Source: Calcarisporiella thermophila CBS 279.70
Taxonomy: Eukaryota; Fungi; Calcarisporiellomycota
Assembly: GCF_041956535.1 (NCBI RefSeq)
Contig: NW_027192198.1
Span: 628,714 to 692,713, forward strand
Length of the DNA stretch: 64,000 nucleotides
Direction of reading: 5' to 3'
Part shown: positions 1 to 64,000 of the stretch, in pieces
Layout: each line of letters opens with the position of its first letter
Numbering within the stretch: position 1 is the stretch's first letter
Position numbers and translations under genes: made by a program
The notes under the pieces: generated by a model
What the model saw: only the letters and a program-made list of their open reading frames with translations
Database searches by the model: none
Told to the model about the DNA's origin: nothing

Positions 1-508
1 AAAATAAATCCGGTATAAGTTTAACATCAACTGACGACGACATGCTGGCGATCTGTCGTTTCCTTTTTTTTTATGCAACCGTCAACGGTTGATCCCAATA
101 TCCAAAAGCCTGCCATATTTAGAAAGCTAATCTCGAGATTGCAAATATGACGAGCTAAAATTTTGAAATATATTGATTTCTCAGTTTGGACTGTAAAAAA
201 GCACCAGTTTAGTTTCGAAAAAGGCTTAAAGACCTACAGTGTTCGCTTCCTATTTCTCTTGACATTTTCATCTAGGAAGACTATAAAATGATTCCTTCCT
301 TTTTCTTTCCCGTTTTTTTCCTTTTGCTTCATTGTCATATGCACTCAGAGCACAAGTAGGATTTTACTTGAACCAAGACAGACATTGATCGAAAGTTACA
401 GAGGCTCCATAAGCCTTTCAATATATTCAATCTACCCCCTATCTTTTCTTTATCTATCTATATACAATAATCTTATTGTAATCTTTGGCTGCATACAAAT
501 ATTCAACG

Positions 509-3500
509 ATGGCGTTGAAACCTTGGTTAGTAGCTACATTGATCGTATCGGTGATAAGGCTAGGGGACGCAGCATTCAGTAAGTGGCATTAGATATGAAA
601 TAGGAACATTATTATCCCTAATCTCTCATCTGCTCTTCCAATTCTCTGTAGTTCCATTGCACGGTAACGAGCATTTTACTGCCCAGAAATTGAACCCACG
701 CTCAGACAATGGCCATCAACAAAGCCAAGAGATCTCACCCAACGATGTAATTCGCCCCTCCAACCACCGTGTTCATAATTCAATTGGCCCACGCGATGGT
801 GGATTACTTAACGGTTTGCTCGGAGGCTTGTTAAATGGGAATGACAATAGCCCACAATCAAATCAGTACAGCCTCAAGTCAGGAGAAAACGGTGGGAGAC
901 GTAATGGAGGTTTGCTAAACAACCTTCTGGACGGAGTGCTTGGCGAGATCTTGGGAAGTGATCAGGGCGAAACCTATTCATACAACAAACCCTCACGTCA
1001 TCGCCATAAACACAAGAATAAATCGAAGAAAAAGAAACACCATTCCTCGTCTCACAAGCATAAGAAGCATCACAAAAAGAAGCATGCACACAAGAAGAGA
1101 GATGTCCATTTAAAGAAGCGCGGTGTTGAGGATGGTGATACCTTTGGTGTAATCGAGGACGATTTTAATGAAATGGCTGACGAACTCGAGAAGGTATGTT
1201 TAATATTTTGTGATGAAAAACTATAGGAAAATTCGTTAAAATGGTTATCACATCCGTAGACTATGTATGAATCTTTCGGATTTTCGGTCTCAGATGAAGA
1301 CGACGATGAGGACGACGATGAAGACGACGGTGAGGACGGCGATGACGATGCCGAAGATGACAACACCGATGACGAAGATGATGAAGATAACCAAGAAGAG
1401 GATGAATGTGATGAAGATGAAGATGACGAAGATGACGAGGGTGAAGGTGACGAGGATGAAGGTGACGAGGACGAAGGAGATGAAGGTGACGAGGACGAAG
1501 GAGATGAAGGTGACGAAGAAGATGAGGATGACGAAGGTGATGAGGAGGATGAAGGTGATGAGGAGGATGAGGAGAATGAGGGCGATGAAGGTGATGTGGA
1601 GGATGAGAGTAACGAGGGTGATGAGGCCGACAGTGGAGAAGAAGGCGATGAGGAGGGCGATGAATTAGGTGGTGAGGAAGGTGGTGACGAGGAGGGCGGT
1701 GAAGGCGATGAGGAAAACGACGAGGAAGGAGGCGAGGGAGGCGACGAGGAGGGCGGCGAGGAAGAAGGTGATGAGGGCGGCGAGGAAGGCAGCGAAGACG
1801 GTGATGAAATTGGCGGCGAGGAAGGTGGCGAGGAAGGTGGCGAGGAAGGTGGCGAGGAAGACGGCGAGGAAGGTGGTGAGCTAGGCGGTGAGGAAGGTGG
1901 AGAGGAAGGTGGAGAGGAGGGAAATGAAGAAGGCGACGAGCTAGGCGTGGAGGAGGGTGACGAAGGAAGCGGTGAAGAAGGTGGTGAGATAGGCGGCGAG
2001 GAAGGTGATGAGCTTGGCGGAGAGGAGGGTGATGAAGAGGGTGGTGAGATGGGTGGTGAGGAGGGAGGCGATGAAATAAGTGGAGAGGAGGGTAGTGGGG
2101 AGGAGACCGAGGAAGTGAGTGAGGAGGAAGGTGGGGATATTGGAGAAGAAGATGGGGGAGAAATTGACGGGGAAGAAGGAGAAAATGGAGTGGAGGAAAT
2201 TGGGGGGGAGGAAGGGGAAGAAGAAGGGGAAGAGGAAGGAGGTGGGGAAGGAAGTGAGGAGAGTGGTGAAGAAGGCGAAGAGAGTGAGGAGGAGAGTGGT
2301 CAAGAAATTGGGGAAGAGAGCGGTGAGGAAGAGAGCGATGAAGTTAGCGAGGATGTCGGAGAAGAAAGCGGCGAAGAAAGCGGCGGAGAAGAGTTTGATG
2401 AGAATACTGAGGAAGACGTGGATACAAGCGGCGATGCTGAAGGAGAGCTACAAAACGAGAGTGGAGGGGAAGGGGAAGAATCATCCGAAGGAGAAAGTGG
2501 AGTTGAAGAAGTAAGCAATGAAACCGATGTTGAGGAGGACAGTGAACAGGGAGATGAGGAGGATAGCACCGAATCAGAGAGCAACGAAGAAGAGAGCAAC
2601 GAAGAAGAGAGCAACGAAGAAGAGAACAATGAGGAAAGCAGCGAAGAAGAGGAATCCATCGAAGAGGGAGGAGAGCAAGGTGTAGAAGAGAATAGCGGGG
2701 GAGAGGAGAGTAACGAGGAAGAGGAAACCGTTGAAGAAGGAGTGGAGCAAGGCGTAGAGGAGAATAGCGGAGGAGAGGAGAGTAACGAGGAAGAGGAAAG
2801 CGTTGAGGAAGAAGTGGAGCAAGACATAGAGGAAAATAGCGGGTCAGAAGAAAGCACCGAGGAGAGTAGTGAGGAGGAGAGTAATGAAGAGGAAGAAACT
2901 TTCGAGGAAGATGGTGGCCAGCAAGTAGAAGAGAACAGCGGAGGCGAGGAGAGTAGTGAGACCGAAGGAACTGTTGAAGAAGGAGGGGGAGAAGTGCAAG
3001 AAGTTAGCGAGAGCAGTGGAGAAGTGCAAGATGAGAATGGGGAGTACCAAGAGTGGGAGGAGAATTATGGTGAAGAAGAGACCTATGAAGAAGGAGAAAG
3101 CAGCGATGAATATGAGACTCACGAAGAGAGCCATGAAGAAGGGTACAGCGAAAACAGTGAGGAGAGTGGCAGTAGCGAAGGTATTGACGAGGTGGAAAAT
3201 GGGCAAGAGAGCGTATCACAGTGTAACGATACTAAGATAGCTGCCCAAAAATATCCTTCAAGTAACCGCATCACTCCTGGGTCTACGCTCTCCCGCCCAC
3301 TCAACGTGACCTTCGCATCCGCGAGCTTCCCGAAACCTGTCCGTGAAAATCCAGGCAACATCAATCCACCACTTGAAAATGGTCTCCCACCAATGCCTAC
3401 CTGTGTGGTTCAACAAGTGATGGCCAGCAATGCGCAACCACGCCCTAGTAGCGCTTTTGTTGCAAGAAGTTCTGCAGGATATCTCCAATACGCTGCGTAC

Positions 3501-5311
3501 AACCAAAAGGGAGATCGTCTACTGGACTTTAGCGGTGTCGGATACTATGGCGGTGCAGAAGTCCCTTCCACAATGCCTGTAATTGCAAGACTCACTCCTT
3601 CTGGCGGAGACGACTCTCACTTCATCCAGCAGGCAATTGTTAATGCTTCCCGGGCCCCCGTTGTAAACGGATATCGTGGTGCAGTCCAACTTGAAGCCGG
3701 CACCTTCATTATGCGTAAACCAATACGTATTGCGAACAGTGGCATTGTATTGCAAGGGGTACCCGGAAAAACGCGCGTTCTTGCCAAAGTGGACCCCAGG
3801 GTAAATCAGGAGCTTATCCTCATCAAGGGGCGAGGGCCAAACAAGAAAGATGAATTCGCGCGTCGTAAAGTGGTCGATTCGTACGTCCCAGTTGGATCCT
3901 ATCTACTTACCCTGGAACACGTTGGTGACCTGAAAGTTGGAGATACAATTGTAGTGGGGCGGGTTGGCAACCAGCAGTGGATTAAAGCTCTAGAGATGGA
4001 CGTGAGTAAACTATTGATTTGAATCTATTTTTTAAATATTGATTTCTTCGAAATTAATAGATTTATCCAAATGTCTGGAGATCCTCATCGGATGCCCGCG
4101 CATATAGAAATGTTGTTGCCGTTGACCCCTTGAAGAAAACCATCGTTATCGATAAGTGAGTAGGCTTTTCGATTGAAAAATCAGCTCTAAATAAGCGCTC
4201 GATATTTCTGGAGATACACTCTTCGAATACTAATGTTCTTGTGTATTGTTTTTTTCTATTAGCCCTATGCCCATTTCAATAGACAAGCAATGGGTAAGAA
4301 ATATACATATAAAAATATTTTCGTTGCGATGCTAAATACAACTTTCATATAGGGAGGAGGTTGGGTTGCGAAGTATACTAATAGGCGCATCAAGCATGTA
4401 GGAGTCCAGAACATCCTCTTTGAGTGTCCTTTCAACCGTGGTCGTTCTGTAAAGGATATTAGAGTACCTGAAGTACGCGACGGTGACTACCGCTTTGCAC
4501 CCGAAATGTTACAGAATTTCGTATTTACTGTGGATGGCGCCGAGCATTCTTGGGTGCGAAATGTAGTTGGCGAATATTTCCACAACTTCATCCATGTAGC
4601 AGAAGGCAGCAAATCAGTCACAGTCGATGTAAGTATATTGTGAATATCTTGTGTTCGTTATGGCTCATTCTCAATTTTCTTTTTCTTTTATCTTTGGTAG
4701 AATTGCGATCATCGCTATCCGGTTAAATTCTTGAGCGGCCATAATTCGTTTAAGGTTGGTGGACAACTCGTGTTGGTGAAAAATTCCAGAAGCGAGTCCA
4801 ACTTCCACAATTTCCTTGTATCTGGCTATGTTATGGGACCCAATGTTTTCACCAACTGCACTGTCTACAATACCCCTACGGATCACGAGAGCAATATGGG
4901 ACCGCATATGCACTTTTCAACAGGTGTATTGATGGAGAGTAAGTGGAGAGAGTACAATAGTGAAGTACCAGGATATCGATTGATTTTCTTTCTATTTTGC
5001 AAATAGATATCAAGACGGATGGCAATATCGAGATGATGGAGGCAGCAGCGTTTGGCTCCGGCCACGGTTGGCAAGCAGGCAACTCTGTTATCTGGAATAG
5101 CGAAGCTAACAAGGTTCTAGTGCAATCTCCACCGACATCAGCCAACTTTGAAATCGGTACAATTGTGAAGGCGGGGAACTCCAAAATTAGGAGTAAAGCA
5201 CATGTTGATGTTGGTATTGTTGAAATGCGTGGGGTCCATGTCCAACCATGGAGTTTGTATAATGCTCAAATGGCTGATAAGCAGTTAAGAGCGGGATTAT
5301 GTAAGATATAA
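509..5311 (+). CDS. Secreted multi-module protein: signal peptide, His/Lys-rich propeptide region, giant Asp/Glu-rich repeat, C-terminal pectate-lyase-like beta-helix domain (8 exons)
   Basis: ATG 509 gives MALKPWLVATLIVSVIRLGDAAF (signal-like). GT-AG introns 579-651 and 1194-1259 join ORFs 657 and 1263 in frame. Five further introns (4002-5006 region) splice in frame to TAA at 5311. The C-terminus has DFSGVGYYGG, GDDSHFIQQAI, GYRGAVQLEAGTF, SGIVLQG, GPH..STGVL and GSGHGWQAGNSVIWN, typical of bacterial beta-helix polysaccharide-lyase-like proteins. Confidence 0.8.
1293..3200 (+). repeat. Coding low-complexity tandem repeats (D/E/G/S)
   Basis: GDEDE/GDEEG/GGEEG pentapeptide arrays (15-nt period), SNEEE array near 2580-2640, and 24-aa (72-nt) units EEGVEQGVEENSGGEESNEEEE near 2655-2970. 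Confidence 0.95.
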
Positions 5312-5954
5312 AGCCGGAGCCATTGTGTTATATGTAAAAGGAAATTCGTTTTTCCCGTTTAAAATAATTTCACGTAAATTATTACTTCTAACTATAATAG
5401 GTTGTCTATCTATTTTTTTGTCTATCTATTTTTTCTTTTTTTTTTGTTTACTATATCCATTATACTTTCCTTATAATGTTATTAAGTCTACATCTGTTGT
5501 CATTCAATGCAGTAGTCATTTAATTATTCCTTACTATGTTTATTTTTGGGATCTTATTTCTCCTCGTGAATGTCTGCAATAAATTTGTAAAAAAAATCCT
5601 TAATCAGCCAGGGTTTTGTTAAACAGAATAGACCCTTCCCCACAAAAGATGCATTTTGTTTTATTCATTGCTAAAGGCTTAAGAAAATCCGATAAAGTTT
5701 CCTTGCGTTTTCATTTTTACATTACTCATGACAAAGTGTTTTTCTTGATTTATCCACGGTGTATCGATTCAACTGGGCGTATCTCCTGTTTGATTTGATA
5801 CAAATTAGCTCGGCCATCGAAAAATTATTCGGGGCTTATCTTAAATGCAACGAGGCTTATTTGGTGGCCACATAACTCTGACTTATAACCCCCCAGATTA
5901 CCCCTCCTCATTGCTTTGTGATCGTTATCTCTCACCTTGTCTTCAAATCTCAGC

Positions 5955-8381
5955 ATGGGATTAAGTAAATGTCATCTTTCATCAATTTAGACATCACGCT
6001 ACTAAAACTCAATCTTTGTGTTTGAATTCAAAAATTATATTTTCCATCTAGATAATATAGTTGCTGGAGCAGTAGTTGCTGCAGCGGCTGCTATGTATGC
6101 CGACAGCAAATTCTTCTTAAGGGAAGATTTGAAACATATATCTACTATTATTGGCGTACCGAAGCAGTGAGTCTCTATACCTAATGGCTCCGAATATGCC
6201 TGGCTAATGTTTTAACTCTAATATCAGTATAGAAAAAATGAATAAAGAAGGCAAGATGAACATATCCAACCTGTTTATCGATAGAGCACGAGATAACATG
6301 AATAAGCCGTATCTTTTTTTCGAGGACCAGATACTGACTTATGGGGAAATTGACAAAAGTAGAATTTAAACGTTCTATTATATGCTTATAAGGGCACTTA
6401 GCTTTGAGTCAAATAATTAGGATCCAATCAGTTGGGACATTTCTTGTTGTCAAGAGGCGTGAAGCGAAATGGTAGGTTACTCTCTTTTCTCGAAAGTAGC
6501 TAATTTCTTTCTTGGCTCAATGATTGCAATTATTTTTCGATATTAGATATCGTTGCTATATTTCTGCAAAATAGCCCAGAGTTTATCATATCTTGGATAG
6601 CCATCAATAAAATTGGAGCAGTAGCCGCATTCATAAACAACCAACTTACTTCCTCTCCTTTAATTCACTGTTTACGCGTGTCTAACGCTCGCGTTCTTCT
6701 AATTGACCCAGAGATTAGTGGAGGTGTGCTTGATCAATTGGCAGTGATTAGAGAGCTGGGTATGGAGATATGGTCAATTGGAGAGCAGGAGCTAGGATTT
6801 TGTGGTGCCGTGAACAGAACTCTGCTAGCAACATTTAGTGAAGAGACGACGCCAGAAGAATTGCGAATGCATGCGAAACCCCTGGACAAGGCGATACTAA
6901 TATATACAAGCGGAACGACTGGATTTCCTAAAGTTTGTCTCTCGATTTAGTTACTTTACATTCATCTGAAGACAAGTATGCTCAATATTGTTGCTATTTG
7001 ATAGCCGGCTGTCAACTATTTCTCTCGTATACAGTGTAGGTGGATCTCAACTCATACTTGTGTAACGTTCGTATTGTTCTGATATACCTCTGTAATATAG
7101 TGACCACCTACGTCTGGACTAAACTCTACGGTCTCAGTCCATCGGATCGAGTTTACTGCTGTTTGCCTCTCTATCATAGTTCAGCAGGCAAATATCAATT
7201 TATATTCCGATGGTAGATTATACTATACGCCTAATAGTTAAATTAATACGAATTAGCGATACTTGGTGCAGCAACTTCCTGGCTCTCCGGCTCTAGCTTC
7301 GTACTTGCCAAACGATTTTCTGCTAGGAATTTCTGGAACGACATCCGAAAGCACGATGCAACAGTGATAATGTATATTGGAGAGATTTTGCGATATGTCC
7401 TCGCTCAGCCCCCTTCGCCTCTGGACCGTGCGCATAGAGTTCGGCTGGCGTATGGAAATGGCCTTCAGGCAGGAGTTTGGAAAAAGTTGCGACAACGTTA
7501 TGGAGTCCCAGTGATAGGTGAATTCTTCACCTCTACCGAAGGTGTGTCAGCACTTTTTAATACAAATAGAGGCGAAATTGGCATTGGGGCAGCTGGGCAC
7601 CGTGGATTGCTGATGCAGTATATGCCACCCAGGGCCTATATAATTAAATTGGATCCGGAAACAGAGGAGCCGCTCAGAGATAAACAAGGGCTATGTGTAG
7701 TGGCAGAAACAGGAGAGACTGGAGAATTGGTAGTGGAGATAATTGAAAATCAATTCAATCGTTTTGCTGGATACTATAATAACAAGGAAGAAACTAATAA
7801 GAAGCTAGTACAAAACGTGAGAAAAAAGGGTGATCGGTAAACATACATTTTATTTTTCTAATCGATTAAAGCCCCATTGTAAGTCCTGACCTTTCTATAG
7901 TTTTTTCCGGTTTGGTGATCTTATGAAAAAGGACAAGGATGGATTTTACTGGTTTGTTGATCGTATTGGGGACACGTATCGCTGGAAGTCTGAAAACGTT
8001 AGCACTGCAGAAGTTGCCTCTATCGTATCAGAATATCCTGGTATAGATGACCTCATTATTTGTGGAGTGAAGGTTCCGGGCCATGAGGGCCGGGCAGGAC
8101 TAGCCGGAATCGTGCCTGGGCCTAATTTCGATATAAAAGGACTCGCCCCATTCCTCAAAGCTAAATTGCAATCATATGCAATACCGGTGTTCGTACGCAT
8201 TGTAGAGAGCTTAGAATTGACAGGCACCTATAAACTTAAGAAGCTCGAACTGCAGCGGATCGGCATTACCCCTCAAACGGCGGGTAAGGACGATCATATT
8301 TATTGGCTGTGCCAGGGAGAATACCGGCCTTTTGGAAAAGTTGAATATGAACGCTTAATAGGTGGAAATGTTAAACTCTAA
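5955..8381 (+). CDS. FAT1: Fatty acid transport protein / very-long-chain acyl-CoA synthetase (FATP family), multi-exon
   Basis: IYTSGTTGFPK AMP-binding motif, YIGEILRY, EFFTSTEG, FVDRIGDTYRWKSENVST, LTGTYK. C-terminal VKL is PTS1-like. Confidence 0.93.
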
Positions 8382-8845
8382 TTTATTTGTCCTAGCGACA
8401 TTCTTTATTTGTACTCTATACTACCATCGATAAATATTAACCAAGATCCTATTAGAATACTATATCTATTTAAGTTTTGGAATAAACTATTGATAGAAGT
8501 CGAGATAACGAAGTTGAGAAAAAAAAAAGATGTCGGCACCTACCTTCTATTTAGGCAGCTGCATTCGACCATTTAACAGTCCCAGTGATTGAATAGAAGG
8601 CCTTACAATTGCTGGGGCTGTTGCTTCGTGCTTAATTTTCATGTTCAATTTCAAAATATCGAAAAAGCAAAATTGTAGATGCTGGCGGGTAACAATTCAG
8701 TGCCTTGAATTCTTGAGACATATTTCGAAAAACAGGTATGGAAGCAGCTAAAATAAGTTTTTGGAGGGAATGGATTTGTCATCGGTTCATATTTAAACCA
8801 AACAATAAATCTATCCGGAATAGCAATTTATTAGAGAGGAAAAAA

Positions 8846-10373
8846 TCATGTGTTATTTCCCTTCTGTCTATATGGATTATGTCGGGATGACGAGCTGTCA
8901 AACTTCTGATAAATAAAGAGAGATTCGTATTGTAAGTAAAATAAATGAGGGGACTCTTAGTATCCATGCTTACTTTGAAAACATGAGATCGGCCACTGTG
9001 GTCACCCAGTGACGTTGATGGTATCGACGTGGTAGAGGGTAGTGGAGGGGATGTTGTCCAGAGACATAATTTGGCGTCTTCTGCCCCGGAGATTAAGAAG
9101 TTACTCTGTATGAATTATGAAAAAATTAAAGTAAATACGGGAAAAAAATGATGGATAATTTATATGTAATATTACGGATGGACTCCAGTGTATGCTCCGA
9201 ACAACTTCGCTATGTCCTCCAGCCAATACTTGGCATAGCTGAAGCTCTCCAACATTGACATGCAGCATATTGATATCCCCCCTAAGTAAAGGGCTTAGTC
9301 TCTCGATTAACATATCTAACTAATACAGTGACACCTACTGATTTGAACCACCGAGTAAATATAGACGCTGACCAGAATTGTCGTAGTGGCAGTCGATTAC
9401 ATAGTCTAGTTGCATAACGCCTGGCGAGGATGTTTTTCGCACATCGCCGAAATCAAAAATGCACTCAGACTAGAAAATGAAGATAAAGTCAGCACAAACT
9501 GGTTAGAAATCGATCCTAGTGAAAATTAACTAACTGTCTCTGCATGCCATAGGGAGAGTGTTTCGATATGTGTCAGACAGTATACGTATTCACTATTGGG
9601 ACCGAAAAAGTTTGCACGATGAACTGATGAGCCAGAGTTAATCACCGCAGTGACTGCCTCATCTTCATCGAACTGTGTGACATCGTATAGAGAAACAAGA
9701 CCATCCGTTGAACCCGTCAGGAGCTGCATAGGATTAGTTGGGTGGAAGTGGAGGAGAGTTATATCGTCGCAATGGGTTTCTACAAACTGGGACATAAACT
9801 GGCTATTTCGAGCATCCCTGTTGAATACGAACGAGTGTAAAAAACCATATAAAACTCAAAATACTAGGAGGTTCATTTACCAGAAGAGCACTTTAGCATC
9901 TTCTTCGACTAGTTCTGTACCCGCTGCTAGGAGAGTTTCGGAACTATTGACATCAATGCAGAGGATGGGCTCACGTTGAGGAGCTATTGGAGGGGATAGG
10001 TTAGGCCATTCGCGCCCTTCAATCAATCTTTATCTCGCGATATGTAACGCATACCTTGGAAGAGTTGCGCAGGAGTAGTACATTCTGTTCTCAGATCCCA
10101 CATGGCCACCGTTCCATCCTTCGAACCAGAAAGCAAAAACTGGTCTTTATACACTCGTATCTGGCTGACATTGTCTTTGTGGAAATCAAGAGTACGCACG
10201 ATACTCAATTTTTCGGGATTGTAGAGTTTAATTTGGTGGTTGCTAGCTGATACAATAGCATTTCCGGCGCCGAATGTCACATCGAAAATATAGGTGTCTC
10301 CAAGAGAGAATAGGGTTGAGTGGTGGAGATAGTGGGGTGGAATTAATGTCGGCGCCTGTCCAAGTATCGTCAT
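8846..10373 (-). CDS. WDR89: WD40-repeat protein, WDR89 family
   Basis: LSGSKDGTVAMWDLR, ETHCDDITLLHFHP, LLTGSTDGLV, GGHSEVVRS, ISGAEDAKLCLW across spliced exons. The 3' end assumes a final intron, giving ...RHNPYRQKGNNT*. Confidence 0.85.
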
Positions 10374-10654
10374 ATTTGTCGAAGCATTATGAATTAGGTT
10401 GTCAATCCCTTATAGCTTATTCTTGTTTAGTTGTGGCTTGCGAAGTAATACCGGCACCTGATTCATTTTGCTCTAATATAGTGATCAAATTCACGGATTT
10501 TTCTTGGTATATTTTTTCTAGTTCTACACCATTTTTCACTTTTTTTATACATTTATTATCTTTAACCAAGTTAGCACATATTCTACGCTTTTTCTGATTT
10601 GTACTTAATTACTTCTTCGATTGAGACCAGCGACTCCCATTTCTATTTATAATA

Positions 10655-11830
10655 ATGTCATTTAACGATCTAGAGCGTGGCCTAGGATCTGGGCCAAATC
10701 GTGACGGTGGTCGCCAAATTGGCGTTTCTGCCCTTATAGGTACACATCCATTTTTCTGAACTATCGAGGAGCTTAGACATGCTCTGTTAATTTGAAGATT
10801 AGAAATTGTGCTAATACACGAATTCTTTCTAAATAATTCTCCGGCTGTATTTTTATAGATGATGATGACAAAGAATACAGACTTTTGAGTCGCCGCATAT
10901 CACAACAGGTCATTAACATCAATGGCAATGTTGCCTCTATTAATCGTTTAATCGGATACCTTGGAACTCGTAAAGACACTGAAGACACAAGGACGAAACT
11001 GTAATCATAAAAGAGCCCCTCCATTTTATCTCCTATTGAATACTGATGAATATTCGTTCATAACAGACACGATTTAACTGAAGCGACACGAGATTTAATT
11101 AAGACTACAACCGAGTCGTTAAAAACACTTACGCATTTTCCCTGCAATGATGCTAATAAAACGGTAAAATTAAAATTTATATCTCTATACGCACTCCCTA
11201 TTCATCCTCTACTCTTTCTTAGCGCCAGCGCAAGTTAGAGCAACAGAAGCTCTCTAAGGAGTTCCAGAGTGTAATGCAAGAATTCCAACGCGCACAGCGT
11301 GTGTCAGCTGAAAAACAGCGCGAATCTGTCGATCGGGCTAAAGCTCTTAATATTCGCAACGATGCGTATCTGGATGATGAAGATATAAGTCCTGAAGAGC
11401 AACCATTAATGGGTGGAGATGCTCAGCGTCAAATGCAGTTACAGGCGCTTGACAACGAAGTCGAATATAACGAGTCATTAATAGCGGAACGAGAAACGGA
11501 AATTCGTGAGATTGAGCAAGGAATCACTGAGCTGAATGAGATATTTAGAGACCTGGGAACTCTAGTGAACGAGCAACAATCAATGCTAGGTAACCTCTCA
11601 AATACTTGTATATTGCATTTATATATATATAATAGTATTATCCATAAATATTTTTAGACAACATTGAAAGCAATGTACAAAATATCTCCGTCAATGTTCG
11701 CTCTGCGGCCGATGAGCTAGGTCACGCCAGTAGATATCAACGAAGGGCTCGTAACCGCATGTGCTGTATTCTACTCATATTAGTCGTCATTGCATGCATT
11801 GTCAGCTTGGGTGTACTTGCTGGAAAATAA
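10655..11830 (+). CDS. Endosomal/vacuolar Qa-SNARE syntaxin (Pep12/Vam3/STX7-12 type)
   Basis: MSFNDLERG start, SNARE motif [38 protein letters not shown], C-terminal transmembrane segment MCCILLILVVIACIVSLGVL. Confidence 0.93.
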
Positions 11831-11996
11831 TGCTGATGAGATGATTGAATCGCTCAACCTTTATGTTTTACACCTTGTTCTCTCCGCTTGTTTCCCGTCT
11901 CCGAAACTAGATGTGCGTTTTTCTTCTTTTCTTTAAATAATAAAATGTATTCCCCCCTTCCCTCCCCTCCCCCCTTTTTCCATCTCTTACTCTCTA

Positions 11997-12504
11997 NNNN
12001 NNNNNNNNNNNNNNNNNNNNNNNNNNNNNNNNNNNNNNNNNNNNNNNNNNNNNNNNNNNNNNNNNNNNNNNNNNNNNNNNNNNNNNNNNNNNNNNNNNNN
12101 NNNNNNNNNNNNNNNNNNNNNNNNNNNNNNNNNNNNNNNNNNNNNNNNNNNNNNNNNNNNNNNNNNNNNNNNNNNNNNNNNNNNNNNNNNNNNNNNNNNN
12201 NNNNNNNNNNNNNNNNNNNNNNNNNNNNNNNNNNNNNNNNNNNNNNNNNNNNNNNNNNNNNNNNNNNNNNNNNNNNNNNNNNNNNNNNNNNNNNNNNNNN
12301 NNNNNNNNNNNNNNNNNNNNNNNNNNNNNNNNNNNNNNNNNNNNNNNNNNNNNNNNNNNNNNNNNNNNNNNNNNNNNNNNNNNNNNNNNNNNNNNNNNNN
12401 NNNNNNNNNNNNNNNNNNNNNNNNNNNNNNNNNNNNNNNNNNNNNNNNNNNNNNNNNNNNNNNNNNNNNNNNNNNNNNNNNNNNNNNNNNNNNNNNNNNN
12501 NNNN
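11997..12504. other. Assembly gap (508 N)
   Basis: Run of N between two low-complexity 3' flanks. Confidence 1.
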
Positions 12505-12793
12505 CTATTTGATGATTTTAGCAATTGTTTATTTTTGGCCATTCTGTGGCTATCTACTTTTTTTTGATATTTTTGTAACTTTTAAAGTATACTTCAAATA
12601 AACCCCTATGAACTGCGAAATTCAGTTCGTTTTTGAACTACTTCAGTAACTCTCCACGAAATCGGTTTGGTTTAAAAATGTTATATTTTACATATTGTAA
12701 GTTGGGTATGCAAAGGAAAAAGGAGATAAAGACAGAGAAGAAGATTGGCAGCGCTCAAAATAAATAACTAAAGAAGGCAACATGAAAATGCAT

Positions 12794-15546
12794 CTAGAGG
12801 CCCAAAAAACTCATCAGACGATTCCACTTAAACTGTTCATCATTCAAATCGGAACTTGTGCCCTTCACAAAGTCTAGGGAAGGGGGTCGTTGACGTAAGA
12901 GCCGAAGACGACATGATCGCAATAATATAAATATCTGCGTAGTTCTAACAGCATCTACAACATTGGAATTTACAGTACTGAGAGACTGCCCTGCTGAAGC
13001 AGATGTGCTTGCTGAGCCGGCTGGCTCATAGCTTGCGTAGGTTGGTTTGACGAGTTCACCGTCAAACAAAAACATCTCCGCAAGCCGCTCGCCGGTTACT
13101 TTTAACTCTTGAACGGCACGATCGATTCGATTCAAAAACGAGATGGACAGGACTGAGCGATCCGAAAACGTATCACGTAACTTCAAGTGGAAGTACAGCT
13201 CTGCCTCTTGGAGCTTTTTGAGTTGTTCGGAGGGGAGACATGGCTCCGTGCCCTGGAAATAAACCAGTTCGAGGAGAAGTTCTGCCGCCATCTATGCCAC
13301 GAAATAAATCAAGATTCATTGAAGCATGGTTTTGAAAGAACCTAAACATATCGTACATACTTGAATCGTGATCATCCTGAAGATTGCCGAGGAATGACAC
13401 AAAATATGCACCAAGTATGAAATCAGCTCATCTCTCCTCCTGGGCTCTTCTCCCTTGTCTTTTTCCATATCCTTTGGCAGCTTCTGCTTCACATCCTCGA
13501 CTATGTCCATTCCTGGAGATGCTTTAATTTCTTCGGAACTATACTGTTCCAAGCTCTGCCTAATAGATGGTCTTGGTGGAAGCGGAGGGGGTTCCAATCC
13601 TTCATATGGATCGAAAACAACGGAGAAGCCGCTCCGGCTACTAAATGAGCGGGTTGAGTCTGTGGAGGTGCGCCGTCCATCAGAAAGATTCTCGGCGCTA
13701 GGGCTTGTGAGAGTATCAAGGATGCGGCGGGCTCGGAAAAGCTTTTGAGGGTAAATATCAGTCTTGATGAGTGTATTGGCCTTTGCACCTATAATCGAAG
13801 GAGAGTAATAAATGGATTTTTTTTAGCATGGTGTATGAAGTAGACTATGGGGTTGATAGTACCTTGGTTCCGGCAAGCTAGGTATATTAAGCAAAGTGCT
13901 GGCAGGACATTCAAGTCTGACTCAGATGGCATTAAAAAGTCAATGATTGCATCTCTATATATATTACTAAGGTAAAATAAAATAAAAATAATAAAAATGA
14001 ATTGAGAAATAGTAGCAATCGTTTCGGGGAGCATTTGTAATACCTTTGACCGAATTCTCTATTGATTCCTGAAGTAGCGAAAAGTAAACGAATGGTTTTG
14101 CCGATCAGAGGAGGGTATTTGATAATGTGGAAGATATGAGAGAGTAGCCAGAGGGAAATGACAGGTCCAATAGGGGGTTTCTAAATTTGCGTATAGATAC
14201 GTATAAACATGAGCGAAAATAAGTAATTAAGCATTTAGCGATGAGCATCCCCCAATTTCTAACCTCGGTATTGCCTAATAATTCAGGCTTCACCAGACCA
14301 TTAAGATAGAGTGGCAATATTAAATGGTCCACCATATGTAGATTAAGCACCTCATTAATCTTAGGAACTCCAAGGTTGATAATATCGTTGACGTAATATA
14401 AACAATCGCCATGTTCGGCGAGAAAATACGAAATCCTAGAGATTTTTCCAGGCGAGCTAATAAAAAACCCAGCTGCTCAGTATCGGCCATAAAATGGAGG
14501 AAAGCTTCTTATTATAATATTTTTTAAAAAAAAGAGAGAAATGTTACCTATTCTGACTGTATAGATCTTCAAGCGAGACCCCATGATTACCAATGAACCA
14601 CATAAGATTGGAAAAATATGGTGCAGTAGAGTTATCCAGGATAAAATTTTGCATCCGCTCATCATTGACTATATCAAAGAGGAGGTTAAATAAAAATGGA
14701 GGTGGAGCAAGAGCAAGTTAAAAATCACCTCTGTAAACATTAAGCGTTATGGTGCGAACTGCCGCGCGGATCAAACTCTCCTCCGAATTAAAAAACTTGA
14801 TGGCCTCCGTATATAAGGGGAAATCGTCAAGATGCTTTCAAACCAAACGTCAGCGATTCCAAATTATCATGGTTAATAGATGAGGAGTGTGGCTTACTTC
14901 ATTGAAAAAGAAATGAATCGTATCCTTGTCGAGCTTAAAGGAGAGGGTGCGTAAAAAATAGATGAAGTATGCAAGAATCTCGTCGACAGAGAAATCGAAC
15001 TTGTGGCATATTATTTGATTTACATAGTTGTTCGAGAGCAGAAAGTCTAGTAAAATATTGGACAAGAATTCATAAAGATAAAGAGTAAGTTAGAGACATG
15101 CCCTATATAGATGAGCGGAGAGGAATTGCCTGGACACATACAAAATACTGTTGGATCTCTGATGTTTTCAAACAGAATATTTAACGTCTGTAATATCTGG
15201 ACAATAAGATTCGGCGATCGGCGCTCTTCAAACAATTTCAGGAAATACCAATGAACGTTTTTTTCGAAGAACCATCTACCATTTAATGCATTAGAAGCGA
15301 GTGAGTATGATCAGCAGCTTCTAAACAAAGATCTGTAAATGGAAAAAACTACTCGAGGAGGTCCGGATTATTATTCTGATCACCCCACACGAGCAACTGC
15401 GTAATCTCTTTGAGCGTGTCAATAATCTGACCCTCATGCGTCTTGGGGGGGTAGCGCTCTAAACTATCACATAACTCTTTGAGGTGATCTAGCGAATACT
15501 TTTCATATTTAGGCCACAACATCAGTTCCGCCCATTTCGGCCACAT
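12794..15546 (-). CDS. CLEC16A: CLEC16A/TT9/GOP-1 homologue (FPL domain), multi-exon
   Basis: [88 protein letters not shown]. The apparent frame change near 13300 is explained by an intron (about 13292-13360). Confidence 0.92.
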
Positions 15547-16816
15547 AGACCTGGAGTGATAGTGCGGAGTGTAAGTAAATGGGTTGCAATCGTTTGCTAC
15601 GGTATGGCTACCTTCATATATGTGAAACCTACGAAGATACCAACTTGTGATGTGGCTTTTAATTTTACACTTCCGGGAACTTCCAGGTAAATTGTGTCTT
15701 AGTAGATGACCTTTGTTATCACCTTAGCTTAATAGACTCACCATACGTCACTTTGGAGTCGCGTATTTTCAGCGGCTCCTATTTTTTCACTAATAACTCC
15801 ACTAACTGCTAACCATTTTTCTATTAACCATCATAGGCAAAATACCTATGAATATTTGAGCACGATTTGCTCCACTTTGAGCCACCGTGTATCTTGTTAA
15901 GCAACACGGAGTGCCCGCATAATAGAGGACTAGTTTTTTTTTTTAAAAAACCAAGCTTAGAGACGCTTTCCGATATTTCAGAAATGGGAACACTCGTTTT
16001 CTTGAATTGCCTTTTACTCCATATTAAGAATAGACAACAGTTGATGTGTCAAATCCCTCAATAGAGTTCCTTATCTAGACTTGCTTATTCCCCAATACGG
16101 GCAGTTGACAGAGGTTGACATGGTAGATTGAGGGTGGCTCCACTAGGTGTTTATGCCCATGCTCTCAAAACGGTTGTGCCCATATGTGATAGGCCACTTT
16201 TCAGCTCAGAATATCCATATTGGCCAAAAATAAAAAATATTTGACGTGGAAATCTTGGACATTATGACTGTACACTTTGCACGTCATACTAAATATTCAA
16301 TGAGACAATAAACAAATGTATGAGTAAACAGTAGCCAATAATTTCCTTTCGATCACATTGCACCTTACAGGTCGCGGTTGTTAGATTGTTGTATTAACGA
16401 TGTACAGAGGATGCGGATACATGAGAGCATAAGGCAGATTTGCGGTTCCTAAACTTCAATGTATGCTGTCATGCTGGACTTCGTGAACGAATTGTGATGG
16501 GGAAGAATTGAAACGGTGAATAGAATGATCGGCAGCTTGCTGTTATTTTCTATTGCTACACTTCGCGTTTATTTAACCACAATAATTCTGACGTGGCCTG
16601 AATGTTATCATTATTAATCCTGGCACCATATTAATTTTGTTACACAATTGGTTAAAAAAATTTTTGGTCCGATGATAAAATGAATGATTATTAATGAATC
16701 TAGTAAATTTTATTTGGGCTTTGAATGCAAAACTATATATAAAACTCTTCAGAATACCTTTCGCAAAACAACAATCACATCGAAAGATATATAACAATTG
16801 AATCAAATAATATAAC

Positions 16817-17262
16817 ATGCCTCACTTTTTTGTCCCTGCACCCCAAAAAACACTCACGTATCCCCTTCACAAAGACTCTGTTGTCTATTTCGAAGGCAAT
16901 GGGTATACGGTCAAAGTGAACAATCGTCGGCGCGTTATGCACCAATTCACGTCCTTCCCTGATCAAAAGGAAATAAAAAATTTTCGCCTAAATAGCGTGG
17001 GACGTGAAGGATCCTTTGCTGTCAGTTCGCAGGTGTATTCGTCCTATTCAGCTATTCGGTAATGAATGAATCGCTGGATTTGAACACTCCCCAAAAGCAT
17101 ATCGAGTATGCTCTCAGGCAATGCCTCTTTAATCTGAGCGACTTGGTGTATTCTCGTGATATTCTGAGCACATCCCGTCGTTTGCGTCAATCCGCAATAT
17201 CGTTGCGCTTCTCTCAAAGTGCTTACGTTCAAAAGCTGGGAGCTCTGTTATCTCATCTGTAA
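16817..17262 (+). pseudogene. Intronless hypothetical protein split into two ORFs (81 aa + 66 aa) by an apparent frameshift, overlapping at TAATG
   Basis: ORF1 stop TAA (17060-62) overlaps ORF2 ATG (17062). Both have globular, protein-like composition in an otherwise AT-rich intergenic region. AATAAA lies downstream at about 17381. Confidence 0.55.
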
Positions 17263-18055
17263 CTTCATAGTGTTCATTCTGTAGATCATCCGTATCATTG
17301 ACTAAGAGTCTCCCCCTATTTTCCACCTCTATATCAATATTATTGTTACATCATTATTATTCCCTCATACAATTCATGTCAATAAAAATGAATGTGTCCC
17401 TCAAAAAAACAAATTAATATTTCATATTACTTTAAAGGTTGCGGACAGTGCGCAAGTGATTTGAAAAGCACCAGTGGATCATTCCATCCATAGCGGTGCG
17501 GAGAGGATCCATTGTCCAATGGAAGCGACTAAGCGAGGCCAACGAATGAGCGTGAGTGCCGGGCGGTTTCTGCGATTTATTCCCTATGAAAAATCAGGAG
17601 GGGATAAATGCCCCCTTTTCCTTCCGATCATGGAAAGGTGGAGAACCATATAGCCCAGTTATTAGATAGAGGAGGACCGATCCAATGAAGATGTAGGGTG
17701 GCCGAAATTAAATAAAACATCGAAAAAAAAAATTGTTCTACTCATGAGAAATTTATGATGCCATCCCGCCATTTTCTATACTAGTTTTCAGGCTCGGGGA
17801 TTAAACGCAGCGAAATTCGGTAGAATGCGGAACTGTCAAAATAGAATTTAAGGGCGCATCAAAATGTCTTGAATCACATGGCTCTGGGGATTGATATATC
17901 TCCTCGAGTCCTTTTCTCTCCTCTCTCCTAGGTTCTTCTCTCTTGCTTCTACTCCACACAGCTGCGTCCTGATTCCCTCCTCACTCTCTGTTTTTCCATC
18001 GCTCTTCTCCAACTTCCCCTTCGTTTTGTCCACTTAGTTACAATAGAGGCCGAGA

Positions 18056-19102
18056 ATGTCACAGCAAGGACAAAGAAAATCCCTCTCTACGCACCTTCTT
18101 GCAGGCGGTTGTGCCGGGTTAGCTGAGGCGTGCGTGTGCCACCCCCTGGACACAATCAAAGTACGTATGCAGCTGGCAAAATCGGGCCGTGGTGCACAGT
18201 CGATGCAAAGACTGGGGTTTATCGGGGTAGGTGCGGCCATCGTCAAAAAGGAGTCGCCGCTTGCCCTGTACAAAGGGCTAGGCGCGGTAGTCTCTGGGAT
18301 TGTGCCCAAGATGGCCATTCGCTTCTCCAGCTTTGAGCTGTATAAGGAGCTGCTGGCCAATAAGGAGACTGGCAAACCTTCGACGTTGGCGACCTTTTTT
18401 GGTAAGTTTAGGGCGAATGCTTTAGAGTTTCCGGTGAGGATTAAGCTCCAAGTGCTAATGACGTTTGTTTGAATGTTAGCTGGGCTTTCTGCTGGTGTGA
18501 CTGAAGCAGTCTTGGTAGTAACGCCCATGGAGGTGGTGAAAATCCGGCTTCAAGCGCAGCGCCATTCCATGACCGACCCCCTCGATATTCCGAAGTATCG
18601 CAATGCTGGCCATGCCGCCTTCTTGATTGTTAAAGAAGAGGGACTTGGGGCGCTCTACAAGGGTGTCACCCTTACGGCGCTTCGCCAGGCCACCAACCAA
18701 GCCGTGAACTTTACCGTTTACCAGGAGGTGAAAAAGCTTCTACACAAGCTGCAGCCCCAGTACGAGGAGCTGCCATCCTACCAGCACCTGATCGTGGGCG
18801 GGCTCTCGGGCGCGCTTGGTCCAATGTCCAATGCACCCATTGACACCATCAAGACAAGGATCCAAAAGAGCCGGGATCTAACCAAGGAGAATGGATGGAC
18901 CCGCTTCCAACGAGTGACTCTACACATCCTTCGAAATGAGGGCTGGAGAGCATTCTACAAAGGGCTGACACCCCGTTTGCTCCGTGTGGCACCGGGTCAG
19001 GCCATCACCTTCATGGTGTATGAGAAAGTGAAGAGCTGGATCGACGTCTGGAATGAAACGGGCGAGAGCTTGATGAGTAGAGTGAAGGGAAAGCTCGAAT
19101 AA
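18056..19102 (+). CDS. SFC1: Mitochondrial succinate-fumarate carrier
   Basis: Three PX[DE]XXK carrier motifs; GIVPKMAIRF, RQATNQAVNF, RVAPGQAITF. Intron 18402-18479. Confidence 0.95.
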
Positions 19103-19460
19103 CACGCCATGATTTCTAGAGATTTTTATTTTATCGCTATAATCCATTATTTATTTTCCATCCTTAGAGCCAAGGATGGTGAGAACTATTGTTATATACA
19201 TACACCTACATGACTCTTCTCCCTTCGAATTGTTTTTTTAAATATCGTGTTTGATACTCTGTTTGGCGAAAACATCAATAATTTACCATATTTCTTAGAC
19301 TTACTTAGACTTGCATTGTATTTAGAGTGAGGGGGGAGGGAAGGGGGCGAAAATAAGAGTAAAGTATAATATGAATTAAATCAACTGAATAAGAATACTG
19401 TTTATTATTCGTGCAGAAAGATGATGCCAATGAATAATGAGTAAAGCATCCGCTCCCAAG

Positions 19461-20671
19461 CTAACTTTGATCCATCTCATCTTTTGCCTCCTCTCTCCGA
19501 TCCTCTTTGCCTCCCTCCATTCTCGCCAAATCATCCTCAGCCTTTCTCTTCCCGTTTCGCTTTTCAGTGGGTGCTCCTTTGCCCAATTTCCACTCCTCCT
19601 CTGGTTTTAAGTCTTTAAGAGGTGCCGCGCCTACCACGGCTCGGTATGTATTCCTTCGTGTTTCCGCTCTAAGTATCACAGCTCTTCCGTTGGCAGCAAC
19701 GCAATCCTTTGCGGTGGCTTGATTTAGCCCGAAAAGTGCCCCAAGGTTAATGACATCGTATGGGCCCCGGAGCTCAAGGGCACGCTGAGCTTCACTACTG
19801 AGGATAAGATTTTTCCCGTGGGTGACTCGGACGAGAGCCTGGGCATTGCTTATAAGATGTCTTCGTGCAGAGTTATCTATTTGTCCAAAGAAGTGAAGAA
19901 GAGTTTTAGAGAGAGAATAGGCGCATTTTAGGTTGGGAAAGTCACATACCGCGAATGGCGCCCCCATACCCAATTTCGAAATAGATCCCGCGATCAATTG
20001 CCTGCCCAACGGTCGTGTGCTTTAAGTAGAAAGGGAGTCTAGTAGAGAGATCCAGTGTAATTATGTCAATTTCCAGGGTGGAACATGCGTGTTGGAAACC
20101 TTTCTCTGTCGTAGGTTTAACGGCCAGTAAATCATAGGATTGAGCAAGCGCGTTTGTACTTGTCTAGCAAGTCAATAACAATAGTCAGCGGGGGGATGGA
20201 GCAGAGGGAAAAGCACAGCGACATCTACCAAGCCATAGTTATGATTGCTCTCTTCAACAGTGACCGTTAACCGCGTAAGCTGTCGTATAGATCTTTCGTA
20301 GTTTGCAGTGTCCACTTTTTTTACTGGGTTTGCATTCTAACGAGATATAATGCATTATTATACTTGAGAGGGGCAAACTCTCATCAAGTTTCATCTTTAC
20401 CCCACCACTAGTCGGCACTTTCCCGGTCATAGCATAATTGAGCGCCACAACGTCGTAGCCAACTATCCAAGGGCAGTGGAGACATCGTTAACCACCAAAA
20501 TCAATTATTCTTATTGAATGTAGAGAGTGAAACAAGCTCTAGCAAAAACCAAATCATATTATTAGGCCTTGAGGTCCACTTACGATGACTTGCAAGTTTG
20601 ACACTCTGTTGGACATCGTCTGAAGGTGCCCCTTTGCTTGTTGAGTATAATATGTTTAAATCGCAAAACAT
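19461..20671 (-). CDS. RPP1: RNase P/MRP subunit p30 (Rpp1/RPP30)
   Basis: MFCDLNI start, YDVVALNY, YDLLAVKPTTEK, RRHLISNA, ILSSEA..ALELRGPYDVINL..LFGL. Confidence 0.92.
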
Positions 20672-20874
20672 TCCACTCAATCTTTACATTTCGCTATTGC
20701 CTCGAGACTGCATTATTTAAGCAGGCAGTCACATTCACCTGCGCCGTCCGCGGGAACAACCCGTATTCAATTTCACATGGATTATTACTATAACTACACC
20801 TCCATTCCTAGCAATCCTTGACCCGAATCCTCGCCTGAAGTTATTACTTTTTCTTTAAGAATTTGCAAAGTATT

Positions 20875-22391
20875 ATGGGTAAAGTTTACGTGGTATGTGG
20901 ATGATATTTCCCATTTCTATTATCAGGACGAATTAATGAGAGTTGGCTGGCTGCTTACAGATCGGTGTCGGTATGACAAAGTTCCTCAAGCCTAGAGGCG
21001 AGGTGGATTATCCAGGTGTGCAAATTAGCAGGATATATTTCTAGGGTTGCTTTTGATTAATTTTTCCGTTTCTGCTTAGAAATGGGCCTGGAGGCTGCTG
21101 TCAAAGCGCTAAACGACGCCAACATTAGTTATGACCAGGTTCAGCAGGCGTTTGTCGGCTACGTCTATGGCGACAGCACGTGTGGACAACGTGCACTCTA
21201 TCAGCTTGGAATGTCGCAGATTCCCATCACCAATGTGAACAATAACTGCTCTACTGGGTCAACAGCGTTATTCAACGCGCGTCAGTTAGTGGAATCGGGT
21301 GCATTGGATTGTGCTCTTGCATTGGGTTTCGAGAAGATGGAAAGGGGTTCCCTGGGCTCAAAGTATGAGGATCGAACGAATCCAATGGGTGAGTCTACAT
21401 GGCCCTACGGGGTTGGGAGAAAAACGTAGTTGCCCTAACATTTCCTCCCTTTCGGTTAGATCTCCACGTTGGAAACCTCATTGAAATGTGCGGCTTTGAG
21501 CCTAAGGCCCCGATAGCGGCCCAAATTTTCGGCAATGCTGGTGAGGAGTATATTAAGAAGTTTGGAGCACGTCCAGAACATCTTGCCAAGATTGCGGAGA
21601 AAAACCATCGCCACTCCGCGCTTAACCCATACTCTCAGTTCCGCGACATCTACACTCTGGAACAGGTGCTCAGCTCGCCGAAAGTGTTTGCCTCATTGAC
21701 CAAACTTCAGTGCTGCCCGACCTCGGACGGTGCTGCGTGTGTCATTCTAGCGTCGGAAAGATTTGTGAAGCAGCATGGCTTGCAAGACCGAGCCGTCGAG
21801 ATACTGGGGCAGGCCATGGCGACAGACTCCTACAAAGCGTTCGAAAAGAGTGCCATAGAGGTGGCGGGTTACGATATGACAAAGCATGCCGCGGAAGAGG
21901 TGTACAAGCGGAGTGGCGTCTCTCCCCAGGATGTCCAAGTGGTGGAGCTCCATGACTGCTTCTCCGCCAACGAGCTTATCACATACGATGCCCTTGGACT
22001 GTGTCCCCATGGGCAGGCCCATGTCCTTGTGGACAAGGGCGACACGACCTATGGCGGCAAGTACGTGGTGAATCCGTCGGGTGGGCTTATTTCCAAGGGC
22101 CATCCTCTCGGGGCGACCGGACTGGCGCAGTGTGCGGAGTTGACGTGGCAGTTGCGTGGATGGTGCGGGGATCGTCAGGTGAAGCAGGTGAAACACGCTC
22201 TACAGCATAACATTGGGCTTGGAGGGGCTGCTGTGGTGACTCTGTATGGGCTCCCTCCATTCTTCCAGCGAGGCGACGATCCCGTGAAACGGTTGGGATA
22301 CAACCCAGCCGTGGAGGCTCGGCCCATCTCTGAAGCCGAATTACAGAAAGCGGTGTCGAAGCAGAAATTGCAACTCAGCGCCAACCTTTGA
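20875..22391 (+). CDS. Peroxisomal SCP2-type (SCPx) thiolase lacking the SCP2 domain
   Basis: [56 protein letters not shown]-terminal ANL is PTS1-like. Confidence 0.95.
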
Positions 22392-22906
22392 GAGGTAGGG
22401 GGAGGGGTGGTTCCCGTCTAGTTTTATTTTCGCCTGTATTTCTTGATGTATCTTTGCTCGTCTACTCCTAATCACAGCTTGGTTTATTATTAAAGTATAT
22501 GATGCCAGTTCTAGTCTATCGATAATTTCTCTATTTGGGATGCAAAGGGGGAGGATGAATTGCAAGTTTGACCAAAAGGAGAAGGATATATCTTTTGGAG
22601 AAGCGGGCCAATCTCGAGAAGAGAGAGAAAACGAAAAAAGCAGACAAGCGAGAAAGAAAAAGGAGACAGACATATATACAAGGTAAATAAAAAGGAGGCG
22701 AAATACCAAGAGACAGACGGAAAAAAAAACAAAGAGACGAAAAAAAGAAAAACAAGACCAATCTAGATAATAAAAAGGGATGCAATGCTAGCATCGTACA
22801 TAGGATAAATAAATGATACTTGTGGTGGTAGGTTTTCTCTGAGCAATGGTGATCACAGAAAAAAACAGATAGTAGTGATAAGAAAATTCGAGGACAAGGG
22901 AGCTTT

Positions 22907-23863
22907 TCAATTTTCGTCCATGGGCGCCCAACTCAATCCTGCCGTCGCAGGCTCCCCGCTAGACGATCCGGAATGCGAATAGGGGTGGTAGTGGGTCAGC
23001 GACTTGCGCCGTGTTCGGCCAGGATGGTATTTTGGGTTGGTAAGACCTGGGATGGAAACATGAGATGCCAGGGGGGTCGAAGGCGAAGTGACCGAGCTGG
23101 CGCTCTCGGGGGAGAACGAGGGCATCGAGGTCTCATTTCGGGGGGACGACTCCGATGGGAGCAAGTTTCTCCTCGACATCGCAGCAACGGTGGGATTTGC
23201 GGTTTGAGCGGGATGAGACGGTGCGATCGTAGCAGGCATGTGGGTGGATGAGGAGGGATAGAGAGCGGAGGGCACCAGTTCGGAGAGAGCATCGTAGGAG
23301 CTCTGTAAAGCGGCACGAGCCAAGAGTTGTTCTCCGTAGCTCTGTAGCTCTTCGTTGGGCACATAGAGGTCAAAGTTGCAAAGGAAAAGAAACTCCAGCT
23401 CCAGCTGATTGAGCTCGAGCAGAGACACGCCGCCGACCTACACACAGTTACGGTTGAGTGAAATCCAAGCATGATAGGGACGTAAGCGGGCGGTATTTAC
23501 CTTGGCATATCGAGTGTTCGGGTAAAACAAATCAGAGGTATACTTTGATGCCACCACAATGGCCGCTATTAAGAGCCGGTGAACGTTGTATGAGTTGATT
23601 ATGAATCCTTGGTTGCTCCTGTTCTCGGCAATGCGATCGAAGTACACCAGCACCGAAAGAAGGGCCTCGTTGGGGAATGGAGCAAACTTTAGGATGCGTG
23701 CGAGGTAGGCATGGACAGAAATGGAGGGGATGGCGCGAGAGTGGAAGTGAGTGATAGATGTGGGCGAGAGCGAGTTGTTGGCTTTAAGTATGCATTCGAG
23801 TAGAGATGACACAAGCTTGACGGTGGAAGAGACGGGGAAGGTGGCGAGATCGAAGGGGGCCAT
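22907..23863 (-). CDS. Pho80/PCL-family cyclin
   Basis: FHSRAIPSISVHAYLARI, NVHRLLIAAIVVASKY.SD.FY.N.RYAKVGGVSLLELNQLELEFL. One intron near 23438-23500. Confidence 0.93.
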
Positions 23864-24850
23864 TGTAATTGGAGTGTAGCGAGAAGTGTAAATGGATCCC
23901 CCCGAGAAGATGGGCGGAGGCGGGGAATTCGGGGAAGGCTAATGCGGGACGGGTAGCAAGGGCCAGGTTGTGAATTGGTAAACTGGGTTGTGTCTGATGA
24001 GAATTCTCGTTGATGCCCGGGGGAATAAGTCACAGGAGGGAGCCGCTGGGGATGCTAAGAAGAAAAGCAGGGGGGAGGAAGAGGGAAGGGCTCGGCCAGG
24101 TATATGTAGTAAAGAAATGTAATTCAAAAAAAAAAGAAAGTATGCTGCAAGCGCAAGGTTGTCCACGCCGGAACAATGACTGGTGTCCAGTACTCTGGGG
24201 CGGGTGCAATAAAATTTGACTTTTACATATAGGTTTTAAATTGCTAATAAGTGCTCTTATGGATAATATCTAATTGCGTTACGTTGATCTCGCAGCGTTT
24301 CCGAATTCTCATCTTCTGAAATGTTCTTTTCCAATTACTATTGTAAGATGAAACATTGCCATTCTAATTTCGATTGAAACCGAGAGGAGAGGAAAAACCG
24401 TTCGCGTTGGGTATTTCTGAATGATACTTGTTGCCAATTATTCTGACATCATTTTTCTTTGTGCGTTACACACTGCAAAGAGAGTAATTCAATATGTGGT
24501 ATCGTATGGGCCTTAGTGGCCTAGTAAGCATGCCCATTGTCTAAAAAATTCCATTCTGATTCAATTGATGGACCGGAATGCTAGGCAATGATACAACAAT
24601 CTTGCCCGGCCTGGTCGGAGAGAGAATCAGTCTCGGTTCAGGTTTCCGACCCTTTCGATTGATTCGGTTTTTATTTTCCCTTCAGCCAAGCTTTGTTATT
24701 TATCACTTGAAATATTGAAAACGTTTTACTCCCAAGCTTCTCGAAAATATACATATTATCCCGTTACAGCCTTCTAATTCCGTTAAACTTTTATTTCGTT
24801 ATCTTAAGCTACGTCGCTCTTGATTTTGTCATCCATTCTTTTGTTTTATT

Positions 24851-26210
24851 ATGGCCACGCTCTTTCCATTCAGTGATTACACTGAAATTAGTAATACCTC
24901 CGCCACTTTACAAACTTCCTCTCAGAAAAAGAGGCCTGGCCGTAAACCCAACCCCAACTCTGCCGAACTTCGAAAGGCCCAAAATCGTGCAGCGCAGAGG
25001 GCTTTCCGCGAACGCCGTGAACGCCATCTTAAGGAACTTGAAGAGCAGCTGCAGAAACTGAGAGAGAGCGATGACCAGAGCAGCGTCAAGATCCGTTGCC
25101 TCAAAGCTATGGTCGACAACCTAGAGACAGAAAATCTGCTATTACGGCAGATTTCGCTGGGATTCATGCACATTATGAAGACAAACGAGATGCCATTGGA
25201 GAAACTGGATGAAAGCTTTGGCCAGCTATTTGGCGCTGGGGAAATGAAGCCATCGGAGTTTTTGCATTCGCTAGAGCTAACGGACGACTATCTACCAAAG
25301 GAATGTGGGTCCAGGGCTACGGCCGAAATGGATTCGGAGGTGGCGCGCAGTCTCTTCAACGGAGATGGCTTTTTGCCCCAGCTTATCCCTCCGAAAACCG
25401 AATATAACATGGACGTGGAGACAACTCCCATCACGCCCAACCTGCCGCTTGATTCCTCGCCACCTGGCGGTCTCTTCAATATGAATCAATTGCTTCCTCC
25501 CCTCTCGCTCGGATCTCCTGTCACCTCCAATGATGGCAGCGGAGACAACTCCTCACCAGAGCGCGACGTATGCGAACGAAATATGGTCGGAAGGTGTAAG
25601 TACCATTCCGGCAAACGCCTCTACGATCCCAACATCAACATGAATACGGTGGAAGCGGCCGCCATCATCGCAATGCGACTACGGAGCGGTACCGATATTC
25701 CGGAAACAGGAAAGCCTACCTATCTGCAAAAAACAGTACCACACGATGAGCGCATCGATATGGTGCCCTGCCCCCGCATGCGGTGAGTATTCTACTGCAC
25801 TCTGCTTGATCTCTCTATCCCCCGCGTTCTTTTCTTTCTCATTGACACGGAGTTCTGCGTAACTATGTTGGATCTAGGGACAAGCTAATCATGTTTGCTG
25901 GAAACTATGACATCGAGCATTTCTTTTCCGAGCTGATGAACACGGCAGTGTGCCACGGGGATCCACTGGTGCCCCAGTCTTGGGAAATTAGCGAGGGATT
26001 CTATGAAAAGTTCCCCTTCTTGCTCTGCCTCGACTGTCCAGACTCACTTCGTCGCATGATGAAGATTAAGATCAAGCGCGATCAAAAAACCCGCTTATTC
26101 GAGTCGCTCAGGGGACATCATCAAGGTGAGAAGGCGGGCCGCATTTTTGGGGTTGGACGTTTGAGATCGGCTGACATATTCTCTGTTGATTAGGTCCCCC
26201 TAGACACTAG
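24851..26210 (+). CDS. Yap-like bZIP transcription factor with C-terminal DUF3425-like domain
   Basis: RKAQNRAAQRAFRERRERHLKELE; PHDERIDMVPCPRMRDKLI and GDPLVPQSWEI. The end is 26193 if the last putative intron is unspliced, 26210 if spliced. Confidence 0.88.
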
Positions 26211-27518
26211 CAGTGCTTTGAAACACCTCTAGCTAGACACCATGAATTATTTCCAATTGACCGATTGTTTTTTTTTTCGACATAGCTATAGCCACCATTG
26301 ATTGTATATTGGTATTATTTATACTACCCCTCATATTTCTTATTTGTCAAACGCATTTTTGTCATATACTTCTTTTAAATTGTAATTCTCAGTGTTTGGA
26401 GGGCTACGCCTGTTAATGAAACTCAACTTAGCCTTTAACTAGGATGGCAGCAAAACATCCATCTGTTGGCGTCCCAAGCAGTTTTCCACGAACCCTCCTG
26501 TGGACTGGGGGGTTTCTCTCGCCCTGTTCATACGAATAGATTCCTATTTTGAGCTGTAGCCGACATCTTGTCACACCACTTGCTTCTATTTCACTTTTTG
26601 AGTTTCCTTATGGACCATTAACTCTTTATTTACCATGGTCTATTTCAAGAATGATCAATGGGCAAAGATAAAAAGTACTCGATTCTGCTGAAGAGATGGG
26701 TCATAATTTGGAAATTATTAGAATGGAACTATCCATTAAGTTGCATTGCTTTTGTGGCCGATCCCATTCGGTCAATAAGAAAACGAGACGGAAGTGATGA
26801 ACCTATTTTCTCTCGTCTCTCGAATTCACATAATACAAAACCTGCTAGAGTAGAGCGATACTCATTCTCGGCCGATGTCAGCACCTTTGCGATCCATGAT
26901 ATCTCATGATGCTCGATTCAATTCAAGTAAAAATCATAAGTTTATGACGATGCGACACATAAATTGCCGGAGTAGTTTTTTTTTATAAAAACCGGCCCTC
27001 TTAATAAGGGCTCTTATGGAAGGCCCAAGGGCTTTTAAGCTTAAAAATGTTAATACGAAAAGGATGTGCTACCAATTCCAATGTCACAAACTGTGTAAGT
27101 GTTACCGTCCTAGAATGCGAGCAATAGTGGCTTTGGTTATAGATGGAAAAAGCTGCCAATTTTTTATTTTTTCTCTTGCTTTTTTTTTTTAAAGCGTTCG
27201 AGTCACTCGAATATCACTGAGCAGAGGAAGAGCGAGCGATCCCCCTCGAAGCAGATTAACACCCTTGGGAACAAGTTCGTGATTGACAAGGTAAAATGGC
27301 GGTGGAGAGTGATTGTTCGACTCTCGATATTCTTGTGCGACTTTCCTTTGGGTTGTCCTCCCTTCCCCCCCTCCCCCCCTTTCCCCTTAAGCAAATGCGA
27401 TTTTCTCATGTTGAGGCGGCCATTAAACCAGCATGGAGCTCTTTTTCACGCCCATTAATCACACTCTCCCTCTTTTCACCCTACGATTTCTAGATTCTCC
27501 CCGGCCCACTATAATTTC

Positions 27519-29340
27519 ATGACGGAACGCTCGGAGATTAACCATCCTGTTTCCACTCCTCAGCCGCCATCCCCGCATTCCCGAAACGTGTACACTCCAT
27601 CGTTCCAGTACACACGCCCCACCAACGCGCCCCTGATGGACAGAAAAGATCTGCTCCCCTCCGTTTCATCCCTTTCTCCGTCCATTCCTGCGATGTATCA
27701 GCATCAGCAGACGATTGCTCAGCATTTTGGGCTGCCTCCCATTAAGACTAAAATGGAGGAGAGCGGTGTATATGATGGGTAGGAGTGTGCTGTATTTAGT
27801 GATTCCATAGAATGTATGCTCATGTGTGTGTAACTCCATCGACTGAAGATATGGGGCTTCGCTCCCCGGGGGACAACGTGTAGGCGTTTCATCGCCGGTC
27901 TCCAATCCCGAGCAGGAGAATAGCGTCCCCTTCACCCATAGCTTCACTCCCCGTTCGAATGTCCAATATCATGCGCATCCGACGCAGCACCCTGCGCCCT
28001 ATCCCCCGCAGCCCCTGCAGTTCCGCCGCAATCAGCGCGCCGTGGAACAGCATCAAAGCCCTACCCCCGAGATGGCCCCATTTTTCTACCCCACGAAGCA
28101 GTTTTGCACCCTCTACTCCATGGACCGCACGAACGAGCTGCGAGTCACCGTGCATGCCAAAACCGACAAGGGCTTCTTCATCGCCGAGAACGACTGGACC
28201 TGCTATCGCCGCAACTATTTCCACGTGAGCTGCGCGTTTAATGTGCAAGGGGTGCAGCGCGAGGTGCTGGAGGACGCGGTGGTCCCGTGCATGGTGGAGG
28301 CATCGCCGGGTCAGTTGCGCGTGGTCTCGTGTTTTCTGCTCGGCATCAATGCTCGCGTGTCCAACAGCGAGAGACGCGTGGAGCTTGTGCAGCACACGCC
28401 AAAACGCGACAAAGGGCCCCAGACGACTCCCGTGCCCAAACCGGTCCTTGCCGGGGGAGACCCGAACTCAAACTCACTCGTGTCGGGCCCTCGAGCCAAT
28501 GTAGCCTGCTTTGAGCGGCTCCAATTCAAGACCGCGACGGCCAACAATGGGAAGCGTCGTGCAGCACAGCAGTACTATGTGCTACTTGTGGAGCTATGGG
28601 GGGTGTGTAGCGAGTCCGGCGAGCAAATCAAGGTTGCGGCGGCGCAGTCGGCCCCAATCGTGGTGCGTGGGCGGAGTCCTGGCCATTACGCGGACTCCAA
28701 TGCAAACGCCGGTGGAAAAGACGGCGAGTTGAAGCAGCAGCTTGACCAGAAAGGAACGGTGTATGCCATCCCCGGGCACATGGTCACCGGTGGCGACTAC
28801 TATGTGCAAGGACCAGGCGGGGATGGAAAAGCGGCGCCCGCCACCGCGAGAATAGGAAATGTAGCAACAATGACATCGGCAGAATACCCATCGCATGCAG
28901 GAGGAGGTGTTTATGTGGGATACCTACCGCCGCCGCCGCCGCCGTTTCACTCCCCCTCAAACTATGTCTATCAGGGGGGAGCGCCGCCGAATTTTGCGCC
29001 CTCCGGTGCCGACCCATTGCCGCCATCGCAGCAGCCGCCCCCACCGCAGCCTCATCGAAATGCGCCGCCCTCCTACCCTTCCCAAAGACAGCCGCAGCCA
29101 CAGAGCAACAGTGACGGGTCCTCCACTCCCTCCTCCCCCTCCTCCCCTGAACAACGGCATCCCTATTTGAACGGCCAGCGGAATGAGGCAAAACAGGAGA
29201 ATGGCGCATACCCTTTACCCCCATTCTCCGCGTCCCAATACACAGAAGGTAGGATGATCTCTGGCCCGGGTGAGACAGAATATCAAGAGAACCACGGTTC
29301 GCTTGCAGATAGAATAGCCGCGCAGAAATCAGCCTCCTAG
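27519..29340 (+). CDS. NDT80: NDT80/PhoG-family DNA-binding transcription factor
   Basis: DKGFF...DWTCYRRNYF, LVQHTPKRDKGPQ, FERLQFKTATANNGKRRAAQQYY, IVVRGRSPGHY. Intron 27779-27848 joins the N-terminal exon in frame. Confidence 0.95.
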
Positions 29341-30440
29341 TAGTCAATAGTAATAGTAATAATGTTTTTTTTTCTCAACACCAATTTATTTTTTTACTTT
29401 AGAATAATTCTTTTTTTATTCCTTCATCTCTATAAGGTCTGAACTCTTGTTTTACTTTTCTTCTCTTTGCTTTCCTCTTCTCTCTCTCTCTCCCCCCCCC
29501 CCCCCGATTGGCATGTTTTTATTCTATGATGCATCCTGTTTTTTCTTTCTCTCTCTCTCGCTTTCTCCCCCTCTATATATATTGCTTCACTTCCCCATGT
29601 ATGATCATCCATATTCTATCATCTTTTTTATTCTCGATAGGACACCAAAGATAATCTTCTTTACTTTTTCTATTTTTTTTTTCTTTTGTTATTTAAATAC
29701 GATACTGGCGATCCACTGATTGGAATAGCTCTTCTTTCACTCGTCTTTATATCCGCTTTGAATGGAATCCGCTTTCTCCTGCAATCATAAGGTGAACGAA
29801 TAAAACATAAGCCCCGCCCTCTTTCGTGCAAAGACTGGTCTCTCCCCCTTGCCAGCCGGCAGTGCCCCTCCCCTCTCCTCCGGAGGACGCGGCTCTGTCC
29901 GGCGCTGCCCCGGCTAACGGCTGTGTTATTGAGCGCGCATGATGGCCTCTGCCATAAACCCTGCGTCTGGAACGCTCGCGATAGGCCGCAACGTCGTCGC
30001 AATGACATGCTTTCGGCTGGGGGCTGAAGAGCAGTTGATTGGCGAGATCAGAGTAAGGTTTTGAAAGCAATGCCGGCCTGTGCATTCTCGGGAGATGAAA
30101 AGTCGGTCACGCCCTAAAACCGGCCGGCGGCCAAGGCCACGGCAGAAAACATAGCCTTCGTATGGCAATGGCCCGAATCAAACCCCCACGGCTTGCTGGA
30201 GGCCGCGCCCCATTGGGTGCGATCTCAATCAAGGGCCTCCGACGCGCCAAACAGCTCTAAGCACAAACGAAAAATATCTCCGCCCAGAATATTAAAAACA
30301 GAGGGGCTTCTATTCTTGGTAAAATCGCGATTAGTTTATATGGGCCTGGCCGTCGCCTCGGCCACCTCCCCTTAAGCTCTCCGAGTTTCAGCTGAAAGTA
30401 TTATGAAATCCTCCCCCCCCTCTGCTCCTCGGCATCATCC

Positions 30441-32742
30441 ATGTTTCCGGATTACAAATGCTCCAAGTCTGCCCATCCCTACTCTGTCCCTGATAAGGCT
30501 TCCTCCATGTTCTACCGTGGCTTATCTCACATCCTGTTGCCGCCTCTTCCTTCATACCCCATCCGCAAGAAGCCGGGCTCCATCGCCAATGCGAAATACG
30601 ACTATATCATTATTGGAGGTAAGGAGATGGTTGTCTCTGCGGGCTTTGCCACTTGAATCTCATCGAATGTCCCATGGATCCTTCAAGGGGGAACCGCAGG
30701 CTGTTTGCTCGCCAATAGACTTAGCGCCGACCCTCAGGTGCGGGTCCTTGTGCTCGAAGCCGGGCAATTGGACATGAAACAGGCATTTAGTCGCGCACCG
30801 TCCGCATACGAAAGGCTGTGGGGCACCGACGTACGTATTATCTGTGATTTCTGTCATCTTCCAAATATCCGCCACTAATCATGTATGATCATGGAAAGCA
30901 GTATGACTGGAACATCCTCACGTCTCCTCAAGAGAAGCTGAAAACCCGAAAGATAACTTGGCCAAGGGGCAAAATGCTGGGGGGATGCAGGTGCTTTCCG
31001 CCTGTTTTTTAATTATTGAATTTCATTTTCCGCTAATGTATTCATCCCGCTGCACTTGTATATCAATAGCTCCCTAAACGCTATGGTCTGTACCCGTAAT
31101 GCCGCCGCAGACTATGATGAGTGGGAGGCACTCGGTAACCCTGGGTGGTCCTACAAGGACATGTTCCCGTATTTCAAGAAAATCGAGACCTTCCATACCC
31201 CACCGAACTGTCGTTTTCCGATCGACCCGAATGCCCACGGCGACCACGGCGATCTCAACATTTCCTATGGTGAATACACGAGTCCAATATCCTATGAATT
31301 TATCGACGCATGTGTCCGCGAGGGATTCGGACCCATCATCGATTTGAACAACTCTGAGGGAAAGGTGCTCGGGACAGGGAGGGTGCAGGTGAGTGCGCAT
31401 TCTTGCATCGCATTGATTTCAGGGCCACCTTCCCTACTCCTCACTCATCCACGATGTCCATATCCTAGGCTTTCCTTCATAAAGGCGAGCGAGTGTCGGC
31501 CTCGTCAGCCTTCATTCCTCCGGAGCTGATACGTGCACGGAAAAACAATTTATATGTCACGATCGGGTGCCATGTGACGAGAATCCTGTTTGAAGAGAGG
31601 GACGGAGAGCCGCCACGGGCGGTTGGAGTAGAATTCAAAAGAAAACCAAAGGGTGCGTTTTCCTTATTTACTTTTACTTTTCCTGCGCTCTGGCACCCTC
31701 TTCTTTCCTCTATGTTCCCCTCACAATTCTATCTCTGCATCACCATGCTAACCGCGATCATCCTCCCTTTTTAGGCCCCATTTACAAAGTGTTTGCAACG
31801 AGCGAGGTCATCCTAAGCGCCGGCACCATCCACTCCCCACACATCCTTCTCCTTAGCGGTATCGGCGACGAAGCGCATCTTCGCGAACACGGAATTCGCC
31901 CCGTCGTTCATCTGCCGGGCGTTGGGCGCAACCTACTCGATCACTTGTCATGCAGTCTGAACTATATCCCCAGGAAAGGGATGTCGATACACTCCTTCTT
32001 TCTTAACCCCATCCCGCACGTGTTGGAGTGGATGAGACACCGGACCGGGCTCGTCACCTCCAATCTCACTGAGGCCTCTGCCTTCTGGCGGGTGGAGCTC
32101 CCCCCCAGCTCCACCGCCGGCGACAGCAAGCACTACGAGGGGCCCAATGTGGAGACACTGGGCATCATCGGGCAACTGGGCTGCAACTCCCCGAACCTCA
32201 ACATGAAAAAGCGATTCCTCGACTTCTACACCAGGGACTACTACTCCATCTGTGTCATCCTCCTCAAGCCAAACTCGGTCGGCCGCATCACACTGGCCTC
32301 CGCCGACCCATTCGATATGCCCGTGGTGAATCCAAACTACTTGGAGGACGAGCGCGACCGGAAGATCTTGGTCGAGGCGGTGCGGCGGAGTATGCGTGTG
32401 GGGGAGGATCTGAAGCGCTCGGGTATGATCCTGCGGGACTACTGTGTTCCCCAGACGAAGCCCAACGAGTCCGAGGAAGAGGCCATAAGAAGGCACATTG
32501 AGCTGCAGTCCGACACGATGTTCCATCCGACTTCGACTTGCAAAATGGGCCCCGACACGGACCCCATGGCGGTGGTGGATGGGGAGCTGCGTTTGCGCGG
32601 GGTAAAGGGATTGAGGGTGGTCGACTGCAGCGTGTTCCCCTCGGTACCGGCCGGCCATACCAGCTATCCGGTCATGGCCGTTGCGGAGCGGGCGAGTGAA
32701 TTCATCCTCAAAGCTAGGCGGGCGAGTCAGCCGGAAGGCTGA
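30441..32742 (+). CDS. GMC oxidoreductase (AA3), tandem copy 1
   Basis: [79 protein letters not shown]. Five introns splice in frame. Confidence 0.95.
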
Positions 32743-33256
32743 GTGAGTCGCAGCGGCTCCCTCCCCCCTCCCCCCCATCCCACCCTGGATAGCTGTGGTG
32801 TTTAAGCGCTGTATTAGCTTGGTTCTCCTTTCGGCAACTTTGTATATCTTCACCGCACCTTAGTTTGGTTACTATTAATTTTGTTCCATCTAAATCCAGT
32901 TTCTTCATCTTGTCGAGAGTTGGCCGTATTTAAAATGAACAGGGTCTTTTTTGCTAACCAATAAACCCAGATTGGATTGGAGGACCTTTGCCAGGCCTTC
33001 CATCTATAGCAGGGATGGTCACAAGACATTTCTGGCGAGCATCCGCGGAGGGTAGAAAATTAAGCTCACAATCCCGTGAAAAAAATAGAGAGCCGTGGGG
33101 GGAATGATCGCGGGAAGCGAGTGCGGCCAGAAATTATAGACTCGAACACCCTATTTAATAAAATTTTTCCCAAGTAACGTTTGCTGCATTTCTGCTCTGT
33201 TCTCGCCTCGCTGTTATTGTATCTGCTTATCTCGCTGATTCAGCCCTACCAATCCC

Positions 33257-35563
33257 ATGTCTTCCCTTCAGATTCAACGTGTCTTCTCCCAGAGGCTGCA
33301 TACGATCCTGCTTGCCAGCTTCCTTGTGGTGGTCATTTTGCGGCGCCGGGCGCGCCAAAAATTTCTGAATCCATACCCCCGCATCAGCTATGTCCGCAAT
33401 ATTATCATGAACATCTTCTCGCGTTTGCTGCTCTCCCGCATGGACACCATCACCTATCCTATCCACATCAGCCCGAAAACCTTTGGCAATGACAGATACG
33501 ACTACATTATCATTGGAGGTAACATGACACATTGACATTCTCCGGAATAATGGGTGGTAGACTCATCCCATTCTGATCGAACAGGCGGAACCGCTGGTTG
33601 CGTTCTCGCAAACAGGCTCAGTGTCGATCCGCGTGTAAAAGTGCTCGTGCTGGAAGCAGGCCCAAGCGATCACAATGTTGCATTCAGTCGCATGCCGGTT
33701 TCCATGGAAAGAATGTGGGGCACCACCGTGAGTTGAGAAATTTTCCCACCCTCTCTATTACCCTTATCCAGAATGCTAACGCTCATTGGGGATTTTTCAG
33801 GTTGACTGGAACATCCTGACAACCCCACAACCTCAGCTGGACAATCGCAAGATGGTCTGGCCAAGAGGAAAATTACTTGGAGGCTCAAGGTGAGCTCTAA
33901 TCCAACCAGCCCCATGCCCCTTTCTTCCGATTCATCTCGAATGTTTGTGCTTTTAATCTTTTGTTAGTTCGATCAATGCCATGGTTTGTACCCGCTGCGC
34001 AGCCGCTGACTATGACGAGTGGGAGACACTGGGCAACCCGGGCTGGTCCTTCAAAGATTTATATCCTTATTTCAAACGAATAGAGACGATACACCCTTCA
34101 AGAAACAAGGCTTTTCCGCTTGACGTGAAGGCGCACGGTACCGACGGCGAGGTGGATGTCACCTACCCCACCTATACCGGCGTCTTGACCTATGACTTTA
34201 TCGATTCGTGCAAGCGAGAAAATCTCGGGCCCATTATTGACTTCAACAATTCCGAGGGAAATTTGATAGGAGCAGGACGATTCCAGGTGAGTGTGCAGCC
34301 ATCCCCTCGGACGGCCTCATTCAGTGCGGCGAGCTGAACCTGTCGTCTCTTGAAATTTCCGTAGGCTTTACTCTATAATGGGGAGCGCGTGTCCTCTTCG
34401 TCGGCCTTCATCTCTCCGCAAGTGCTAAGGGAACGGCCCAATTTGACCGTGGCCATTGGGGCCCATGTGACCCGCATTTTGTTCGACGAGCAAGGCGGCG
34501 AGCAGCCGCGAGCAATTGGGGTTGAATTCAAAAAGCACGTTAACGGTGGGTTGTGTTCCAAGAGCTTCGCAAATGCCTTTGGCAATGCTGACCGTCGTTT
34601 CATTTCCGATCCTCTTTAGGAAAAGTACACAAAGTCTATGCGAATCGCGAGGTTATATTAAGCGCTGGCGCTATCCATTCTCCACACATCCTCCTCCTCA
34701 GCGGCATCGGGGAAGAGTCGCACCTTCGCCAGCATGGCATCCGCCCCGTCGCCAATCTACCCGGGGTTGGGAAGAACCTGTTGGACCACCTCCTATGCTC
34801 CCTCAACTATGTTACGCAGAAAGGCAACTCCATCCACACCTTCTTCCCCAATGTGGTGTCCGAGCTGAAAAAGTGGTCGCGGCATAGGTCGGGGATGGCA
34901 ACCTCCCACGTAGCCGAGGCGGCCGCCTTTTGGAAGCATGATCTGCCCAATGAACCCGGAAATAGTGCCTACAGCGGGCCGAACTTGGAGGCCATTGCCA
35001 TCAACGCGCTTCTGGGCTGCAATTCGCCCATTAAGCAGACGACGACCGGAATAGCAGACTTCTACACCCGTGATTTCTTCTCGCTTTGTGGGATCTTGTT
35101 GAAGCCGTACTCGTCTGGGAGTGTCTCGCTTGCATCTGCGAACCCATTCGATATGCCCGTGGTGGATGCAAACTACCTCTCTGACCCTCGCGACTGGGAG
35201 CTCATGATCGAGGTTGTCCGAAAATGCAAGCGGATAGGGGATGACATGAGGCTTTCGGGTCGGATATTGTACGACTACTGCGTCCCACGCATCGAGCAAG
35301 GGGAGACCGAGGAAGAGGCACTGCGAAGGCACATCCGATTGCAATCACAAACCGTCTTCCATCCCACGTCCACTTGCAAGATGGGACCCGATTCCGACCC
35401 GATGGCAGTCGTGGATGCAGAGCTGCGGGTACGCGGGGTCAGAGGATTACGCGTGGTCGACTGTAGTGTGTTCCCAACGATTCCCGCCGGGCACACATGT
35501 GTGCCCGCCATGGCGGTGGCAGAGCGAGCCAGTGACATTATTCTCGGGGCGAGCCGAGCCTAG
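33257..35563 (+). CDS. GMC oxidoreductase (AA3), tandem copy 2, with N-terminal hydrophobic anchor
   Basis: Same motifs and intron positions as copy 1. N-terminal [12 protein letters not shown] followed by RRRAR. Confidence 0.95.
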
Positions 35564-35812
35564 TCTACTGTTAACTTGTATCATCATGTTGTTTCTATAT
35601 TTCAATTAGCCTTAGCTAGGAGCGATCATCTTTCTGTATTGAAGAGAACTGAAATGTCTTCACTAATAAACGTCTAACGCGTGTTGTGTTAGGGCTCCGC
35701 AAATTAACCAGCCCGTGGTGGCAAAGTTGCATAAACCGATCACCATAAAAAAATAGTCCGCCCATTTTTCCCTCTCCTGAGGAATTTTTATTTTCCTAAC
35801 CCATTTTGCCAC

Positions 35813-37202
35813 ATGGGAAAATCGCGACTTACGGTCGATCCTGAATACGAGCGGCTTCCACAAGAGGGAGCGCCTGAGGGGGAAAAGCTGCAAGAGCGCT
35901 CGCTCATCCGATCCTTTATTCGTATGCTCTTCCATGTAGAAATTGCAACCTTATTCAGGGTTCATTCATTGCATCCTTTTTCCCATGGCTAGCATCATCC
36001 ATCGGGAGCTTAGCCGAGAAGGCGGAGCGAGTTTCGTTTAAGACATGGCTAGTCGTCATCCTAACCATATGTGTAATTTTGAGAGTTGCTATATATTTTA
36101 TGCCCGCCCCTAGCATTGGTGTAAGAGCTTAGTGTGGATTTCCTCCCCTAATAACAGCATTAATGGCTATGAATTCTATAGCCTGTTTCCCCTGGCAGCA
36201 TGGAAAAGCCGGTAGCCCATAAGCACGTCCCATGCGACGAGGAATCAATGTATCCATTCGATGGGCCAAGAGAATTTCTTGTCGATCCAGCTCAATTCCA
36301 CACCACCTCCATTTCCGTGGAAGGTCGGGTGATGGTAAGCGTGGCAACCCTCTCTAACTCCAGATTGTATCGTGAATTCCTTCCTGCTTTACCTCTTCTT
36401 CTATTGTCCATAGCACGGCTTCACTACCATTCGTCTTGCACCAGATCCTACAGCCACTCATCTGAACATCACACTCAACATTAGCATCAATGATGATTCG
36501 CTTCGAAACCACGTATATATATCCCAAAGCGATTCCACCAAGGACTACGCTCTCAAGGTATCGGTGCCGCAATCTCTACGCCCCGATTATTGTGTACAGG
36601 TGAACATGGTCATAGAGGTCCCCACTGAACTAATGGAATTGCGGGAGTTAGTGGTGAACATGCCGAATAGCGAAATAAGGGTAGAGGATATGTCGAGAGT
36701 CCAATTCAAGACATTCATAGCATTCACCATGAGCGGGGATGCAATAGTACAGGTAAAGTAGAGAAAAATAAAATGGGAATCACTGGAGTGGAATTGCTAA
36801 CCCATCCTTTAGAATCTCAAGTCGGAAAAGATTGATGTATCCAGCGTGAACGGCCGCGTGGAGGGGTCTTTTATTACAGGCGGGGATCTCCAGCTTGCCT
36901 CCACCAATGGAGAGATTGCAGCTGAAGTGTATCCTGTTGCCGGCAATGATGTTCACCTCTCCGCTGAATCCGTAAATGGAGATGTCCATATGAATGTCCC
37001 CGATGCAGCTTATGAAGGCTATTTCTCGATGAAGACGGCGCTGGGACAAGCGACGGTTGGAGTGGCCAATGGGAAAGAGCGCTTGCATTTCGATGTAAAT
37101 AAGCCTTGGATGAAGAGTGGGTATAAAAAAGGGCCCGGGGTGACGCGGTCAGAGATACAAATGCAAACTACCAATGGAGACGTCGACTTGACCTTCATTT
37201 GA
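35813..37202 (+). CDS. Type II membrane protein with DUF4097-like (adhesin-like) beta-strand repeats
   Basis: Hand-spliced: MGKSRL..., transmembrane WLVVILTICVILRVAIYF, then repeats TMSGDA, SVNGRV, STNGEI, SVNGDV, TTNGDV. Confidence 0.75.
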
Positions 37203-37376
37203 GGGCAAAAATGGGGCCCAGATTGTTGTCTTCCCATCGTCGGTTGTAAATTCGTACTTTGATATAACTCCATGTCTGTATTCGATAGCAAAAAAATATA
37301 TATATCAGCATATAGTATGAAATTCATTGTAACATTTTGGGGGAGGGGGGGAAGGGGGAAGGAATCTTTGGGGGTG

Positions 37377-37384
37377 TGACGTCA
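37377..37384. promoter_or_regulatory. Palindromic CRE (ATF/CREB-type) site upstream of the YTH gene
   Basis: Exact TGACGTCA about 390 nt before the ATG and upstream of a 5'UTR intron. Function not demonstrated. Confidence 0.35.
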
Positions 37385-37770
37385 ACTTTTAATTTGAAGT
37401 CTTTAGACACCACGTTTTTTTTATGAAGCGGTTTGTGTTCCCACAAAAGAGAACAAACAGTCACCACCGTACATGGTGAATTCCTTAATTCGTTAATCCC
37501 CATATCCGCTACGTAGTTTGTCTCCTCTCTTTTGCTAAGGATCGCTTGATTTGATCCCTTGAATCGTAAATAAACCGCATCCGTGTTCTTTCAGTGGCTT
37601 TTCGCATCGTACGGTAATTGTTAATTATTCTCTGAGCCTATTTGGCATTCCTTTGGACTACCCATTCCATCAGTGAAGCACCATTGGGCTAGCTCCTGGT
37701 CTCGCTCCCCATTATGCTCTTATTGATTGCTTCTTCTTCATAGGTGCAATTTCCCTCTCCCAAGTGAATA

Positions 37771-40209
37771 ATGGCGGATCTTCACAAGCCCGGTCCCCAA
37801 AACTTTCTAGATCCTGCCCCAACTGATCTGCGACTTTCTGCATTTCGTCCTGACAACATGGCTACTGAATACAGATACCCCGATCTTCGCCAGCAGGAAT
37901 CCTCTGGACGCGAAGCACCTGCTGACTGGTTCCCTCTTCCCAAGCATGAGTCGGCGAACTGGCCGCGAACCCTTTCCAACGCTATCGTTCCGACAGAGAG
38001 TTGGGATTTGTATGGTGCAGAAAGGCGAATGAAATCCAATGATGCAAGCGGATATCCCAGAGGTTCGGAGGCGCCCATGTCGGTAGGACATGGTGCCGGT
38101 GTTGAGCTAGGAAATGACAGAGTCAGAGGAAGATCGCTAGAAAACCCCACGCATGATGCTAATAACGTACCCTCGTCCCCCTCCTCACTGAGGCCATCGG
38201 GCGCATTCTCCGCAGCACGGCCTTCATCCTCAGGTCGGAGCAACGTTGCATTCACCACTTCTCCCAAATTCCAACGTAGGTTTTATTTTTTAAAACAAAC
38301 CATCTTGAAGCCAATGAACTAAAACGTGGCCATATTCACAATAGCTTTTGATGAGTTACCTTGTCTTTCCAAAGCGGCTTTAGGCTCTGGTTTCAACCAT
38401 CCCGGATATGACGACGGTCCAAATGCTCGGCTGGATGCTATTGACGCCAACGATCCAGTCCATCCTCAAAAGAGTTTCGGTAATAACCCAATGCTTTGGC
38501 CCATGGAGAAAACGCCGTCGGTGGAGCATATTTCACCGCTCCATAACCCAGTCCCCTATACCTATTCATCTGAACTTTCTGATGCACACCCGGCATTCCC
38601 CTCCCGCTTACAACCATCTCTCCGTAGTGATATATTTGGGCCTCTGGACAACATCCTTCCCGCGACTCCTTCCGTAAACAATATCAATACCACCGCCCGT
38701 CCCTCTTCAATGGGTTCAGTCTCCACCACCAACAATAAGGATTCGCTCTCAGCGGCACGAATTGCATTCCATAAGGCTGGAGATTTGCTGTCTGATGTGT
38801 CCGAGAGACCAGGACGGCTCTCCGAGCGCTTCCCAAAGGTGGACTCGGTACAACCGCCCTTCAATCCGTTCAATTTTGGAGCCGAATACGTGCAAACTCA
38901 CTCGGGGGGCGCGATGAATAACGGCGGAAACAGAGGTGATAGGGATGCATTTTCCCGTGGCGGTGCCGTTGGGGTTGGCAGTGGGGGTTTTGGCGAGGGT
39001 GATATGAAAATGCGGCTAGGTTCAGGCGGGAGCCGTGCCCCGGCGAACGCTATGGCAGATGGTCGCGGTGTCCGTGGAGGCTATATACGCCGAAACCCAC
39101 AGGAGATGAATTACATCTATGGCGAGATGAATGCGGCTCCGCTGGCACACTTGCCATCGAGCGATAGACAGATTCTAGCTGATCCGCTAGAACTCGCCCA
39201 GAGAATGAATGAGCTCAGCCTGAACGCCGGCACCTATACCAATAGCAATGGTGGCGCTAAAGAGCGTGGAGGTCCGGATTTTGGACCCTGGCTCGACCCA
39301 GCGGATATTGATCGAGTGTCTCCGCTAATGCCTGGCCCCCACGGGAAACCTGTTTCTGCGCCCGCAAGTCTTTGGCCTGCCTCCACCTCCCCACAGCCTT
39401 CCGCCGGCACCGCTAATCCGGCTACCGCGCGGACGCCCGAACGCAACCTGCAGTCCGCTCCTTCGTCACTTGGCCGAGGGGAAACCACGAGCAAGATGCC
39501 TGCGAGCCTAGCGCACAAGGGCTTAAATCCGCCCCACTTTGACCTCAACCCGGTGAACGCCCGATTTTTCGTTATCAAGTCATACACCGAGGACGATGTC
39601 CACAAGAGCCTGAAGTATGACATCTGGGCAAGCACAGAGATCGGCAATCGGCGGCTCGACAAGGCGTTTCGGGAGAACGAGAACAAGGGGCCGATCTATT
39701 TGTTTTTTAGTGTGAATACGAGGTGGGTGCTCTGTGATGTCGAGGCGGTCGCGAAGAATATAGGACTGACCATTCCTCCTTCATTTTTAGTGGGCACTTT
39801 TGCGGGATGGCCCAGATGATCACCCCGGTCGACTACTCGACGAGCAGCAATGTGTGGGCCCAAGATAAGTGGAAGGGGGTGTTCAAGGTACGGTGGATAT
39901 TTGTGAAGGATATACCCAACGCGCAACTGCGTCACATTCGCGTCATGTAAGTCATCCTGCTAATAATTTCGGGGGGGGGGGGACCACCTAGGGCAAGGCT
40001 AACCGCGCCATTTTTTTTTATTATTTGCATCTTCCCTTAGCAATAATGATAACAAGCCTGTAACGAATAGCCGTGATACACAGGAAATCTTTGCCGAGCC
40101 CGGCTGTGAGATGCTTCGCATGTTCTACGAGTATCGTAATCGCACCTCGATCTTGGACGACTTTGAGTGGTATGATCAAAAGCAGACCGCGCGGGGGCGT
40201 GAGAGTTAA
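37771..40209 (+). CDS. YTH-domain m6A reader (YTHDF/Pho92-like) with long disordered N-terminus
   Basis: [72 protein letters not shown]. Aromatic-cage Trp residues are present. Confidence 0.95.
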
Positions 40210-42521
40210 CCTGGCGAGTATACACATCTTCTCTATGGTCATCCCGGATATACATTAGTATTACGTTTTATCTGAACATTTTGTCTCTTTTTTTTTATTT
40301 GAAAGATATTCACTCGCACTTCCCCTCTCTTTCCTTCCTCCCCCTCTTCTCTCTATAAGACGATGCACATCACATTTGCTCTCTTCGTTTTCCTTTTTTT
40401 TAATAATGATTTTTTCTATCTGGACTCTCAGCTATTTTTTTTCTTTATATATATTTTTTCTCTATTTTTGCTAGTTAGGCCATGAACCTGTATTTCCTTA
40501 TCGAACCTCCCCCCCTATTTTCACACTTGGCTCCCTTAAGCTGCTTTTTATTTTGTATGAACCCTTTTTCTTTTTCATCTTTTTTCTATTTTTTTTTTTT
40601 TGTAATTTATGTTTGGAATTTTCCTCTAAAGACTATTTTTCATGTCGCTTATATTTCCCTTCCCCCTTTTTATAATGAAATTGGTGTAATATATATACTA
40701 TTTTGAACATCATTATCATTCTTTTTTTTCTGCTTCATTGATGCTTGCTCTTGCTTATCTTTTTCGTTGCGGATATAGTGAGAACCAGATGCCATCGTAT
40801 ATTTTTCGCTTTTTATAAAAGCCACGTCTTTGCCGATACGAAAACTAGTCCAATTCGCATCGGCAGACAGTTTTTTTTTTCCTAAATACTTGATACAATT
40901 CACAATTACATCCCTCCTGAATATACAGAGCCAACTCTTCAATAAGAGTTAGTCCATTGGAGTAAAAACTACGATGGCTCTGTCGATTTAAAAGCTGACC
41001 AGACCAAAGAGCGGAGGAATCCGTTGCCCGATTAAGCATGGCCGAGGCTGAGGCCCTGCAGTCATCTAATAGGCTAGTTTGTTAAATTCTTTCTGAGCAC
41101 TTCAGGAATATCCGCATTCGACTGTGCTCTCGAAAAAGGGCGGATATCTTCGAACCACTGCCAAACCGTTAATTAGAGAGGAAACGCCTCCTATAGCGTG
41201 CTTGAGCTAAATTTGACCACCGCTTCCTTGTCGCCATCGAGTGCAGCGACGGCCGAAGACCGCACTGAATCATCAAAGTATACTCATGAGTCAATCCAAT
41301 TCGAAACCTTAAATCTTTATTAAAGCCGAAGTGGGGTGATGAAGGTTCTGCCATTAATCCCCCTCGCAGGCCTAAATCAGTCAAGGAATTGGGCAGAGAT
41401 GAAACTCTAAAAACGCTATGGGCCCTTGCTTTGAAAGAATCCAGCATTGCTTGCGGGGCGAACGGTTTGCCAAATGCCTCTCTGGACGCGACCGCTATTC
41501 GTTCGACGCCCTGTGGAGGTTAGGCCGTGTTCGACCAGAACGCTGCTAGTTCTATGCGGCCCACATTCTCCGCGCGGATTCCTTCTCTCTCGTTGGTAAC
41601 AAGGCTTCCATCTAGTTCTCCGGTGTCCCTTCCAAGTCCTCCACACACACCCCCTCGACTCCAAAACTAAGCAATATTGTGCGCCCAAACCGAATCCAAT
41701 GCCTGGCAAAAATGACGCTTCCCTAGCGTATTCCGAATTCCGAATGACATCAAGCCAAATAGTGCGAAAACAGCAAGGACACATGTGGTTGTTTCCAGCG
41801 GGATTCGGAGCCCCGAGAGAGGGTAGCAATGCCCGCGGCCTCCCATTCGAGGGTATTTTTGCAGCGACATTCTAAATAGAGGGCGAACCGAGCAATAAGG
41901 AATTAATTTCATTTCTCCCTCCCGAGTGGTACGCTGGAACACGACGGGAATTCTTTGGTGCCACTTCAAGCCTTCCCCTCCAGCCATAATGAAGCCATGA
42001 TTGAAACATGCCAAAATTATCTCCTAGTGTCAATTTGCAAGAATGGTCCGGCCGACTCTCCCCCTCTGCCAATCTATTCTCCTAGCGCTGGTACCTGAGC
42101 GCTAAAAGCCTCCGACGGGAAAACCCTTAGAGCAAACAGGTCAAGCTCTCCGGCCGCCCAAGCAGCAGTGCTTTGAATCAATTTTAGGTTTATAGTTTGT
42201 TAACGCGCGACTGCGTCCGGATCCCTCCAACCCACCCGCACCGCGAAAGCGGAGGGAGCAGGGGGCAGTCGGGCAGAGCTCAGCGAGCAGAGCGGCCTCT
42301 GCCCGCAGTCACCGTCAAGATCTTACGATTTTGTCCGGCCGAGTGGGGATAAGTTTCAGCGGCCTCTGCAGGAGTTCGAGAGCTAAAAATACGTGGTGCT
42401 CCATGTGACTGGTCAAGTTCAACTAGTGAGCAGGCTGTTTTCCAAATATCGAATGGTGGCCAACGAAATAAAAAAAATCTCCAAAGTGGCTGTGGTTAAA
42501 AAAAGAGGAAGTGGTGCACTC

Positions 42522-42529
42522 TATATAAA
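42522..42529 (+). promoter_or_regulatory. TATA box of the copper radical oxidase gene
   Basis: TATATAAA about 70 nt upstream of ATG 42595. Confidence 0.55.
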
Positions 42530-42594
42530 GAACAGGGAGGAAGCTTGGTTTCCTCTCCTGCACTTCTCTTCATCGGTGATTTATTTCGATCGAA

Positions 42595-44438
42595 ATGAGA
42601 GTATCGCTCGCTCTCTCCCTGGTTCTGGCCGTTGCTGGGACCCTTTGTGCGGCCCAGAAGGGCGGCAAATGGAAGGTCATCGGCCGCTCAGGTACCGAGT
42701 CCTGGTCTTGGATTGTTTATTTTTTAATTTGAGATTGAGTTTGTCGAGTAACCATAATGTGCGTATTCCTTTTTAACTCATTCAAGGTGTCCCTGCTATG
42801 CATGCTGTCTTGACAACGGCTAACAAGATAGTCATTGTGGACAAAGGTATATACTGCTCGCCTGTATTTTCTTGTTTTTTTTTTCTTTTTTGCTTACCTC
42901 TATTTTTTTTTTGTTTGTTGGTTCCCAAATCAGCCGAGCCCTCCGAGCTTACTTTTGATGACGGCACCTATGCATGGGCCAGCGAATACGACCTCACTAC
43001 CAATACGGCGCGTCCATTGCGTCTCCTGACGAACACCTTCTGCAGTGCCGGCGCTTTTCTCGGCAATGGGACCCTGTTAGAAATGGGCGGGGATATCCGA
43101 TTCCGCGACCCTACTTTCCCAGCCGATGTGGGATTCCAGTCCATTCGAGCGTTCCATCCCTGTGAGTATTGGCCCGATGGCTTGTTGGAACGGCGCCATT
43201 GGAAATGGGGTTTACTGACCGGTGTTCTTTTCTCTCTAGGTGACGACAACACGTGCGAGTTCATCGAGAATCCGGGTGGCATCCATATGAGCAGTAACCG
43301 CTGGTACCCGGCCATGCTGACCCTGCCGGATGGCCGTGTCATGGTGGCAGGTGGCTCCACCAAGGGCCAAGGCGCGGTCGCAGCCCAGTACAACAATCCG
43401 ACGTACGAAATTTTCCCCCGCAAGGAGGGAGAGGCCCTCAACTATGAAATGCCCATCCTGCGCACCACCATCCCCAACAACCTGTACCCGCAGATCTACG
43501 TATTGCCGACTGGAAACCTCTTCGTGCTGTCGAACCGCGACGCGGTCATCTACGACTACATTCGCCATCGCACCGTAAAGCAGCTACCAAAGGTGCCCGG
43601 CGTCCCTCGGACATACCCGTTGACGGGAAGTTCGGTGATGCTGCCCCTGGACCCGGCGAAGGACTACGAGCCCGAGATCCTCGTATGTGGGGGCTCGGAG
43701 GAGATGGACCGTTTCAAGCCCGCCGACAACACCTGTGTCCGCATCCGGCCGCTGGCCGAGGACCCGGAGTGGCGCATAGAGGACATGCCCAACCGCCGCA
43801 CAATGCCCGACATGGTTCTGCTGCCGCAGGGTAACGTGCTGATCGTCAATGGCGCCGCAGAAGGCTTTGCCGGGTACAGCAACGCCAAACTTCCCCAGCT
43901 CGTCCCGCTCCTGTACGAGCCGGACCAGGAGGAGGGCAAGCGCTTTTCGCTCTTGACCCCGAGCGACGTACCAAGGATCTACCACAGCGTGGCCATGCTC
44001 CTGCCCGATGGCCGCGTCTGGGTGGCGGGCTCAAATCCCCACAGCCGCATTTCCCGCGAGACAGAGTTCCGTGTTGAATCCTACACCCCCGACTATCTCC
44101 TCTCCAACAAGCCCCGCGCCACCATCACCGAATGCCCCACGGAGATCACGTACGACCAAGAGTTCGACCTCACCCTCGACCTCGGCTTCAATCCCCAGAG
44201 TGCCGACGAGGTCAATGACATTCGAGTGTTCATCGCCCATCTCGGATTTGTGACTCACTCGACCCACATGGGTCAGCGGCATGTGTTGATGCGCTATCAA
44301 GTGAAGAACGTGGACCGCACCATGACCCTGACCACCCGGTCCCCACCCAACCCGAATCTCTTCCCTCCGGGTAAACACTGGCTGTACGTGGTCGTCAACG
44401 GAGTACCAGCCGTCGCCAAACATGTCTGGATCCACTAG
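42595..44438 (+). CDS. Secreted copper radical oxidase (glyoxal oxidase-like, AA5_1)
   Basis: Signal peptide MRVSLALSLVLAVAGTLCAAQ. FCSAG (Cys), RWYP (Tyr), RIYHS (Tyr-His) and FVTHS (His) give a full Cu/Cys-Tyr site. Three introns. Confidence 0.95.
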
Positions 44439-45148
44439 TCAGCCCTACCTTCCCTTCTCCCCCTGCCCTCCCCACCCTATTACCTAAGTAATATCTTACC
44501 CCATCTGCTTTATATACATATAAAAAAAAGAGAGAACTCCCATTCCTTTTGCCCCAAAATATATCCTAAACTAAAAGTAATTCCTGGTCTTGTTTTTTTT
44601 TTTCCTATAATAATTTCGACCCATAAATCATACTAGTTATATTCTCTGTATTAAATTTTTTCGATATCTATTTACTGTTATGTTGCTTATGTTTATTGAG
44701 TTTTTTTTTGTTTACCTTTTTTTTTTTTTTAATTTTGCCTCGTCTAAACTTGGTGTCGGAACAAGCATCCCTCGAGAGCAAAGTAGTTCTTATACCTTTT
44801 TAAATTTCATGGATATACACTTCAATTTCTCTATATAATTTTTTTTTTCTTATCGTGTTCTTGGTTGCAACGATGCAATAAATTTATTTTATGTATCCAA
44901 TTACGCTTCTAATGACTCTTTCTTCGGGTGCAGAAGAAACAAGAAGGTATAAAAATACTATAGCACTACTAGAGAATTGGAGAATAATATTACAAACATA
45001 TTTTGCCAATGAAAATGGTAGAGAACGGTCAAACCGTGGAAGAGGGCCTCCTAGAGGCGTTTTCAAATATCAACACAATCGATCCATAATTTCTAGCGCA
45101 CATCATTATTGCTCCTCTTACCCCCCCTCCCCCCCTCCTCCTTCTGCT

Positions 45149-48100
45149 CTAATCCTCCTCCTCTTCCTCCACCCCCTCCACCTCCTCTGCATTTCCTGCC
45201 TGCAAATAACGCTCATCACCCCGGAAGAGATAGAGCAAGTCATTCAAGGACAGCCGCGTAATCTTCTTTCCTTTGCCCTCGCCAAGAGCCCCATCGAATA
45301 TCATCTGCTTCTTCTCCTGGAGCTTCAAGATCCGCTCCTCAACTGTGTTCGCAATGGTCAAGCGCGTCACCGTGACGTTTTTGTGCTGGCCAATCCGGTG
45401 CACCCGGTCAATCGCTTGGTGCTCCAGGGCCGGATTCCACCACAGGTCCATAATGATGACCCGGTTGGCACAGCACAGATTCAGGCCCAACGACCCGCAT
45501 TTCATACTCACAAGCATCACGTTGACATCCTTGGAGATAGAGAATCGTGCCACGGACTCGCTCCGCTCATCCACCGACATGGTGCCATCGTAGCGTGCAA
45601 ATTTATACCCATGTCTAAGGAGAGGCTCTTCGAGAATGTCGAGCTATATAAAAGAGAAGGGGGAGGTTAGACGACCTGCGAAGAGTGCGTCATAAGGGAC
45701 CATTCTAAAACATACAAATCCAGTAAACTGCGAGAAAACGATGGTTTTGTCTTCGGGGGCCTCACTACGCCACTTGTCCAAGGTTTCGAGTAGCTTGTCA
45801 ATCTTGGTGGACGAAGGGAACTCTGGCTCAGAGGACTATTCAATGCCAGTAGATATAACAAAATTGCACACCAACGAGGAAATAAAACAAAAGTGTATAA
45901 ACTCACGTTAACTTCACCCGAAAACCCAAATTTCTCCAAAGTATTTTGTCCCATGGCTCTTGATTTTGTTCTCCCCCTGGCCCTTCCCTTGCCTTTATCA
46001 ACCGCCTTTCCTTTCTCCTCTTTTTTCACTTTGGTGTTCGTTGAGGGGCCACGAGTCGTTGAGGGTCCCGCAAAATCGTCATCTGTTGTACTCACATCGT
46101 CCTCATCGGCATTATCCAGCTTGCTCGGGCCAGCCTCGTCAAGCCCATTGGCCTTTAGATGAAGCTCATTCAACTCGGACAGGGATTCTGACTCCGCCTC
46201 GGCCTGGGGCACAACGTGGATGGATTTGAAGAGTTCTATCGATGCAATGGTGTCAATATCAAGATGGCCGCTAGAATCAAAGGCAAGTATTAGCCCAGTC
46301 CATTGGATTATATAGAGCTTGAGGAAAAGGTATACCGGCATGAGGGGCATGTCTTTTCCGGTTCCCCACTCGAAAAAGCGGTGTTGAAATAGTCTAAACA
46401 TAAAAAAGCAAGCACAGTCCAGTTCAGCGATGTCCATCCACACCAGGTTAGGCGCAAACACTTTACCTAGGATACACTCTCGACAAAAGATGTGCCCGCA
46501 CTTCGGAAGAAAATGCCCGTTTTGGGCCGCATCCATGCATATTGGGCACTCAAGGCTCTCCTCGAGCTGGGATATTAGCCGCCGAACCACTTCTTTGTCC
46601 ATATTCTGCACAAGTTGCCGACGACGCTCCTCCAGGGCCTCGCCATCCATTCCCGAAGCATGGTGGCCATCAAGGAGACCCGCAGGCACGACGCACTCAT
46701 CCTCGGGAACGAGATGAGGATGAAGTACGGCTTGGCGAAGACGCAAGAGGAGAAGAAGGATCTGCAAAGGGGGGCCGAGTTATTCCGTAAAAATCTTCAT
46801 CCATTTCAATTGGGTGCCAGTGCGAAAGACTTACATTTGTATAGTTGCGCATCACTGTTCCAGCTTTCACGTATTTCTCAAAGTTAAGCCGCGACTGCTT
46901 CTCCAACGAGTCGTAAAAATCACGCTCTTCCGGAGTGAACTCATCCTGCTGCAATGTGACCTCCTTTGTCGGCAAAACAAGAATAGGCTTGCCATTGATC
47001 TTGTCTGATTTACGCCGACGCAGGAGCATCGTCTTCAGGACCGCTTGCACACGAGTGAAGGCCACCTTTTCTCGTCGGCTAGAGGGATCAACAAAAAGAC
47101 CCAACTGTCAGTCTGCTTGCATCGATAACGAAGAGCCTTTTCTTCAATTCTCACCTTTTCATCGGCTGCAGGATCTGGGTGCGGAAATTATCCCACTCAC
47201 ACATGGGTCTGATGCGCAGGAAATGGAATAGAGAAAATCTACCAAAATAGCATCCAAGCGGTTGTGTTTAGGCAAAAGGAGCCAGGGTAGGTTTAGGCTG
47301 GAAAAAAATGGAGAGAATACTCACAGCTCCTCTAGGTTGTTCTGTAGCGGGGTTGCCGACAAGCACCAGCGATGCTCCGCTTCCAGTTCGTAGCACCCTT
47401 TTGCGCTCCGTGTATTTCGGTTTTTTATCTGCTGAGCCTCGTCTAAAATGATGCGGAAAAACTTGACTTTGGCGAGAGTCCCAGGGCCACGGACCATGAC
47501 TCGCTCGCCCTTCTCATTCGGCTTGTATATAGGTGTTTCCATCTGTACAACCGAATACGAGGTGATGACAACTGGAGAAGTAAATGTGGCTCGTCAGTCT
47601 TTCGATGATATGTGTTTCAGTATTTTTTTTTCAAACTTCACGTACCATCATAGCGACGTAAATCGGCGGGATTCTTGGTGCGTTTTGGGCCGTAGTGCAC
47701 CCCAACACGGAGCTTACCGGGCTGGATCTTGCTCGAAAACTCAAGCTCCCACTGGCGTACCAGCGACACCGCTGTCACAACTAGGGTCACATGCGGCGAA
47801 TCTTCAGGAGGCGGGCGAGCAAGTATCAATGCCATGCTCTGAATGGTTTTGCCGAGACCCATGTCATCGGCAAGGATTCCACCCTTGAGATTATTCGTCT
47901 CCTCCTTTTTCACCATCCATGCCAGGCCAACCTTTTGATGTTCCAGTAAGGGCGGGATTAGTCCATCTGGCACTCCAGTACGATCCTAAGTCAACATAAA
48001 AATATGGGTCACCCCTCCCCAACCGAGAGCAATGAAATAAAATCTAAAAAGTAAACTTACAGCAGCGTCTAGCTCCTCATCAAAATTGGCCTGCTCCAGC

Positions 48101-49651
48101 AGCTTTTTAAGTTCAGCGTCCACTTCATGTCGTGTCAATCGAATTGGTGGTGCATACATCTCAGCTCGATATTCGGATGTTCCAAGTGTGTATCCGCCAC
48201 CCCATCCGCCACCCCATCTCTCGGTCTTGAAGTGGGGCGAGTGGAAGGCGGGGATCTCGTACACATCCTCGCCAGAGCGGTATTTTATCTCCTCTACGTC
48301 CGACGAATCTGACCAATACTCGCGTTCATAATAGTCCTGTGATCTATAGTGCAGGGAAGAGGACGAGGACGATGGGCCAGGCATTGGGTGCTCACGGTGA
48401 TGCATGAACATAGGAAGCGAAGCGTCGATCGCATTGGAAATACTTGGAATTGCAAAAGGATTCCGTTTAAGTGTATCCTGGGTGAGGGGGTGTGAGGAGG
48501 GGTTGGAGGTGAGATCAATCACGTCAGACTCATTGGGCGATGCGGAGCCGGAAGTGGTAAGATCAATAATGGAAAAGGTAGTAGTGGAATCACTGTCGCC
48601 GTCAAGCACTACGGTTGGGCTCTCGGCCTTTGGTATTGCTAGGTTCCCAGAATGCGATTCGGCAAAAGTTGCGAAAGGCGAAGGGTTGGAATTGAATTTC
48701 CCTGAACTGTCGTCGTCAAGCACTACGGTTGGGTGCTCAACCTTTGGTATTGCTAGAGTCGCAGAATTTGAATCGGCAAAAGATGCGAAAGGTGAAGGAT
48801 TGGAGTTGTATTTCCTTGAGGACGAAAAAAAAGGGCTCGTTGAAGACATTTTATCGAGACGTGATGTATGAGACGATGTTGGGGAGTGGTTCGTCGATGC
48901 TGAGTCTCTGTACGATATGGAATTCTTGAGATTTGAAGGTATGACAAAGGGCTTTTGCTTTTGTGAGGGTTGGTTGTCAGAGTGCTTAGAGTTAGAGCTC
49001 TCACTATTGAATCCGGTGGTGTTTTTCCAGAATTGCTGCAGTACACCTTGGGATTTCTTCACTGAGCCAGGTGCTCTCTCGCGATGCAGACCATCATTGC
49101 CATTGATGGATGCGCCCTTTGGGAAGCTTCCGGGCATGGATATTTCTGATTTTTTCGAAATGGCGTGTTCGCTGGAATTCTTAAATGACCCATTCACCCC
49201 AGCTGGCTTCAACTGCGGATATTTTAGTGCAGAACTGGATGCTGATCCTAATTCCGATTTCGAACTTGGCAGAGCCGCCGAGGACAGCGAAGGCTTTATG
49301 GCCCCCACTTGTACCAGTTTAGCTAATGCCTCATCCTTTTTGAGCTCTTCAATTTTCTGCTCATGTTGTTGGATGAGTTCTAGTGCATTTTCTCCATTGA
49401 GCTCGATCGCAAGTCGACGTGCTAACTCCTCATCCGACAATTCTTGGCTATCTAATCGCGTGCGTTTCGAGTCGTTATCTGAGCTCTCCGCCGGTGAACC
49501 CTCTACTTTTCGTTTATTATTATTATTCCTATCATCAAGAAGTTAGCGTTTGTCGAAAAGTGTAGAGAACAAAGGTCCGATGTGTGATTTGACTCAATAC
49601 ACACAAAAATGAAATGCGGCTTACATTAGAGCTAGTGATCTGATTAGCCAT
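45149..49651 (-). CDS. SNF2-family ATPase with RING finger (Rad5/16 group, Uls1/Ris1-like SUMO-targeted)
   Basis: GGILADDMGLGKT, ILDEAQ.IKN, LSATPLQN, LLRLRQ, RING CPIC..CGHIFCREC, GLNLCCAN, QAIDRVHRIGQ. SIM-like VVLDDD, IIDLT, VIDLT in the N-terminus. Confidence 0.93.
48597..48814 (-). repeat. Two-copy 114-bp coding tandem duplication
   Basis: KYNSNPSPFASFADSNSATLAIPKVEHPTVVLDDDS versus KFNSNPSPFATFAESHSGNLAIPKAESPTVVLDGDS. Confidence 0.95.
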
Positions 49652-50015
49652 TGATGATCATGAGAGTCTAAACTGGCACTGCCCAATGAGAGTAGTTGAA
49701 TGGGTGCAGGTCTCTATCCTTGATGTATAAGAAAACGGAGGAGTTGACGATAAACGGGTAATACTGTAGTCACAGAAGTGTGACGTTTAATATTGATTAT
49801 CGAAAATGGAAACTATATTTTTATTTTTCTTCGAAATGTCGAGATTAAATACGGTATCGCAGGTGAAAAAGCTTGTGTGAGCACAAAAGTTTAGATTCTT
49901 TTATGGCAAGCTGCAATCAACAAGCTTATCCCATTGAGACTTCACTTGACCAGGCGCTGATCCAGCAATACGCTAAACTAAGTCCTTTTTTACCCACTTT
50001 ATCATTCGTTTGATA

Positions 50016-52410
50016 TCAGCCTACCACCTCGATGCCCCAGAAGCCGCCCCCCTCGACCGCATACCATTCTGCCTCCTTGCTAAACTCTGCCCCAATAACC
50101 GCAACTTTCTCAGGTTTTACCTCCTCCTCCCATCCACAGCATATTACTGCACGACTGGAGCGAATCTTCCGCTGCGCCCACTCTACTTCAATTTTCATTG
50201 CTTTATCCTCGACTTTCTCGAGTCTTAGTTCGGCGATCTCAGTTCCCGGGAAAACATGCCCAATTGATCCAAAAAAGGCGTCCGAGCGATACAGGTGAAG
50301 AAAAGTGACGGTCTGATGGGGGACGAGAACAATGGTTTTCCAGGAAGAACATAGCGCTTTCTTAGACTTGGCTCGTCTCCCTCTGGTCCATTGCCCTCAA
50401 ACGTTGTAGCCGCCCGGAAATACAGCACAGGTTGCATGCTTTCTTCTACCGTTTCCGAACCATCGCCAAAAGCTTCGAATACCGCCCCAGGTAAATCAAA
50501 CTGTACCTCTGTGTCTGACAGATTTGAATGTGTAGTATATCGTCTCTGCCCTATCGCGTATTCGATTACCCAAAAATCCCGCCAGAGCTCATACACATTG
50601 GAGAGCAATATTCGTGCTTTGGGAAAAATGGAAGCAAGAGCTCGGTGCTGAGTAAGCGTGTACTCGCTTATGGGATCCGCGGTTAGGATTAAACTGCCGA
50701 GTAGGTTGGAGAGTAGGAGGTGTGTATGGTATTCGTGCAGCGAAAGACCGCTGTCGGTCATGGATATCAGTCCGGGCTCGATTCCATACGCTTCACCAGA
50801 AAGTTGCCACTTCTGCAGCAAGTTGCGCATCAATTCAATGGAAAAACGGCACGTATCCTCTTTAGCACTCCCCTCACTTTTTTTGACTCCATTTTCGATG
50901 CTCCAGTAATGAAATTTTCCAACTCCTGTTAGAAGAGGAGCTCCACTACCCATAAGCAACCGGTGTTCACCTACAGCGTTCCTTACAAAATCTACCACTT
51001 CGTCAAGTATTTGTGCTCGGGACCGCCCCAGTCTTGCAATTGGAGACGCATCTGTGAGATCCACGTGCACTAGGTCAAATTTCCACTGCGTTAATAATGT
51101 ATCGAAAACAGAGAGAAGATAGTCCTGGAATTGTGGGTTATAAAAATCGAGGAGATAGTGCTGGGATGTAGTTTGCACCATGGAGCCTGAGGAGTTTAGA
51201 ACAACCCAGTCAGGTTGGAGCTGAAAGAGGCGTCTAGAAATAAATGGGTGTTGGTATTAAGCAAAAGTCAGATGTCAAACAAGCGTGTATTGCAACTACA
51301 TACGATTCAGAAGAGACTGCAAGAGGCGATATCCGGATAGCAGCCTTATATCCGAACTCCTTAATCCTGTGCACGAGCTCGGCCATTCCGCTAGGGAATC
51401 GGTTAGGGTCTATCAAGATCCAATCTCCGTACGCATGTTGGTATCTAGGAGAAAGGCCGGTAGTTACAATATGTAAACAACCGACGAGCAGAGGGCGTCT
51501 GAATATGGTTGAGAATCTTACCCAACATCGATCATGAAATAATCCATTGGAAAACGCTGCCTGCTTAAGGCCTCTAAAGTCTCGACAATAGACTTCTCGT
51601 TTACCTTTTCGCCCAAATTCCGACTCGTCCATCCTATCGCATGTTCCCCAACTGTTCTCGGGCTTCCTCCAAACTCTTGCAAGTATCTCATAATTGCAGG
51701 GCGCTCGCTCCCCTCCAGTACCAGTACTTGTATTAAATCTTGTTTTTTCTGTGCGTTAATCATCAACCCGGAGATATCCTTCATAATGGTAAGCCGCGAG
51801 TGGGTAAGATATGATTTAAAGGTGGTATATCCAGAAGTTTCAGAAATAGAACCAAGAAAGAGAATGTGAGGATTGGAAGATCCAATGCCTTGACCTTCTC
51901 GAAAATAGACATATCCCTGAGAAATGAGCTCATCGTGTTTAGAAGGCACTTGGGTTTTAAAGAAAAGAAAACTCTTCTGCTCGGGCTCTTCTTTCCACTC
52001 TCCGGCTAAAAGCAAATTTTACCAACATGAAGAAAAAAATCAGGTATTCTCTTTTACTGACCTAACACCTGTTTCCCCTTTAAATATACCAGGTAGTCAA
52101 CCTCGAATATCTCCATTTCGACACTGCATTGAGAAAAAGCAGAGAATGTCAACAGCATGCCTTCGAAATTTTCTCCCCGCAGCTCATCCATCGAAACTGA
52201 AATTTCGAGTTCTCCGCCCCCATTAAAGGGTGAATCGGGTGTGACCATGCCTTGGAAATGCCGATGGGCATCTCGAGGGAGTAAAGGATCGGAGAGGAAA
52301 AAACTTGTGCTGCCTAGAGAGGAGGGATCATCAAGCCATGGAGTAGGTTTATATTTAACGTTAACAATGGGCTCGATGACGCGGAAAGTGTGGGCATTAA
52401 AGGAGCGCAT
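50016..52410 (-). CDS. GH36/melibiase-like alpha-galactosidase homologue with degenerate active site and an apparent 1-nt frameshift near 50337
   Basis: IGWTS, YFMIDVGYQ..YGDW...RFPSGM..L...IKEFGYK, PDWV, LDFYNP..QDYL..VF, FDLVHVD, LMGSGAPL. Three introns splice in frame. The C-terminal domain continues in another frame to the stop at 50016. Confidence 0.8.
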
Positions 52411-52617
52411 TTTGAGTAAAAAATAAAAAGATGGAAGTGTAGTTGAGTGGCAAAAAGTAAAAAAGAAAAATTAGACCCGAAATGCGGCTGAAGATGAGGC
52501 TGAAATCCATCTGATATTTTTTTAGAGCACCAATATCGATTTCTCAGAGTACTATTAAAGTCGAGTTTGGAAGGGTTACGAAGCTAAATTCCTACGCTAA
52601 ACGAACGGATTCTCGCA

Positions 52618-52906
52618 ATGTCCAGGGGCGGCGTAACAGAACACACCCGATTCCAAAATAAAGAATCGACGCTCTTCGTAGATCCTTGTACGGCAGAGAC
52701 AAAGGCAAGCATGCAATGTTTAGATGACAATAATTATGATCGGTCCAAATGCGAGGAATATTTTAAACAGTATCGCGATTGTAAAAAGCGTTGGGTAATT
52801 GACACAATCTGTGCGGATGCTGTAGATGGAGTAATAATGCCTATGCCTTAAAAAATTATTTTAGTTCGAGGAGCGACGGCGGCTAAAACGCGAGGGAAAA
52901 ATATAA
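52618..52906 (+). CDS. COX23: Cytochrome c oxidase assembly factor (twin CX9C)
   Basis: DPCTAETKASMQCLDDNNYDRSKCEEYFKQYRDCKKRW, then an intron to FEERRRLKREGKI*. Confidence 0.93.
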
Positions 52907-53266
52907 TCTTGCCTTAAGTATACACGCCCAATTATATCTAGCAAAATGAACGCCCTTTTATTGCTGGTTTATGAGTGCTACCAGACGCTCGGTGGCCGCA
53001 AAGTTGATTTGTGGGTGGTGTTGGATTTAGGGGGGTTGGCGAGCTTTTTCAAGTTAAAATGTAGAGTTGGAATTTGATATAATAAGAAGTTTTATAAGTT
53101 TTGAGAAAGAGAAAGTGAGGGGGAGAGACATGATAGTACCATTAAGAAGAGAAAAAAATACATAAAGGAAAGAAAAATATCACCCATCCAATCTTCATAG
53201 TGTTTCCCGTCTTATCCAAAAGAATCAAACTTAAGCCTAACCATGAACGATGCAGTTTTCGATGAT

Positions 53267-54282
53267 CTAAGCGCTCTCCTCTGCCTTCTCACCGCCCTTC
53301 TCCCCATTCATCTCCTCAAAATAATCCATTCTCGCCACCTTGATGACCAGCCCTCGTCCCTCTACCTCATGACCCTGCAGGGCCTCAAGGGCTCGCTGCT
53401 GCTCTTCCTCCGACTCCAACTGAACAAAGCCAAAGCCCTTGCTCCGTCCGCTGCTGCGGCGCAGGACCACGTGGGCCTCCTTTACCGTATAGCCTTGGAA
53501 GATCCCTTTGAGAGCCGCATCGTCGAATGAGAAGGGCAGGTTGCCGACAAAGAGTGTGGTCTTCGAAGGTTCTTGCTGAGCGGAAACAGCTGTTGGCTCG
53601 CGCGGCCTTCCCTGAGGACGCCCGCGCTTGCCGCGCCGAGCACGAGGACGGCGGAACTTGCGCCGGGGAACGCCCTCCTTCTTCTCGGCGGGTAATTTGT
53701 CCTCCTCCTTCTCTCCGTTTTCCCCTTGCTCCTCCTGGCTGTCCGTTTGCTCCCGCGGCGCTCTAGGAACCCCGCGCCTTCTTCCTCTCCAGCTACCGCG
53801 GAATCGCCCCCTCATGGGCCTGGCAGGTGCAGTTCCTTCAGCTCCCCTTGATCGCTGCTTAGAAGGTGCGCCCTCCTCTTGAGTCTTGGCGGGTTTTGGG
53901 CGTGCAATCTGGACGCTGATATTACGGCCTTCCATCTCGCGCCCATCCAGTTTGTCCACAGCGTTCTGAGCGTCTTCAGAAGATGCGAATGCGACGAAGC
54001 CATAGCCCTTGGAGAAGCGGCCGCGAGTGATAACAGAGGCAGCGGTCCTGAGGGGTTGAATTGAAAATCAAAAAGGGAGATGAGGCGGGGATGCGGGAAA
54101 CTCATATTTTCTATAGGTAAAGCCATGATGGAGGGGACTTACACTTTTCCAGCCTCAGAAAAGAGCTCACTAAGCTCCTCGTTTTTGGTGCGGAACGGGA
54201 GATTGCCCACAAATACCTTGTGGTCAACCTCTTCTATCGATGGCTGCTGGTTCACTTGCTGTTGAGCACTGGCTTCCGTCAT
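53267..54282 (-). CDS. Two-RRM RNA/ssDNA-binding protein with Arg/Gly-rich linker (Sbp1/Tcg1-like)
   Basis: KVFVGNLPF and SKGYGFVAF; TLFVGNLPF and RSKGFGFVQL; RG-rich linker. One intron. Confidence 0.88.
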
Positions 54283-54630
54283 GTCAGACTTTTGCGTTTT
54301 CCAGAGGGGGATGAGGGATGGACTTAGAACCTGGATTTAAAAAAAAATTGGAGAAACGAGCTTGGTATAATAAATCGAGCCAATTATTTGGGATGACGTC
54401 TCCTGTGTCACAAGAACCTTCAAGGGGTTGCACAATTTTTCAATGGCCTTCCTTCTTAAAGTTTATTCTCTCCCAGAGGGGTGGATCCCTCTTCTGGTAC
54501 TCTCTCATCTGCTACTATCTATCCCGAGCTGCCCATATTTATTCTAGATCATCACCATTCATACACGGTCAAGATATTTAGAAAATAAAAACATAGCATC
54601 ATAGATAAACCAGTATAATACATAGCCCCG

Positions 54631-55963
54631 TCATCCCTCCAAGTATTGCCGTAAATATCTCTTATATAGGCTCGTCAGTTGCTCAAAGAACACGAAAGTG
54701 AAAATGGTATGTGGCCTAATGGTTAAACATGCCAAGTTAATATACAAAGCTTAGCCCCCCGTCTTATTGCAATAGAGGTGACACAAAATAGTTACCCTAT
54801 CCGAGCATACTGGGCCGTGAATCCTTTATAAAGACCAAAGAATCCCTCTGCTCTCAGCGTTTTTACCATACAATCCAACGGATTACGATACAGAGTTCCT
54901 TTACCCGTGATAGGATCCGTCTTTTGATTGTACATTCGGGTACTGACCACATCGAAAGGTTGCATCACACAACACACGAAAATACCACTAATGAGGGAGG
55001 ATGAGACGTGTGCGTAGATGTTGTCTGCACAAAGGTTGGACTGAAGGATTTTAGATTTGACGTAACCTAAAAATAGTAATTTTTCATATTTGTTTAGATC
55101 TAAAAGGGAGGGAGAGACGAGAGAAGGCAGTGATGTGAAGGGATGCCAATTACCGTAGGTCGGAAGCTGCACAGCCGAACCCACTGCCGTTCGCAACATA
55201 GCTGCATCCACTCCCCGGAACCACCCACGTATCCCATCTGTCTTCCAGATTTCACGCAAAGCTGCCACGGAATTTCGATAATAGTGCTGATGACCCACTC
55301 CAGCGTGTTGTGAGTACGATTGCATTCGTGTTTTGACCAGGAAGAGAGGAGACCCAAATGCAGCCCCGATAAGGCCGGAAGAGGCGCCGGAGAGCATGTT
55401 GACAAGCGTATGATGCTTAGTAGGATCGTTACCTAACAGATCGTTATAGGTATGCTTGATGGGCTCGTAGAAACCTAATCGGGCGCCGTTCATCATTATC
55501 TGATAGCCATCTAACCAGAAAGTTGGTGAAAAAACAAAAATTAACATATGCGCGCATAGTTCTGCATCCCAACAAAGCTATGAAACTTACAAGCTGGTCC
55601 TAACCCTTTCTGAATCCCTCTAATGCCCTCATTCTTAAAAATGAGAATGGCAGCCTGGAAGAGATTTGTATATGGCTTTGGTACATTCTTAGTGCCAGAG
55701 GCGGTACGCGCCAGTTCACCTTGAAGCTGGAGGCGGGTTTTTACAACCTGTACAAAAAGCACATACTATTATTCAATCATGCTATCGATTGTATGCTGAA
55801 TTATGACTACCTCCATGGGATTGGTGAGTGTCACAGCACAGCATGCAGCAACTGCGCCAATCATAAAGCCAATGGCCGACTGTTTTGCGCGGCTAGTCTG
55901 GGGCTTGATAATCTGCGTTTCAGGCTGAGCAATGGTAGCTGAGGAAGTAGTCGTCTGCGACAT
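54631..55963 (-). CDS. OAC1: Mitochondrial oxaloacetate carrier (SLC25A34/35-like)
   Basis: TNPMEVVKTRLQLQGEL, YQIMMNGARLGFY, SPLFLVKTRMQ, RTAVGSAVQL, RIGPHTIFTFVF. Confidence 0.94.
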
Positions 55964-56610
55964 GTTGCAAAATTATAGGATATAGCAATAGGAATAATAG
56001 CAAGAATAGTATTCTATACAACAAAGAAAATAGGAACAAATAGTTATAGAATGTCAAGTAAACCTGAGAAATGAAGAGTCTATTAATTATAAATAGAGGT
56101 AATAATGATAAATACAAGAAGGAGAATAAAGAGATGTGGAGTAAAGAATTCTCTGTTTCCAATGTAAGAGAGAATTGGGCACCGAAACAGAACAGTATCA
56201 AGGATTCAGAGGAGGAATAATGCCTTCCTCATTATCTTCTCGTCATTAGCAATTCCAGCTCCAATTACAAAATCGGTTTGGATGGTCAAGTGGAGAACAA
56301 CAGTCAAGATTACAAAGCCATGAAATACGAGCGAAAAGTTAACAGAAAAATTTCAGAAGCTTGAAAATTTTTTAACAACAATACGCGACACGGCCAAATT
56401 TTAGGGGATAGACTGAGTATCTTATCGCCCCCTCCCCTTTCTCTCTCTTTCATACTTTTTTCATCTTAAGGTAAGCTCACCATTGTTGATACTAAAATTG
56501 ATCGGCGTTCTCGTGCCAATTAGGCATCTTGAGAATCATTAAGAATCATTCTCATCATCCTTGATTTTTCTTACTATTTTCCATCTTATTAGCCTTTATT
56601 CCGACAGAAT

Positions 56611-57189
56611 ATGCCCAAGGCCAAAAGCACCACCAAATCAACGCGCAAGTCGAAAGCGGAAGGGGGCGTCCGAAAGCGTGCCAAGAAGGACCCTAATGCT
56701 CCCAAACGCAATCTCACCGCATATATGATGTTTGTGCAACAGCAGCGCAAGGTTGTTCAGCAGGAAAATCCCACTGTCTCATTTGGTAATGCCTATTTTT
56801 CCCCTGTGGCCTTTTTTATCTCAGACACTATTTATTGAGCACGGAGAATACACCATACCATTTGGCTAACCATTCGACAAAATTTTGTGATTTTCTAGGT
56901 CAAATTGGAAAAATTCTCGGTGAAAAGTGGAAAAACTTGGAGGAAGATGAAAAGAAAAAATACGTGAAAATGGCCGAGAAAGACAAAGAGCGTTACGAGA
57001 AGCAGAAATCCGAATACGAGGTAGTCAACCGATATAAAGTACACATTGAAAATAACTACTTACTGTAACTTCCCCCCCCCTCCCTCCACTCCTACAATTG
57101 CAATACAGGCCAACAAGCATGATGCTGCAGATGATAAGGCCGATGAAGAGGTAGATGAGGAAGACGAGGAAGACGAGGATGACGAATAA
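56611..57189 (+). CDS. NHP6: HMG-box non-histone chromatin protein with acidic tail
   Basis: [40 protein letters not shown]. Two coding introns and a 5'UTR intron (about 56471-56592). Confidence 0.95.
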
Positions 57190-57478
57190 GTGGTTTTGCA
57201 AGCGTTTCTGCTGAACTGAAATACCTTTGTTCTATCTGTTCTTGATAAATGTGCTATTAGTTTGGCCTTATTTTTTTTCTATTATTGTTGGGTGCCTTTT
57301 TTTTTCCTTCCATTTTACAGTATTCAATGCGTGGAGATTCTACACTGGTATAATAATAAATGATAATACCCATAAAACACGACTTGCTGCGCCTCATTAA
57401 CTTCCCCTGTTCTAAATTTCAAACAACGGAAATCTCGTGATCACTGACAATAGTAAACTTTCTAGGATCTCAGCAGAT

Positions 57479-58087
57479 ATGTACTCCATAGCGCTGCGTG
57501 CCGTACGACTTTCATCCGTGAGTTATTGCTCTAATATATTTATGGATTGATGGCGATGAATTCGTGAGAGCACTAATTATAATGTCTTGAATGCAGACAC
57601 TCAGATACGCTGTCAGGCCTACTCCGAAGATGGCTGTGCGGGCATTCACTGCTAGTTCTGTGACAAAACAAGGCATGCTAGCAATGTTCTCTTTATTTTT
57701 CATTGCATTGTCGTTAACACTTTCTAATGGATAACCCAGATTTGGTCCAGGACTTGTACATCAAGCAGCTCAAAACCTTTAAGCCTGCCGCTGAGGTAGA
57801 TAGATACTTTTAATATCTTCCCCCCCCCCCCCCTTCGCTTATTTTGCTCTTGTTTTCATGAATAGGCGAAGGGAGCGGAAATTGGTCAAGTGAAGGAGCT
57901 TCACGTCCCCTCTGCTCCTCAACCCCCAAAACTGGAAGAAGATTTGACCGCCGACCTCCAGGCATACCAACAAGAGGATCCAGTGGCCGTCTCAGTGGCC
58001 AATGAAGAAGATCAAGTTGAGGAGGAATATGCAGATATCTTCGAGGAGGCATTAAAAGATGAAGAAGAGGAGACCGAAGGACACTAG
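57479..58087 (+). CDS. ATP14: Mitochondrial ATP synthase subunit h
   Basis: Arg-rich presequence ..AVRAFTASSVTKQ, then DLVQDLYIKQLKTFKP and an acidic C-terminus. This requires a GC-AG intron at 57673-57739. An alternative start is possible at 57591. Confidence 0.88.
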
Positions 58088-58465
58088 TCAACTCTTTACA
58101 ATGTAAATTTTTATGCTATTTTATTTAAAATAGATCCTTGATTCAATACTCAGTATGCCGTCATCATTGGTATTGCTACAGCCTAATTTATTGAAAGGGG
58201 ATATTGAATGACCCATCCAAAAAAAAAAATTATCATATTTTTAAAAGGATAAATCTCGAAATTGATGAAGAGTGGGAATCCAGATGCAACTGAAGTAGGG
58301 ATTAACAAGAAAGAAAGAGATTAAAAATTGAATTAAACAACATTCCATTGAATTTGTATGAAAAATTAAATGAGAATGCTAGGTCAAACAAAAATATGTA
58401 CAGCAGAAAATTATAGGGGAGGGGGAGGGAACGGTGAGTTGAGAATATAAAAAAGGGACTCTAAT

Positions 58466-58711
58466 CTACATGCAGATGCCGCTATTAATATTCCGTCCAT
58501 TGGTTCGCCATACCCAGCAGCAGATAGTCAGGACAAGGACTGCGACGAGCAGTGCGCAAGCTCCTACGAAAAACTTGGAAGTGCCATCGTCATCGAAGAA
58601 TCCTCTTTCAGTTAGGTCGACGACGCGATGCGGTTTGGCGAGGACCATCCGTAGCGAATAGAGAAGATAGAGGCTAATCAGATTAGGGCCAGATGGGAAT
58701 TGCCTTGTCAT
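58466..58711 (-). CDS. Small (81 aa) putative single-pass membrane protein
   Basis: ATG 58711, hydrophobic LISLYLLYSL..VLA, short polar segment, transmembrane FFVGACALLVAVLVLTICCWVW followed by basic residues. Confidence 0.55.
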   Translation of the reverse strand: MTRQFPSGPNLISLYLLYSLRMVLAKPHRVVDLTERGFFDDDGTSKFFVGACALLVAVLVLTICCWVWRTNGRNINSGICM

Positions 58712-59651
58712 TATTGTTGACAATTGGAGGAAAGAAGGTGGGAAGTCCAAAACCGACAGTTCCTAATTAATATTAATTATTGTGACAGCCAATAGTAGCA
58801 TGAATGCAATAGTTGCACCTACCCCCACTTTTTTCCCCGCTCATTCTTGCCTTAATCGATGGACAGTTTTATTCTTCGCAGTGTTTGGAGAAAGCCGCAA
58901 GCGCTCATAAGGGTTAGTGCAGTTTGAATTGAATAAATTTGCGCATCCAGAGATTAGTGAACCGACAATTCAATAGACTCTACTGTGCCCGAATCTGGAC
59001 AATGGGCTGCGTCCATTCGAGAACAATTAAACTTTGTGTGCTCTCCCGAAGGCGAATTGCTGCAGCGTGGGGCTCAGGGTTTCTATTTAAATGCAAGCTC
59101 AGTTGTATATTGTATTCAGCCAATTCAATACATTTGTTTTCAAGTTACATGATACAATTAGAAAAAAATAGCCGTGTATATGAGCTCCTTCTTTTTGCCG
59201 GTGCTATTTCACGCCCTTTTTCCTTGAAGCTTTAAATCCGACTCATACTAGGCTCGCAGCATTCTACATTGGGCTTGGAGTGGATGAAGTACTACGACTC
59301 TGCATTCCATTCTTCATTGGTACAGCTAGCAAACCCCTTCAACCATACTCCCAGCTGAATGTGCAGTGCCTCGGTTTGTACGAGTTATAACAAACTAAAT
59401 TTGTTAATAGGTAAACAGGTATGAATAAAAACGTGTGGCATGGCCCTGTATGGGTTAGGAGACTGTAGTCCCTTCCCCCCTTCCTTATGAATAGACAGTC
59501 TGCTTTCAGGCCTACGCGATCCCTCTTAACCAAATAGAGAAGCTTGCATCCTGCATCGAGTACAATAGTGCAGATACGTTGGGTGCTTTCCTCTTCTCTG
59601 CTTTGTATTAGATTTCTGAACAAAATGTGGAGAGAATCAGTGGGATATTTG

Positions 59652-59710
59652 AAGCAGTATGAATTGAAATACATTCGTAGTAAACGAATGTATTTCCATT
59701 CATTCTGCTT
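59652..59710. repeat. Inverted repeat / hairpin with 27-bp arms and a 5-nt loop
   Basis: AAGCAGTATGAATTGAAATACATTCGT-AGTAA-ACGAATGTATTTCCATTCATTCTGCTT (2 mismatches). Confidence 0.9.
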
Positions 59711-59888
59711 TACAGCTGCCCATCGAGGTGCAAGAGCAGGCATAAAAGAAAGCTTACACAATATTGGCGGTATTTAATAGAACAGAGGAAACAAGAAATC
59801 TTACACAAATTACACGTATTAGTAGTAAAACTCGGTACGACAATGGACCCGTCCTTACATAAGGTCACCCAAAGTAGAGGAGCGTTAC

Positions 59889-62521
59889 TCAACGCGCGAT
59901 TTTATCATAACAAGCCACTTGTCTAGTATGCCCCCAATGTTTCCCTTTATCATGTTGATTCCAGGGTGGTCCATTCCGGCTCCTAGGGTAGCCGGTTTCC
60001 TTTGCCTCCTGCAGCGACACTTGCTTTGACGGCACCATACTCGAGGGATCTGCGGAGGTGCGGGGTGTACGATTAGGCCACTTCGGGTGATCCTTTTGCC
60101 ACGAAAGGGGCGATGGCTTCGAGGACTTTGGTAGATCGTCCGAAAATTCCCTGCCCATAGCACGGGATTCATGTTGCAGCCGTGTCAGCGGGTTCTTGAA
60201 TTTGCACTCGCTACGGGATGAGGCACTTTCGCAGAGGTCGAGACTCGGCGAAGCCGTTTTATCCGCACACTGGCGATGGTTCCATCGTTTCTTAGTTTTG
60301 TTCTTTCGCTCGCTCTTATTCTCATGGGTATTCAATGGGATATCCCACTGTGCTCTGGGTGTGTGGCGGCTCTTGAGCATATCCTGGACACCGAAAGAGC
60401 CGAGGATCCGGTTTGATTGCCCTTGCTGATGCGTATCTTGAAGAATAGGTAGAGCTAACCTATTATACCCTGGGTCACTAGTGGGATCCAGGTCAGCTGA
60501 AGGGGTATCTTGGACGCTAGGAGTTGGGACATTTCTTCTGCGAGGTGATTTTTTTTCTGCTCGATTCCACCTCCCATTAGCAGCCTGCTGGAGTTCTCTA
60601 ACCGAACCTTCACTTGTGCTACGCCCACTGATAATTCTATCGCCATCGTCTTCACCCTGCTTTGTTATGCCTTTGGCGCAGTGAGCATCGGGAGACCCTA
60701 CTCCCCAATACTGATTGCCTTTTGATTGAGGATTTCGCTGCCGATTGCCTCCAGAAATGGGAGGTGGCCACGGACGACCAGAAGACGTACCATTCTTTCT
60801 GTTCTTAGAACGGTCAAGTGCAGGCAAACTCGAATGGTCATTTTCGTCGCCCTTTATTTGCTTATACCACAGCTGTTGCTCTTGCGGTTTGTGCAATGGT
60901 AGGGGTGACGGTTGAGTATGGACTGGGCTGGAAACATGTTTCGGGGGATTACCCAGTAGCCAAAGATCTCCGGCCCTCTTCCTTTCAGCGGGATCATTTT
61001 TCAAGCCCGATGCGTTCGTATCGAGTAGAGACGGGGGATCGCCCCAAGAATCCTCTCTCAATGCAGCTGTTGGCACTGGGGTATTCGTCTCATGACGCCA
61101 CTCCTCATAGGTCATTGGGAGTAATGTGGGCGGAAAGGGAGGATATGCCGAGGCGAGCATATGATCATGGGTGCTATTTCGACGCATGTCATCGTAAACT
61201 TCGACATGAATATCTCTGGTGTCCCAAGCCACATTTGTACTATTTCTCTGGGAAGCTGCTAATTTGGAAGAGTATTGTGGGGGCATCTTGACTAGGACAG
61301 ATCCCTTTCCGTCGCCGAGCGCAGATCTACCATAAAAAAAAACAAGGTTAGTTAAGGAGAAGTTTCAAATCTAATCTGTATTGAGAATACTGACTTTATA
61401 AGATGCCTCAAATGGGCATAGTTAGGAGTATCCTGATAACGAAGCGCGCGCGTATATTTCAAATAATCTACGAATGCCCTTGGCAAACCGTCGCATAGTT
61501 CTTCTAGAGCCATGCTCTCTTTCAAACACTTCATCTTTGCCCAACCCTGCCTCGGGCTGAAGGCGGAAACTCCAGCCCAAGGCAATTCACCCGTCAGCAT
61601 TTCTATCAGCACATAGGCGACCGACTCCACATCATCGCGACGACTGTGCCCATCACCGCGATGAACATTAAGACTTGCATAGAGTGCCGTTCCGGTCTTG
61701 TTTTTGATGCGATGGCGACGTGGTATGTGGTGCCCTGTGATCGGATCGCGGTAGTACCTTGTGAGGCCAAAATCAATGATGTGCAGCTTTGTGAAGTCGC
61801 GGGGCTGGTCCCAAAATGGGTTCCTTGCCCGATCTCCTTGAAAATCCGTTCCAGACGGTGATCCAGGGAGGATAAATTGAGAGCCTAACAGAAAATTGTC
61901 AGGCTTAACATCACGGTAAACCAATCCGCACGAATGAACATGTTCAAGAAGCGAAATCTACGAGGTAGAGGTATGCTCCATTAGGTCCTGATGGAATGAG
62001 CAAGGGATAGCTAGCTATTTACTATTTGAATACCCAGATCCACCACGATGTCCAATTCGACTCTACCCCCCATGGCCCACTTGAACTGTTTCAAATCCGG
62101 GCCGAGGAGTTCGAGTGCGATGATATAGTAGGGCGAATCTTGGCCAAACCAAAAGCATCGTGGAATTCCTTCTAAAAGAATGTTGAAGAGGAGATGAATG
62201 AGATTATCGCCCAAGTCAGAGAGATATCTATCGAGACGCACCTCTGCCCTTCAATTTTTCATAAATTTCATATTCGTGCCTGAGCTGGGGTTCTCCATCT
62301 TTAATGAGCTCTCGTTTAATAGCAACCCATTTTCCACTCTGAACATCCTGGGCTAGATTAATGAAGAAATAAATATCGTCAAGATCTCTTGGAATTGGCC
62401 CTTCATTCGATAGCCTTGATATCCGCAAAAAAGTGGCATTACCTCGAAATACCTCTCCGAATGATCCCTCACCAATCCTATTCAGAATAAGCCAACGGTC
62501 TTTGATAATAACCTGTGACAT
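59889..62521 (-). CDS. Casein kinase 1 family kinase with ~470-aa disordered C-terminal tail
   Basis: IGEGSFGEVF, VAIKRE, PQLRHEY, LELLGPDL, VYRDVKPDNFL, IIDFGL, KTGTALYASLN.H, SRRDDVES, LPWAG. Confidence 0.93.
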
Positions 62522-64000
62522 AAGCTAGCAGGTGATACCGAATGGTACTAAACAAGTAGCACTGAAATGGCAAAAAGAAAAGACAATTGACAAAAATGGC
62601 GTCAACGAAAAGGATTGGAGAGGAATATGAAAAAAGAAACTATGCCTAGCTTCTTAAGAAGGCGGTCATAAATGCCAATATATATAAATGAATAGCAAAA
62701 TGAAGCAGATTGAAAAAAAAAAATGGAGACAAAGAAGCCAAGTCGATGCTAGTGAAGCCCTAAAACCTAAGTGAGATTGCTAATTGGTCTTGGGGCATCA
62801 CAAGCTCAACAGGGCGGCGAGAAAAGGAAGAGAATTTGAAGCCCTTTTCGATGATAAACAGGGAAGAGGGCCAAGCTAGGATTGGGTGCCGCTAGGTCAG
62901 GCAGATTAAGCGAGGGGATATAGCAGATAGGAGAATGCACTTAGTTCACTGCTAGTTCCAACTGTGATAGCGATAATGTGGCAACCAAAATATAAAATAT
63001 CCTTAATAGTTTAAGCCACCGCCTAAATTCCAGCAGGAGAGGGCGTGAGGTTAAAGTTTTCTCAACCACGTTTAGACAAACTGGTATAACTCTCTCAACA
63101 TTATACAAATATAATATGGATTCTCAACCAAGTCTATCTGTGGGACAGTTCAAACTCAGTAGAATACCCTCCCACCAGCAGCGATTCGTTTAAGTATTTT
63201 ATTCGAAAGTAGAAAAAGAGGAAGGTTTCTACATCCTATTACTTTCCTCTAAGCATTTGGTTTATTGAGCACATTGTGCTTTGATAAGGTCCTCTATCTT
63301 AGCTGATTTATTGCGCCCTGGCCAAGCAGACATCCTTATAGGTCGGAAATGCCTGTCCTATTGGCGATATGCCAAACTGCAGCCTGCTTCCTTCTGAATT
63401 CCGAGGAATATCACTCGATAGACAAGTAAAAGGGAAGACCTGTTGGATTATTCTCCAGTGCGTCGGCTGTTAGATTTTCTTTTTGGAACCGGTATGCGGG
63501 CGCGAAAGCATGCACTGAAAATCGAAACTGTAGATAGATGGATGTCTAAGGAAGATCCAGGGATGACTTGCTGGCATAGGGCTGTCTTTGAGATTTATAG
63601 GGTTAGTTTGCGAGTGGGGTGTCCTAAAGTTTATCCAAACTCTCCACTATGAAGAGACCTGCTCTAGATGTGGGGATTTCTGTTTGGTGGGCTTACGACA
63701 GTGGGCACATACGCTCTCATCCTCGCTTTTCAGCCCATCTCTTCTCTATTTACACCATTTTATTCTTATTGTTCACTACCGAAAACACTGGGCCTTGTGA
63801 CACGAGCGCTATGCAGAAAGCGAAGAAAGTGATTTTCTAGTGCGAGGCTTTTGCCCCATCGATCTAGGCCTAGCTTTCTGTAGAAGACATTCGTAACTTT
63901 TTTCGACGAACTTTCCACGCGTTCTATTGTCTGATACTCGTCCTATTTTGGTAAATCAGTTGGCGCGACAAACTCGGGAACCCCCACTTGTTTCTGTGTC

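What the first reader, a model, noticed from the sequence alone, without database searches (positions are those of the whole stretch)
509..5311. Secreted polyelectrolyte / beta-helix fusion protein: candidate new cell-wall or biomineralisation system
Seen: one spliced ORF joins a signal peptide, a basic His/Lys block, about 650 residues with no Lys or Arg (mostly E, D, G, S) and a pectate-lyase-like beta-helix domain. Known: extremely acidic secreted proteins template Ca minerals in animals (aspein, bone sialoprotein). Zygomycete walls contain polycationic chitosan and polyuronates, and many carry calcium-oxalate crystals. Inference: the acidic arm could tether the beta-helix domain to chitosan, supply Ca2+ to it, or nucleate Ca crystals on spores or sporangia. 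I know of no characterised protein with this architecture.
Basis: partly seen in the sequence, partly recalled or inferred. Interest (0 to 1): 0.85.

Follow-up and report, generated by a model that had tools for sequence, protein, structure and literature searches.

The report
Beta-helix glycan enzyme with giant acidic arm
A Calcarisporiella thermophila gene appears to encode a secreted sugar-polymer-cutting enzyme domain carrying a 658-residue, lysine- and arginine-free acidic tail found in no relative; the tail's job and the gene's expression are untested.

Summary
An eight-exon gene (509-5311, +; 1432 codons, all introns GT..AG, 59-107 nt) encodes five parts in order. They are a signal-like peptide, a Gly/Leu/Asn-rich stretch ending in a 44-residue His/Lys block, a 658-residue arm, a Pro-rich linker and a ~500-residue right-handed beta-helix. 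The arm has no Lys or Arg (E 40%, G 20%, D 12%, S 9%; net charge -347).

The arm and the start of the beta-helix lie in one uninterrupted exon, so that fusion needs no splicing. The arm is coding and under selection. It has 0 stops in frame against 11 and 108 in the other frames, and shuffles give a mean of 34. Third codon positions are near-uniform, and 2% random change would already create about 5 Lys/Arg.

The beta-helix belongs to an unnamed, mostly bacterial family. That family is distant kin of PL29 lyases, carries alginate-binding CBM96 in some members, and sits next to or is fused with GH88-type (PF07470) genes. This points to a depolymeriser of uronic-acid glycans.

The genome has five paralogs, and Mucorales and Umbelopsis have homologs. 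None of 278 homologs carries such an arm, and the arm has no detectable homolog anywhere.

No RNA run was listed, so expression, secretion, enzyme activity and the chitosan, calcium or mineral ideas remain untested. I rate it a new variant of a known kind.

The parts
509..578 (+). Exon 1: ATG plus a 23-residue signal-peptide-like N-terminus (one Lys, a 12-residue hydrophobic core, small residues at -3/-1)
   Evidence: Exon 2 has no in-frame ATG of its own (stop at 561, first start codon a TTG at 657), so an upstream exon is required.
579..651 (+). Intron 1 (73 nt, GTAAGT..TAG)
652..1193 (+). Exon 2: Gly/Leu/Asn-rich stretch with two GGLL-type repeats, then the basic block and the first acidic residues. 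Dibasic sites at 897-902 (RR), 1095-1100 (KR) and 1116-1121 (KR).
   Evidence: No Pfam family reaches its cut-off.
990..1121 (+). His/Lys block: 44 residues with 17 K, 12 H and 4 R, ending in KKR just before the acidic part
1194..1259 (+). Intron 2 (66 nt, GTATGT..TAG). It holds an in-frame TAG at 1227-1229, so retaining it would separate the upstream peptide from an ATG at 1263.
   Evidence: Not confirmed by RNA.
1260..3233 (+). Acidic arm: 658 residues without Lys or Arg, net charge -347. Four zones: Asp/Glu-rich (residues 1-110), Glu/Gly-rich (111-340), Glu/Ser-rich (341-560), mixed Glu/Ser/Gly/Tyr (561-658). Built of degenerate tandem repeats whose periods are all multiples of 3.
3234..3437 (+). 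Pro-rich linker, in the same exon as the arm. Its last part aligns with the pre-domain segment of paralog P0001.
3438..4001 (+). N-terminal cap and first rungs of the beta-helix domain (end of exon 3)
   Evidence: 61% identity to P0001. All family-invariant residues are kept. AF2 model of this piece has pLDDT 84. Its fold matches are beta-helix N-termini but weak, Z <= 6.1.
4002..4060 (+). Intron 3 (59 nt); absent from the paralog on contig 2
4061..4155 (+). Exon 4
   Evidence: Aligns to P0001 and the family; conserved W, R and D kept.
4156..4262 (+). Intron 4 (107 nt)
4263..4293 (+). Exon 5 (31 nt)
4294..4352 (+). Intron 5 (59 nt)
4353..4628 (+). Exon 6: middle rungs of the beta-helix
4629..4700 (+). 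Intron 6 (72 nt)
4701..4938 (+). Exon 7: beta-helix rungs with the conserved GPN and PH motifs
4939..5006 (+). Intron 7 (68 nt)
5007..5311 (+). Exon 8: last rungs (GSGHGW motif), C-terminal helix, stop codon at 5309-5311

Best explanation
This is one real gene of Calcarisporiella thermophila for a secreted, modular protein. Its working end is a ~500-residue right-handed beta-helix of an unnamed, mainly bacterial family that most likely cuts uronic-acid-containing polysaccharides, probably by beta-elimination. In Mucoromycota the natural candidates are the wall and extracellular glucuronans (mucoran, mucoric acid). After a recent duplication, this copy alone grew a 658-residue disordered polyanionic arm, at the place where its sister has a short acidic linker, with a short His/Lys block in front of it. 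Shown: the arm is translated sequence, and selection keeps it free of Lys, Arg and stops. Inferred, at about one chance in three: the arm works electrostatically, holding the enzyme in the polycationic chitosan-rich wall and/or competing with glucuronan for chitosan so that the substrate becomes accessible. Also inferred: Kex2-type cutting after the KKR sites may release the basic N-terminal piece.
For: Gene model:
- All seven introns are canonical, 59-107 nt, and the CDS is in frame.
- Every C-terminal exon aligns with the NCBI protein of the paralog, VTP21DRAFT_4727, and with the family's conserved residues.
- The arm and the beta-helix start share one exon.

The arm is coding and selected:
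- 0 stops in frame against 11 and 108 in the other frames and a mean of 33.6 in shuffles.
- Base composition has a 3-nt period, with a near-uniform third position.
- Synonymous codon ratios equal those of the rest of the gene.
- All repeat periods are multiples of 3 and copies are only 60-83% alike.
- 508 of 658 codons are one step from Lys or Arg, and 2% random change gives 4.8 Lys/Arg, with P(none) = 0.004.

Fold:
- The AF2 model of the paralog has pLDDT 85.
- It matches GH28 1bhe at Z 27.7 (rmsd 2.8, 294 aligned), 7chu at 25.9, an alginate epimerase/lyase at 25.8 and K5 lyase at 23.8.

Link to acidic glycans:
- 37 of 44 family members weakly hit the PL29 BT3328 model.
- Some members carry CBM96, an alginate-specific module (PMC9971899).
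- The gene is adjacent to or fused with PF07470 (GH88-type) in 3 of 7 bacterial contexts, across two phyla.
- One context has an alginate-lyase-family neighbour and one an altronate-type dehydratase.

Wall background: Mucorales walls hold 12-25% polyuronide, non-covalently bound to polyglucosamine, and release uronide oligomers through unidentified endo-enzymes (PMC6433966).

The arm is lineage-specific: WINDOW and P0001 are sisters (SH-aLRT 96), and no homolog has an arm.
Against: - No RNA run was listed, so no junction, and in particular not intron 2, is confirmed.
- The protein as modelled was not found in the public protein sets searched.
- The signal peptide was judged by eye and hydropathy only, and it has an Arg in its c-region.
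- The Mucorales and Umbelopsis homologs have no signal peptide, so the family is not uniformly extracellular.
- No member of the family has a measured activity.
- The window protein and its sister differ from the bacterial consensus at 5-7 of 42 conserved polar positions, including a 98%-conserved Glu changed to Gln, so activity or specificity may differ.
- The wall composition of Calcarisporiella is not documented here.
- Nothing links the arm to chitosan beyond charge.
Confidence: 0.5

Rival explanations
1. The arm is a tolerated runaway repeat expansion of a linker with no specific task. It acts only as a soluble, protease-resistant spacer or entropic bristle, perhaps aiding solubility in a thermophile. 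Selection acts only against residues that would cause cleavage or collapse.
For: It is built of degenerate tandem repeats with periods of 6 to 72 nt. It occurs in one paralog of one species only. It has no homolog anywhere. The sister protein has a short acidic linker at the same place.
Against: Complete absence of Lys and Arg over 658 codons, with 508 codons one step away, is stricter than a mere spacer usually needs. A net charge of -347 next to a basic block looks designed for charge. This rival overlaps with the main reading and cannot be separated from it by sequence alone.
Confidence: 0.22
2. Two products rather than one. Intron 2 (1194-1259) is retained or is not an intron, so 509-1229 gives a small secreted basic peptide precursor. 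A separate, non-secreted arm plus beta-helix protein then starts at ATG 1263.
For: There is an in-frame TAG at 1227-1229 and an ATG at 1263. The Mucorales and Umbelopsis homologs lack signal peptides. No RNA evidence is available.
Against: Only 33 nt separate the stop from that ATG (1230-1262), too little for a second promoter. The 66-nt interval has canonical GTATGT..TAG ends and a size typical of this gene's introns. The sister paralog is annotated with a signal peptide.
Confidence: 0.12
3. One reading: the arm is a high-capacity Ca2+ binder that feeds the enzyme or nucleates calcium oxalate or other crystals on the wall, like the acidic matrix proteins of animals.
For: Composition only: 53% Asp+Glu, a putative secretion signal, and 40 of 61 Ser in S-x-D/E context.
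Against: There is no homology to any matrix protein. No mineral-related gene or domain was seen nearby. No report of crystals in this species was found. It is attached to a glycan-active fold, which such proteins do not carry.
Confidence: 0.08
4. The arm is a pro-region or pseudo-substrate. As a polyanion mimicking polyuronate it occupies the groove of the slightly basic beta-helix, or neutralises the His/Lys peptide, until it is removed.
For: The domain has net charge +12, against a family median of -6. Dibasic sites flank the basic block.
Against: There is no dibasic or other obvious processing site between the arm and the domain. A charge of -347 is far more than is needed to balance about +21 from Lys and Arg (plus 12 His). 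This was not tested.
Confidence: 0.06
5. The acidic tract is not translated: it is a long intron or a non-coding purine-rich repeat.
For: Purine-rich DNA has few stops in any case. The protein is not in the public sets searched.
Against: Frame 0 has 0 stops against 11 and 108 in the other frames. There is strong 3-nt periodicity, and codon ratios equal those of the rest of the gene. The frame links exon 2 exactly to the beta-helix. The other introns are 59-107 nt.
Confidence: 0.02

Closest known systems
Unnamed bacterial beta-helix family (about 500-residue core, often with CBM96, DUF6298, dockerin, Big_2, F5/8-C or a Por tail), with fungal members in Mucorales and Umbelopsis
   Same: Clear sequence homology: E 1.5e-78 to the paralog and 1e-20 to 1e-29 to bacterial members. 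35 of 42 conserved polar residues are kept. The fold is the same.
   Different: No other member has an acidic arm or a His/Lys block. The window protein and its sister have changed several conserved Arg, Glu and Trp positions. No member has a measured activity.
PL29 glycosaminoglycan lyase BT3328 of Bacteroides thetaiotaomicron (PMC6994673)
   Same: Weak profile similarity over about 200 residues in 37 of 44 family members (best E 4.4e-15). It also acts on a glucuronate-containing polyanion.
   Different: Scores of 14 to about 50 bits in the hits seen, against a curated cut-off of 1100 bits, so it is not a member. It lacks the ~300-residue N-terminal spacer of BT3328. Catalytic residues could not be compared.
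GH28 polygalacturonases, AlgE-type mannuronan epimerase/lyases, K5 lyase, RbmB and phage capsule depolymerases
   Same: Right-handed parallel beta-helix, Z 23-28. Most of these act on acidic polysaccharides.
   Different: Only 8-17% identity. Pfam PF12708 is hit at E 0.038, below its cut-off. The catalytic motifs of those families were not identified here.
Highly acidic secreted matrix and Ca-binding proteins (aspein, phosphophoryn, calsequestrin). Recalled from memory: a lead, not a test.
   Same: Very high Asp/Glu content, disorder, secretory route.
   Different: No sequence relation. Those proteins carry no enzyme domain. The link to mineral is untested here.
Paired polycation/polyanion secreted precursors (diatom silaffin/silacidin, sandcastle-worm cement). 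Recalled from memory: a lead, not a test.
   Same: A basic block and a long acidic block in one secretory precursor, with dibasic sites between them.
   Different: The charges are grossly unequal (about +21 from Lys/Arg against -347). It is attached to a glycan-active domain. There is no evidence of coacervation or mineral.

Membership tests
Right-handed parallel beta-helix (pectate-lyase-like) superfamily | Beta-helix fold of stacked three-strand rungs | tested here: met
   Model of paralog P0001:120-687 has pLDDT 85. It matches 1bhe at Z 27.7 (rmsd 2.8, 294 aligned), and 143 chains reach Z >= 8. The window protein is 61% identical to P0001. The window's own 188-residue piece folds alike, but its matches are weak, Z <= 6.1.
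Right-handed parallel beta-helix (pectate-lyase-like) superfamily | Pfam PF12708 (Pect-lyase_RHGA_epim) above its gathering score | tested here: not met
   E 0.038, 14.2 bits against a cut-off of 27, N-terminal 68 residues only.
Unnamed CBM96/GH88-associated beta-helix family | Full-length sequence homology and the family's conserved residues | tested here: met
   All invariant columns are kept, and 35 of 42 conserved polar columns. It lies inside the fungal clade of the tree.
Unnamed CBM96/GH88-associated beta-helix family | Depolymerising activity on a uronic-acid glycan | not testable with these tools
   Inferred only from the gene neighbourhoods and fusions of bacterial members and from CBM96.
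PL29 (BT3328 family hyaluronan/chondroitin endo-lyase) | NCBIfam NF058554 at or above 1100 bits | tested here: not met
   P0001 scores 13.5-14.3 bits. The highest score seen in a family member is 50.8 bits (P0014); the best E-value is 4.4e-15.
Secreted protein (classical signal peptide) | N-terminal n/h/c regions with a cleavage site | tested here: inconclusive
   Hydropathy peaks at 2.86 over residues 8-16, there is a Lys at position 4, and a G-D-A site fits the -3/-1 rule. No dedicated predictor was available.
Acidic biomineralisation matrix proteins | Association with a mineral phase, or Ca2+ binding | not testable with these tools
   Only the composition matches. There is no homology.
Kex2-processed secreted precursors | Dibasic sites delimiting peptides, with processing in the Golgi | tested here: inconclusive
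   Three dibasic sites lie in exon 2 (RR, KR, KR). Cleavage was not tested.

The most novel reading that the evidence does not exclude
This beta-helix family is the long-missing endo-depolymerase for the polyuronides (mucoran, mucoric acid) of Mucoromycota walls. In this copy, evolution added a -347-charge polyelectrolyte arm. The arm docks the enzyme on chitosan and displaces glucuronan from its ionic complex with chitosan. That would be a protein which uses polyelectrolyte exchange to open a fungal wall for remodelling.
Probability: 0.12. Interest if true: 0.8.

Novelty: new variant of a known kind. Interest (0 to 1): 0.55.

Why it matters
Two things would matter if confirmed.

First, the beta-helix family is large (about 2000 cluster representatives), uncharacterised and absent from Pfam as a family. 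It links bacterial uronate-utilisation loci with early-diverging fungi whose walls contain glucuronans. Uronide-releasing endo-enzymes were inferred in Mucor decades ago and never identified (PMC6433966).

Second, a secreted enzyme with a selected 658-residue Lys/Arg-free polyanionic arm is, as far as these searches reach, unique. It would be a natural test case for how extreme polyelectrolyte tails localise or regulate enzymes in a charged matrix such as a chitosan wall. It may also interest enzyme engineers, since the organism is a thermophile.

Without transcript or protein evidence it remains a well-supported prediction.

Tried and rejected
- RNA evidence: the look-up of sequencing runs listed no RNA run.
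- Joined spliced protein: not built or sent to any tool. Exons were searched by reference, and the database paralog P0001 served as proxy for the whole domain.
- Arm homologs: none in 5.8 billion proteins, none elsewhere in the genome, no usable Atlas hit.
- Public model of this gene: not found. Neither a search allowing 503-1600 residues nor the representative library returned it. It may be unannotated or modelled differently.
- Sequence search of the PDB with P0001 alone gave only noise.
- Homology of the N-terminal pro-regions of the window protein and P0001: not significant (E >= 1.7). Only collinear short motifs were seen.
- The 98%-conserved Glu changed to Gln as a sign of a dead enzyme: rejected as evidence, because Glu and Gln alternate among the fungal homologs and the catalytic residues are unknown.
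- The PL29 founding paper (PMC6240882) is not held, so catalytic residues could not be compared.
- Papers on Calcarisporiella gave nothing on this gene or its wall.
- The careful tree did not finish; the quick tree is reported.
Full report
**What is there.** The window lies on contig 8 of a 28-Mb, 116-contig genome. One of its paralogous genes is identical to an NCBI protein of Calcarisporiella thermophila, VTP21DRAFT_4727 (P0001). The organism is therefore this thermophilic member of the Mucoromycota.

Reading the sequence and checking it by script gives an eight-exon gene on the + strand:
- Exons: 509-578, 652-1193, 1260-4001, 4061-4155, 4263-4293, 4353-4628, 4701-4938 and 5007-5311.
- All seven introns are GT..AG with fungal-type donors and are 59-107 nt long.
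- The coding sequence is 4299 nt (1432 codons plus the stop), with no internal stop.

The gene upstream is a VPS35 homolog on the other strand, about 1.2 kb away, with no ORF of 70 codons or more between. Exon 2 has no in-frame ATG of its own (stop at 561, then only a TTG at 657). It therefore needs exon 1, which supplies the ATG and a hydrophobic, signal-like peptide.

Exons were searched one by one by reference, and the database paralog served as proxy for the whole C-terminal domain.

**Checking the observation.**
- Exon 2 encodes a Gly/Leu/Asn-rich stretch and a 44-residue block with 17 Lys, 12 His and 4 Arg. Three dibasic sites are present, the last being KKR directly before the acidic part.
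- Exon 3 begins with 658 residues that contain no Lys or Arg. Composition is E 40.3%, G 20.5%, D 12.5%, S 9.3%, with a net charge of -347.
- Exon 3 then runs on, without any stop or splice, into a Pro-rich linker and the first 188 residues of the beta-helix domain.

The arm/beta-helix fusion is thus a property of one continuous ORF (1263-4022). Only the link to the signal peptide and the basic block depends on introns 1 and 2.

**Is the arm really coding?** Purine-rich DNA has few stops in any frame, so I tested this directly.
- Stops: frame 0 has none in 1974 nt. The other two frames have 11 and 108. In 2000 shuffles the mean was 33.6 and none had zero.
- Periodicity: position 1 is 77% G and position 2 is 60% A. 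Position 3 is almost even (A 0.31, C 0.20, G 0.25, T 0.25).
- Codon choice: the ratios GAA:GAG, GAT:GAC and the four GGN codons are the same as in the rest of the gene.
- Repeats: all periods found are multiples of three (6 to 72 nt), and copies match only 60-83%. These are old, diverged repeats, not a fresh microsatellite.
- Selection: 508 of the 658 codons are a single change away from Lys or Arg. In simulation, 2% random substitution already yields 4.8 Lys/Arg (P of none = 0.004) and 2.2 stops.

The tract is therefore translated, and selection keeps it free of basic residues. It has four zones: Asp/Glu-rich, Glu/Gly-rich, Glu/Ser-rich and a mixed zone.

**The beta-helix domain.**
- Pfam gives only a sub-threshold hit to PF12708 at the N-terminal cap (E 0.038).
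- HMMER against 1.84 billion representatives finds 1960 relatives at E <= 0.001, nearly all bacterial or metagenomic.
- Many relatives are modular, carrying CBM96, DUF6298, dockerin, Big_2, F5/8-type-C or ricin domains, or a Por secretion tail.
- An AlphaFold model of the paralog (61% identical, aligned with 43 relatives) has pLDDT 85 and pTM 0.87. It is a right-handed parallel beta-helix.
- Fold matches: Z 27.7 to polygalacturonase 1bhe (rmsd 2.8, 294 aligned), 25.9 to 7chu, 25.8 to an alginate epimerase/lyase, 25.4 to AlgE4, 23.8 to K5 lyase and 23.5 to the RbmB lyase. Foldseek agrees.
- The window's own 188-residue piece folds with pLDDT 84 into the same cap and first rungs. Its matches are beta-helix N-termini, but at Z <= 6.1 they are weak on their own.
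- Each C-terminal exon aligns with the family and keeps every invariant residue.

**What the family probably does.** No member has a measured activity, but four lines point to uronic-acid polysaccharides.
1. 37 of 44 members weakly match NCBI's model of the BT3328 family. BT3328 is the PL29 glycosaminoglycan lyase (PMC6994673). Scores are far below the cut-off, so this is distant kinship, not membership.
2. Some members carry CBM96, described as alginate-specific (PMC9971899).
3. In 3 of 7 bacterial contexts examined, the gene is next to or fused with a PF07470 (GH88-type, unsaturated uronyl hydrolase) gene.
   - A Pedobacter locus reads SusC/D, GH2, GH2, alginate-lyase family, this family, GH88.
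   - A metagenomic SusD/GH2 locus holds a direct fusion.
   - Neobacillus niacini has GH88 immediately downstream.
4. Other contexts hold an altronate-type dehydratase or an enolase-superfamily enzyme with GH106. Two contexts were uninformative.

GH88-type enzymes act on the unsaturated ends made by lyases, so a lyase is the most economical guess. This is inference from context.

**Evolution of the fusion.**
- The genome has five paralogs. The other four have short N-termini without an acidic arm.
- Homologs exist in Umbelopsis, Fennellomyces, Dichotomocladium and Phycomyces (553-578 residues). They share a conserved non-hydrophobic N-terminus and have no signal peptide.
- In a quick maximum-likelihood tree of the exon-3 part, the window protein and P0001 are sisters (SH-aLRT 96). 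They sit inside a Calcarisporiella clade (89), next to a Mucorales/Umbelopsis clade (99). Together these (88) are nested among bacterial sequences. The careful search did not finish.
- None of the 278 homologs fetched has more than 33% Asp+Glu in any 100-residue window.
- The arm finds nothing in 5.8 billion proteins, nothing elsewhere in its own genome and nothing usable in the Atlas.
- The sister protein has a short acidic linker at the same position. The pro-regions show only non-significant collinear motifs.

The arm is therefore a young, lineage-specific addition, probably grown from that linker. The window gene also has an intron (4002-4060) that its sister lacks.

**How it most likely works.**
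Shown:
- a coherent gene model;
- an arm that is translated and under selection;
- a beta-helix of a family tied by context to acidic glycans.

Inferred:
- Secretion. The N-terminus has a Lys, a 12-residue hydrophobic core and a G-D-A site, and the sister is annotated with a signal peptide.
- A glucuronan-type substrate. Mucorales walls contain 12-25% polyuronide, held non-covalently to polyglucosamine. Mucor releases uronide oligomers through endo-enzymes that have never been identified (PMC6433966).
- An electrostatic role for the arm. In such a wall, a -347 arm would bind chitosan. It could anchor the enzyme or compete with glucuronan for chitosan. I put this at roughly one in three.
- Processing. 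Kex2-type cleavage after KKR may detach the basic N-terminal piece.

The calcium and mineral reading has nothing in its favour beyond composition.

**Weak points.**
- No RNA run was listed, so the junctions, above all intron 2, are unconfirmed. If intron 2 were retained, a stop at 1227 and an ATG at 1263 would give a non-secreted arm-enzyme. The 33-nt gap between them (1230-1262) argues against a separate gene.
- The protein as modelled is not in the public sets searched.
- The window protein and its sister differ from the bacterial consensus at R284Q, E427Q, R579H, W580F and R600A (P0001 numbering). The window protein adds D587E and R679K. Catalytic residues are unknown, and Glu/Gln at 427 varies among fungi, so this says only that specificity or activity may differ.
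- Calcarisporiella's wall chemistry is not documented in the papers found.

**Verdict.** Its parts are of known kinds: a beta-helix glycan enzyme plus a low-complexity acidic region. No function has been tested. I rate it a new variant of a known kind, of moderate to good interest.

Noticed in passing
P0163-P0166 (Umbelopsis, Fennellomyces, Dichotomocladium, Phycomyces) and L004:1300-2427: The Mucorales and Umbelopsis homologs, and one Calcarisporiella paralog, start with a conserved, non-hydrophobic, helix-like N-terminus (MGGF.. or MAGLF..) instead of a signal peptide. Part of this carbohydrate-enzyme-like family may therefore be intracellular or membrane-associated in fungi.
   Followed up: partly
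window 4002-4060 versus L002:1402-2547: The window gene has an intron after the conserved ..MD codon that the 61%-identical paralog on contig 2 lacks. This is an intron gain or loss since the duplication.
   Followed up: partly
P0168 (Selaginella moellendorffii, 1062 aa) and P0014 (955 aa): Two proteins carry the whole beta-helix domain twice in tandem. One is from a lycophyte, and its UniRef cluster carries the name 'Pectinesterase'. The family thus also occurs in a plant genome record.
   Followed up: no
L007:385-2921 (contig 8, upstream of the window, minus strand): The divergently oriented upstream neighbour looks like a VPS35 (retromer) gene. About 1.2 kb of ORF-poor DNA separates the two starts.
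   Followed up: no
window 6018-7000: The downstream ORFs carry an AMP-binding-enzyme motif (acyl-CoA synthetase / FAT1-like). They are unrelated to the finding.
   Followed up: no
window 1350-3150: The coding strand is extremely purine-rich (GC skew up to +0.88, AT skew up to +0.71 over about 1.8 kb). Such a tract could form R-loops or triplex DNA and may be hard to assemble or amplify.
   Followed up: no
L008:8841-12702, L010:7183-9780, L015:8001-12700: In bacteria of two phyla, the uncharacterised beta-helix family is adjacent to or fused with GH88-type (PF07470) genes. This makes it a good candidate for a new polysaccharide lyase family, worth biochemical testing in its own right.
   Followed up: partly
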